In this document: one piece after another, positions 1 through 64,000 of the stretch
How positions within the stretch are numbered: position 1 is the stretch's first letter
Layout: the number at the start of each line of letters is the position of its first letter
Assembly (NCBI RefSeq): GCF_006345805.1
Contig: NC_042997.1
Location: 98,332,001 to 98,396,000, forward strand
Length of the DNA stretch: 64,000 bases
Source of the DNA: Octopus sinensis
Lineage: Eukaryota
Direction: 5' to 3'
Position numbers and translations under genes: made by a program
Notes under the pieces: model-generated
Seen by the model: the letters and a program-made list of their open reading frames with translations, nothing else
Told to the model about the DNA's origin: nothing
The model's database searches: none

Positions 1-395
1 TTACTTGTTTCAGTCATTTTGACTGCGGCCATGCTAGAGCACCGCCTTTAGTCGAGCAAATCGACTCCGGGACTTATTCTTTGTAAGCCCAGTACTTATT
101 CTATCGTTCTCTTTTGCCGAACCGCTAAGTGACGGGGGCGTAAACACACCAGCATCGGTTGTCAAGCAATGCTAGGGGGACAAACACAGACACACAAACA
201 TACACACACATACATATATATATACATATATACGACAGGCTTCTTTTAGTTTCCGTCTACTAAATACACTCACAAGGCATTGGTCGGCCCGAGGCTATAG
301 CAGAAGACACTTGCCCAAGATGCCACGCAGTGGGACTGAACCCGGAACCATGAGGCTGGTTAGCAAGCTACTTACCACACAGCCACTCTTGCGTC
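1..395 (-). mobile_element. tRNA-derived SINE, family A (CORE-like body)
   Basis: Matches the copy at 39006-39390, whose head has an A box (TGGCTGTGTGG) and a B box (GGTTCAGTCCC) followed by CTTGGGCAAGTGTCTT; at least 7 copies in the window. Confidence 0.85.
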
Positions 396-399
396 TAAT

Positions 400-800
400 A
401 TTAGTAACAATTGTATCTAGGAATCGTAGCACCTGTGAGGTTAAAGGTAATTGTAAAATGATAAATGCATATAAAGCTGCTATTGCAACACATGATCTTT
501 CTAGGTTTCATTTTCTAGGTTGCACGCAAACTCCTCTAAAATTACGTTTGAATAATCATAAATCATTTCTAATTATCCTCGGAAAGAAAGTAGTATTGTT
601 TATCCAAAAAGGTACGGAAACTTAAAAGAGACAACATAAATTTCTCAATTTCTTGGAATATCGTTTCTTCTGACACTTATAGGATTAAAAATAGAACGTG
701 TCTTTTATGCCTTGAAGAGTCTTATAAAATTATGAAAGATGAACGGTTCTGTCGTAAATTCGAGAGATGAAAGTGTTTTATCTTGTAAAACATATGTCTT
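400..800 (+). pseudogene. Decayed PLE GIY-YIG endonuclease remnant
   Basis: TCEVKGNCKMINAYKAAI...FLGCTQTPLKLRLNNHKSF resembles the endonuclease of the PLE at 59740-60150. Confidence 0.6.
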
Positions 801-904
801 AGCTTCTTTTCATTAACATTAAGTAGGCTTATTGATTACCTTTTATATTTTCTTATTATACTCTTAGGTTTATGTGTATGAATATATTCTCTGTGTGTAG
901 AGGT

Positions 905-941
905 ATGTATGTATATATATATAATATATATATATATATAT

Positions 942-981
<40 letters not shown>

Positions 982-1164
982 TATAATATATATATATAAG
1001 TATACATACTCATGCATACACATACAAAAACACACACACATATATATACATACACATACATATAAAATCATGAGTACAAGTGCTTAAACATACCCCACCC
1101 ATATATATATATATATATATACATATATATGTATGTATATGTATATATATATATATATATATTA

Positions 1165-1210
<46 letters not shown>
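905..1210. repeat. (TA)n/(CA)n microsatellites
   Basis: Direct inspection. Confidence 0.95.
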
Positions 1211-1213
<3 letters not shown>

Positions 1214-2078
1214 AATTAAGGACTGAACACGAAAAGTGGACCGTCAACATGCTAGATATAGACGTCAAATCGCCATTCTCCACAAAAAGTCTATGTTCTC
1301 AGATCAAACTCAACACCAAACCAAAACAATAAACAAGTGAAAAATATACGAAATAAATATTTACCCATGTACTGATCTGAGAACATAGACTTTTTGTGGA
1401 GAATGGCGATTTGACGTCTATATCTAGCATGTTGACGGTCCACTTTTCGTGTTCAGTCCTTAATTGGTATATATAAATATTTTAATCTTCGGATTCTTTC
1501 TTTAATATGCTAGACCCCTGGTTCTAATTGATAAATATCAATTTTTACCCTTAATTTAATTTTATATAAATATTTGTTCTCTAACCGATAAATTAACTGC
1601 TGCTAACTATTAGCTGCAGGCTAGTTTTCTCGGGTCTCATCGCGCCAAAATAAAGACATTTGAAATATATATTTCAAATGTAATAGGCCGTACTCCATGC
1701 ACGCGTTATTTCGGTATCGTGTTGGCATTTAGTACAGCAAATTACATTTTATATGGGACCATGCTGATGATGGCTGCACTTTTCCTTGCGGAAAATAACA
1801 GCCGAAACTAAATTTAGTACATGGGTAAATATTTATTTCGTATATTTTTCACTTGTTTATTGTTTTGGTTTGGTGTTGAGTTTGATCTGAGAACATAGAC
1901 TTTTTGTGGAGAATGGCGATTTGACGTCTATATCTAGCATGTTGACGGTCCACTTTTCGTGTTCAGTCCTTAATTGGTATATATAAATATTTTAATCTTC
2001 GGATTCTTTCTTTAATATGCTAGACCACTGGTTCTAATTGATAAATATCAATTTTTACCCTTAATTTAATTTTATATA

Positions 2079-2080
<2 letters not shown>
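1211..2080 (+). mobile_element. Non-coding HHR-bearing retrozyme-like (non-autonomous PLE) element, 510 bp unit
   Basis: Direct repeats 1373-1570 and 1883-2080; inverted arm 1211-1372 equals the reverse complement of 1817-1978; internal HHR; (TA)n on both sides. Confidence 0.85.
1759..1824 (+). ncRNA. Type I hammerhead ribozyme
   Basis: ccatg-CTGATGA-t-ggctg...cagcc-GAAA-ctaaatttag-TA-catgg; all three stems pair; predicted cleavage after GTA at 1819. Confidence 0.9.
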
Positions 2081-2121
<41 letters not shown>

Positions 2122-2130
2122 ATATAATTA

Positions 2131-2602
2131 ATGATATACGATAAAATGTTTTTTGGGAAAAAATTTTATCTATCGCCAGCATATCAAAAAATGCCTTTAA
2201 AGGTAAAATTTATACATAATTTACAAGATAAGGGCAGAAGAAAAATTCTAATGCCAAATATGCCGAAACAAAAAATTGTCGATAACCATTATAATTTATG
2301 CGTCTCGAAACAAACCGATAGAAATCTCGAAAAAATTCGTTATTACCGTATTGGTCCAATTTCGGGGTTAATTCATAAGAAATTTTCCCCTCTTCAGCGG
2401 CAAATACGCGAGATATAAATTAAATACTTACTCATACCCATGGAAAAAGCAAGCACTAAGTCCTGAGCAGACTTAAGTACCCCAACGAATTTTTTAGAGA
2501 TTTCTATCGGTTTGTTTCGAGACGCATAAATTATAATGGTTATCGACAATTTTTTGTTTCGGCAAATTTGGCATTAGAATTTTTCTTCTGCCCTTATCTT
2601 GT

Positions 2603-2609
<7 letters not shown>
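2131..2609 (-). mobile_element. Truncated HHR-bearing PLE-type non-coding element with inverted arm
   Basis: 2216-2341 is inverted at 2484-2609; the HHR lies between the arms; (TA)n flanks. Confidence 0.75.
2343..2403 (-). ncRNA. Type I hammerhead ribozyme
   Basis: Minus strand: ttgccg-CTGAAGA-gggg...cccc-GAAA-ttggaccaa-TA-cggtaa. Confidence 0.9.
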
Positions 2610-2681
<72 letters not shown>

Positions 2682-3100
2682 CACATATATGGATGTGTGT
2701 ATTTCCCTTGTTTACAATTAACACAGTTACCAGGGCAAACAAATCACACAAGTTATAAGAACGTAGCACCCTGTTTGTAAAGGTAGATTTTCTTCTTAAA
2801 TTTCACTTCCACTAGACATAACTTTTTCCAAGCCTTTAAGCTTTTATATTACTTCACATATCCCTCTATATTTCTCATTTATTAGTTTTCTGATTATTTC
2901 TTTCCTTTACCCCTTCTCTTTCTATAGGCTATCTTTGACGTTATATCCTCACACATTTTTTTAAAATAAAAACTTAATAGCGTTCCGTTCATCGTTATGC
3001 ACATCCATAACAGTCTGTTAAAATATCTTATTGTAGAGTTTGGTTTCTTTCTTTCTTTCTCCGATGAGAAGTATACATTGTTGTATATATATATATATAT

Positions 3101-3150
<50 letters not shown>

Positions 3151-4160
3151 AATGTATGTGCGTATATATATTGTTTGGATACACGCATATATGTGTGTAT
3201 ATCTGTGTATATATATGTGTATATTTCTGTAAGTTTTTATATGTTTTTTCTTTGGTGTATTTGCATGCATATATGTGTCTTTTTTGCTTGTGTGGATGCG
3301 TATTTGTATGTATATATATATATATATATATATACGTCTTATATGAAAACGTAGTCTTATTGTACTTTTTGCATCTTCCCTTACACTTGCTCCCTTGTAT
3401 GTGTATGTGTGAGTCTATGCACCCTTTGTGCGTGTGCATGTGTGCGTTGCGTATGTGTTTATGTATGTATATATGTATGACTGTATATCATTATGTGTTA
3501 AGTGCACACGTTTTTCTATCACTTGTAAATTTACAATAATTTTCTCCTTCATATATTCGTTTTTGTTCCTATTTTTTCCTGATGGTCTCCCGTACTCCGG
3601 GCTAGTTTTTGAGTAAGGTAACTCTCTTGAATACACCAACCGGTCCTGTCAGTGATCGATGCTTTTTCTTTGTTAAGTTCTCTTTGGTTTTTCTCTGCTT
3701 GTATGTACATTTTTTGTTTAAATATTGTACCTTTTTCAAACTTAACTTTGCCTGTCACCTTTAGCCTCTTGTAATATATATACTTTTACGTCTTTCAATA
3801 TTGATATATATACGTATAATTCTCTATGCCGTTTTTCTGCTAGTGTACTTGTTGTGTTATATTCTAGAATACACACGTGGCCTTGTTTACATTACACTTC
3901 GTCTCGACCTGTTACATTTTCTTTTAACATATCCATCAGAAATTTATGTTATAGTTTACTGCATATATAGACTGGCATACACATTGATATGTCTGGCTTT
4001 TTCCTCTTTCGTCTCTCTCACTATTATTATTACTATTATTTTTTCCCTTTTACAAGTTTGTAAATTTCCGATTTTTCCCTATTACCCCATCTGTATTCTC
4101 CCTTATTGTATCTCATTTTATTTTATTAAACCTTTTTTGATGTCTTTCGAAAAATTCCTC

Positions 4161-4258
4161 AGACTGATGAGAATGACAAAGCATAAATTTAATTATAATT
4201 ACTACGATTATAATTTTATGTTACATATTTGTATTATCTTTTGAAACCTGCGTATGTA
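4161..4258 (+). ncRNA. Decayed hammerhead-like motif
   Basis: CTGATGA (4164-4170), long AT-rich hairpin, GAAAcctgcGTA (4243-4254); stems I and II imperfect. Confidence 0.5.
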
Positions 4259-6333
4259 TTGAATCCAATTTTGTATTAAATCTATTTTGATTCAACATCC
4301 TTTTCTCCTTCATTTTTTAATACTTGTTTTTGGTATGTTTATACCTATAGCGATATTTTTCAACTATTATTTTCATATTCTTGTTACATGCTCTGGCTGT
4401 TTTTTATGAATATGATGAATCTTTATTAGAAATAATTTTTTCTCTCTTTTTGGCAGACACCCTTCGATGTTGCTCGGGATTTAAATGGAACAGTATGTAT
4501 AAATGGTACAGTTAATTTGAAAGATATGGTATGAGTAGTGCTGAACTGACGACAAAATTTGTGGAGTAAATGAAGTGCTAATTCGACTAAGTGAGAGGCC
4601 CTAACCTTGTAATAAAAAAGTGATTGGACGGTAGGTGATTTTTGAATGCACCAAAAGCTGTCAGTGGATATACTCTCATTTGCGGCTGTCGGTGCTGCAG
4701 CTACATCGCTGAACAATCTTTGTGATAAATTAACTACATCTATGTGATAAATCAAGTCTGTTGGCACACTCACAGCACCACATGGGAGAAATCTACATGA
4801 AAGAAATGACGTGCTAAGATTGGCAAGAAAGCGCTTCAAAACAACACTGTCATGCGATATTTCGGACTATTGCTATTTCGGTATCAATAGTCGTAGCTCA
4901 ACTGTGCCCTCTTCTGCGTAAACAGCGTGCGACCAATGTGAGAACAATTCAGCTCCTAAACGATAACGATTCTGAATGCAGCATCGGGCTACGCAAGGTC
5001 AAATTAAGGACACGGTCCCTAATAAACGTAGTTGGGTCACGTGACGTTTGGATGCTGACGTAGCTGGGAATCAATAGTCGTGGTTCAACCGTGCATTCCT
5101 AACATGGTTAGGTCTTAGATGCCTTTATTGACTCTTCTCAAACTTATTGACACAAAGTCATTTATGATATATGCACATATTTGATAGTTTTCAGTGTTTA
5201 AAGAAACAGAATATAGATGAAAGTAACTATACAGAGAAATGCTGATAGAATGTTACAAGAAAATGTAAAGTTTTTCAAGAATAGCATTTCACCGTATGGA
5301 TTATTGATCGGTGTTCATAGCATGACATTCTATTGAATTTTACTAGCTGTTCAAGGCTCATTACAGATAATACTACAAGAGATATCAACAATAGACGTAA
5401 TGATACAGGCGCTGTCAGAGTCGCAAATAATGGAATTGATTTGGAACATGTGTGAACCGTGTAAAAATAATTTCACTTGAATAGAATATCCGTGGTCGTA
5501 TTTATCATTATCCCTGCAATGATATGAATATTAACATCAGATTTTACTAAATAAAAAGTGTCGTAAAAATATAAATCGATTTTATACTCGAAAACTCATT
5601 TTATTCCTAAATTATTTGAATAAACATGAAAACTGAATGCAAAGAATATTGCAAAGAATTTTTCTCGACACTTTGGTTATATAGTTCCATATGAAGGTAA
5701 TCGAAGTAATATTCTCATGTTATTTACTACATGCGTAAAATTCAATCGATTTTTTTTGTTATCTAATCAGAAAGTAATTTATGTAATATACCGAAAATTT
5801 CCTGTTCTGAAATAAAAAGGTAAATACAAAATATTTCCATGATAAGATGAAGATTCTTATTTCTTATTCACAAGAATGTTGCTATTGATATACATGTTGC
5901 TATTGATATACATATTTGCAAGTGTAAGTCTCTTGGGATTAACTTCGGTTTGTAGATATTGATTTTGTCTTTTGCTTCCGATTACATGATAAATCAGTAC
6001 TCCAATACTTTTGTAACGGTAGCTAGATAGTTCAATGGTATTCCTTGCAAGAAAAATCGTAGAGTAACCTCCCTTTTCTAAAATTCTCGAAGCATCTGTG
6101 TCAGGAGGCATGATTCTTAATTATTCAAGAAGCTTAACGTTTCATTTGGAAGTTTTTAGAATATCTCGCGTTCTATTAATAAAAACAGCTTGCTAACCCA
6201 GCTTTCGCGTCTTAGTCGATTAGATTTAGGGCAATTCAAGTCATTGTTATGTCCATCTATTTCTCTACGCCACATGACTGAAAACCACCACTTATCGGTA
6301 AATTCTACGTTTTCTATCTCTGAACGTTCTTGC

Positions 6334-6490
6334 ATAGATAGACAGGTAGATAGGGAAATAGATAGACAGACAGACACATAGATTGATGGACAGACAGAAA
6401 AACAGAAAACTAGAAAGAAAGAAAGATAGTTAGACGGACGGACGGACAGACAGGCAGACGGACAAATAGATAGATAGACAGATAGATAGA
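6334..6490. repeat. (GATA)/(GACA)/(GACG) microsatellite
   Basis: Direct inspection. Confidence 0.9.
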
Positions 6491-6499
6491 AAAATATGT

Positions 6500-8520
6500 T
6501 TCTTTATTAGCCACACAGGGCTGCACAAAGACGGTACAAATTACAAAGTAGAGCTTTTCTTTTTGGGGGAGAAAAAAAAGGTGGGTTATGTTTTCGATCA
6601 AAAGGAATCGTAAAAGGGAAAGAAGGAAAAGAAAGGGGGAAAAAGGGAAAAAACGATCAATAGGGATCATGTATCACAGTGCCATGGTGTAAAGTGTAAA
6701 GGGGGAAGCAGATAAGGTTTATCCGTGAGAAGAAAAGCCTACGGAAAAGACCATGGTAACATCGGTCAATGATGTTACATGTTACCACATTTGTTTGCAA
6801 GTAAGTAACCCTCTGTTTTAAATTTTCCGGGATCATAGGATTATGCTAAAGGTGGCTTCGTCATTCATACATACCATCCTTGCTACATTCACCCATCTTT
6901 TTTTGAAACATTCGCTAGACAAAACTTGCCTTTCTACTCTCATTTTCCTTTTCAAGTTAATGAGAGATTGACCAGAGAGGAAAATGTTTGTCTCCAATCC
7001 TTTCAGACGCGTTCATTAGATACATTCTTTCGCCATAGCCACAAGGATGATGAAAATAGCTCTTCCTTCCCGTTTGAAGGAAGGAGGCGTGACAATATTG
7101 ACGATAGACTCGGCTGATAAACCGACTCGTCTCACACGTGACAGCAGTCGTTCGATATAAGCCCACAGGTCGGAAATTGTTGGAAACTGCACGAGTGCGT
7201 GCAGAACGGTTTCGTCGCTCTGACCACATCTCGGCCGCGTGTTTCTCGAGTTGTGTCTGTAGAGCTTATCCCGAACGGGTTGCGCTTCTCGGTAGCACTG
7301 CCAGGCCAGGGATCTCTGGAAGTTGTCCATGGGCCCTGGCTCGAAGGTCGTCCTGAACAGGCGGATCACGTGTTCCTCGTCGACGTCCAGGTTCGCCCCG
7401 AGCTCGTCGTCGTACTTCCCCTCCACTAATCCCCTATAGAATGCTTTGGTTGTGTTGAAGTCACTCAAGGACGACCCGGGACAGCATAGTTGCTTGAGAG
7501 CAACGCGACATTTGCGGTGCTATTCGCCCATCCACGGCCTCTTTTTGATCCACGGCTGCAGTTCGGTCATAGAGACGAGTTGCGGGAAAGCGTGCCTCAC
7601 AAACGGCGACAAACCTGTTCACCGTCATCTACGTAGAGCCTTAGATGTCGCAGTTTCAGCGCGTGTCTGCGCATCATCAACCACGGAATGCCCAGTCCTC
7701 CTTTCAACGGGTATTGACAGCAAATGTATCGCCTGACCATCGGGACGCACCCTTTCCACAAGAAGCGAAAGAGAATGCGTTCTAGTTTGGTAATGGTAGG
7801 GTCGGGACAAGGCACGACGGTCAGGTGGTAGTAGATGACGGACGCGATATACGAGTTCGCCACCTCCGCCCGACCTTTTAGGGATAGTTTCCTCTCGGCC
7901 CCTTGCTTCTCCAGGTGCCGAGTCGCAAGCCCACTGATTTTTCCCGGTTGATTTTTCGCTCCTATCACGCTTCGTAGTCTTTCAGTGTCTCGCCGACCAG
8001 GTCGATGTGCTCCTGGCTATACACTATGACGGTGACGTCGTCCGCGTATGCATACACGCTCGTCCCTCTTCCCAATTCTCGCGGGATGCCTCTCAGAGTT
8101 GCCAGCTTCCGCAATAATAGCTTGTGAGTAAATACGTAGAGAAGCGACGAGAGGGGGAATCCCTGACGGACCGAACGTGCAACGTCGAAAGGTCTCGATA
8201 GATGTCCATTTACGCGAATTACCGAGCGGATACCTCTGTTCAGAGCGGCTATCCAGCCGCGGAAGAGGGACCGAAACCAGCCGGTCTGAGGACAGCCTCC
8301 AAGTATCGATGGTCTACCCTATCGAAAGCTTTCGATTGATCCAAATTGATCAGCGCCCCAACCATGCCAGGTTCCTTAACTACCTTGTCTATGATGTAGC
8401 GCATAAGGTGGAGGTTGGCATGGATGCTCCGTCCCGGCACGGTGCACGTTTGTGCCTTGTCGGCCAGTTTCTCGATGACAAGCGCCAACCTCTTGGCTAA
8501 CACCTTGGCCAAAATTTTCA
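6500..8520 (-). mobile_element. 5'-truncated, frameshifted L1/Tx1-clade LINE (RT, C-terminus and 3' UTR)
   Basis: ADLKILAKVLAKRL, NLDQSKAFDRVDH, a VRQG.PLS motif, AYADDV near 8035-8052, GGLGIP, CPRC-like..ETVLHA zinc motif. Confidence 0.85.
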
Positions 8521-8840
8521 AGTCTGCATTAAAACCACCATTGCACCCTAAAAAGTTGATGGTCACTGTATGGTGGTCAACAAAGGAGGTTATTCATTAT
8601 TCAGTTTTGCAACAAGGGAAAACTGTAACAGCAACATCCTATTGTCAAGAAATTGATTGTATCTATGAAAAATGAAAAAGAGAAGCATTCCAGATTAATG
8701 AATACAGATGATCCAATTTTGCCTCATGATAATGCACGGCCTCACACTTCTCAAGATACGGTCCACAAGTTGCAAAGCCTGAATTATGAAATTTTGGCAC
8801 ATCCTCCTTATTCTCCTGATATCTCTCCTACTGATTACTG
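8521..8840 (+). mobile_element. Mariner transposase fragment
   Basis: KPPLHPKKLMVTVWWS, HDNARPH, HPPYSPDISPTDY. Confidence 0.85.
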
Positions 8841-9229
8841 AATGGACTGGGGCAACGAGAAATAAACTGTTTTGCTCAAGTTCATAACGCGTCACCTGGT
8901 CCAGGTAACGAAACATTAATATTTCGATCATGAGTGCTCTACATTAACCACGAATTCATGCGCTTATACGCATTTCACGTTGCTCCAGTCCACTCCAATT
9001 GTAAAAATGAGTACTGCCTGAATTCCAAAGGGTCAGGCTTGTCACACTTTGTGTTAAAGCAAGCTGAATCTCTCTGAGAACTACATTAAGAGTACACATG
9101 TCTGTGGACTTCTCAGCCACTTGCACGTTAATTTCTCGCGTAGGCTTTCATATTTGATCGCATCAACTGAAACACTCGTCGTCGTAACCTACAGATTACC
9201 AGAGTGGCTGTAAGTATGTATATATGTAT

Positions 9230-10112
9230 GTCAAAAAGTCCCAATGCTAGTTCTGTAGCGCGCCAACAGATAGCAGCACACGTTTGAATCCATAGTGAGA
9301 GCTAGCAGTGACATTCATGACGTAGTATGTCGAGTAACATCGCTGTATTACTTAGCAAGTTGTGAAATTTGTGTTTTTGTGATAATGTGTATGCTGTAGT
9401 ATGCGATTTTGTCATGAACAGGAACGAAGTCTCAAGGTGAAAACTTGTATTAAACTTAGGAGGTCTGCTACAGAGATAAGCTTACAGCAACGAGGCAATG
9501 GGTCGTATGTAATGTTTCGTGTGGCACAGGCGCTTCAAACGCTGAAGAACGTCTCTGGAAGACGATGAGCGTTCTGGAAGAGATTCCGGAAAAGTAGTAT
9601 TGTATATCGAGAGTTCGTTATGCAGGGCCAGACCGTCAATCGAGAGGTTTACTGTAAAGTTTTGAAGCATTTGTGGAAGGCCGTACTACAAAAGCGACTA
9701 GATCTATGATGTGCGAAGAAATGGGTTCTTCGCGACGACAATGCACTCCGTCACCGAGGTCTTCTCACGCATTAGTTTCTCCCCCAAAACAGGATGCTAT
9801 CCCTTTCGAACCCGCCCTATTCACCAGATTTAGCACCAGTGGACTTCCATGTCTTGCCCAAGAAGAAAAAGCAGCTCAAAGGTTGCCATTTTAACACCGT
9901 TGTTGAGATCAAGAGCGAATCGCAGATGGTGCTCGACTCGCTTACGGAAAAAGATTCCAGGCCGGATTTCAAAGGTGGCAGGAAAGCTGGGGTCGGTGTA
10001 TTATTGCTGCGCAAAGTGACTATTTCTAAGAAAATGATTTTAAAACTTAGGTAAATAAGTTATTTTTTATTAAACAGAACTAGTCCGGGAACTTTTTTGA
10101 TACCACCTCGTA
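9230..10112 (+). mobile_element. Decayed mariner element
   Basis: PPYSPDLAPVDF motif; imperfect TIRs (tcaaaaagtccc..ctagttctgt / acagaactagtccgggaacttttttga) ending in ctcgTA. Confidence 0.8.
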
Positions 10113-11165
10113 TGTTGTGTAGTGCTACTGGTAACCTGCATTCAAGTACAACTGACGTATGGTCGGGTCGTCAGCGAGTAACCCAGCAACAAATTCTTTA
10201 TAACAAAGTGGATGATTTTCCTTGGACACTCTGCCGGACGAAAAACAAGGAATTTTAAAGGGCAGATGAACTTAGCCAAGGGTTATAAAATATCTGGATG
10301 TGGAACCCTGGTCTTTGTTTAGACATCTATCAAGAAAGAGATCTCCGATGTAACGTTTGCAACTTCGTTTGTATCCAATGATGTAGACCAGTCCCATTTG
10401 GGCAAATTCATGCTTTGTTTACAGAGTGCAATTGGGCCTACGCGAAGTCTTTCTTCACGTTAAAATCATCAAACAGGCCTCTCTTGGTTTTAACATTTCT
10501 ATTTACTTCCCTGCTATGTATTGCATATTATGGCTCGTTATAGCCAAGAAATGTAAGACACTCACTGAAGGTTTCCACGATGAAATAAAGGCATTTGTCT
10601 GGGCGTTTACGAAAAATGCCCAACCTCGACACATTTTCGTAGGCCGGCAAAAGCACATCCATTGTGCTCATGCGTAACAGAGCAATAAAACAATGTCAAT
10701 CTCGAAATCGAGTTACAATCATCATATATGTATGTAGTACGACTATTAAAAACGTACAAGAAAATTATATGCGATTCATAGGTGTACTACGAAAAAAAGA
10801 ACATGAGTATAAATGACATATCATATACATCTTCTATAACAAGAAAATTTTAGCTATCGTGTTTTATTAGAGTAACATCTTGTAGATATTTTAATATGTC
10901 CGAAATCTTACGAGGAATGATCAATAAGTATCCGGACTGCTGTCCTAGTAGCGACGCTAAAGCCAACAGAGTAAACCTTCTTGGCACTGCTTGACCTAGA
11001 ACTCTGCTGCACATGCGCACTAAGTTTTAAACAGCTAATGGTAGATCCATTTTAATACTTGATAATCCTTCAGTCCAAAACCTGACTACGCCCACATAAT
11101 AACGAATACTTCTTTGGCTGTTCATATATATTATATATGTATATATATATATATATATGTATATG

Positions 11166-11734
11166 TTTTATATATAGAGGGCATTATACATACATGCCAG
11201 AAGGCATTATACATACATGCCACACGCTAAGAGGGACAATTAGTCATTTCTACCAAAAATATTACTAATCCCACCGAATGCAATTTTTCAAAGTAAGACA
11301 TTTAAAAAATATAGACCTGTATCACAGTGATTTCATACTTACGTACTCATCAGCAGGCCTGAATGTATTATAAATAAACAACGACCCTGCCTCGCTTAAG
11401 CCGATCAGCTAACTGATCAACATCAACGAAGCACATGGGTGAGTTTACATATATTACATCCGGATAAATGGCAAACTTTTACGAATTGCATTTCGGGAGA
11501 GGAAAAGTTTTTTTCGGAATAAAAATTTAGCAATTAAAGACAACTACTTAATAAGGAAAACTTAACAAGAAATTGTCAGGTAGATAGCGTGAAACCCTCA
11601 TAAGAGAAAAAATTTCGAAAATAATTATTTCTTATTGAACATATTAATTGTATGTATAATGTATGTATAATGCCTTCTGGCATGTATGTATAATGCCCTC
11701 TATATATAAATTAATATGTTCAATAAGAAATAAT
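11166..11734 (-). mobile_element. Non-coding HHR-bearing retrozyme-like element, about 480 bp unit
   Basis: Internal HHR; the inverted segment 11659-11734 joins the unit end (11624-11649) to the unit start (11169-11218); (TA)n at left. Confidence 0.8.
11313..11360 (-). ncRNA. Type I hammerhead ribozyme
   Basis: Minus strand: aggcctg-CTGATGA-gtac-gtaa-gtat-GAAA-tcactgtga-TA-caggtct. Confidence 0.92.
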
Positions 11735-11926
11735 GAATTTGTAGCGAGAGCCTAGTCTTGCGCAAGAATGATCAGGCTTTCGGTGGTACGCTTGAAATCA
11801 CATCGCTCAAGCCATGCCCACAATGCTGTATTATCCTTAACGTCCTGTGTATTCCTTACAAACTGTCCTTGCATTCTCATTTCAAGGTCTTCTTTTGTCT
11901 GCTCCTCAGCTCTTTGGTTTTAATAT

Positions 11927-12005
11927 TCTTCTTCTTCTTCTTCTTCTTCTCCTTCTTCTTCTTCTTCTTCTTCTTCTTCTTCTTCTTCTTCTTCTTCTTC
12001 TTCTT

Positions 12006-12092
<87 letters not shown>
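11927..12092. repeat. (CTT)n followed by (TTA)n
   Basis: Direct inspection. Confidence 0.95.
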
Positions 12093-12095
<3 letters not shown>

Positions 12096-13906
12096 TAGTT
12101 TTATAGCGTGCTTTCACTTCACTACCGAGCGCAGCTCTGTGTGCCTTGGGTATGTGCTGTGATTTGTTGTGATGCTCTGATGGTTATTGTATGGAAAGTG
12201 TTCTGCGTAGGATGTGTGCAGTGCCTAGTAGTGCAATTTTCTGTATGTTATATGTGTTTGTAAGTCCTGGTGTTTTTGTTATGTATTTGTCTGAATATTT
12301 TTTTATCATGCCTAATGCACCTACTATGATAGGAATTGTTTCTGTTTTTAGATTCCACATTCTGGTTACCTCCAATTCCAGGTCTTTGTATTTTGAAAGT
12401 TTCTCCATTTCTTTTAGAGACACGTTGTCATCTGCCGGTATTGATACATCAATTAGAAAGCATTTTTTTCTTCATGATCTCTGACAACTATATCTGGTCT
12501 GTTGGCCTTAATTTCTCTATCTGTGTGTATCGGCATATCCCACAGTATGGTTGCTTTCTCATTTTCTGTGACCTTTTCTGGTATGTGCCTATACCATCTT
12601 TTTTCTGTTGTTATTTCGTAATGTTGGCATAGCTTCCAGTGTATGTAGGTTCCAACTCTGTCATGTCTGTGAATATATTCCTTCTTAGCCAGGACTGGGC
12701 AGCCAGAGATAATATGATTTATTGTTTCTTGTCCATCTCCACATATTCTGCAGTTACTTGTAATATTTCTTTTCATTACATGTTTTTGGTAATTTCTGGT
12801 GGGGAAGCTTTGGTCTTGTGCTGCAATTAAAAATCCCTCTGTCTCTGCTTTGAGTCCTGAGCTTCTCAACCATTGCTGGGATTTTTCTTTGTCTATTTCT
12901 TTTGCATTTAGTTTAGTCCAGTATTTACCATGAAGGGGCTTTTCTTGCCATCGTTTTATCATGGTTCGTTGCTGTTCTATTTTTAGTTTGGATTTCATTT
13001 GTTTTATAGCTTTTGTTGTTTCTTCATCTTCTTCTTCTTTTTCTTTATATTTGTTAGGTGGTATGATTTCTTGTTTATATTTGTCAGCTTCCTTGAATAC
13101 TGAGAACAGTTTTTTGTTTTGCTCGTGTTTTGCCGCTATTTGTATCAGTTTTCCTTCCTTCTGAAGTAGATATTTTTGCAATCCTATGGTGGTTATTTTA
13201 TAGTAGTTTTCCAGCTGTATAATGCCTCTACCACCTTCTGTAGTTGTATATATAGTCTTTCTATGTCAGATTTTGGTTGATGCATCCTAGACCCTGTCAT
13301 TATTTTTCTTGTTTTCCTATCTATTTTGGTCAGTTCATTTAGTGTCCAGTTAAGGATATTGTAGCTGTAACTTATAACTGGGACAGCTAAAGTGTTGATA
13401 CCTATTATCTTGTTTTTAGCATTGAGCTCTGTTTTTAGTATTGATCTAACTCGTCTATAATATTCTTTTTTATTTTCTCTTTCATTTGTGTGTGTTGTGT
13501 CTTATCTAGTTCATGGATTCCTAAGTATTTGTAAGTTTGGCTTTGGTCTAATTCTTTTATTTCATTGGTTTTATCTAGTGTGATGTTGCTACTCTTAACT
13601 AGTTTTCCTCTTTTCATGGTTACTTTGGCGCATTTTTCTAATCCAAATTTCATATCTATTTCTTTGGTAAATCCATGAACTGTCTTTAATAGTGTTTCCA
13701 GCTGTTTGTCATTTGCAGCGTATAGCTTTAGGTCATCCATATATAAAAGGTGGCTGATCGTTTTGCCGTAACATTTATATCCGCATCCAGTTCTATTTAG
13801 CATATCAGATAGAGGTGACAGTGCCAAGCAGAAAAGGAGTGGAGAGAGCGTGTCTCCCTGGAATATTCCTCTTCTAATGGGGATGGCTTTGGTTTTCATG
13901 AGTCCC

Positions 13907-13907
<1 letters not shown>
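12093..13907 (-). mobile_element. 5'-truncated R4/Dong-clade LINE (RT plus restriction-like endonuclease) in (TAA)n
   Basis: RRGIFQGDTLSPLLF, HLLYMDDLKLY, CRIC..ETINHIISGC, RHD, RPDIVV, EKLSKY; (TTA)n at both ends. Confidence 0.9.
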
Positions 13908-13946
<39 letters not shown>

Positions 13947-14145
13947 GAGGAGGAGGAGGAAGAGGTGAAGAAGAGGAAGAAGGAGAAGAAGAAGAAGGAG
14001 GAGGAAAAGGAGAAGAAGAAGAAGAAGGAGGAGAAGGAGAAGAAGAAGAAGAAGAAGAAGAAGAAGAAGAAGAAGAAGAAGAAGAAGAAGAAGAAGAAGA
14101 AGAAGAAGAAGAAGAAGAAGACGAAGAAGTTGAAGAAGAAGAAGA
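13908..14145. repeat. (TTA)n and (GAA)n microsatellites
   Basis: Direct inspection. Confidence 0.95.
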
Positions 14146-15097
14146 TAAATGAGAATGAAATCATCTATAGCTCTTTTCTGCGTTTCGTATTGCTACAATA
14201 TGGGAACCATTTGTGCTGAGGGAAATAGAAATACAAACAAAATGGGAACAAGCAGTTGAACTCGTTTAATAACTAAAGTCAACATTTGCCAAAAATGATA
14301 ACAAAAATGGTAATATTAATTTAAATGATAACAAAAATAATATTAAAAATGATAACAAAAATAATATTAAAAATGATAACAAAAATGGTAATATTAATGA
14401 TAATTATGGTGTTATTAGTAATGATAATTTTAGTGATAATAGTCATTATTTCAATGGCAATTTGCAATGATAGAACTCAACTTCTTTTCACATCGATTCG
14501 GCAATTCTGGTTTCTTAATTACAAAACAGAGTTTTATAATGATACTTTCTAGGTTCACGAATATATTTAAATACTTGAGCCTGGGGATATGCTTGAGTGA
14601 ATATTATTAGAGTATTATGAATATTATTTTATAATAACATCTATATTCATGCCTTTTATAAAATAAATTTCTTTTAATTTAGTGCTTTAAAAAAATATTA
14701 ACTTTAGAGCACTGCAATTATGAAATAATGGTTTTTATTACAAAGTACAATGACCATCTCTGGTCATTGAAAGATATTCCAAGTAGACAGATTTTCTTTG
14801 ATTATGTTTAGGTTGGTGTCTATATGTTCGAGGAATTTAAATGAAGACTGCTTGGTAAAGAAAGCAGTCATGGTTTCACAGATCATGTATGACATTAATG
14901 CATACGTTTGATGTTATATAATATGATTCGGACAAATATTTAATTGAAAGTATTTTCAGACGATACGATGACATATACCGAGAGGATTGCAAGGGATGTA
15001 ACACAAATTTCTGTTGATTATTATTATTATTATTATTAATTCTTTGTTAGTAAATCTTTGGTTCCATACGATGTCCATGTTTTCGATGTTTGTGGAT

Positions 15098-15251
15098 AGA
15101 AAATTGCACTACTAGGCACTGCACACATCCTACGCAGAACACTTTCCATACAATAACCATCAGAGCATCACAACAAATCACAGCACATACCCAAGGCACA
15201 CAGAGCTGCGCTCGGTAGTGAAGTGAAAGCACGCTATAAAAAATAAAACTA

Positions 15252-15350
<99 letters not shown>
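15098..15350 (+). mobile_element. Dong LINE 3' end with (TAA)n tail
   Basis: Near-identical to the reverse complement of 12093-12243. Confidence 0.9.
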
Positions 15351-15875
15351 TATCAACAGAAATTTGTGTTACTCATTTAAGCCCAAACTGCAAAATTCAC
15401 ACTGCAGACATGTTTTTTGCACAAAACCACAAAACACCCTACAAGCCCATCTACACACGTTAACACACATAGATATATACAATCACTCTGTTACTTCTGC
15501 TAAATATTAATGAAAATATACATATACTCATATTATTAGTTCTACTTTTCCTCTTTGAATCAACATATCTGCAACTGTTTAATTATATATGTCGTTGCAT
15601 GTGGGTATGTGAAAGCGTACTTGTGCACCTGTGAGATTGATTGTGTTTGTGCGTTTGTTCCTACACAAATATCACAAATATATTGTCATTACAAAGGTTT
15701 TGTCACTTTATGTTTTGTCCAATACAGTTCAGTCATTACTGGCAAAAGATCAATTGTAGCCATTTATAAATCATTGGCGAATGAAATTTGTTTCACACAC
15801 GAAGAACTTTAGCGCTGTATTTTTGCAGGTCATATTGAAATATGTATATCTATACACACACACACACACACACAC

Positions 15876-15964
<89 letters not shown>

Positions 15965-16002
15965 CATAAAATTAAAATAAGCAACAGATTATCAAGTAGT
16001 GA

Positions 16003-16086
16003 TGCAGTACGATCTTTCAAACGACTTCATTTAATTTAACAATGCAATCTTACATCAATTTAAATTCAGTGCCATCGTCAGCTGCA
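16003..16086 (-). ncRNA. Partly decayed type I hammerhead
   Basis: tgcag-CTGACGA-tggc...gtcgttt-GAAA-gatc-GTA-ctgca; stem III lacks one C relative to the related half copy at 31258-31297. Confidence 0.65.
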
Positions 16087-17051
16087 CAAATAAATAAATG
16101 GAATTTTAACAAATAGGACACAATATAATTTTTCTCAAATATTTTAAAACAATAAGGAGGAAGAAATTCATTTTGGGGCTATTGTACCTAAGAATAGACT
16201 ACACGTCTAAGAATCATATGCAGCATAGTGAGGTCATAGGGTTGTAAGTGATTGTAATTCATTTCTAATTCACTTATCTCTTCAATTACTAAATCCAAGA
16301 CTAGAAGACTAAATCCAAGACTAGAAGACTAAATCAATTACTAAATCCAAGACTTGCCGACAGACAAAAAAACTTTCGAGGGGACAATTGACTCAGTCGG
16401 CGTAGTCTTCACGCTGTCAACGGCGACCTCCCGTCTCTGATGCATGAAACCGACAACAGCTTACCCCCGCCACCCACCGTCGGTACGTTACAAACACTCA
16501 TTTTCTCGTACTCGAATTCTCCGTTGGGTTCTGTTATATTATTACACATATCTTCTCCAAGATGAGAAGTTTACTGATTTATTTCATTATTGTATTTTTC
16601 AAATAATACATTTATTGTCATCATTTAAAATCTCATTTGTTTCTTCTTGTTGTCCTTGCAGCCAAACGCTTACCTATTTCTGCTTTTATCATCATCATCA
16701 TTATCACCCACATTATACAAGTCATTAGCCATCTGGTATTATTGCAATTGTAATATGAAATACGAGGCTACCGAATACAACAAAAGGTCTGCCATTAAAA
16801 ACATAGAATTATTCAGATGTAAAATTTTAAATTTTATTCCTAGGAAATCGGTGGCGTCGACGTGAAGTAACACACTCCATTTTCAGCTATTCATATTTCC
16901 CTTTGTCTTTTCTGGAATAAAAGCATTCGTTGGACATGAGCTAGTTTTTGTTACAAACTTATGCCAGGCAGTTGTCATTTAGTTTGATTTATTTTTATTC
17001 AGATTTGTCTGTTTAACCATCAAAAGTGAAAATAGTAGCTTCCTCTTACTC

Positions 17052-17450
17052 TTTACTTATTTCAGTCATGTGACTGCGGCCATACCGGAGCACCGCCTTT
17101 AGTCGAGAAGATCGACCCCAGGACTTATTCTTTGTAAGCCAAGTACTTATTCTATCGGTTTTCTTTTGCCGAACCGCTAAGTTATGGGGACATAAACACA
17201 CCAGCATCGGTTGTCAAGCGATGTTTGGGGGATAAACACAGACACAGGCATACACACACACACATATATATACATATACATATATACGACGGGCTTCTTT
17301 CTGTTTCCGTCTACCAAATCCACTCACAAGGCTTTGGTCGGCCCGAGGCTATAGTGGAAGACACTTGCCCAAAGTGCCACACTGTGGGACTGAACCTGGA
17401 ACCATGTGGTTGGTAAGCAAGCTACTTACCACACAGAAACTCCTGCGCTT
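17052..17450 (-). mobile_element. SINE family A
   Basis: Matches 1-395. Confidence 0.85.
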
Positions 17451-17849
17451 ACTCATTGTATTTTTTTTTAGTCGATTAAGGAAGCGTTTGAACGTGTATG
17501 ATGTATTTGTAGCAGATTGACTAGAACAATCATTTTTTGTAAAATGATGGTATTTTCTTCATTGACACGTTCATACTCTTTTTCTTTTTGTGACGTTTTG
17601 GAAGGCGTGTTTTGCTGAGAGGCTTCTGCTGAAAGTCGGCTTAACAAAATAAACCCTTCAAAATGTCACTTTTTTTCGCAGAGAAACATTACAAGAAACG
17701 TAGCAATCATATTTTGAGTTAATTAAAATAAATTAAGCAGTAAAAGTCATCTAAAGTTTGAAAAATATGTACAATGCTAATCTATGACGGGAATGTGAAA
17801 AAAATGCAATTTTCTAAGGCAATGAACGACAATGACAACAAGAGTTAAA

Positions 17850-18245
17850 GGCGGCGAGCTCGTAGAAATGTTAGCACGCCGGGAGAAATACTTAGTGGTA
17901 TTTCGTCTGCCGTTACGTTCTGAGTTCAAATTCCGCCGAGGTCGACTTTGCCTTTCATCCTTTCGGTCTCGATTAAAGAAGTACCAGTTACGCACTGGAG
18001 TCGATATAATCGACTTAATCCGTTTGTCTGTCCTCGTTTGTCCTCTCTATTTTTAGCCCCTTGTGGGTAGTAAAGAAATAGGTATTTCATCTGTCGTTAC
18101 GTTGTGAGTTTAAATTCCGCCGATGTTGACTTTGCATTTCATCCTTTGAGGGTCGATACATTAAGTACTAGTTGCGTACTGGGGTTGATCTAAACGACTT
18201 GCCCCTCCCCAAAAATGTCCGGCCTTGTACCTAAAGTAGAAAAGA
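17850..18245 (+). mobile_element. tRNA-derived SINE, family B (internally duplicated)
   Basis: GGCGGCGAGCT..GTTAGCAC head, B box GAGTTCAAATTCC, body repeated twice; 5 copies in the window. Confidence 0.85.
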
Positions 18246-19220
18246 ATGGCAACAAGAGTTGTAAAAGCATCAACAACAAGATTGATGATGACGACTGTTT
18301 ATAAAACACAAAAGGCTCGTACGTACATGCAATAAACATTACAAAGGTGGGGATTTACAATACAAGTAGTTCGACAGACTTTTGTAAAAAATAGTGAACG
18401 GGTGAAGACATTATAGAATAGTTGGGTTAAAAATTTTGTAAACGACATGGAACAATCATAAAATTATTTGAAGCTACACTGATATGAAACAATATATAAT
18501 GATAATCCTAAAATAATGGAAAACATTTTTGAAGCCCCTTGCTCACATATATCAGGGAGAACTTACTAGTCTGGCTCACATCATATCTCTATCCCTCTGC
18601 TCCCACTACTCGAGCTGAAATTGGTAAAATCAAGGTTCTCATTAAAATATTATCTTTGTTTTAGTTTTGCTTTTTTAGTCGCGTAGATTATTCCAATTTA
18701 CTGTATTCGGCTTCTTTGTGTAAATTAACGAGTGCTGTCAAACTCTTTATTAACATTCTGTCAACTGACTGCATATAGATGTCGTCTAATTTTCACTCTT
18801 CGTTACAACATGTTATTCACTCTTCATCACTTACCTCATCAACTATGGAACAGAGCATGGTGCAGAATTTGTGGAAAATACGAAGAAATCGTTATGCGTA
18901 TTGCCACTGGGCGCATGGAATTGGCGAAAGCCAAGTACATTCACAGACACATCAAAGTAGTGGCGTTTCTGTACTAGAAATTATGTACTAATTATAAGAT
19001 GAAAATGACTGCGAAATGGTACTATCATCAGTAAAGCATAGTCACTGAAAATAACTCTACTATTCTCTGAGATGTAATCATCTTTTCTAACAGAGAGATT
19101 TGAAAAATAACATGTGTGACACCGTTATCAATGAATGAGAATAAGTAGTGCATACTTCTCAAGAGCGGTAGAAGTGTCTTCAAAATGAATCATCCAGGAT
19201 GTGAGGCATCAGAGTAAATA

Positions 19221-20092
19221 TATTGTGTTGAGAAATAATTCATGAGCGTTTTTCAAACGTTGTCGTCTTGCAGAAGAACGCCATTTCACCTATTCGGTCG
19301 TTTTTGCTGAATTACTTTGTTGAGCCGGTGTAGTTGTTGAATGTAGAGCTCTGCATTGAGTGTTTGGTTGCGCTCAAGCAGTTCGTAATTTATTATGCCT
19401 CCTTCCCAGACCCACCATACACACAACATACTCTTTAGTGGGTGAAGGTCTTGTTTTGCTCTTGGAGTTGTTTGTGACTATGTGTTGAGCGATATCGGGC
19501 GAGCAAACTGTTGGTGATTGTGGAGCGTTGATTTTAGTTATTTTCGCTCAAAGTGTGTGGTATCCAAGCGCCAAGTTTCTGAACCTTACCGACTGAGTGA
19601 AGATGGTTCATCACAGTCTTTTTATCTCAATCCATCTACACTTCTAATTCTCCGATCGTTTTACGCGCATTTTCGTGAAGTTGATTCAATCGCACTTCAT
19701 CGAACTCAGTTGGTTAACTGGTGTGTGATAATTCTTTGAGGTGAAAACTCCTATTTTTGAAGTGCGAAAAACAAAGGCAGGCGGCATATTGAAGCACAGC
19801 TCCTTCTCCATAGACAGCTCAAATCACACGAGCAGCTTCTGTGGCCTTAACACCTCGATTAAATGCAAAAAGCAAATGGTATCGAAAATACTCGGTTTTG
19901 TTCACTTGACATTCCAATTTAATGATCTGAAAATAGACAAAAATCAACGAAATTAAAAAATCAAAACACACTATTTTGTAGAGCAATAAATTCTCTTTTT
20001 AAAAAACTATAGAACATTTTGCAACGTGCTTTATTTCTGCGTGCATTTTGGAATTTGAAAGAAAACACCCATGAATTATTCCTCAACCCAAT
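19221..20092 (-). mobile_element. Internally deleted mariner element
   Basis: TIRs tattgtgttgagaaataattcatgagcgtttt / aaaacacccatgaattattcctcaacccaata; residual TPRAKQDLHPLKSMLCVWW. Confidence 0.8.
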
Positions 20093-21308
20093 AGTACTAA
20101 CCAGAATTGGAATATAAGTTATGATTAAATGCATATGAACAAAATATTAAAACCCATAACAAACAATGTTACACACAGTCTAAATGACAGTGACGTATGA
20201 GAGTTTAGATTTAGAGGCCCAGAGGTCGGTGGGGTTTGATTAAACTCAGGGGCTGACCCTAATGCCAAACACTCTAGCTAAATCACTACTAAATGATAGC
20301 ACTGTTCAACATCGCCCACGTTCCCCAAAATATATTATCGATTAACTTCAACAACCGAAAGCGCACCTTATTTACACACTACACTCCACAGCACACTTAC
20401 ACCAGATATATTCTTACACACTCACTGCTAGACACTACAACACCAACAAATCATACGACTCGCCTACAACAAAATAAACAACTAAAAGCATAAGACAGCC
20501 ATCATAGCACGTAATTTATGCAAACTGCACCTGCCGCTAAATCACGTAACATCAATCACGCAACACATACGAAACTGAAATACAACACAACAAATTAGCA
20601 GTCACAGTAAGATACAATAGAAACCCGAATTAAATTCCTCAAGACACGGTAACTAATAATATTAATCAATTGTTACATTTGCATAATTTTTTTTATCGCA
20701 CACTATTTAGGTTTCTTCGCCATCTGCGTTTTCATGTCTATGGCACAGATTATTAAAAATTTTATCATTATTTATCATTCTTCTTTTTAACTACTCCTAC
20801 ATATATAATCAATATATACGTTTCATTCGAAACTAATTTGATCTTAGTTTAGCTCTTTGATATATATTTACATAGGTTTTATATAACATGGTATATGTTC
20901 TATGAATTTTATGGTATTTTGCCTTCTGTACTCTTTTACTCTTTTTTTTTACTCTTTTACTTGTTTCAGTCATTTAACTGCGGCCATGCTGGGGCACCGC
21001 CTTTAGTCGAGCAAATCGACCCCGGGACTTATTCTTTGTAAGCCAAGTACTTATTCTATCGGTCTCTTTTGCCGGACCGCTAAGTGACGGGGACATAAAC
21101 ACACCAGCATCGGTTGTCAAGCAATGCTAGGGGGACAAACACACACACACATATATATACATATATACGACGGGCTTCTTTCAGTTTCCGTCTACCAGAT
21201 CCACTCACAAGGCATTGGTCGGCCCGGGGCTATAGTAGAAGACACTTGCCCAAGGTGCCACGCAGTGGGACCGAACCCGGAAACATGTGGTTGGTTAGCA
21301 AGCTACTT

Positions 21309-23621
21309 TATTTCATAACATTTGCCATAAAGGCAGTACATAGAGTAAGTTAGCTTCGCGGGCTGGACGAGGACATTAATGAAATGAATGATAATGAAAG
21401 AAAGATGATGGGGATGGGAGAAGGCAAAAAGCGCCCGCCGACTTCTGCCTCTCTAAAACATTGTTCTTTTAAAAACAAACACAAAACGAGGTATTAAACT
21501 CTTACAATTTTACAACTTTTCAATTTTTGGACTTAACAGTCCATTACTAACAACAACATAGTTCAATAGTTACATATGATATAAATACAATACACAAAGC
21601 CCCTCCTCCCAGACTTGGCTTACACTTCCCTTAGGAATGCGCCAGCTCTAGGTCGGGGCCCCTCAAGTCGTATCACAATTTATGATTCGTCCTCAAAATA
21701 ACTTGTCCGCACCCTCCGCCATCCACCACGCCTCCCTCAAATGTAATCGAGTTCCGTGTTAGCGTCGCCCGGGACCAAGCTATAATCCTCATTGAGCTCC
21801 TTCAGCCCAAGCGTCATGTCGAACGCCACGACCTCCATAGCTACCTGCGGAGGCCATTCGGGGTCCTGTGTGAAGGCTAAAGGTGCTCCCTTGTGGTGCT
21901 TTTCCATCACCTTTTCAATCTCTCCGCCTCTATGGAAGAGGATCAATACATCGATTTTGCTCGGGTGCGGGATATTCAATTCTTTCGTTGGCGGCACAGT
22001 TCCCGCCAACGGTGTTTCTTTTTCTGTCGGTGGCACAACCCCAACCGACGTAGTTCCGGGACATTCCGGTACTATGTCACCGACTGCCGGTAATGTCCCG
22101 TTTCTCTTCCTCTTTTTCTTTTTTTTCAACTGAGGGAGGGTGCGTCTCCTCCGTGGCCGGAAGATTCGCCTTTCCCTCCTCATCCCTAGTATCCTTTGGT
22201 GAGCACCCATTGTTGCTCACCTTCCTCTTTCGGCCTCTGTTTGAGGAGTCCTCCGCTTCCCCGGCCGTTTTCATTCCCTCTTCTACAGGGGTTTCACTTA
22301 ACTGTTCCGGGATCCTATTTTGTTCCCGGGGACAGTTCTTATTTATATGGCCGGACTCCAAGCACCGATGACACTTGTGGGGCGACCCTCAAGCATCACC
22401 GGGTACCTGCACCCGGCCATTTTCAAAAAATCTGGAAGAACCAGATTGGCTGATTGGGTCCAAAGGGTCAAAATTGCTTTTGACCCAACCCAAGCAGCCG
22501 CAGGAAGAACTTTCACATTAAGGAGCTTAGTTTCGCTGCTACCCAGATCTCGGCGGATAGTCTCCTCTATCCACTCGGGTTTTATCCCGGGTGGCAGCCC
22601 GTAGATCCACGCTTTCGTCAGTCTCTTTTTTTGGTACGTGGGCAGGAATAAAATTTCCTTACCCTCCAGGGGTTTACTAGCAAATTTGCAAGCCTCTTCA
22701 GGGGTGTCAAATAGCAACCACACCGTTGCATATTTGACACCCCTGGAAATGAATTTAATTGTTGGCAAATACTCTGCCAACTCCTTTTCAATTGCCGTCT
22801 TTTCGAATAGGGCGATGGTGTCGAGGGCCTTGGAGTAGGTTCTCAACACCACCGTCCTATCTTCACGGTCTTTTAACCACTTTTTAGGCGGTATAATCTC
22901 CCATTCCAAAATTTTGTCATTTTTCATTGCCATGTTTTTTTGGTTTTTTTTAAAATATATTCAAAATAAACTTAAAAAGCGAGAAGAAAAAAGTTCAAAG
23001 GTCCAAATAAAATTCGATAGATTTTTTGAAAAAACAAAAAGGAGGAAGCACAACAGAAGGGAAGAAATCAACGGAAAGTCGCAATAAACAAAAAAACAAA
23101 AAGGGAAGTTAAATGAAGTTCAAAAGAAAATCAGTAAACAGCAAAACACAGCAAATCTTCTGGCCTTACGGTACTCCCGGCCTGAGTTGAACCTAGAACG
23201 CCGCAACTGGAACACAAAAATTGGTCCAAAAGGTACTCCAAAAGTGGCTCATTCTTATAATTTTCTTGCGAGATACTCCGACAAAGGAATAAATTCAACA
23301 AACCCAACCACAGCACTGGCCACCGCCAACGGTAATTTTAACAGTAACTTTATTGTGTTCTGAGGATACGCCCCTCCACTGTTTTTTTTTCAATAAACAC
23401 AAAAACAGCAGCCGCCGAGAGCAGGCGAAATTGTCTCAGAGTTGGACACAACTTACTGAAAAAATAATTAGCACGCAATAAATTATGCCCAACTCACAAT
23501 AAACAAAATCACTCACCTCGACAACTTTCTGTTTTTGGTCTTTTTTCTGTAATTGGACGGAGCTAGCTAACTCACGTCCACTCTGGCTCAACAGGAAGCA
23601 ACTGACTAACAGCGCATGTGC
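21309..23621 (-). mobile_element. ORF1-only LINE derivative (HAL1-like) with 15 bp TSD
   Basis: TSD at 21294-21308 and 23622-23636; single gag-like ORF; no RT or endonuclease motifs. Confidence 0.8.
21737..22933 (-). CDS. LINE ORF1 / gag-like protein with CCHC zinc knuckle (two frameshifts)
   Basis: ORFs 22343-22933, 22077-22361 and 21737-22210 join at homopolymers; KCHRCLESGHINKNCP near 22325-22375. Confidence 0.75.
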
Positions 23622-24127
23622 GTTAGCAAGCTACTTACCACACAGCCACTCCTGCGCCTGTGTACATTAATTTTCATTAATTTTTGCTATAATAATCTAT
23701 GACTGCATTTAATTAGTGATAATGGATGGCGCATTATATAGTTATTGAAATCACTTGATATAAGTGTATGTATCTTTGTGTATGTGTGTTAGTGTGCGTA
23801 TGCTTGTGTGTGTGTATGTGTGTTTGTGTGTGTACATAATAGCATACCAAGGCATAGACGAAATTTAAAGTAATGGTAAGTCAGATAAACAACCAACTTG
23901 TTAGATATATGAAGACATTGCAGCAAACGTGAATGTGTACACACGATCTATATGTTTATGTATGCACGCCTGCGTGTCTGTGGGCATGCGGATGAGTATG
24001 GTTAGAATACAAGATACATAAGATGTTCCGGTAGCCCCTCATACTCAGATTCTATATCTGTCTACGTATCTCTGCAGTGAGAGCTCATACCTTGTATCTT
24101 TTACTTTTCATCTTCTAAAGAATTCTT

Positions 24128-24455
24128 TTAGTCGAATTAATCGACCGCAGTACATATTCTATTGGTATCTTTTACCGACCCGCTATTAAGGGGGTATAAA
24201 TACACCAGAACTGGTTGTCAAGTGGTGGTGGGAGACAAATATAGTCACAAAGACAGACACACACACATATACATATACATATACATGTATATGTCTATAT
24301 ATACGACGGGCTTCTTTCTGTTTCTGTCAGCCAAACCCACTCAAGCTTTTGGTCAGCCCAAGGATATTGTAGAAGAACTTGCAAATGGTACCACGCAGTC
24401 ACTGAATTCGGAGCCATATGGTTGAGCAGGAAGCTTCTTAGCTCACAGCCATGCC
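24128..24455 (-). mobile_element. Old, decayed SINE family A copy
   Basis: Degenerate match to 1-395. Confidence 0.7.
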
Positions 24456-25054
24456 CAGAAACAAAAATACTGGTTTATACAGTAGTCAGATATAACTATT
24501 TTTGGTATTGTTTCTGTCTTAGTAGTGAAGTCGTTTGGTTAGGTGCAGCCATCTAAGCCGATCTTGCCAGCATTTCTTAACTTTAATCCTTATCATTAAT
24601 GATTGCATCTATGTATTTGAACTGATACACGAAGCTCGAGTGGGTCTAAACCATTTAGCATTACACTACTTTCCATGAAGATAACACAACGGTAGGGAAA
24701 TCACGTCGAAATACAAATTGTGAACGTATTTTTTACTTGATAATCTTGACAATCTCATCTCTACTCATGTCCAGTGAGAATCACAGTCAGTTTAGCAGCT
24801 TTCAGCAGTAGCACACATCTATATTGTCTGAGAATCTCTTGGGACAGGAGCGGTTACATGAGTGGATTGTAGATTGTCAAACTATTTATTAAGCGTATGT
24901 TTCTGTCTATTATTTCAGGAATTACATTTGCTCAAAGGCAACGTAGTGTAATTAGTCACAGAGTAGCTGAGCCAAAGATTAACTGCGTTGCTCGCCTTTG
25001 GTGGGGTGGATTTACAATTTCAGACGTCCCACATACAAATACACACACACACAT

Positions 25055-25122
<68 letters not shown>

Positions 25123-25525
25123 CAAATAGATGAGTGTATTTTTACCTTGTTAACAAATAACACGGAAAAAATAAATAAATAGTTACCAGGATAGCAAAAA
25201 ATCTCACAAGTAAAGAGGCTGTAACTCCTTGTTTATAAAAGTAGAAAGTTCGTGTTTACGTGGAATTTTTTGTATAATATATGAATAAATAAGTGGAGTT
25301 TAACGCAGGTATAAATCAAATATTTCTAGACGGCTGGATGGTATTAGCTAAATTAAAGTTAGTATTAGTAAATATATTAATATTTAACAGTTTGTTATGT
25401 GAAGAGATAATTTGTAAGAGATTTTTTGTGTTGGAAAAACCGATCCTAACCGTATGTGAATTGATAATAGAGTAATACCTAGAGTTCTTTGGAAAAATAT
25501 TTGATTTATACCTGCGTTAAACTCC

Positions 25526-25601
<76 letters not shown>

Positions 25602-25699
25602 GAATAAATATACATACAAAACCTTGTACATTTTTATGAATTTTATGGTAATTTACCATTTGTATATGCATATATAATTTAATTAAAGGACACAATACA

Positions 25700-26930
25700 T
25701 GTCTTTAATAATCCCGTTTTATGATTAGATAGGGAAGATACGAACGCTAGAAAGGGCAGTACTGGAAAAGTAAATAATAAAAATGGAGCTAATAACTAAA
25801 TGTATAGTTACAAGAGAATGGATAGAAGGGAAATAACAAGTACTAGCACAAACAATATAACCGAAGGCGGTATCCAGAATGTAAGAAATCAGAATAGTGT
25901 AAATATCTTTTGATATAGAAAAACTAAGACAAGGGACATAAATATTCAAGTAAAAATAGGAGATAATAAAGAACTAGGTAGGGTTAATCACTGCGATTGA
26001 ACAAAACGAAAATTATGCCCATTAAAATTAAATTGCATAACTAAAGATTTGGTTTACATGGGCAAAGTACTTTCAGAAGAAGAGATATATTCCTACATAG
26101 GGTATAGTTCTAGTTTCATAAAATGTAGAAGAGCTAGTCACGAACTATCTTTTAGAGATAAAAATAAGAAAAATACGCACTTAAGTAAATTAATTTGGTC
26201 GTTAAAAGATATTAATAGAGCATACTGAATTACTTGGGATATAATTAGTAGGGCTAAACCCTATTGTAGAGGAAGCAAAAGCTGTGAATTAGTGTGTAGA
26301 GGAAATATAACAAATCTTTACCAGAAAATTTAATCTGATAAATCATAGGCAAGAACGTGCGCAAGATGTGCAAATACGTTTAAATATACTTTTAAGAAGT
26401 TTAAGTAAATGCATTACAATTACTACTAGAATTAGAATTAGAATTCAGCAAATAATGAACTTGAATTAAGTGAACACGTCTACAAATACAATTATATTAA
26501 TTTTCTTTGAAAAGAGTTGAAGAATGAAATTACATTTAATAAAATTAATGCTAAGAAGGATATTTAATTAAATATAACAAGAAAGTGATAAACCTATAAT
26601 TATAAAAATAAAAAATAAACCAAAAGTGTAATTCAATAACCCACACAGTATAAAAATACTCTTCTAAATTGGTAGAATGATGAGCTAGAATATAATACTT
26701 AGGAACCCACGAGAACCTTGACCTGCTTTGAAGACCACATCCAGCAATAAATAAACTGGTGGAGGTAAACTTCAGGTCACGAGGAAATACGACTATTTAG
26801 AGTAAAGTCAACACCTCTTAAAGGATCTACGCAGCTGAAACGTGCGTAGATCCAGGAGAAGAACGATGTAAATAATTGTATAATGAAATATGGATGCGCA
26901 AATTTCCGTTCTCATGATTTTCATTAATTT
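25700..26930 (+). pseudogene. Decayed PLE 3' part (GIY-YIG endonuclease plus 3' UTR)
   Basis: About 25990-26350 reads CPLKLNCITKDLVY...YIGYSS...HELSFRD..THLSKLIWSLKD..WDII.RAKPY...CEL. Confidence 0.75.
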
Positions 26931-27006
26931 CATTATATATATATATATATACATGTGTGTGTGTGTGTGTGTGTGTGTAAATACACATATATACGTTTAT
27001 ATATAT

Positions 27007-27075
<69 letters not shown>

Positions 27076-27271
27076 CTGTGTGTGTGTGTTTGTGTGTGAG
27101 TATGTATAAATGTTCGCTTTTATGGGAGATTACAGATGAAACAATTTAGCATTAAACTGAAAGGTCACACGGTACATCTTAGTATAGTACATATTTCTAA
27201 ATTTTACAACTTAAAGTTCGATAGTATCGTCTAAGTTTGGGCTTTGTAGCTGTCAATCGAATGTGTTTTTC

Positions 27272-27800
27272 AAGCTAGATGCGAATACGCCAGACATCAT
27301 ATTGAAAGACTTCAGACAAAAATCATGCCCCCTCATTGATATGACTATCCTAATCGATATAAACGTATCTGTCAAGACCTACCTAAAACTGAGCAAGTAT
27401 AGAGATCTTGAAACAGAAATTAGAAAAATGTGGAACCTGAAGATTAAAACAATACCTGTTGTCATAGGTGCCCTAGAAATGATAGCAAAAGCGGCTGATT
27501 CTTTTCTAGCTCAGATATCAGGAAACCCCAAAATGGCAGAAATTCAAAAGATAGTGCTCATGGGAACTGCCCATGTCCTACGTAACATACTGTCTAGGTA
27601 CTCTCAAATTTTAAAACAAACGCATAATTTTCTTATGGTTTCTTAAACATCCCTAGAACAACGGTATGTACAAAACCAAATATATAGCACTCTAGGCATA
27701 ACACCAGTATGAACTTCTAACTTGTTGTCTCTTGAGGTCTCTGGATGAGACTTGGAACCAACTTGTACAAATGCAAAACAAAAATCAAACATAAAATAAT
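27272..27800 (+). mobile_element. R4/Dong-type LINE 3' fragment, second subfamily
   Basis: PDIILKD, KLSKYRDLETEIRKMW, IPVVIGAL, IQKIVLMGTAHVLR; ends in (TAA)n. Confidence 0.85.
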
Positions 27801-27821
27801 AATAATAATGATAATAATAAT

Positions 27822-28200
27822 CCTTTCAACTGGAAGCAGAAGGCCTCAAATTTGAAGGAAGAGATTAAGTCGATTACATTGACCCCAGTGCGTAACTGGT
27901 ACTAATTTTATCGTCCCTGAAAGGATGAAAGCAAAGTCGACCTCAGCGGAATTTGAAGTCAGAACGTAACTGCAGACGAAATACCTATTTCTTTACTACC
28001 CACAAGGAGCTAAACACAGAGAGGACATAAGAAAGGAGAGACAAACGGATTAAGTCGATTATATCGACCCCAGTGCGTCACTGGTACTTATTTAATCAAC
28101 CCCGAAAGGATGAAAGGCAAAGTTGACCTCGGCAGAATTTGAACTCAGAACGTAGCGGCAGACGAAATACCGCTAAGCATTTCATCCAGCATGCTAACGA
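27822..28200 (-). mobile_element. SINE family B
   Basis: Matches 17850-18245. Confidence 0.85.
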
Positions 28201-28705
28201 TATCAATAATAACAATACTAAATGAAAAAGAACTGAAAATTATTTGAGAATGATCACTGGTTAACCATCCGTGCAGGAAGTGCAAAAGATTGTCTTAACT
28301 CGTACGTCATACGTTTTGAGAAGAGCATTGTCACTGTGAATTTTCTTCCCTTTTCCACCTTCATTTTCTTTATTTAATTAGTTTTTATTTTTTTCATTTT
28401 TTCTCTATCACATAACTTTGTAAATGAACAATTTGTTGTGTTTAATTTAATGGCCTAACAATATATATATAGTGCGTTTCCCTGTCCTAGGTGTCAGGAA
28501 GGCACCCGGCAAAAAATAGAAATAGAATTGAAAGATGATAATGAAAATAACAATAATAATACTGATGATGATGATGATGATTTCTCTTACTGGACACAAG
28601 GGCCAAATCATTCAATAAAAGGAACTACTTGATATGAAGGTGGAGGGGAAAATTCAATTAAAATAGTAAAAGGAAAGGAGATTAATAAAGTGTAGTCAGA
28701 CTTAC

Positions 28706-29355
28706 AGCAAATAATTGTCCAAGTGTAACAGATAATCCGGAAAGAAGATTAATAATGTATAGGCAGACTTACGGCAAATAATTGTCCAAGAGTAGATAGA
28801 AAGTGATCGTGAGCCCATATCTGAACGTTTGGGGTCAAGGTTAGCAAAAAAAACGTAAATACCATAATAAACGTTATCATAAATTCTATACCAAAAGCTT
28901 GACCTTTGTGTTTCGGCATGAACCGTTGTAACCCCTAGTTGGCCGTGCGCCTCATGTGGGGTTAATCCGTATAAAATACCAGCGCCTGTAATGGCACCGG
29001 CGTATTGTGCTGTGATATAAAAAATTGCCCTTAACACATTGACGTTTCGCGTGACTAGCATTGCTATAGTAACGGCCGGATTCAGGTGAGCACCGCTGAT
29101 ATGTCCCACACACTGGACCAACGTGGCGGTGGCCAGTCCGAAAGTGAGTGCTATTTTCAATTCGTATTCGATGAGCCGTCTCTCATCCATGATCTGTCGT
29201 TTCTCTTCTTGTCTCCATAACGTCCAAGAACCACATCCGATGAAAGTATAAAGCAAAGTAGTAAGGAATTCACAGCGGATAGCCTTCCAAAAACTGTGAC
29301 TCTTTAAGTCCTCCTTAAGAGACATCAGCTTGCTTCGGAACGGAGTTTCGGTCAT
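28706..29355 (-). CDS. Aquaporin (AQP4/big-brain-like MIP family), first coding exon covering TM1-TM5; frameshifted as assembled
   Basis: FWKAIRCEFLTTLLYTFIGCGS, IALTFGLATATLVQCVGHISGAHLNPAVT, AQYAGAITGAGILYG; alternate frame GQAFGIEFMITFIMVFT; DPKRSD; GLSVTLGQLFA followed by a GTAAGT donor. Confidence 0.9.
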
Positions 29356-29489
29356 AGCTGAAGCTGTACTGAAATCAACAATTGATGCTGATGATGCGGT
29401 TAACGTTGCCTCTGCCGTTATTGTAGCTGTTTTCTATTTCTTTTCTGTTTTTCCTTTTTTTCGTTTCTGATTATTATACTTCTAGCGGT

Positions 29490-30240
29490 GTTATTGTTGT
29501 TGTCACTGTTGTTGTTGTTGTTGTGTTGGTGTTTTATTTTTTCTTGTTGGCGTTGCTGCTGCCGCTGCTACTGCTGCTACCGCTGCTGTTGTTTATGTTG
29601 TTCTGGTTGCGTATTCCTCGTTGCTGCTACGGATGATCGTTTGGCAGCTGCGGGTGAGAGTGATGCATGATGATGACAATGATGAATGTGATGGTGATGA
29701 TGATGATGATGATGATGGCGACGACGGCGACGATGATCGTGATGATGATGACGACGACGAGGACGATTACGATAATGATGAATATATATCGATGGTGGGG
29801 GCGCTGGTGTTGGCGGTTATGGTTGTGTTGATGTTTTTGATTGGGATTTTATCGATGCTGTTACAACTGACGCTGGTGTTACTGCTTTTAATGCCTCTCT
29901 TATTGCTGCTGCTGTACTGTTGCTGCTGCCGATGATGATGGTGTTACTACTGTTGTTGATGGTATTGCTGTTGTTGTCGTCGTTCTTGTTGTTGACGACG
30001 ATGATGATGATGGTGATGACGCTGTTGTATTTGACCCTTCTCTCTATTGTTTCTTCTTCTTCTTCTTCTTCTTCTTCTTCTTCTTCTCCTTCTCCTCCTC
30101 CTCCTCCTCCTCCTTCTCCTCCTCCTCCTCCTTCTTCTTCTTCTTCTTCTTCTTCTTCTTCTTCTTCTTCTTCTTCTATTACTGCTGCTGGTGCAGTTGC
30201 TTCTGTTCTGAAGTTACTAGTGATGACGATGATAACGGTA

Positions 30241-30273
<33 letters not shown>

Positions 30274-30385
30274 CGGCTTCTGTCGATGCTGCTGTAGCTG
30301 ATATTACAAACATTAGCGCGCTATGTTCTGGTAGAACGGGATATATAGTGGAGGCAGTTATAACTCCTACTCCTACTCCTACTCC
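29490..30385. repeat. Compound trinucleotide low-complexity tract upstream of the aquaporin ATG
   Basis: (GTT), (GCT), (GAT), (TCT) and (CCT) runs. Confidence 0.85.
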
Positions 30386-30634
30386 TGCTTCCACCTCTCT
30401 CACGGTTGGCTGCTGGAGATGCTGGATGTGAAGATGATATCCACACAATATCAATAGGTCGATGACGACTTTAGTGTTGAGTGTATAATGGAGGAGGGTG
30501 GCGGTGACGGCGGTAGAAGGGGTTCAAATGCATACAGGTGTCTCTCGTTGCTGTAGCCTTGGCGGTAGTGGGGCCGATGTTTGTTGGTTTCTTATATATA
30601 TATATATATATGTTATATATTATATATATATATG

Positions 30635-30679
<45 letters not shown>

Positions 30680-31191
30680 GTATATATATATGTATATATA
30701 TATAAATAAATAAATAAAACATATGCATATATACATACATATATGTACGTACCTACCTCTACGTGTATATATACATGCATACATGGGTACAGGACACCAA
30801 AAAAAAAAACGTCGAACACAATGAGAAACGAAAACATAAACACAAAACCGTGCAAATGGACATTTTTTTAAACAACGAAAAAATAGAGTACAGGACATAC
30901 AAACAAGGAAAATTCCCCTTCTTCAGTCGCCTTAATTTCATCTACTCCACGTTTCGAAGGTCAGGCGATACATGACTTCAATGAAATTTTCCTTCCCGCG
31001 GAAATCAAATTGAATAAAATTTGAGATTTTTTTGCGGAGGGGTAAAAATGGTAACAAAAACAGGACAGTAGCGACAGTACAAAATATAAACAGGACAACG
31101 GAGAATAACACTAACACAAACAAGGAGGGCTGTTAAGCCAAACGAGATATATATATATATGTATGTGTATATATATATATATTATATATAT

Positions 31192-31224
<33 letters not shown>

Positions 31225-31297
31225 GTAGAAAATAAGCAAGAGGATATCAAGAAGTGATGCAGTACGACCGTTTTAAGTGGCTCCATTTAATTGAACG

Positions 31298-33350
31298 GAG
31301 TGGGGTGAGAGGACTTGCTTAAAACGCCATTCAGATCAGGAAGACGAAGCAAGCTCCGAGTTGGGGGATTTTTCCCATATTTTTAACCACACCTTTCGAA
31401 ATGATATGGGCAGGGAACATCTTTTTATGAAAATAAAATAAAATATATTATCTCGTACAACCCTCCCCCTCATCATCCCACTCCTGACCGATTTTGGCCA
31501 ATTTATTTTGCACTTGGAAACCATCGGTGGAGCCTTTTCCATAAGAATAATATTAAAAAGAATTTGGGAAGCGTGTGTGTTTGTGTGTTGTTGTTGTTTT
31601 CGGGGGATTTTGAAAGCTTTTTGGTGGGTACAGCTTGTTTATTTGTTGGTGTACTGTTGTGCCTACTTCTTAGTATTTTATGTGTGACTTCTGTCCACTC
31701 AATTCTGTTGGCCTCTCCGCACGACATGACTAAGTGGTCAGAGTCGGGAAGGGGTAGTTCTAGCGGATCGAAATTTGCTGATGTTTTTGTTCCTCTGGCA
31801 AGAGCTGCGTTGATGGTGTTTTTGTGGGCGCTGCGCTGTGGTGGTGGTTGTGGTCAGCGCCTCTGTTGTTGTTGGCGTTGTTGTCTCTCTTGTAGTTGTG
31901 GTTGGTGGTGATTTGTTTGCTGTAGCCCTCTCTGCTTTCTATTCGTGGAGTTTCTTCTCTTGTTGGGGTTGCTTTTGTTGTTGGGGCTGCTTCAGTAGAT
32001 GGGGTTGCTTCAGTTGCTGTGGTGTGGGTGGTGCTTGTATCAAGGGGATATTTCTCTCCTTGTGTTTTAGTTGTGGGCAGAAGGCTTTCAGGTGCTTAGT
32101 CTGCCCGAAATGTCAACATCTTTGCCTTCTGCCCCCAACTGTGACGTTCATTATAGTACCATCTGGAAGGCTGAGTTGGTCAGGAATTTGTTCCAAACGT
32201 CTTGGTTTATTTGGATCATTATTTACAATCCTGCCACAGCATGGCCGCGGCCTTCGGGATAAAACATTTTTAAGGCTTTTAAGGATTTAAGTCCAGTTGG
32301 TTTTTCTTTGTTTCTCGACTTGGGTGATTCTGATTTTATCTAGCAAGTCGAGGGGGATGGCTGCGGCAATCCACAAACAGTCATTTCTGGTAGTATCTCC
32401 AGTATTTTTATCTTGGTGACGCGCCCTCCCAAGTTTGTTGAAACTAGGACAAATTCACTGTTTCTCATCCGAGCTGAGTGCTGCTTTGCTACGTATTCTA
32501 TAGCAAATCTGACTTGAATTGTGCTTTATTTCTTACACATCGACAGATATGTTACGTCTTTCCAAATGGGTTGCAAGCATTTTCAACTGCTTGCTTTGTG
32601 ACAGTTTCTAAGCGTCTATTTTTTACAGGTATAGTTTTATACATTATAGTACGTTTGTTTGCATTGTCTATAATATCTGGAGGCGTGTTCATCAAAACAC
32701 ATCTTTCGCATTTTCTTTTTAACATGTTTCTGTAGACTTTGAGAGAATCTACAGAAACACTAATGAATTCATTACTAGGCTTTGCCATTGACGCAAATCC
32801 TCGGCTGTTTAATGTATTGGGTTGTTATTGTTGTTGTTGAGTGTTCAATGTGTTAGTGTCAGTGGTGATAGTGGGAGGGCTTGGATTCACAGGAGTAGCA
32901 ACACTGGCAGCATTCATTAGCTGAATTTCCTTGCTCTTTTCCTCTTCTTTCTCGCGTTTCTTTTCTTTTTTATCCTTCTGTTGCTCAGCGTTGCACGTGC
33001 TAGCAAGACTTTGGTCGTCCCTCCCTCTGCCTTTTAAGGCGCGGAGAGGGGACGGAAGCAATTAATTTTAAAACTTTTTTGGCTGTTTTCGGAAAGCAGA
33101 GGAGGGAATTCAAAAAGAAAAGAACAGCTAACACTCTTCAAGGATATTTTGCAAATTTTGAAAAATGAAAACATGAAGAATTTAAATTGAAAATTCGTCC
33201 CAAAAGGGGTAAAGTCCCGCCTAACCCTTCGGCTAAATAATAGCCCAATCGGCCTGGCTACAAAAATGTTAAAAAGTTCAGAAACAACAATGTTATCTGT
33301 ACAAATTGAACAAAAATTTACAGCTCACGAACACATGTCCTTCTTCTTTT
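31298..33350 (-). mobile_element. Decayed ORF1-only LINE derivative
   Basis: Degenerate knuckle VTVGGRRQRC*HFGQTKHLKAFCP (about 32075-32146); ORF pieces 32552-33061; layout parallels 21309-23621. Confidence 0.6.
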
Positions 33351-33439
33351 CCCTACGAAAATGACGATCATCAAAATAAATGGCTGGACGTTATTCCTCA
33401 TGTCATGCAATTAAAATCAAAAACGCAAAAATGGACACG

Positions 33440-35750
33440 TGAAGAATATATTTCAAAAAAGGTACATCAGAAATAGACATAGAACGCTTAAAAGGAAAAA
33501 TACATCAGGAAAGAACACAGCAATGTCAAATAATATCATAAGCAGTGGGACTGTAAAATATGAAGACAGAAGAAACATGTCCAGAAACGAAGTAAACAAC
33601 GAAAGACAAGAAACCCAGACCGTAGGAATGTATAATAATGACCAACAAGCACCAAACCAGAACGCCACAGACAAAACATATGAACGGGAGGGAATACGAA
33701 GCAAATCTAAAACCTGGAGACAGTGAAGGTGAAACTAATGATTATGTACACTAAAAATTAGCTTTATCAAAGAATTGAAAGCTACAGATCTCAGTATGGA
33801 CCACCGAGTGTACCTCCCAAAAATTAAAATTGATAATAAAACAACGTCAGTAATAAATAGCATGAACCTAACCGTCACAGAACTATTCGCCATAGAAACA
33901 AATGTCAATATGGCCAGGCTAAATGATATAATATAAACACGAGCATCCCCATCCCCAAAAAAACTGTGGATAAATAATATCCAGAACATAGTAGCATATA
34001 TGAGAAAGGTTCTGTCAATTCTTAATGAAACTACTAGACAATCAACACTACTAAGCAACAAGAAGAGAAGAAAAATACTACATAAATACAAAATTACAGA
34101 ACAAGGTATACTGAGGTAAGAGAACAGCTAAAGCAAGATATCCTCACCAAAGCATAAAGAATCCGCCGGTATGAGAAACGCTAACGTTTCTTTGAACAAA
34201 ATAAACAGTTCAACTCCAACCTGAAAAGATTCTACCAAGCATTTGGCAAAAATATAATAGACATCAATGCAGCAAGAGTGGAAGAATTTTGAGAATGAAT
34301 ATGGTTGGCGAAGAAACAACCTGTGCAAAGATCTATAAAAACAACGAACATAACACCTGGACAACTCTGGAGTCCTGTAACAACTGAAGAGGTTATTCAA
34401 GTACTGCAAAAACTAAGCAACTGGAAGGCAGCAGGGCACAACAATTTTCCCAACGTCTGCTTAAAATATCAAACAGGAACACATAAAAAGCTGGTTGAGA
34501 AATTTAATGAAATACTAGTAGAGCCAGAGACAATCACTGAAGGGAAAACTATCCTAATTCCCAAATCTACTGAAACGGCAAACCTACAAAATTGCCTCTG
34601 CATTTTACAAAGCCTTTACTGCAAGAATAACACAGATAATGAGCAAACATCTGGAAGGAAACAACCTGTTTCCAGAAGAGCAAAAGGGAATCTGCAAGGG
34701 CTCATACGACTGTAAATATCAGCTACTGATCAATAAAGCCATAACTGAAGACAGCCGCAGAAGAAAGAAAGGATTAAGTATGGCCTGGATCGATTACAGA
34801 AAGGCTTTTGATAGTATTCCCCACGTATGGATCCTAGAAACACCAGCCATGAATAATAGCACCAATAATCAAAATATAGATGGATGATCTAAAAGAGTAC
34901 GGTACTAATAGTAAACAGTACATGGATTTACCAAATAAATAAACATGAAATTTGGCTTAGAAACATGTGCCAAAGCGACCTTGAAAGGGGAAAAAGGAAT
35001 TGAGAGTGTCAACATCCCACTAAATAAAGCAAATGAAACAAGAGAATTAGACCAAATCCAGACGCAAATACTTAGGAATCAATGAACTAGATACGATACA
35101 ACACACACACAAATGAAAGAAGATTAGAAAAGATACTATAGAAGAGTAAGATTAATACTGAAAACAGAGAGCTGAATGCGACTAACAAGATAATAGGTAA
35201 CAACACTTTAGCCGCCCCAATTATGAGTTACAGCTACAATATTCTTAACTGGACTCTAAATGAGCTAATCAAAATTGACAGGAAAAGAAAAATAATGACA
35301 GGATTTAGGATGTACCACCCAAAATCTGACATTGAAAGGTAAGTACACAACGTATCCAAGGTGGTTGGAGCCTTATACAGCTAGAAAACTATTACAAAAT
35401 AACCACTATAGGACTACAGAAATACATACTTTAGAAGCAAGGAAAACTAAATAGCCACAAACCACCAGCAAAATGGAAACCTCTTTTCAGCCTTTAAGGA
35501 AGCTGACAAATACAAAAAAGAAGTCATAGTACCTAACAACTATGAAGAAAAAGAAGAAACAACGAAATCCAAACTAAAATAAAACTGGAACAGCAACAGA
35601 TCATGATAAAACGATGGCAAGTAAAGCCCCTTCATGGCAAACTTTCGGTTAAAATAAAAAGAAATAGACAAAGCAAAATCGCAACAATGTTTGAGAGGCT
35701 CAGGACTCAAAGCATAGACTGAAGGGCTTTTAATTGCAGCACAAGATGAC
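33440..35750 (+). mobile_element. Decayed R4/Dong LINE
   Basis: LSNWKAAG, EEQKG, QLLINKAI, WIDYRKAFDSIPH; homologous to 12093-13907. Confidence 0.85.
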
Positions 35751-35869
35751 GCTATAATAAATTTTCACTATTTATAAACTGGCAAAGACGTGTGAGGACA
35801 GAGAACATAAAAAAATTAGCTTTACCTCTAGGAAGAACATTAGATAAATGGAAAACCCAGAATTGGATA

Positions 35870-37645
35870 ATCTAGTACCTAGTTTTTGGACTCTTCAAAT
35901 ACGTTTGTTATCGTAAATTTGATTAGACTTCTTCAGCTAGATTTACCTGGGCAATATTTCAAAGGTTGTTACATCAATACCAGTATACTCACCTGAACAC
36001 CTGGCCGTTAACAATAACGAGAACAGTGAAAATTGTTATAGAGGACAACAAACGTTAAAGCAAGGAAAACGTCTCAGGTCGTATACATTATTATTATTGG
36101 AAAAAATTGAAAACTTACAGCTGTTTTGGGGATATCCCTGAGTATGGGATATTCCATCATTGGAGTCAGATAGGGAAACTGAGAAGGGTATATATTAATG
36201 AAATGACGACATAAAGGACAAGAGTAAAGGAATGAGGAGATGAAAAAAGAGAAGAAAAAAGTAGCATAAGAGTTCAAATTTCCGATCTTGTTGATGTAAG
36301 TCCGTAAATCCTTAGGTGCACTCCTGCGTAAATCTATGTAGGTTAAAGTCCTGATGGCGAGCTGGCAGAATCGTTAGCACGCCGGGCGAAATGCGTAGCC
36401 GTATTTCGTCTGCCGTTACGTTCTGAGTTCAAATTCCACCGAGGTCGACTTTGCCTTTCATCCTTTCGTAGTCGATTAAATAAGTACCAGTTATGCACTG
36501 GGGTCGATATAATCGACTTAATAACTATGTCTGTCCTTGTTTGTCCCCTCTGTGTTTCTTTATTACCCTCTTGTGGGTAATAAAGAAATAGGTATTGTAA
36601 GAATCCAGAAATAGTCGTGAACATAACAGAATAGTACAGAAGGTGGCTATTAGGCGGTAAAAAGAAAGAAAAGTAAATAGGAAGAGAAGTAGAGAGAGAG
36701 TGAGGGAGGAAGTTAAGGATTGTCGTTAAGGATAAAGTAAGCTATATAAAAACATAGTGTACAAAAATAGCCAAGAAGATAAGAGAAGAGGAGGAGGATG
36801 TAAAAGAAGATAACGTAAAAAAACAAAATAAGCAAAATAATGTGAAATGAAAGGAATTTAAAGAGAAATGTAGGTGACAGTGGTATTCTAGTCAACAGGG
36901 GTTAGGGAGGAAATCTAGTAGTAAATAATTATGTTTGTTCTGGCTAAGGTCAGTGGTTGTAGAATTATTTTTAGCAATGTGGTTATGGGTATGTGGGTAG
37001 TGGTGAATGGAGAAGCTGGTTGAATGTTAAATTATTTAGGAGTAGGAGATAGAATTAAATATTTGGGAATTTATTAGGTTAAGATTTATAAACAAATTAA
37101 AGAATTAATATTTCGCTTATAAAGTGATGATGTAAGTGATGGAAGGGATATAGAAGGGTATGTATTAACGATCATGGAGGTTTCTATGTGGATGTTATTC
37201 GTGGGGGTGAATTTACATTGAGATTTATAGAAGAATTTAAAAGGAAGAAAGAATTTGTACTTACACTTTGTGAAGGCTTCGTTGTGTATATTAAGCAAGT
37301 GCGGTGAATTATAGGTTAACATTTTGAGTCCTTGCTTCTTTTAAGCAGAGTCCAAAAATGGAGTGCTGGCCCTTATATGGGATACCAGAGTCTGCTATAG
37401 CCAAGGAAAGTCTATATTGTATTTTCCCAATATTTAGATGGTGTACGTGGCTGGCTAGTGCTGTGGAATTGCTATTCTCTTTATATTTAAACGAGTTTAA
37501 ATGTGCATATCTTTGTTTAGAATTTATGGTAAATCCGATGTATAGGAATTATTTACTATGTTGTGAACGGTGCATTGGTATACGACGTTGAATCCTCTGC
37601 AATGAGCTTGCAGCGGGCAGTCTGTCCCGGATCTGCAGTTGCAGC
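35870..37645 (-). pseudogene. Decayed PLE 3' part (GIY-YIG, 3' UTR, decayed HHR at 35870-35942)
   Basis: Minus strand CNCRSGTDCPLQAHCRGFNVVYQCTV..LYIG..NSTALASHV; atctag-CTGAAGA...ccAAAAActaggTA-ctagat. Confidence 0.7.
36345..36597 (+). mobile_element. SINE family B nested in the PLE remnant
   Basis: Matches 17850-18085. Confidence 0.85.
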
Positions 37646-37871
37646 TATCAAGTTCTACGATGGTTAATTGGAAAGATGATGTAGTGCTTGTAGTGAATCG
37701 TTCGGGATATCGTTGTTTTCACTGCTGTCATTTCTACCAGCAATATTCACACCAGCGTTACCATTATTATTATTATCGTCATTATCGTTATTGGTATCGC
37801 TATAGTGTTAACAACAGCAACAACAACAACAACAACCATCATCATCATCATCATCATTATTATTATTATTA

Positions 37872-37906
<35 letters not shown>

Positions 37907-38039
37907 GTAGTAGTAGTAGCATTATTAGTAGTAATGTTAGTATTAACAGTGGTAGTGGAGGTGATATTAGTGATGTTATTATTGCAACTATTAGTAGTAG
38001 CACTTGATATATGAGTATGAGTAGTAGTATTATATTCAT

Positions 38040-38418
38040 ATTTCTTTACTGCCCACACGGGGCTACAAACAGAGGGACAGACAAGGACAGACAAACGGAT
38101 AAAGTCGATTATATCGACCCCAGTGCATAACTGGTACTTATTTAATCAACCCCGAAAGGACGAAAGGCAAAGTCGACCTCGGCGGAATTTGAACTCTGAA
38201 CGTAGCAGCAGAGGAAATACCTATTTCTATTTCTTTACTACCCACAAAGGGCTAAACACAGAGGGGACAAACAAGGAGAGACAAACGGATTAAGTCGATT
38301 ACATCGACCCCCAGTGTTTCACTGGTATTTAATTTATCGACCCCGAAAGGATGAAAGGCCAAGTCGACCTCGGCGGAATTTGAACTCAGAACGTAACGGC
38401 AGACGAAATACCGCTAGC
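38040..38418 (-). mobile_element. SINE family B
   Basis: Matches other copies. Confidence 0.85.
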
Positions 38419-38506
38419 ACATACTTACGGTATCTAGTCATTTAGATCACCTGTGAACTTAACCCCCACATTCTGTATATATATATATATATATATAGAT
38501 AAATAA

Positions 38507-38579
<73 letters not shown>

Positions 38580-38589
38580 TAGATATATT

Positions 38590-39590
38590 ATATTAAATTA
38601 GAGATAAAACCACTATTAGGCAAATCAAACTGAAAATCATAAACCAATACATAGAAATAAAATTAATTAATAAATATAAAATTCCATATCAAAAATTATT
38701 TAAATCAATAATTTAAACTAATCGTTAAGTTTCTAATTTGATAATAGAGTTTTTTATAAGAAAAATTATTATTTTATTTATTTCTTTAAAAATATTGTTT
38801 ATATATTTCTGATTATTTATTCGAATTATTAATTGAATTTAAATTATTGTTATTCGAATTGGTTACGGGCATGAAACGATCGTAGTGGTTTTATTCTTTA
38901 TCTTATGTTAAACTTTTAATACTTTTTGATAGTTATATAAAAAAAATTAATTAAAAAAATAATAAATAAATAAATAAAATAATAATAAATAATATATATA
39001 TATATAGGCGCAGGAGTGGCTGTGTGGTAAGTAGCTTGCTAACCAACCACATGGTTGCGGGTTCAGTCCCACTGCGTGGCATCTTGGGCAAGTGTCTTCT
39101 GCTATAGCCCCGGGCCGACCAATGCCTTGTGAATGGATTTGGTAGACGGAAACTGAAAGAAGCCTGTCGTATATATGTATATATATATATATATGTGTGT
39201 GTGTTTGTCCCCCTAGCATTGCTTGACAACCGATGCTGGTGTGTCTACGTCCCCGCCATTAGCGGTTCGGCAAAAGTGACCGATAGAATAAGTACTGGGC
39301 TTACAAAGAATAAGTTCCGGGGTCGATTTGATCGTCTAAAGGCGGTGCTCCAGCATGGCCGCAGTCAAATGACTGAAACAAGTAAAGAGTATATTTATTT
39401 AAAATTTAAATTATTAATTGAAATAATTTTTTAAATTTTAACTTTAATTTAAATATTTTAATTTGGAATTTTATATTTTATATTTTTATATATTTTTTAT
39501 TAATTAATTTTATTTCTATGTATTGGTTTATGATTTTCACTGCTTGATTTGCCTAATAGTGGTTTTATCTCTAATTTAATATAATATATA
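38590..39590. repeat. AT-rich element with about 85 bp inverted termini, probably PLE-derived
   Basis: 38590-38674 is inverted at about 39497-39585; HHR 3' half GAAACGATCGTA at 38873; TA/GATA flanks. Confidence 0.55.
39006..39390 (+). mobile_element. SINE family A, full length
   Basis: A and B boxes plus complete body. Confidence 0.9.
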
Positions 39591-39699
39591 TATATATTTA
39601 TACTATAAAATTAGATTTAATCCTAAATCTAATTTTCCCCTGTAAGTTTGGATTTACTTCCTAATATTATTATATATATATATATATATATATAGATAA

Positions 39700-39758
<59 letters not shown>

Positions 39759-39889
39759 TAGATATACACATATATGTATACATATTTATATACTCATATA
39801 TATATACAAGTAGATTGATGCATGTATGCATGTATCACGTAAAAATATATGTGTACAAATAAAGTCATATATGTATATATATATATATA

Positions 39890-40450
39890 AGGTTAATCCA
39901 AACAAGAAAACAAAAAGACAACAACGCAAGGACGTGGAACAAATAAAGTATTATTGGACGCTCAGGAAAGAAGGGAAAAAGGAGGGTTTGACGTTTCGAG
40001 CGGAGCTCTTCGTCGGAAACATAGGAGAAGGAAAGATCCCGAGAAGGGAAGACAGAGGGAAAAAAATCGCTAGTGATACAGACGAGGTCACATACTAAAA
40101 GCCGGAAGTGGTCAGAGTAGAAGAAAATGTTTTTAAAAAACAGGAGAGCTATATCAAAGACGGAATGGTAAAGAAGGTGTGCGAAGATGACAAGTGTGTG
40201 TGTGTGAGTGTGTGCGTGTGTGTGTGTGTATGGCGAACAACACAGTAGCAGGCTAGTAGTAGAATTAAGGAGGGGTGTGTGGGTACACTAGCAGGTCAAA
40301 ATGGCAGGTCAAAAACAGGGAGGTATGCGTGTGTGCGTGTATGTATATGTATCGTGTGTGTGTTTTGTTTGTAGTATGTGTGTGTACGTATGCGTTTTTT
40401 GTGTGTATGCATGGAGTTTGGGTGTGTGGGGAGTAACTGTGCTTAACTTT
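39890..40450 (-). mobile_element. PLE 3' end (pLTR) with minimal HHR-like motif at 39986-40020
   Basis: gttt-CCGACGA-a-gag-ctccg-ctc-GAAACGTC-aaac; layout resembles 56370-56585; ends in (TA)n. Confidence 0.65.
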
Positions 40451-40454
40451 TAGT

Positions 40455-41620
40455 GTATGTGTGCGTGTGTGCTTGTATGTGCGTGTGTGCTTGTACGTGC
40501 GTGTGTGTGTATATATATGTATGTATAATTGTGTGCGTGTATGTATGGTTGTGTGCCGTGTGTATGGGATGTATGTGTGGGTTCATTTGTGTGTGTGTGT
40601 GTGTGTGCGTATGTATGTGCGTGTAGTTGTGTGTGCGTGTATGTGTGCGTTTGTAGTATGTGTGTGTAAGTGTAAATGGATGTATATGTGTGTATCCGTG
40701 GGGTTGTGAATTTTCTTCGCGCATGTGCGTATGTGTGCGCATGTTTTGGTGTGCGTATGTATGTGTGTGTCTGTGCTTATATGTGTGTACGTATGTGTAT
40801 GTGTGCGTGCGCGTGTAGGTATATGTTGTGTGTATGTATATGAGTCGGTGTGTATGTGAATTAGTGTGTGTTTGTACGTGTGTATGTGTGTGTGCGTGTA
40901 TTGTATATATATGTAAATGTGTGTGTGTGCGTGTGTGTGTACGTGCGTGGGAGTGAATGTATGTAGGTATGTGTGTGTGTATGTATGTGTGGGTGTGTAT
41001 GTATGTATGTCTGTATGAGTGTATGTAAGTATGTGGGTGTGTGTATGTGTATGTGTATGTATGTATGTATGCATGTGTATGTATGTATGTGTGTGTGTAT
41101 GTGTGTATGTATGTGTGTATATGTGTAAGTGTGTGTGTGTGTATGTATGTATGTATGCATGTGTGTGTATGTAGGTATGTATGTGTGCATGCGTGTATGT
41201 GTGTGTGTATGTATGTATGTGTGCATGTGTGTATGTGTGTGTGTATGTATGTATGTGTGCATGCGTGTATGTGTGTGTATGTATGTATGTATGCATGCAT
41301 GTGTGTATGTGTGTGTGTGTATGAATGTGTGTATGTATATGTGTATGTGCGTATGTGTGTGTGTATGTATGTGTGTGTATGTATGTGTGTGTGTATGTAT
41401 GTATGTGTGTGTGTATATATGTATGTGTGTATGTATGTGTATATGTATGTATGTGTGTGTGTGTGTATGTTTGTGTGTGTGTATGTATGTATGTATGTAT
41501 GTATGAATTAATGTATGAATGTATGTATGTATGGGTGTGTACGTATGTGTGTGTGTGTACGTTCACATATATATATGCATACATACATACATACACACAC
41601 GCACACATATGTATATATAG
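40455..41620. repeat. Long degenerate (TG)/(TATG) microsatellite
   Basis: Direct inspection. Confidence 0.95.
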
Positions 41621-42329
41621 GTGAGACCTTTGGTATATGAAATCACGTGGTTGGATGTATAAAACACATAATAGTGTGAAAAAACTACAGAAGGCTTGTG
41701 TTATATTGTTAAAGAATATGTTTAAATAGTTTTGTAAGAAAAATGTTATAGAATTTTGTGTATAGTAACATTGTTTTGGAGAAACAACCAGCTCTGTATT
41801 TTCTTTTCAAATTTCGCAAATTTCTTCACCAATATTGTCATCTCTTCACTATGTCGTGAAATATGGCGTTCCAGACAGGGGAAGGTAATCAGTGATTTTT
41901 TCGATATAAGGGAGATAATAAAAAATGTTGTGAATGACTAGGTTTTATTAATTGAACATGATTTGGTTTAGAGAGAAAAGTGGTTAGGTTTTGCTTTATA
42001 TTTTTTCAATGAGTTAAGTTTCCTTATTCAAAAATGTTAATTTCGAAAAATAAAACACATTTCGTTAATGGCGACCGTTACATTACGGTCAGCCTATGAA
42101 CTTTTCAGCCCACCCTCGTATGTATATGTGTGTGTGTGTAAACAAAAAAAAAATGAAATGAGAGAAAGCTATAAAATGTGATATAGGAGTTTATTTTATC
42201 TGGTGTTCTGGATACCATCATCTAAGTAAATGTGTCTGCAAACATTTCTCATCATGTGCAATATGAAGAAAATGTCGACTGTTCACTCAATTCAACCTCT
42301 TAACGATTTGAATAGAACAGCTCCACCTA

Positions 42330-42900
42330 AGCCGAGCAGTTATTCTGTGCCGAGGAAGTGAAATAAGCCAGAAAACACGGTGGTTCTCAGATACTGCTTT
42401 GTGCTAAGTGAGACTGCTGAACTCCCCAGTTCGAAAATACGAAGACACAGATACTGCGTTGTATAGCCATCTGGCGACAGTGTTTCCTGTGACTAAACAA
42501 CAGTAACATTAATTCCAACCAGGACTGCCGCATTATGTTGGCAAATAGCCTTTACCTCAATGTACTATTACTGAATGTCTCACGTTCAGTGATTTAGACA
42601 TAATAATATTTCTATTCATTAGATCAGTGGCGGTGATTTTCGAACGGGAGTTTGGTAGCGCCACATTAGCCGAGTAGTTATTCTGTGCTTAGGAAGAGAA
42701 ATAACTCAGAAACCGCGGCTTTCCATAAATATTGCTTTGTGCTGAGTGGGGATACTGAACTCCCCTGTTCGAAAATATATGGACACACAGATATTGTGTC
42801 GTATAGGAGCTGGAGACAGTGTTTCCTGGGGCTAGACAACAATAACATTCGTCCCAACTGGGACTACTACATTATGTTGGCAAATGGCCTTTACTTCATA
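42330..42900. repeat. Diverged direct repeat of about 230 bp, period 338 bp
   Basis: 42330-42560 versus 42668-42900. Confidence 0.85.
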
Positions 42901-42971
42901 TATATATATATATGCATACATACACAAGCGCGCGCGCACACACGCACACACACACACATATGTATATATAT

Positions 42972-43135
42972 GGTGAGAATTTACAAAAAAAAAAGAGGAA
43001 GACGGGTGTGTAAACAAAAAGCAGATGTATTAGTTTAACTCTCGGGAAGTGAAAAAGTCTTTTATGTTTCGAACCTACGCTCTTCAACAGAAAGGAACAC
43101 AGAGAGAAAATAAAACAAGGTTTAGTGGCTAGCGA
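42972..43135 (-). mobile_element. Solo PLE pLTR fragment with HHR-like motif at 43059-43094
   Basis: Reverse complement matches 56445-56585; cttt-CTGTTGA-agagcgtaggttc-GAAAcata-aaag. Confidence 0.75.
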
Positions 43136-43625
43136 TCTACCTTTGTATGTATACATATATATATAGAAATGTATGTATGCGTATATATGTGTGTGTGTAT
43201 ATATACAATGTTCTCAAAGATTAATACACACATACTAACATACGCACACATACACATGCACGCACATAGACACACACACACCTCCCACACGGACACATGT
43301 ATATACACGTACACACACAGTGACACAAGAGAGGAACACACACGCACACACACATACGCATGTGCACACACACACATACATACGCACTCACACACATACA
43401 CACACTCAGACACACACAGTCTGCCCACACAAACACATACAAACAGTTAATACCACACTCGCATACACATACACCCACAGATTACTCACACAAACCGATA
43501 CAAACATCTAATACCACACACACACACCGCACATACACATACACACACTACCACGCACACACACACGCAGTTACTGCCCTCCACACGCGCTACCATACAT
43601 CCTTGCAAATTCAACCTTATAAGAG

Positions 43626-43708
<83 letters not shown>

Positions 43709-44149
43709 TATATATATATGTATATATATATATATATATATAATATATATATATATATGTGTGTGTGTGTGTATGCAAAACTGCATATACGTTGTGAGTA
43801 ATATTTAGCCATGCAATATTTGGTTACCAACAACATGACAAAATAATATAACAAACGAGATGACGTACTAAAACGAAAATCCATTGCCTTTGTTCTTTAG
43901 ATTTACAGCTTAACTTAATAGACAAAGCTGAGAAATAGTTTGGTAGTTATGTGAATATTTACAGTGGCTGATAAAATTGCAATCAAATAGGTCCCACAAA
44001 CATGCACACACAAATACACACGCACACACATAAAGAGATAGTGAAAAAAGAGAGAGGAAATGTTGATCGATAGATAGATAACAAATATAGCAATATAGAT
44101 ATATCGTTATGTATAAACGCATGTATGTGTGCTTCTGTATGAGTAGGTG

Positions 44150-44719
<570 letters not shown>

Positions 44720-44732
<13 letters not shown>

Positions 44733-46325
44733 TTAAAAAGGAGATGTGGAACACGAGTTGTGATATATAAAAAAGGAAATGAAGAAAATGCTGACAAAAT
44801 AATTTAAGTAAGGGAGAGTGTATTTAATTAGGAAAGTTCTTTTTACCGGTTGCGCATTTGTTATGCTTATCAAAAGATATTTTTTTAAGTGAGATAGACT
44901 TCCTTTCTGATAGATTTTTTCTCTTATCTGACTTTATGTTGGGTTTGCTGTCTCTTATATGTGAAAAAAGAGCCTCTTTTTTCACATATAAGAGACAGCA
45001 AAAAATTTGGGAGTGCATTGATTGTTGTATTTTGAATGGTCAGTAGCAGCTAGCAGTTCATGAGAATATTTCTATTGAAAGGTTTGTTTATAGAATTTGC
45101 GTAGGTGTTATATTTTTTCCCTATATCTATATCTTTTTCCATTTCTAGCTTTGATGTTGAGCGCACACCCTCGAACCCCACTTCCCACCCTTTCACGTGC
45201 GTATGTATATACGTACGTATGCTCGTCAGTTGGTGTACCCAACTACATGCGCCTTTTTCCGTATGTATGTGTATATTGAGATATTTATGTATGTGAGCAT
45301 ATACGTATGTGGGTGGATAGACGGGCGGGATTTACATATGTACGTGTGAGTATATATTTGTGTGTATACAAGTGCGTGTGCAGAGGCAACTTAGATATAC
45401 ATACGTGGCGAGACGGATGTATATGCACACCCCTGTCGATATACTTTTACACGAGAGTACGTATGTATGTATGTATGCGTGTGGATGTGTATGCGTGTAT
45501 ATGTGTATATGTATCCATGCGTGTACGTATGTACATGTTGACCACTAGACAATTTACGAGGAAATTGATAAACGGTTTAACCACAAACCAGACAACCCTA
45601 ATTAACCATATACTGGATCTCCAGATTTTCTAGTTTATTTATGTTACCCGCCGCTACGCCCGTAGGCTTCTACAACCAGAATATGTCATCTTTCTGACCA
45701 CCTTGTTAGTTCTTAACCACTTTATATCCCTTATCCTTATATTCTTTTATATATTTTTATATTTTTTTATATCCTTTTATATTTTTTTATATTATTTTAT
45801 TGTTTTATATTTTTATATTTTTTATATTTCTATATTTCTAATTTTTATTTTTTTATATTTTTTATCTTTCGTCCTCAATTCTCGATCCTCTATCTTTATC
45901 TCTATTTATTTATATTACCAGGTTTTTTCACATTGTGTGTATTTATATATATATTTATTTATTTATTTATTTATATTACCTCAACATCCAAACTTCCTCA
46001 TTGTACATTGAGTGAAATACAGGATAGACGCTTCGTTTTTGTGCTGGTGCCCCACTATGTCGTACGCGACTGTGAGGATTTGCATCCCCAACGTAGAATT
46101 TATGATGTAATACATGTCCTTGAAGTAGTAATTGTGATTGTGCGCGGCTGAAGAAGGCCATAGACACACATTATGCATCGTCATAAATCCGTCTAATAAA
46201 CGCCCGAAACATATGTACCGTTGAATTCTTGGCATCATGTTTTTATTTTGTTTAATTTACTCCACCACCTACACCACCAAATGGTATATACAGGTGCTTA
46301 CAATTATCAAGTGCTCACCTTGAAT
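44720..46325 (+). mobile_element. Older PLE 3' part related to the 57459-61830 family
   Basis: 45950-46325 aligns with 61575-61950; the 5' boundary is uncertain. Confidence 0.7.
46144..46221 (+). ncRNA. Type I hammerhead ribozyme in a PLE pLTR
   Basis: gcgg-CTGAAGA-aggcc...cgccc-GAAA-catatg-TA-ccgt. Confidence 0.8.
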
Positions 46326-46349
46326 TTATATATATATATATATATATAG

Positions 46350-46386
<37 letters not shown>

Positions 46387-46394
46387 ATATATAT

Positions 46395-46563
46395 ACATAT
46401 ATACGACAGGCTTCTTTCAGTTTCCGTCTACCAAATCCACTCACAAGGCATTGGTCGGCCCGGGGCTATAGCAGAAGACACTTGCCCAAGATGCTACGCA
46501 GTGGGACTGAACCCGGAACCATGTGGCTGGTAAGCAAGCTACTTACCACACAGCCACTCCTGT
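46395..46563 (-). mobile_element. SINE family A 5' half
   Basis: Matches 225-395. Confidence 0.85.
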
Positions 46564-46626
46564 GAAAGTGAGAAAAAGAGAAAATGTTGATCGATAGACT
46601 GACAACAAATATAGCAATATAGCTAT

Positions 46627-46857
46627 ATTTATTTCCTTACTACCCACAAGGGGCTAAACATAGAGGGGACAAACAAGGACAGACAAAGGGATTAAGTCGA
46701 TTACATCGACCCCAGTGCGTAACTGGTACTTTTTTAATCGACCCCGAAAGGATGAAAGGCAAAGTCGACCTCGGTGGAATTTGAACTCAGAGCGTAGCGG
46801 CAGACGAAATACCGCTTAGCATTTCGCCGGGCGTGCTAACGTTTCTGCCAGTTCGCT
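46627..46857 (-). mobile_element. SINE family B
   Basis: Matches other copies. Confidence 0.85.
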
Positions 46858-46925
46858 ATATAACTATATTGTTATGTATACATGTATGTAATGGTCTGCT
46901 GTGTGGGTGCCTCCCTCCCTCACTG

Positions 46926-46978
<53 letters not shown>

Positions 46979-47117
46979 ATATATATATAGAATATATTAA
47001 AATTACGCAGGTTGTGTGTCAAATAGCTAGCTAGAGGCAGTGGCCTCTTGGAGCTAATCAGCGACAGCTTTAGTCTTATATTTATAAGACTGCCATTTAG
47101 TATGACGATAACTATTA

Positions 47118-47189
<72 letters not shown>

Positions 47190-47191
<2 letters not shown>

Positions 47192-50100
47192 TAGACGAAC
47201 ACAATACATACAACCAACAACCTATAAACCTTGTAGAGAACAACCAGAATATGAACAACCACCAACACGTAACACTGGACATCCTAAATGGACACACACA
47301 TGGAACAATAAACAAGTGGATAGAAATCAACACATAACCCTCAACAAACATCGAAAAAATCCAATCCATACAAGCACCAACCCCATGCGACTCCACAAAT
47401 TTACGAGATGGATAAAAAACAACCCCCACTATCAATACAATACAAACACAAAACATGAACCATCCACCTACCCCCAAAGAAACCTGAAGCCCAGTAATAG
47501 AAATTGGCTCAACACACACGGAAGGTGGGAAGAAAACAACTACCAAAGACAAAACAACATATACAGACCATATAGACCACCCCTACTACTACAAGAAAAC
47601 CTAAGATATGAAAATGGAATTGGGAGACGCAACAGCACAACCCCTTTTTTAGGGAAAGGATACTTCAATCATATTCCAGACCCAATACACCAAAAATTCC
47701 GAATGAACACACAAAACACATAGACCCCAAACTAATAAACCTATCTAAAAGAGAACGTAACGAAAATGAAATGAATCTACTACTAAAAGGCCCCAATTTT
47801 ACACCCACACCCAGTCCAAATCTTTATAGAACTAAAAACTGATATAGACAACTTCAGCCGCCACCTCCGCCTTATGGAATTCTTTGAAAATAAAGAAACA
47901 GAAGATAACTCAATCATAAGGAAAAAATCCCATTTCACCCCTTACAAGGGGAGTGACAAACACCTAGACGCATACATAGAGACAATATCCAAATTCCCTC
48001 TCAACACACACAAATGCAAACAGAACCTCCGCAGAGGAGAAAAACAAGCCTTACAAAAACTAAAAAATGACAAGTCGATCATTATAAAAGAAGCTGACAA
48101 AGGTGGAGCAATAGTAATTATGGATACATATTACTACAAAGAAAAGATACTGGAGTTACTTAACAACCAGACATACTATAAAGAGGAACCAACACCACGG
48201 GAGAAAGCAACAATAAAAAAATTAGAACATTAGTCAATGAATACCAGACTTCCTTTACAGACAAAGGGAAAGACTATCTATGCAACACAAGAACCAAAGA
48301 TAGCAACTTTTATGGATTACCTAAAATTCATAAAAGCTCTGAAATACAGAGAGCCATAAAGGAACAGAGGAACCACTATATAAAAATACAAAGGCCCGCA
48401 GACCTCACAATGAGACCAATAGTGGCAGAACCCCAGGCACCGACACAACAACTAAGCCACTTCATAGATGTACTCCTCAAACCTTATGCCCACAAATACC
48501 AAGCTACATAAAGGATGACATAGACTTCCTCACATCAAGACATCAAGAAAAAATGGAAACGTTACCTCGATGACTGCTTCATCTTTTGGAACAGATCAGA
48601 AGAAGACCTACGACCATTCCACAACATCCTCAACACACTGCACCCATCTATCAACTTTACAATAAATACCAGCCACAACGAACGTCCCTTTCTAGACATC
48701 AACATCAAGATACACAACTCCATCATCACAACAGATATCCACTACAAAAAAACCGACACACCAATATTTAAATTTCTACTCCTGCCACCCATCCCACATA
48801 AAAAGAAACATCCTATATATTAAGGCAAGACGCATATGCAGCATAGTAACTGACTCACAAACACACCTAATAAGACTAGATGAACTTAAAAACTTCCCAC
48901 TAGAACAAAAATACCCCCTTAAACTAATAAAAAATGGAATCTCAAGAGCAATGAAACTGGACATCACACAACTCAGGACCCCCAAAACAAAAAAAAAACA
49001 AAGAAAACATTATCCCTTTCATAAACACACAAGCCTGGAGTTACCAACATGTTTCAAATCATACATTCAAATCTACCAATAGTCCTACAAAGCCCCAAAA
49101 TGGAAAACATACTAAACAAATATTGCATAAAAAACAGTAGACGACAAGACAAAACCTGAAGAAACAACTAACAAGAGCGAAATTCTCATCAGAAACTCAA
49201 ACTGAATTCTTTGTAAAAGAATGCAGGGATGGTAGATGTGGGATCTGCAGTAACGCCACCTACAAATACATAGAGGGAGACAAAGAAATGAAATTCAAAA
49301 GTGGTCACATATTCAAAGTAAATGCGGATATGAACTGCAAGACGCAGAACGTAATATACTGTATAACCTGTCCCACATGCAAGGCGGATTATATAGGTGA
49401 AACTGGAAATTCTTTATGCCAATGAGCCAGAATTCACCGACAGCATGTCCGACAGGAGGAACTGCGCAAGATACCACTGAATAAACACCTAGATACATGT
49501 GGAGAAGGAAAATTCAAGATCTTTCCCTTCAACAAATGTCCAAAGAACGACACCTCCTTCAGGAAGAATATGGAAAAATACTTCATAACTAAGTTCTCCC
49601 CCAAATTGAATAGGTGAAAATATTTCTATCATAAGTTGTACTAGATGAAGGATCAAATTTGTAAAGTAAATTGTATTAAACACACACACGCACACACACA
49701 CATACACACACGCACACACACATCGTTCTACACATATGTACATATACATAAATAAAAACAAGCTCTAATCCAGATTCTCCATCCCATGTAAGCACAGGAA
49801 TCAAATATTGGATTGAAAGAACTGAATAATGGTATAAATATCAACACAATTATTTCTTCTTTTAACATTCCTTTCCGATATGCAAATACCCATACATATA
49901 CATACACGCACACTCTCTCACTAGACAATGATAAAAGTGACATTTTGGCCCCCAGCTGGCTTGACCATGGCTGGTTATTTTTAACAACTTGACCATTCCT
50001 CCTTAACACCCGTTTCAGAAACAAAACCACAAACACACACTCTCACGAGACAATGATAAAAAGGAAATACAAATAGCTGGAATTACAATCACTGTAAGAC

Positions 50101-50213
50101 AAGAATTATTTTTGACAAACAACTATCAACAAAATTTCTCCCCTTCTTCCTCCTTTCCTTCTTTTTCTTTAATACCCCTTTCAGATACAAACACTTACAC
50201 ACACACACACACG

Positions 50214-50247
<34 letters not shown>

Positions 50248-50436
50248 TGACAATGATAAAAAGGAAATCCAGACAAATTTTGAAAAATGACACCTTACCC
50301 CGCCTGGAGTAAACATCCTGACCAGCTACAAAAGAGACCAACAAAACAAATTTTTTCTTCTTTCTCTCCCTTTCCTTCTTTTTCTTTAACACTTCTTTCA
50401 GATACAAAAACACACACATACACATACACACACACG

Positions 50437-50476
<40 letters not shown>

Positions 50477-50746
50477 CTCTCTCATTCTCTCCCCATTTAT
50501 CACCCTCTTGTACTATCTCATATCCCTCCCCACCATTACACACTCAATGTCACTATAAAAATGGTCGAATTTTTACACAAGAACTCCACTAGAATGGACG
50601 AAAGCGCTAATATATGATATATGATATATGATGTATAAAAACATGTAATATAAAAATAAATATCTGTAAATATAAAACCATCCGAATTTCGGAGTACCTC
50701 ATTTCTTCTAATATAAAATACCTTTACATCATCTCCAAACCTTCTT

Positions 50747-50750
<4 letters not shown>
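47190..50750 (+). mobile_element. Near-full-length decayed PLE (RT plus C-terminal GIY-YIG)
   Basis: LLKGPNFTPTP, IIIKEADKGGAIVIMD, FYGLPKIHK, RYLDDCF, PFLDI, IYCITCPTCKADYIGETG; microsatellite flanks. Confidence 0.85.
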
Positions 50751-50783
<33 letters not shown>

Positions 50784-51078
50784 CATATATACAGGGCGCG
50801 TTCGTTATTTGAGGTCAGATTTATGTTTATAAAAACACAGACATATAATAACAGACATTAACTTTATTTATCAAAATATGCTGAGGATAAAAATAGACTT
50901 TTTGTATAATGTTATTCAATGAAGCTCCCTTCAGCTTCAACAACTACCTATCTCTATATGGGATCTAAATTATTTACATACTTTAAACTGGTTGTCCTTG
51001 TTCATTTTGAGCATTACTTTGACTATGGCAGCCTTCAATGAATTTTTGGTGTTACGAGCGTGTTCATTGACACCCCCC

Positions 51079-51123
<45 letters not shown>

Positions 51124-51199
51124 CAATGCTCCACATGTAATAGTCCAATGCAGAGTTTCCCAAACGTTTCGCACCAAAATGCAATAGCGAAATCTTTTG

Positions 51200-51780
51200 A
51201 ATGAGAACCATGAGTCTGGTGCGATATAACTAGTGCAGATACATTCGGCTCCAAACTTGTCAACTTTAGGCGCAAGTTTTCTCCTTGTCTTATATCCAGT
51301 CCAATTATTTTATGGGGAAAGTAAAGTTCCAACATGGTTAAGACCAGATTCAGCAGGGTATGAGATAAGGAAGGCAAGCAAAAGTAATTTCAGATGTTTC
51401 TACAGATTGGGGTAGGAATTCAATATACTCTGATTGTACCACAAATTTTGTTTGCTATTACGGCGATATCACATTGTGGTGTCATTGTCATATTGTAATT
51501 CTATCAATTCCTCCTGAACGTCATCTTCGCAATCGACTGCATCAACTTCAAACGGATTGCTATACCAATTTACAATATTCAGCGCAATAACATCTTGAAA
51601 TCTCTCCACCGTGTTATGCAATGATTGTAAATAGTAGCGATATGTAGTCAAATCTTCATCAACCAATTCATTTTTCAAATAAGTTGTGGAAGTTGATGGA
51701 ACTGACGTTCTGAAATGTAGTCTTATACAATACGAATTTCGAAATGAAAGTAGAGATAAGTGGTTTACAATCAACGAGAC
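51200..51780 (-). mobile_element. hAT (Charlie/Buster-like) transposase remnant
   Basis: ERFQD..NWYSNPF...ELIELQYD and LRLKLTSLEPNVSALV..HQTHGSH C-terminus. Confidence 0.65.
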
Positions 51781-52329
51781 CTTTTCAAGTTTTTCTTTTG
51801 CTTTTTATCACAAATTTTTTGCTTTTTATCACAAATTTTTCTGTGAAAAGCATTTGATGTCTTAGTGAACAACAATTCTTACTGTTCCTTCTGAAACATG
51901 GAGATCTTTTGAAATTGTCCCCATGGACTTTCTGGGATTGTAATCAATGGGCTGTTGAAGTTGCTGGATAAACTCAGGTGTTCTGATGGTTTCAGACCTT
52001 TAGAATGCTTTTTATGCTTTGATGCTGGTGATACGTTTCCATCTTCAGTCTCCAGCTCCTTACAACCTTTATGGACGAAAGATCTAGCAACTTCTAAAAA
52101 TCGAGATATTTCTAAATCCCGTGCTTTTCTTTACCAGATAAACGCACGCACGATATATTCGTTCTTCACTCGATTATTACTGTTCTTATTTTAAATCATG
52201 TCCATCATCCGGAAATCTTTTGTCATACATCTGTGTCCTCTTAGGTAACCCTTTCTGTCCTTGTGTATGCTCCTACGCCGCTTAGTACAATCTGTTCTTC
52301 TAGAACAGGAGCACACACGAGCGCAGAAA

Positions 52330-52860
52330 GAGGTTGTTCTGTGTGTTCCCCATCTGATCCTTAAAATCTTTTTATCTGGGAAAAACCGAACCACTTTTAG
52401 GTGGAGGGGATTCTTGAGTTTGTTCAAAAGCTTCATAGCGCGATCTTTCATCTTGTCCTCGATGGCTTTTGATAAAAATTAATCCTTTCTCGTCTTGAAT
52501 GAGGAATACCGAATGTCTTCACGGACTACCTGCCTGATAAGAAACTTTGTCGCATCTTCTGCTCTCTCTTCAGATTCACAAACTAACACTTTGAAATATC
52601 CTTATTGGGGCTGCCGGCGCGAATGCCAAACATTACAGCATGTCGTTTCCAAATTTCTGCCATAGTGAATTGCGTCACGGTGTTGTTTTTTCACAGACGG
52701 ATGGAATTCAAACTCCAAGCTGTCAGTACCGCAAATGCAAAATTGTCCCTTGAAGGCGGAGGCTGTGTTATCCGATAATGGAACCAAGTAACAATCATTA
52801 TTCCTCACCACAAAGCTCCCAGAAACAGCTGCTGTACTCATAAAACTCAACACATTTAAC
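52330..52860 (-). mobile_element. Tc1/mariner-like transposase remnant
   Basis: KDRAMKLLNKLKNP..VRFFPDKK resembles the region before the first catalytic Asp. Confidence 0.5.
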
Positions 52861-53080
52861 TCCTGATATTATTTATATTCTAAGTCAGAATATTTCATAT
52901 ACCTTTTTTTATGTATATCTTTTTTGTATTAAATTTATTCAATATTTTGTCTAAATCGACTTGCCTAACTTGCTTGCCCTTACATCTTCTCCTCTACCCG
53001 CTCAAGTTCAAATCTCTTGAGTACTATGAAGTGTATCCTGTAGAGAGTGTATCTGTCACTTATCTCTCTCTTTCTCTCTC

Positions 53081-53111
<31 letters not shown>

Positions 53112-53539
53112 GTACTTTCTAACATTTATGTACTTTCTGCTTTTTCTTATTTTTGTGTCTTCCTACTCTGGTTGTTCTTACTTTGTTTTCTCTAATCTGC
53201 ACCTATTACCTTGCCTCTCTCTCCCTTCCTCTCTTTTTCCCTTTCGTCTTCTCTTCTCCCCTTCTTCCCCCTTTCTCTCTGTTTCTTTCTTCGTCCTTTC
53301 TTTCCTTGTTTTTACTTTCTTCTCCCAGCTCTTATATTTTTTCTCCTCATGTTGTTTGCTTCCTTTTCTCCACACATCTTTTGAATTTTTCTTCCTCACG
53401 TCTTTATTGGCCTTCTTTCTCTCCCCCTTTTCGCCCCTTTTTTCTCATTTCTTTCACTTTTCTTCTCGTTTTACAATCATGGTCGATTACAAACCTTTCT
53501 TCCTCCACTTTCATCACCGTCTAAAACATTTCCTTTCTA

Positions 53540-56500
53540 CACTTCCTTTCTGCTGTTTCAACCTTCTGTTAACCTTTCCCTACTAATTTAAAAAAAAAAA
53601 CGTTTCTATAGTCACATTTCGTTTCTCAGTCGCTGCCTTCATTCCTAAAGTTTTCCGCCTCCATTTCCACCCCATTCTCCATTCTCTGACCACCCTCATA
53701 CCCATACTCCGTACTACATCCTACAGCCTTATGCGCGCCACAATTCGTTCTAATCTTTCCAAAATACACACCATCGACCGTCTTCTCCCTCATGCTTTTT
53801 CCATCTTCTCTAGGTCGCCTTCCCATGAAAACACTACTTTACGTTACATAATTCATTTAAATCATCTCTTTCATCAATTTCTCGCTCACACCAAACAGCG
53901 TAAACCCCATTTACTCCTCCATTCCATCACACACGATGTCACTACCCTTTTCATTCCCTACCACTCTCCCTTCCTGATACGCTCCCTCCATCCTCACCAA
54001 AGCCCCTCCAACCCTCCTCACACATATCCGCTCCCCTCCCTCCCCGCCTTCTACTATCCCACCACCCTTCTCCACTTCCGTCTGTTATCATTCCTTCAGA
54101 TGTTCTCCCCTTTGAGACGGAGCGCTCCATTCTCAGTAGGGATCTGCACTTTATGCCCATCACTACATCCAGCAACGAATTTCGGTCTCGTGCTGATACC
54201 CACACCTTTGTGCGCCGTGTTATATTTTGTGCACTTTCCGCGACACTCCACTCGCTTCTAATGGGGAGGACTCCTTCACCGACCTGGGCCACGGAGCATC
54301 CCAGTGGACGCCAGCTCCTGGCCAGTTCCAAGCAGTCGATCTTTTTGCGGGCGCCTGCCAACGCGCTGTGGACCGGTTTAACTTTCCTAGCTATCCACGT
54401 CATTTGAACATCTCCGCAGCCGAACTCTCAGCCCTTCAATGTATCCGACGCCATTGGCGACATCCAGAGCCTTTATACGGTGATTCCTCACCACGAGGGT
54501 CTGCGTGCACTCCAACATTTCCTTGACCTTCGACCCAACCCCCATCCTAACACATTCACACTCGTTCGTCTGGCCGAACTTGTCCTCGCACTTAACTCCA
54601 CGTTCGCAGGTGATTTTTACCAGTAAGTCTCGCAAGTGGCTATGGGAACGAGAATGGGCCCCAACTATGCGAACCTGTTCGTTGGCTACGTTGAGGCAAA
54701 AACATTCTAAGTTTCACTGGTCTCAATCCCGAACTATACGGCCGTTATATTGACGACTGTATCGGTGCGACCTCGCTCTCCTGCGAGCATCTAGGCTCCA
54801 TCCTCTCTTTTGTCAAATCTTTCCATCCTACCCTCCACTTCCCCTGCACTATTTCTGACATTTCCGTCTCCTTTCTTGACATTTCGGTCAGCATTCATCA
54901 CTCCACTCTCACCACTTCCATCTACTATAAACACTCAGACTCACACTCATACCTCAACTTCTCCTCCCACTCTACACACACCAAGCTTTCCATCGCCTAT
55001 TCCCAATTCCTCCCACGCAAGCTCTGCAGTGATGAGCATGACTTTGAGACTCAGTCTCATCTCATAACTCACCACTTGTTTCCTACGTGGATATCCCCTC
55101 ACCACTATCCACACCGCCCTCGCCAGAGCACATTCGTGGACCGTGCATTTGCTCTCTACCCCGCACCCGACCCGCCGTCTTCTGTTTCCCGTCTCCTGTT
55201 TCCCTTCACGTACCACCACACTACCCTACCTCTGCAACGCACCATTCTCAGAGCCTTCCAGCGACTCCAGTCCGACTTCTCCACTTCGCACATCTTCCCT
55301 AACCGACCCACCCCTCCTTCAAACGAGCCCACAACCTACGAAACCTCTTGGTCCACATCTTCTTTCCTAACCTAACCTTCTAACCCGGCCCGTATCCCTG
55401 CTCCCGCCCACGCTGTCGCACTTGCCCTTACTTCTCCAACACCACCCTCCTCACCGGAACCCATCATCGACCATATCATATCACCGACTCCTTCGCCTGC
55501 ACTTCTAGCAATATCATCTTTGCATCTCCTGCTCTCTCTGCCTTTCTTCTCTATACATTGGTCAAACGGGACACCATTTGGCTGACCGGTTCGCGGAATA
55601 CATCCGAGACATCCGACTCGGCAATGACACCCCGGTCTCGCGCCACTTCCGCTCTACCGGCACACTTTGCAACACCATTCTGTGGTCGGATTGTCTTTGT
55701 ATAGGGGCCATTCGGACTCCCGTCTTCGCCGTGAACAAGGATTAATCTTCTCTCTTCGCTCCCTTGTGCCACATGCGCTCAACTCTTCTCCCCTCTTCTT
55801 CTAATCCTCCTCCCCTCTCCTCTCTTCCTCTCACACCTACTTCCTCCCATCCGCCTCTCCTTTCTTGTTCCGACTCCTTCTTCTCTTCACGCCTACCCTC
55901 CTTGTCTCTTCTCTTCACTCCTACCCACTCCTCCCTTCCCCCTCTCCCCTCATAGTCACCCCTCCCTCGTAAACCCACCTCTACAAAATCCAAACCCACC
56001 TTCACTATCCATCCAATCCCACCCCCACCCAATCCCTTACACCCACTCCCACATACCCTCCTTTAACCCCACCCTCAGCCTAACACACACCCACCCTTAC
56101 TTTCCCAACTCTCGTCTTCCCCACATCCCAACACTACCACACCACACCACACACCACCAAACCACACACCACCACATCACTGCACACCACCACGCACACA
56201 CTAGCACTGACCACTTCCCAGCACCCACACCATCATCCACACACCTACACATGCCCACATGCACACCTCAAGGTCACCAGCCCTCTTCCACACGTACATA
56301 CATGATCTCTTATACACGCACACATTCGTTTTGTGATTACCACTACTTTATTATCTCCCTTTCTTACTAGCTCTCCTGTGTGACCCATCTGTCCGGCTTT
56401 CGCCATGATAGATCGGTAGCCACTACACATTCTTCTCTCCCTGTTACTTTCTGTGTTCCTTTCTGTGGAAAAGCGTAGGCTCGAAACGTTAAAGTATTTT

Positions 56501-56583
56501 TCACTTCCGGAGCGTTAAACTAATACATATGTTTGTTGTCTACATCACCTGTCTACAACTTTTATTTGCATTTTTTGGTGAAT

Positions 56584-56585
<2 letters not shown>
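53540..56585 (+). mobile_element. Decayed PLE, Neptune-like (RT plus GIY-YIG plus pLTR)
   Basis: VAMGTRMGPNYANLFVGY, LYGRYIDDCIG, CRTC, LYIGQTGHHLADRFAEHIRDI; HHR-like motif at 56459-56494. Confidence 0.85.
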
Positions 56586-56674
<89 letters not shown>

Positions 56675-56682
<8 letters not shown>

Positions 56683-57301
56683 TGGCAGGGCAAGACTGCT
56701 AGGTAGTCGGCCGTATACTTGAAATAGATCATCAACGATCAAACTACATGTTAAAATTAATATTAATTTATCTCCCTCATTATTTAAATATTGAAATAAA
56801 TACGTTCTCTAGTAGCAAGCACTAACCGCAGTGAATTATTTACTGCAGTTCTTCGCTTCAGGAATTCTTTAGCGCGCCGGAACTAAGACATTTGAAATTG
56901 TATACCTAATGTAATCGGTAAGACTAAACACGTGTCTATTTTGGCACAGAAAGCTGGGGTTATTTCTTCAAATTTCATTTACACTGAACGATTGCACTGA
57001 TGAGGCAACGGACATTTGAATTATGTAAGTAATTCTTCTGTTAAAGGCCGAAACCGAGGTATGCAATTAATTCTGTTTTTTATATAAATTTGGTTCTGGT
57101 GTTCGCTGAATTTTTCCTCTAGAGAACTTTCTTTGTAGTTTGATCGTTGATGATCTATTTCTAGCACACGGGCGACTACCTAGCAGTCTTGCCCTGCCAA
57201 TATACACATATATTAGAATTTTCTCTGATTTCTCAGATTTTTTGTATGCTAGACTACTGGTTTTAAATTGATGTTAAAATAATATTAATTTATCTCCCTC
57301 A

Positions 57302-57307
<6 letters not shown>
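56675..57307 (+). mobile_element. Non-coding HHR-bearing retrozyme-like element, about 523 bp unit
   Basis: Inverted arm 56675-56748 versus 57134-57208; direct repeat at 56749 and 57272; internal HHR; (TA)n on both sides. Confidence 0.85.
56991..57067 (+). ncRNA. Type I hammerhead ribozyme with extended stem II
   Basis: attgca-CTGATGA-ggc-aacgga..gaatta/taattc..tctgtt..gcc-GAAA-ccgagg-TA-tgcaat. Confidence 0.9.
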
Positions 57308-57352
<45 letters not shown>

Positions 57353-57358
57353 TATACA

Positions 57359-57433
<75 letters not shown>

Positions 57434-57458
57434 AGAAAATGGATGTAAATAACACTTC

Positions 57459-60400
57459 GTACCGCTGAATCCTTCGCCTCATGTTTTTATTTTTATTTTT
57501 ATTTTGATCAATTTACTCCACCACCTACACCACCAAACGGTATACACAGGTGCTTATAATTATCAAGTACTCACCCCGAATTTCTACACTCAACTCACCT
57601 ACGTTGTCACTAGGATCTGATCCCACGCAACCGCGACAACCTTTAGTACTTGACGAACCCAAACATGAGGATTCAAAGGATTCACACAAACTTCTCCCCC
57701 AAGGACATACCTCTCCACTCCGACAAAACTTACACGACGACTCTCATCCACCGAACCACAGACTTTATTAGAAGAATTAGGTGGGCGGCCTACCATTTCG
57801 ATAACCCGGAGAAAAGCAACCCCAACTCTAACCAAGAAGAAATAGCACACAAGAAGATATTTAAAAGCAGAAGAAACCCACCCCCTAACTACGCACTGGA
57901 AAATTTTGAAAAAGACTTAATCGACCTCATTACCAACATCAACATTAGTAAACATAAGACCATTTCCAACACCCACTTAAGGAGCCTTAAAGATTTCCTG
58001 CATTCACTCAGGAACGACGGTAATCTTATCATACCCGCTGACAAGACGGGGAACTGGTATAGGCTAGACTACCAAACCTACAAATCGCTCATCATGAGGG
58101 AACTTAGCAAAAAGTATAAAACTACTTCTACGGATAACCTTAAGGAAATTAATTACAAAATCAAGGAAGTTATGAGCAAATTAGACCTCCTGGACAGAAC
58201 AGAACCTATTAAACCGCAAGTACCCAAAATTACTATTAAAGACCATAAGAAAGACTTCCCGGATAGTGTAGGAGTACGATTAATCTGTCCGACTAAATCG
58301 GATATCGGCAGACTTAGCAAGACCGTCCTGGACAAGGTGATCCCACACATCAAACCCCACATCCCACTCCAACTATGGATTAATACCAGCGATGTGCTAG
58401 AATGGTTTAACACTATCACCAATAGGCCCGACTACTCATTCATCCAATTCGACATAGCCAGCTACTACGCCAGTATATCCCCCATCTTACTTAACAAATC
58501 CCTTATTTTTGCCCGCAACCTTTCACTCATAGACAGAGAAAAAATTGACATAATTCTATTAGCTAGAAAAACCATAATAGAATTCGACGGTAGACTCTGG
58601 ACCAGATCCGATACCCCCGACAATTTCGATGTGGCTATGGGCTCGAGCGATTCAGCTCAGGTGACTGACTTGGTCGGGGCCTACCTGCTCAAGAAGCTTT
58701 TCTCCGAGGTACCGGATCTTCAGGGGGGTTATACAGAGACGACGCTCTCTTCATATCCCACCAACAATAGGAGTAAACTAGAAAGAATTAGGAAAAAGAT
58801 CAGGCTTTTTTTCAAATCCTTCAATCTTAAACTAGAATTTATGACCAATACTAAAATAGTTAACTTCTTAGATGTTACGTTAGATTTGAATAAGCACCTT
58901 CACTACCCATATAGGAAACCAGAAGAAACTACCAAATACATCCATACCTCTTCCAACCATCCACCCTGTATAATTAGCACCACAGTACAAGCCATCTCAG
59001 ACAGACTGACAAAACTATCCTCTAATAGAGAAATTTTCAATAATCATGCTCAACACTACAACCAAGCTCTCTATAGTGCCGGATATAACCAGAGAATATC
59101 ATACGTAGACCAACCGGGAGCGTCCGTCGACCATAAGACTCCCAATTATAATCGAACTCAGCACTCAACTCACACTACCGATAAGTCTAATTCAAACTCC
59201 AAACAACATATAGGAAATAGGCGGACTAATAGAACAGCACACAATAGTAACCCTCCCGACGAGAACAATATAGATCCTATTAGGAGAAACAGAAGGGATA
59301 ATAGTAGATTACGCAAATACATATGGTTCAACATACCTTTCAACTTAGCAGTTAGGGGTAGGTTATGTAAAAGAATATTCTCTATAATTTCCAACAACTT
59401 CCCACCCACCCACAAATATAGAAGTATCTTCTCCAACAAAACTATTAGGATTTCCTACTCTACCCTGCCCAACATGAGCTGCCTCTTAGCTAAACACAAC
59501 TATATTAATATTAGAACAGCTAGATCAAGAGCAAACCATAGCGACCAACAGAACCCCCCTCATCTAGACAGTAGGCATTATAACCAGACTGGCAACCATA
59601 ATACCCAAGCAGTTAGTAATAACACCCGCCGACACTACAGAGGAAATACTACACCCATCAACAACCAGGAGGTTACCAACGCCCCCACTCGTATTGCAAC
59701 ACCTCCGCCTAGGATTAGCAGCACACGACCGAATAATGCAATGCAATGCAACTGCAGATGTGCATCAGAGTGCCCGCTGCAGGGCGCATGCAGGGCAAAA
59801 AACGTAATATACTCATGTGAGGTGAGTACTCAATTTAACACACTCACCTATATTGGTTGCTCAACCTCCTGGAAATCCAGATACACAACCACCGGTCCTC
59901 GATGAGACATAGACATAAGGCTAACAGCACCTCCCTCTCTAAAAGAATTTGGGAATTAAAAGACAAATGCATAAGCTTCAAACTCAGATGGTCCATCATC
60001 GGATCAGCTGCACCTTATTTAAATAATAGAGCAGGATGCCAACTATGCTGTGTAGAACTCCTGAACATCTTGAAATTCAAAGACAAACACAATCTTATTA
60101 ACAAAAGGTCAGAGTTCAAACCATCCTGTATACATAAACTTATTAATACTTTAATACTACAATGCTTAGGTCTTATACCAACTCCCCCATGCTATTTCCT
60201 CCCACCCGGTGCAACCTGTCGGCTCAGCACATCCCGTTTTCCTATATGTGCGTGTGTATGTGTGTGTGTGTGTGTGTGTGTGCGTTTATGTGCACATACG
60301 CGTGTGTACATATACACATATATATATATATGTGGGCCACCTCCATCTCATGTTAAACTTTACAAAATTATATTTTTACCTTATTTTCTTATTTTATATT

Positions 60401-61830
60401 TTTTATTTTATTTTATTTTTATTTTTATTTTTATTTCTATTTTTATTTTTATTTCATTTTTATTTTTACTTTTATCCTACTTCCATGTATTTTTATTTTT
60501 AATTTTATTTTTACTTTTATTTTTACGTTTATTCTACTGCCATTTACTCTCATTTTCATTTTCATCCCTTACCTTAACTCTTATAACCCTTATAATTCTT
60601 ATATTTCATTTCTAACTATTACACTGTATTTCTTATTTTATACTGTATTTTTTATTTCTAATCTTTACCCTTACCCTCATTCTTACCCCTAATCTATCGA
60701 TTTACTCACCTATGGATCCGCCTTTTGAGTATCCGAGCGTCCGCGTACGTGTGTATGCGCATACATACATGTGCGCGCGCGTATGTGTACATGCATACTT
60801 CGATATCTTATGACTATACCCATGAGCGCGTGTGTCTCTGTGTGCGTATGTGAGTATATATATGTGCACGCACATACGGACACACAGCCGTGTGTGCGTG
60901 CGCGTATTAACATGAGTACGGGATTCTTTACATACGTTCTTATACACATCCTTTAATATCTTATACCTAGACCTAGAGACGTGGGCATATACGTGTACGT
61001 ATGTAGTGAGGGGCGCACGTATGTACATGTGAGCGTATACGCGCGTAATGTCCGTCTATATATGCGGATATTCTGTTGTATGTATGTGTGTGTGCGCGCA
61101 TGCGTGGGGTGCGTGTGGGTTTATGTACAGGTTTACACGCGAGTGCGTGTGTTTGCTTATAGACTTGGAGACGTATATGTACGCGTGTATGTGGGTGTAT
61201 GTACCCATGATGATATGTATGTACTGGAAGTCCATTTAATTCAAGGAACCAGATTAAACTCTCATCAGCTCTGATTTACGACGAAACCGTTAATTTACTG
61301 ACAGTTCTACAACTAAGTTTTATCAATCTCTGACCACCATGCTGGGTCCGCGACCTCTATACATCCCTTATCCCTACACTCTTTTACACTTTTATCATGT
61401 TTTTATCAGGTTCCTTTACCTCTTTTACTATTTTCCATTTCTATTTTTACTTTACAACATTATGCCTTTATACCCCTTTACATCTCCTTACAACTCTTTA
61501 TATCTTATCATCTACATTTATACATTTTTTTATCCCTCGTCCCGAACTCTCGCCCCTCCACCTTCACCTCTATATACGTATTTATTTATTTACATTACCT
61601 CAACATCCAAGTTTCCTCATTCTACATTGAGAGAAGAAGGAGATGGACGATTCAATTCGATGCTGCTGCCGTATTTTGTCGTACGGGAACGAGAAGATTT
61701 GCATCCCCAACCAAGAATTTCGGAACTAACACATGTCCTTGTGGAAGCTGTTGTGAGCGGCTGAAGAAGGCCACAGACATACATTATGATTTGTTATGTA
61801 TCTGTCTAATAAAGGCCCGAAACATATGTA
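57459..61830 (+). mobile_element. Young Penelope-like element, tandem copy 1 (possibly Naiad-type)
   Basis: 4369 bp unit repeated from 61828; RT plus C-terminal GIY-YIG; HHR at the unit junction. Confidence 0.9.
57550..60150 (+). CDS. PLE RT / GIY-YIG polyprotein (several 1-nt frameshifts)
   Basis: IIPADKTGN, FDIASYYASI, VAMGSSDSA, (GL)YRDD, VNFLDVTLDL, SNHPP, CNCR..CPLQGAC..VIYSC..YIG, TSLSKRIWELKD, CQLC..C.H; start and stop not fixed. Confidence 0.88.
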
Positions 61831-61835
61831 CCGCT
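61756..61835 (+). ncRNA. Type I hammerhead ribozyme at the PLE tandem junction
   Basis: agcgg-CTGAAGA-a-ggcc...ggcc-c-GAAA-catatg-TA-ccgct; predicted cleavage after 61830. Confidence 0.88.
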
Positions 61836-64000
61836 GAATCCTTCGCCTCATGTTTTTATTTTTATTTTTATTTTGATCAATTTACTCCACCCCTACACCA
61901 CCAAACGGTATAACAGGTGCTTATAATTATCAAGTACTCACCCCGAATTTCTACACTCAACTCACCTACGTTGTCACTAGGATCTGATCCCACGCAACCG
62001 CGACAACCTTTAGTACTTGACGAACCCAAACATGAGGATTCAAAGGATTCACACAAACTTCTCCCCCAGGACATACCTCTCCACTCCGACAAAACTTACA
62101 CGACGACTCTCATCCACCGAACCACAGACTTTATTAGAAGAATTAGGTGGGCGGCCTACCATTTCGATAACCCGGAGAAAAGCAACCCCAACTCTAACCA
62201 AGAAGAAATAGCACACAAGAAGATATTTAAAAGCAGAAGAAACCCACCCCCTAACTACGCACTGGAAAATTTTGAAAAAGACTTAATCGACCTCATTACC
62301 AACATCAACATTAGTAAACATAAGACCATTTCCAACACCCACTTAAGGAGCCTTAAAGATTTCCTGCATTCACTCAGGAACGACGGTAATCTTATCATAC
62401 CCGCTGACAAGACGGGGAACTGGTATAGGCTAGACTACCAAACCTACAAATCGCTCATCATGAGGGAACTTAGCAAAAAGTATAAAACTACTTCTACGGA
62501 TAACCTTAAGGAAATTAATTACAAAATCAAGGAAGTTATGAGCAAATTAGACCTCCTGGACAGAACAGAACCTATTAAACCGCAAGTACCCAAAATTACT
62601 ATTAAAGACCATAAGAAGACTTCCCGGATAGTGTAGGAGTACGATTAATCTGTCCGACTAAATCGGATATCGGCAGACTTAGCAAGACCGTCCTGGACAA
62701 GGTGATCCCACACATCAAACCCCACATCCCACTCCAACTATGGATTAATACCAGCGATGTGCTAGAATGGTTTAACACTATCACCAAAGGGCCCGACTAC
62801 TCATTCATCCAATTCGACATAGCCAGCTACTACGCCAGTATATCCCCCATCTTACTTAACAAATCCCTTTTTTGCCCGCAACCTTTCACTCATAGACAGA
62901 GAAAAAATTGACATAATTCTATTAGCTAGAAAAACCATAATAGAATTCGACGGTAGACTCTGGACCAGATCCGATACCCCCGACAATTTCGATGTGGCTA
63001 TGGGCTCGAGCGATTCAGCTCAGGTGACTGACTTGGTCGGGGCCTACCTGCTCAAGAAGCTTTTCTCCGAGGTACCGGATCTTCAGGGGGGTCTATACAG
63101 AGACGACGCTCTCTTCATATACCCCACCAACAATGGGAGTAAACTAGAAAGAATTAGGAAAAAGATCAGGCTTTTTTTCAAATCCTTCAATCTTAAACTA
63201 GAATTTATGACCAATACTAAAATAGTTAACTTCTTAGATGTTACGTTAGATTTGAATAAGCACCTTCACTACCCATATAGGAAACCAGAAGAAACTACCA
63301 AATACATCCATACCTCTTCCAACCATCCACCCTGTATAATTAGCACCACAGTACAAGCCATCTCAGACAGACTGACAAAACTATCCTCTAATAGAGAAAT
63401 TTTCAATAATCATGCTCAACACTACAACCAAGCTCTCTATAGTGCCGGATATAACCAGAGAATATCATACGTAGACCAACCGGGAGCGTCCGTCGACCAT
63501 AAGACTCCAATTATAATCGAACTCAGCACTCAACTCACACTACCGATAAGTCTAATTCAAACTCCAAACAACATATAGGAAATAGGCGGACTAATAGAAC
63601 AGCACACAATAGTAACCCTCCCGACGAGAACAATATAGATCCTATTAGGAGAAACAGAAGGGATAATAGTAGATTACGCAAATACATATGGTTCAACATA
63701 CCTTTCAACTTAGCAGTTAGGGGTAGGTTATGTAAAAGAATATTCTCTATAATTTCCAACAACTTCCCACCCACCCACAAATATAGAAGTATCTTCTCCA
63801 ACAAAACTATTAGGATTTCCTACTCTACCCTGCCCAACATGAGCTGCCTCTTAGCTAAACACAACTATATTAATATTAGAACAGCTAGATCAAGAGCAAA
63901 CCATAGCGACCAACAGAACCCCCCTCATCTAGACAGTAGGCATTATAACCAGACTGGCAACCATAATACCCAAGCAGTTAGTAATAACACCGCCGACACT
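61831..64000 (+). mobile_element. PLE tandem copy 2, runs off the window
   Basis: Near-identical to 57462-59640; contains GGLYRDDAL. Confidence 0.92.

What the first reader, a model, noticed from the sequence alone, without database searches (positions are those of the whole stretch)
56675..57307. 523 bp HHR element: a distant relative of 1211-2080 with covarying stems
It has the same architecture as 1211-2080 (inverted arm, partial tandem, TA flanks) and shared motifs in the same order: CGCGCC..AAGACATTTGAAAT..AATGTAAT before the HHR and ATGCTAGAC.ACTGGTT.TAA.TTGAT after it. The HHR stems differ completely yet still pair. Conserved unit length and short motifs without an ORF imply selection on an RNA, for example promoter or RT-recognition signals.
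Basis: partly seen in the sequence, partly recalled or inferred. Interest (0 to 1): 0.8.

Follow-up and report, generated by a model that had tools for sequence, protein, structure and literature searches.

The report
Ribozyme-bearing mobile repeat with conserved fold
A 520-base non-coding repeat carrying a hammerhead ribozyme motif has been copied, in many diverged versions, into TA repeats across this animal genome; all versions keep the same predicted RNA fold, which likely lets them borrow the copying enzyme of Penelope-type transposons, a mostly known kind of genomic parasite.

Summary
56675-57307 is an 80-bp inverted arm, one 522/523-bp unit with a type I hammerhead (HHR) and a partial repeat, set in (TA)n. 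It is homologous over its whole length to 1211-2084. Both belong to a dispersed non-coding superfamily of G000: three large subfamilies (units 511-546 bp) and several distant ones. The shared motifs are mostly strands of a conserved predicted RNA fold, not free signals. Motif A pairs across the HHR in a long rod. Motif B closes a 3' multi-branch domain (8 of 14 pairs change on both sides). Insertions end at two fixed TA-like sites flanking motif B, 93-100 nt apart. Two-armed insertions use one site at each end (33 of 34 classifiable). This is the Penelope-like (PLE) 'tail' pattern, so the element is most likely a non-autonomous PLE passenger (non-LTR retrozyme type) copied by target-primed reverse transcription. 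No matching autonomous PLE end was found in 99 PLE loci. Motif B lacks the genome's snRNA promoter core. Cleavage, expression and circles are untested. This copy is decayed (24-nt deletion in the rod). New variant of a known kind.

The parts
56586..56674 (.). (CT)n then (TA)n tract, the left target flank
   Evidence: sequence
56675..56748 (-). Inverted arm; its outer end is the fixed site S2 (exact border blurred by TA, 56669-56675)
56748..57270 (+). One unit of subfamily E2 (523 nt here, 546 in the subfamily); 34% GC, no ORF
56804..56812 (+). 5' strand of the predicted rod-closing helix; partner at 57119-57127
56873..56915 (+). Motif A: 5' strand of rod helices M (with a 2x2 pyrimidine loop) and N
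56990..57068 (+). Type I hammerhead motif: core 56997-57003, long stem II, GAAA 57050-57053, 3-bp stem III with a 2-nt loop, predicted cut after 57061
   Evidence: cleavage not tested
57085..57086 (+). Site of a 24-nt deletion in this copy that removes the partner strand of motif A (helix M)
57135..57257 (+). Predicted 3' multi-branch domain: helix Pa (57135-57138), side hairpin (57142-57155), helix Pb (57161-57167) and three inner hairpins, closed by motif B
57199..57214 (+). TA-rich hairpin holding end site S2 (about 57213), an inferred RT start
57246..57272 (+). Motif B: 3' strands of helices Pb and Pa plus the start of the terminal hairpin
57259..57297 (+). Predicted terminal hairpin of the tail
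57271..57307 (+). Partial tandem repeat (pseudo-LTR-like), ending at fixed site S1 (57307-57312), an inferred RT start
57308..57429 (.). (TA)n tract, the right target flank
1211..2084 (+). Relative of subfamily E1 (511-nt unit): inverted arm 1199/1211-1373, HHR 1759-1824, motif A 1653-1684, motif B 2017-2037, same fold and same two end sites

Best explanation
This is a decayed copy of a dispersed, non-coding, hammerhead-bearing repeat whose RNA is predicted to fold into a conserved rod plus 3' domain and is likely copied into (TA)n by the reverse transcriptase and endonuclease of an autonomous Penelope-like element acting in trans. Shown: family, architecture, TA targets, two fixed end sites 93-100 nt apart, one site at each end of two-armed insertions, variable inner ends, compensatory changes. 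Inferred steps: (1) a master locus with more than one unit is transcribed by an unknown promoter; (2) the RNA folds with the HHR at one end of the rod and the 3' domain at the other; (3) a PLE protein, probably a dimer, binds the 3' domain, nicks both strands of (TA)n and starts cDNA internally at S1 from one nick and at S2 from the other; (4) most cDNAs stop in the 3' strand of the rod, and a minority pass the HHR and run on for more than a unit, on an HHR-ligated circle or an uncleaved multimer; (5) joining the two cDNAs gives the inverted arm, partial tandem and one-sided tail. The best candidate donor is the Hydra PLE clade, but no partner was identified.
For: Three subfamilies, each filling the 40 scored candidates of its search, and more distant ones in other loci. 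Fold z-scores -4.9 to -6.3, 0 of 100 shuffles each, four copies. 3' domain: 92.7% of cells paired, 8 of 14 pairs changed on both sides, 0/500 shuffles, slid controls 18-46%. Rod and HHR stem I: 91.6%, 11 of 27, 1/500. End sites: S1 medians u66-68, tail 93, 100 and 99 nt. Among 86 HHR-sampled loci, 45 are two-armed: 33 S1+S2, 1 S2+S2, 0 S1+S1, 11 unclassified (p about 2e-9 against 0.5). 3' flank TA-like in 62 of 91 vs 10% of random positions. Only 16 of 92 motif-B-sampled loci keep an HHR core, i.e. heavy 5' truncation. Truncation hazard is 0.45-0.47 per 35 nt in the 75 nt before the HHR cut site and mostly 0-0.16 beyond +30. Repeats within one insertion share lineage variants (E1 inverted 80 both vs 17 one, 14.6 expected). 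Craig 2021 (PMC8557442; sections 3, 6, 11 and passages read) describes partial tandems, inverted 5' copies, a one-sided tail, and Hydra with canonical HHRs in (TA)n. Frangieh 2024 (PMC11167929; first two of four parts read) shows two internal RT start sites that delimit the tail, extension of both strands and a predicted dimer.
Against: No autonomous PLE with this 3' domain in 69 Hydra and 30 Neptune-type loci. The Hydra copies seen end about 35-50 nt after their own HHR. The tail is 93-100 nt, against 30-40 bp in print. Only about ten subfamilies, which are related, carry the covariation; 6 of the 11 double changes are HHR stem I. Motif A itself is mostly invariant (1 of 9 and 2 of 8 pairs; TGAAA/TTTCA 0 of 5), so a DNA-level role for it is not excluded. 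Variant sharing is weak in the older E3 (38 both vs 90 one). The structures tested were derived from these same sequences. No target-site duplication can be read inside (TA)n.
Confidence: 0.75

Rival explanations
1. Classical non-LTR retrozyme: tandem arrays are transcribed, cut to monomers by two HHRs, circularised and accumulated as circRNA, and circles are the only templates.
For: Type I HHR, no ORF, 34% GC, highly self-paired. 21 of 27 arms that reach the cut site pass it by 25 nt or more, and 10 of 149 arms exceed one unit. In a cut monomer the rod would hold the two ends together (inference).
Against: Only 3 of 86 HHR-sampled loci have two or more intact HHR cores in tandem, none in E2 or E3. 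An uncleaved multimer explains the same read-through, and Frangieh 2024 found unprocessed RNA to be the main substrate. Many arms stop just short of the cut site, which also fits cut linear templates.
Confidence: 0.35
2. The units are solo pseudo-LTRs or 3' ends of an ordinary coding PLE family that I did not sample, so there is no separate non-autonomous element.
For: The insertion pattern is fully PLE-like. The E2 HHR stem II resembles that of the neighbouring Hydra element (0 of 2000 shuffles; a comparison chosen after seeing it). Li et al. 2026 derive animal retrozymes from pLTRs.
Against: Copies longer than one unit run from unit into unit, never into coding sequence. None of 92 motif-B loci showed an extension that I recognised as coding (judged from the flanks; not screened by tblastn). 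No match at the end of 99 PLE loci. E1 and E3 stems II do not resemble the Hydra HHR.
Confidence: 0.12
3. Motif B (or A) is an internal DNA promoter of snRNA type that fires into the next unit, which would explain why partial tandems are kept.
For: Motif B lies about 58 nt before S1, the distance of the snRNA promoter core from the start, and is the best, though weak, site in E1 and E3. A newt HHR satellite has an snRNA promoter (cited in a passage of PMC2220036; the original paper was not held).
Against: The core ATCAGT stands at about -57 to -61 in 12 of 12 U2, 13 of 13 distinct U1 and 11 of 14 U5 upstream regions but is absent from the sense strand of E1, E2 and E3. Matrix score 3.9 vs 25-29 for true sites, reached by 12-25 of 100 shuffles. 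Motif B covaries with an upstream strand.
Confidence: 0.1
4. A DNA-based element (MITE or foldback) whose inverted repeats and palindromes mimic RNA structure.
For: Terminal inverted arms and TA targets.
Against: Arms are variable in length and absent from 41 of 86 loci; one end carries a tail; inner ends are ragged; G-U pairs are tolerated; an HHR covaries.
Confidence: 0.03

Closest known systems
Non-LTR retrozymes of animals (Cervera and de la Pena 2020, PMC7229834; Li, Clavereau and Pollet 2026, 10.64898/2026.07.22.740005)
   Same: Type I HHR, no ORF, low GC, self-paired unit, head-to-tail repeats, coexistence with PLEs; unit inside the 51-972 bp range of Li et al.
   Different: Mostly single dispersed insertions with at most one HHR; unit longer than the 170-400 nt circles of Cervera; inverted arms, two fixed end sites and a fold shared by diverged subfamilies are not described in the parts I read; circRNA untested.
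Penelope-like element insertions and their tail (Craig 2021, PMC8557442; Frangieh 2024, PMC11167929)
   Same: Partial tandem, inverted truncated copy, tail at one end only, two internal start sites, (TA)n targets, HHR.
   Different: No RT or endonuclease; tail 93-100 nt instead of 30-40 bp; start sites are TA-like and flank a multi-branch domain, not an AC-rich stem-loop in an ORF.
Non-autonomous Chlamys elements such as MRC1 (Craig 2021, passage in section 10)
   Same: Non-coding PLE passengers with pLTRs and head-to-tail copies.
   Different: Those share 3' sequence with autonomous families and occur in green algae; most Chlamys lack canonical HHRs; here no sequence-sharing partner was found.
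Hydra clade PLEs (Craig 2021, section 11)
   Same: (TA)n target and canonical HHR; present next door (57459-60240 and from 61600) with RW, DKT and CxCX5C motifs.
   Different: Coding; copies end about 35-50 nt after the HHR and lack the rod and the 3' domain.

Membership tests
Non-LTR retrozyme | Type I hammerhead motif | tested here: met
   not detected by Rfam
Non-LTR retrozyme | No protein coding; GC below 45-50% | tested here: met
   longest ATG frame 31 aa, GC 0.34
Non-LTR retrozyme | Tandem repeats with an HHR in two or more consecutive units | tested here: inconclusive
   not met by this copy; 3 of 86 loci, all E1, by a strict core pattern
Non-LTR retrozyme | Highly self-paired unit RNA | tested here: met
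   predicted only
Non-LTR retrozyme | Self-cleavage in vitro | not testable with these tools
   needs a transcription assay
Non-LTR retrozyme | Expression as monomeric linear and circular RNA | tested here: inconclusive
   no RNA holder listed; contigs only
Non-autonomous PLE passenger | Partial tandem, inverted truncated copy, tail at one end | tested here: met
Non-autonomous PLE passenger | Insertion into microsatellites | tested here: met
   62 of 91 vs 10%
Non-autonomous PLE passenger | 3' similarity to an autonomous PLE of the same genome | tested here: inconclusive
   none in 69 Hydra and 30 Neptune-type loci; Poseidon, Naiad and Nematis not sampled
Autonomous PLE | RT and GIY-YIG open frame | tested here: not met
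snRNA-type promoter element | The genome's ATCAGT core about 58 nt before the start | tested here: not met

The most novel reading that the evidence does not exclude
A superfamily of about ten ribozyme-bearing RNA parasites that share no end sequence with any autonomous element and recruit a PLE reverse transcriptase by shape alone: a conserved 3' domain sets a dimeric enzyme on two start sites about 95 nt apart on one circular RNA, the first defined recognition structure for PLE mobilisation in trans.
Probability: 0.3. Interest if true: 0.75.

Novelty: new variant of a known kind. Interest (0 to 1): 0.48.

Why it matters
That PLEs mobilise animal retrozymes is proposed from co-occurrence and pLTR similarity, and Li et al. 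state that the mechanism is open. Here the insertion scars of a non-coding HHR element match the PLE two-start-site chemistry, and diverged subfamilies mark out a 170-nt RNA domain with its start sites. That gives a small, defined substrate for asking what a telomerase-related PLE RT recognises and whether the two starts are coupled on one complex.

Tried and rejected
Rfam: nothing at gathering score in the window; only TA-driven matches at E<=10. No tRNA in the window. Expression: no RNA holder listed. Four of 24 runs were laid; all are contigs with guessed or unknown type, none spans the unit, and a circle junction would equal the genomic tandem junction, so this is no evidence either way. 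snRNA promoter idea tested with U2, U1, U6 and U5 and rejected. Partner search: Hydra and Neptune-type loci gave only separate non-coding inserts; Pfam names none of the four PLE frames tried. Exact pile-up of inner ends at the HHR cut: not seen; of 6 arms ending 1-6 nt past it, 3 visibly continue in a variant stem III and 1 is a junction artefact. The figure '27 of 28 pass' was miscounted and is replaced. One search used mis-indexed columns and is void; one search replaces it. Structure-aware MAFFT was not available. I first took the neighbouring PLE for Naiad or Nematis; its motifs fit Hydra. Literature searches (terms around hammerhead, retrozyme, Penelope-like, non-autonomous, Naiad, internal initiation, covariation, and two guessed taxon words) found no description of this family or of a shared fold in animal retrozymes. 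Repbase and Dfam could not be searched, and supplements were not read, so the family may be catalogued there.

Full report
1. Observation. The stretch is as described. An 80-nt arm at 56669-56748 is the reverse complement of 57134-57213 (94%), a direct repeat recurs at 522-523 nt, and TA tracts flank both sides. A motif scan of the window gave four hammerhead-shaped sites, among them 56990-57068 and 1759-1824 (no shuffle control). Rfam does not detect them. The two units share the two motifs by BLAST (E 2e-4 and 3e-3) and align end to end far above 200 dinucleotide shuffles (167 vs mean 17, max 39). The element is 34% GC and its longest ATG frame is 31 codons.

2. Family. In G000 (2.7 Gb) the finding's subfamily, E2, filled the 40 scored of 1039 candidates at 86-94% identity. 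The relative's subfamily, E1, filled 40 of 1037 at 98-100%. A third, E3, filled 40 of 1628 at 83-87% to its query. These are lower bounds, not copy numbers. Motif A occurs 130 times exactly and motif B 1246 times, with 0 for reversed controls. Units are 511, 546 and 541 nt. Motif A lies 109-115 nt before the HHR core. More distant subfamilies and intermediates turned up in loci fetched for other reasons (L134, L256, L267, L283, L295, L306, L320, L331, L332). The finding's copy differs from the E2 column majority by 15 substitutions and 25 deleted bases in 519, so it is a decayed insertion and probably not a source locus (inference).

3. The motifs are helix strands. Four real copies fold with z-scores of -5.0, -5.9, -4.9 and -6.3. 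Folding of the joint alignment and of each subfamily gives a similar layout (the E2 consensus fold differs around the HHR): a long rod with the HHR near its apex, then a 3' multi-branch domain and a terminal hairpin. Motif A is the 5' strand of two rod helices; one partner lies just after the HHR and is the part deleted in this copy. Motif B is the 3' strand of two stacked helices that close the 3' domain. On 12 copies from about eight subfamilies the three helices named in this domain are 92.7% paired and 8 of 14 pairs change on both sides (0/500 shuffles; slid controls 18-46%). On 9 copies the rod and HHR stem I are 91.6% paired with 11 of 27 double changes (1/500). Caveats: six of those eleven are HHR stem I; motif A is largely invariant, so it is paired but barely covaries; relatedness inflates the shuffle control; the structures came from these sequences.

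4. Insertion scars. I mapped 86 loci sampled through the HHR region (90 fetched, 4 dropped as the same locus or a near-identical duplicate) and 92 sampled through motif B (from the first 100 listed of 1246 places). Outer ends fall at two TA-like sites: S1 about 67 nt after the start of motif B, and S2 26-33 nt before it, 93-100 nt apart. Of 45 two-armed HHR-sampled loci, 33 have S1 at one end and S2 at the other, 1 has S2 twice, none has S1 twice, and 11 could not be classed. Single-armed loci use either site (13 S1, 26 S2, 2 other). The 3' flank is TA-like in 62 of 91 loci against 10% of random positions. Inner ends are ragged: only 16 of 92 motif-B loci keep an HHR core. They cluster in the 75 nt before the HHR cut site (hazard 0.45-0.47 per 35 nt, mostly 0-0.16 beyond +30), which fits stalling in the rod or trimmed, cut templates. 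Of 149 arms, 27 reach the cut site, 21 pass it by 25 nt or more and 10 exceed one unit. In 23 of 50 simple two-armed loci the two inner ends lie within 15 nt of each other (9.7 expected, 0/5000). Repeats within an insertion share lineage variants more than chance, strongly in E1 and weakly in E3.

5. Mechanism. These scars are those of Penelope-like elements: partial tandem, inverted truncated copy, tail at one end (Craig 2021, PMC8557442; abstract, sections 3, 6, 11 and passages). Frangieh 2024 (PMC11167929; first two of four parts) showed that a PLE protein cuts and extends both strands, starts inside the RNA at two sites that delimit the tail, is predicted to be a dimer and does not need HHR cleavage. 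I therefore infer target-primed reverse transcription in trans from S1 and S2, directed by the 3' domain. The strict pairing of S1 with S2 suggests one complex making both starts. Read-through of the HHR needs a ligated circle or an uncleaved multimer; the genome cannot tell them apart, and only 3 of 86 loci have two intact HHR cores in tandem.

6. Partner and promoter. The finding sits between a decayed Neptune-type PLE and a tandem PLE whose RW, DKT and CxCX5C motifs fit the Hydra clade. Hydra elements target (TA)n, carry HHRs, and have long open frames in G000. The E2 HHR stem II resembles this neighbour's (0 of 2000 shuffles), those of E1 and E3 do not. A covariance model of the 3' domain run over 69 Hydra loci, 30 Neptune-type loci and the window (557,506 bases) hit only separate non-coding inserts where I read the loci. 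The partner is therefore open. Motif B lies at the distance of an snRNA promoter core from S1 but lacks that core, which is nearly invariant in this genome's U1, U2 and U5 genes. Expression could not be judged.

7. Comparison. It works like a non-autonomous PLE passenger and meets the sequence-level features of non-LTR retrozymes (Cervera 2020, PMC7229834; parts 2 and 3 of 6 and passages. Li et al. 2026; first three of five parts). The multi-HHR tandem criterion is not met by this copy, and cleavage and circles are untested, so I file it as retrozyme-type, not as a shown retrozyme. The long tail, the coupled ends and the fold shared across subfamilies were not found in eight literature searches; repeat libraries and supplements were not seen. 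The labels E1-E3, S1, S2, M, N, Pa and Pb are mine.

8. Verdict. Real, non-coding, structured and PLE-mobilised by inference: a new variant of a known kind, interest 0.48.

Noticed in passing
window 57459-60240 and 61600-64000, continuing to L143:2250: Tandem Hydra-clade PLE with frameshifts. The first copy's match to the second starts at the GTA cut triplet of its own HHR (57459-57461); intact HHR at about 61765-61835 with an A-C mismatch at the base of stem II; the array ends about 50 nt after a third HHR, in (TA)n.
   Followed up: partly
window 54695-56585 (+): Decayed Neptune-type PLE (RT, CxxxxCxxC linker, endonuclease) with a degenerate HHR-like motif near 56465-56500; three TA-targeting elements are stacked in one microsatellite.
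   Followed up: partly
window 2140-2617 (-): Another HHR element (HHR 2343-2403) with a 134-nt inverted arm and a roughly 100-nt tail that folds like the E 3' domain by eye, but it is not significant with the model (E 3.9); a relative lies in L288.
   Followed up: partly
window 11190-11730 (-): A different non-coding HHR repeat (HHR 11313-11360) with short inverted ends; 95% copy in L270, older copies in L139.
   Followed up: partly
window 28702-29433 (-): Open frame that looks like an aquaporin (NPA motif), with indels at its 3' end; the name is from my reading of the translation, not from a family search.
   Followed up: no
window 12453-14160 (-): Fragments of a non-LTR retrotransposon (RT motifs and a C-terminal zinc finger/endonuclease-like part); label recalled, not searched.
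   Followed up: no
L143:3824-4831 (-): Single-exon 335-aa frame with an N-terminal membrane anchor and a DxD-like motif, resembling a glycosyltransferase; not searched.
   Followed up: no
L091-L102, L337-L350, L365-L376, L359-L364: U1, U2 and U5 genes of G000 share an ATCAGT core at about -57 to -61; the U6 array instead has an octamer-like element and a TATA box upstream.
   Followed up: partly
L139:4200-6700 (-): A 1.6-kb block holding two E3-type units and part of the 11190-11730 family is itself duplicated in tandem.
   Followed up: no

Follow-up and report, generated by a model that had tools for sequence, protein, structure and literature searches.

A young tandem of a probably new Hydra-type PLE family inserted in a (TA)n tract

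The window, by which we mean the whole 64-kb stretch of DNA analyzed, lies at G000:C1:98332001-98396000 and ends within a tandem that quite likely arose when two full Penelope-like retroelement (PLE) units, followed by a short tail, were recently inserted into a (TA)n tract (Table 1). Judged from its sequence, the tandem is young, probably intact, and part of a new Hydra-type family, and the PLE as such is unexceptional within a clade already described. The explanation that best accounts for the whole, in which we place good but not full confidence, is a young insertion of a Hydra-motif PLE comprising two units and a tail, produced by read-through target-primed reverse transcription (TPRT), with an ordinary 5' truncation and with frame breaks that would be assembly errors.

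Table 1. Features of the PLE tandem, its junctions, and related elements (window positions)
Feature	Position	Strand	Basis or remark
PLE copy 1, one full 4369-nt unit	57459..61827	+	start 3 nt upstream of cut-equivalent position (57462)
Copy 1 ORF: RT, then putative GIY-YIG-type endonuclease; 4 frame-breaking deletions	57665..60169	+	unbroken copies L033, L036, L038
CxCX5C linker motif (CNCRCASEC), a Hydra-clade feature	59747..59773	+	sequence
Extended 3' untranslated region containing microsatellite and T-rich tracts	60170..61755	+	sequence
Type I hammerhead: stem I of 5 bp, core CUGAAGA/GAAA, 51-nt stem II, palindromic helix III	61756..61835	+	predicted cut after 61830 (GUA)
PLE copy 2; ATG 62032, YRDD 63096-63107	61828..64000	+	runs on beyond window: another hammerhead, short tail ending in (TA)n (L031 329-4750)
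4-nt filler between family X and PLE	57455..57458	.	junction comparison
Terminal 25 nt (3' end) of family X, another repeat family that targets TA; faces copy 1 head to head	57430..57454	-	27 exact genome matches to a 23-mer, 12 read
(TA)n tract common to small element and PLE insertion	57306..57429	.	sequence
Small non-coding element, 546-nt-unit family; inverted arm 56669-56748, main arm 56748-57308	56669..57308	+	hammerhead 56990-57068
5'-truncated member of this PLE family, older and 78.5% identical, its long tail running into (TA)n	45952..46330	+	hammerhead 46144-46221

As the original prediction held, the PLE repeat starts at 57459 and again at 61828, with a period of 4369 nt, and its copies are nearly identical (99.36% across the 2181 nt comparable inside the window); over the whole unit they differ by 5 substitutions and 41 gap columns. 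Followed past the window into the neighboring stretch, the array consists of two full units, a 57-nt piece of a third, and then (TA)n. The hammerhead predicted between the copies, including its GUA cut, was confirmed by motif scans and folding, on which its identification is based, and self-cleavage is predicted; Rfam returned no hammerhead among 106 matches at E<=1. The hammerhead fold reaches -14.8 kcal/mol against a minimum free energy of -16.0 kcal/mol, and free folding is no better than that of shuffles (z -0.73), as expected for a weak helix III. The helix III palindrome is modeled as an 8-bp self-dimer (-7.0 kcal/mol), and dimerizing palindromic helices III are described for animal PLE ribozymes (PMC4209133). 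Further repeats surround the tandem. The right flank (L031 4770-4945) is the terminus of a further repeat, which has a CUGAUGA core and shares the TA tract; pieces of endonucleases from other Hydra-like families lie at 26016-26297 (+) and 37336-37643 (-), 31-58% identical in pieces to the PLE protein (P0001); and more hammerhead motifs, of other repeat families, lie at 2208-2617, 11313-11360, and 39986-40020, with close copies in L250, L294, and L299.

The PLE protein contains the YRDD RT motif and the C-terminal CNC..CPL motif that had been reported, and the Naiad assignment drawn from them fails. Naiad elements are described as having an N-terminal endonuclease, DKA, CCHH, and no canonical hammerhead (PMC8557442), and the clade is ruled out here by the order of RT then endonuclease, DKT rather than DKA, the lack of CCHH, and the presence of a hammerhead. 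The Hydra clade is described with a C-terminal endonuclease, DKT, RWK, CxCX5C, no CCHH, a hammerhead, and (TA)n targets (PMC8557442); because of its domain order, DKT, CxCX5C, lack of CCHH, hammerhead, and TA targeting, the tandem fits Hydra by its motifs, set against the published clade descriptions. DKG is replaced by DKT (ADKT), as in 17 of 19 aligned relatives; RWA stands where 14 of the 19 have RWK, which also occurs in sister-lineage loci. The linker reads CNCRCASEC, and a single Cys and no CxxC are found between VIY and YIG, with CQLC..E..N..CIH around the conserved E and N. In the predicted structure (mean pLDDT 80.8), residues 1-490 have telomerase RTs as first matches, the nearest with Z 18.3 and an rmsd of 5.6 over 311 aligned residues, and the endonuclease motif VIY..YIG lies C-terminal to this fold at about residues 713-730. 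The endonuclease is putative and its assignment motif-based: PF01541 (GIY-YIG) is annotated on 2 of 120 listed homologues, P0001 itself has no Pfam match, and a Pfam search of the window frames and the alignment gave no RT or GIY-YIG family. A PDB sequence search gave 0 matches, and the organism names among the listed homologues are molluscs only. Two low-confidence inserts rich in Asn and Thr (P0001 487-550 and 629-693) are missing from most aligned relatives. At the family level the PLE-type features of partial tandems, inverted 5' arms, and a tail are all present. The 4369-nt unit exceeds the length of less than 3 kb given for Hydra, which is a tendency and not a defining rule (PMC8557442). 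A literature search, with most subscription journals and Repbase outside its coverage, returned no description of the present PLE family.

The tandem had also been proposed as a candidate driver of the small elements in the window, a proposal that keeps some force for the 546-nt element only, at the level of the family, through ribozyme kinship and a common insertion footprint. Likewise, the claimed resemblance of stem II to that of the small elements holds for the hammerhead at 56990 and not for those at 1759, 2343, 11313, and 40020. The 546-nt family (60 exact genome matches to a 28-mer) is tandem at one locus, has TA targets and inverted arms, and has end sites near +170 and +275. Its stem II resembles that of the PLE family with z 5.2-5.9 for the whole stem and 3.1-3.5 without the closing stem (2-7 of 3000 shuffles); with the window's own copy, the local score of the inner stem gives p 0.033. 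These values are suggestive of kinship, the shuffles ignoring hairpin symmetry. That a stem II is long and helix III short names no driver, because long open frames occur in three or more Hydra-like lineages of the genome, all of which have this shape; the two besides the present one have 61-64% and 43-45% RT identity, and the lineages were compared in a quick tree that contains no reference clades. The third (L281-L294) is a high-copy lineage with open frames up to 923 aa, in which the CxCX5C pattern is unmatched.

It is nearly an even prospect that the small elements were moved by one of these other Hydra-like lineages and that the 546-nt copy adjoins the tandem only through common (TA)n targeting. 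Both lineages combine long open frames with long-stem-II hammerheads, and blastn of the 546-nt element against the PLE unit finds nothing significant outside the ribozyme (best E 0.68). No dispersed near-identical 546-nt copies were found (median divergence 4.9%, nearest neighbor at least 1.6%, 26 loci), and the element predates the window's PLE subfamily, which is younger than the sampled PLE ends as a group (median 4.1%, 23 loci). Its body motif (1197 exact matches, absent from the PLE) is common to the 510-nt element (1373-2084), whose stem II is nearer to lineage 3. Against this, the 546-nt stem II resembles that of the present family and none of 6 hammerheads of the two other lineages (z <=1.6 whole, <=1.1 inner), its age overlaps the main burst of the present family, and none of 20 + 20 examined loci of the two other lineages is an autonomous element with the 546-nt element as its own end repeat; nor is any among 30 examined of the 1197 body-motif loci. 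Movement of the 546-nt element by an older subfamily of the present PLE family is a tentative reading, to which we would give somewhat less than an even chance. The 510-nt (1199-2084) and 546-nt (56669-57308) elements have a common body motif between end sites and different hammerheads, the 510-nt stem II lying nearest lineage 3 with z 3.8 (1 of 1000 shuffles, 24 comparisons). We consider it possible, if doubtful, that these are retrozyme-like elements with one common body and with ribozymes taken from different autonomous Hydra lineages, so that the ribozyme would mark the driver: the present family for the 546-nt element and lineage 3 for the 510-nt element. If so, an intact natural protein and a strict rule of one long and one short arm would provide a named enzyme-passenger pair for testing retrozyme movement. 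A 546-nt array elsewhere (L073 722-2647, G000:C10927) has GUG at the cleavage triplet in all units and is predicted to be uncleavable; A-to-I editing of a circular template could, speculatively, yield GUG, and the last partial unit, 3% different, speaks against a single template.

All 30 sampled tails of the PLE family end in microsatellite, with the (TA)n insertion bias expected of the Hydra clade, a tail at one end of PLE insertions having been noted previously (PMC8557442). The 3' ends form two clusters after the cut, at about +35 to +55 (17) and +124 to +134 (13), and head-to-head arm pairs join one long and one short arm in 25 of 26 cases (one locus counted twice), the exception, L093, reaching +123 by blast. 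In PAc, a Poseidon element of Anolis, reverse transcription starts internally at two sites and uncleaved RNA is the main substrate (PMC11167929); by analogy, the two clusters fit both of these properties. The present insertion was likely made by target-primed reverse transcription that read through the ribozyme and did not stop there. In the sequence of events that we envisage, a Hydra-type endonuclease would nick the TA tract, reverse transcription would start inside the RNA at one of two sites (the short one at the present locus) and would copy 8.8 kb, the template being either a multimer that had escaped cleavage or a circle formed by re-ligation, and the 5' end would be an ordinary truncation, falling by chance at -3 and joined to a remnant of family X.

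Family X (L189-L200) targets TA and has inverted arms and, by eye, a minus-strand hammerhead-like motif; one of its copies adjoins an endonuclease remnant 38% identical to P0001. Its 25 nt at the junction are the exact family X terminus and stand at the usual head-to-head place of the PLE family's own second arm, which would suit a chimeric double-primed event, with one target strand primed on family X RNA and the other on PLE RNA, the PLE enzyme having handled a foreign RNA. We consider this unlikely: both arms are apparently short-site ends (the family X sites being judged by eye), whereas true pairs combine a long and a short arm; no other clear foreign arm occurs among the 34 boundaries labeled in the cut and downstream sets; and a separate family X insertion trimmed by deletion suffices.

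The start of copy 1 had been placed exactly at the GTA^CCGCT cut and could be read as the sign of a cleaved template. Neither part is supported, given that the match begins 3 nt upstream of the cut equivalent (57462), abuts a foreign element, and belongs to a family whose 5' boundaries do not concentrate at the cut relative to control positions. We used four search patterns, for read-through, for starts at -7 to +1, and for an upstream and a downstream control, with +2 and +3 outside their reach. Intact read-through junctions across the ribozyme number 1342 exact matches genome-wide. The start pattern gave 32 matches, of which 30 were examined and comprise 19 labeled boundaries and 11 indels or substitutions; the boundaries include 5 at +1, 1 at -1, and 3 at -2 after (TA)n, with the others at -3 to -7 and one an internal deletion, so that at most 11 starts, counting the 2 unexamined matches, are compatible with a stop at the cut. 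For the downstream control there were 18 matches and 15 labeled boundaries (3 being one duplicated deletion), with 3 at +5, 4 at +7, and 5 at +8, and the upstream control gave 67 matches, mostly one-base deletions, with 7 of 30 examined labeled boundaries, one wrongly. At all positions covered, boundaries number about 2 per base and show no clear peak at the cut, +2 and +3 being invisible to the patterns. Since 1342 read-throughs compare with at most 11 stops, a number similar to that at control positions, cleaved linear RNA would rarely be the integration template, and the start of copy 1 near the cut is probably incidental.

In the rival account of a cleaved template, the RT would have run to the cut end and jumped to further monomers, ending 3 nt into the last jump or at a chance match to GTA. 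In its favor, the boundary is no more than 3 nt from the cut once exactly two units have been copied, and +1 is the precise start of five family arms. In 3 of 26 small-element loci the start precedes the element's own cut by 4-11 nt. Of about 17 independent long copies, copy 1 alone has its 5' end near the cut, and chance would be somewhat unlikely to produce this. We find this account distinctly unlikely, as there is no excess over the controls, an estimated less than about 1.5% of junctions stop at the cut with pattern efficiency allowed for, and the 3 extra bases require a jump or a coincidence of roughly 1 in 64; the remaining cut-site starts are short arms ending by +146.

The expectation of a young element with a probably intact ORF was borne out, an unbroken 836-aa frame being present in 3 of 20 examined family loci (L033, L036, and L038). 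Copy 1 differs by 0.12% from L034, 0.85% from L033, and 4.3% from L038; dN/dS is 0.18-0.19 against L038, comparing intact copies, and 0.35 between the two closest copies. With the natural unbroken copy L033 as reference, the frame is broken 4 times in copy 1 (by two 1-nt and two 2-nt deletions, near 58729, 58752, 59884, and 60152) and 8 times in copy 2, with no break common to both. The earlier claim that the frameshifts fall at different positions is therefore correct, the claimed size of 1 nt is not correct throughout, and their placement in homopolymers depends on definition: 9 of 12 events touch a run of at least 2, 6 of 12 a run of at least 3, and 3 of 12 lie outside any run. Short-read contigs, which pool all family copies, contain the missing letters at all four copy-1 sites in runs X2, X3, and X9, and at two of these sites plus a loose end in run X1. 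Because all 15 gap columns at the frame breaks of both copies are deletions, none is shared, and three other loci have an unbroken 836-aa ORF, the breaks are very probably assembly errors. We give little probability to genuine deletions that would leave both copies dead, for which the events outside any run and the lack of locus specificity of the contigs might speak, given that 12 deletion events against at most 5 substitutions would be an abnormal mutation spectrum and that one-base deletions recur across the family in the present assembly.

A second unit that arose through duplication, whether in the assembly or later in the DNA of the locus, is similarly improbable, as the unit junction is a normal head-to-tail junction, the flanks are not duplicated, and two-hammerhead tandems occur at other loci and in other lineages (L038, L047, L238, L241, and L286), even though the copies differ by so few substitutions alongside their gap columns and the assembly is error-prone in this family and contains a similar type of duplication that includes flanks (L032/L033). 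At that locus (G000:C19:25715109-25725090) an entire insertion occurs twice together with its flanks, with a period of 5333 nt, and the frame is unbroken in one copy and has one deletion in the other.

Among the closest known systems, the Hydra clade, including Hydra-1_Obim, has in common with the tandem an RT followed by a GIY-YIG-type endonuclease (putative in the tandem), DKT, CxCX5C, no CCHH, CxxC and CxH around the conserved E and N, a hammerhead, and a (TA)n target (PMC8557442). The present family differs in its 4.37-kb unit, RWA rather than RWK, two low-complexity protein inserts, and a 51-nt stem II where those of the clade are short. The cephalopod family Hydra-1_oBim is listed with a hammerhead motif (PMC8557442 supplement) that is unlike the present one, which indicates a different family. 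With Naiad the tandem has in common a PLE-type RT, tandem and inverted insertions, and the (TA)n bias (PMC8557442). Like PAc, the family would have two internal RT starts that define the tail, and it shows an AT-rich target and read-through of the hammerhead (PMC11167929); PAc belongs to another clade and its ORF starts within the ribozyme, in contrast to about 200 nt past the cut here, and the present family is known from genome sequence alone. The 1342 read-throughs against at most 11 stops offer genomic support for the view that cleaved RNA rarely serves as template, as in vitro for another PLE. The 546-nt element resembles the metazoan non-LTR retrozymes in being non-coding, tandem, and equipped with a type I hammerhead; mobilization of retrozymes by PLEs is, in the sources cited here, proposed and not shown (PMC7229834; bioRxiv 10.64898/2026.07.22.740005). 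Xenopus retrozymes match PLE end repeats, whereas the 546-nt element shows kinship in stem II only. A PLE family that is young, retains intact ORFs, and has a passenger related through the ribozyme provides material for testing PLE mobilization of retrozymes.
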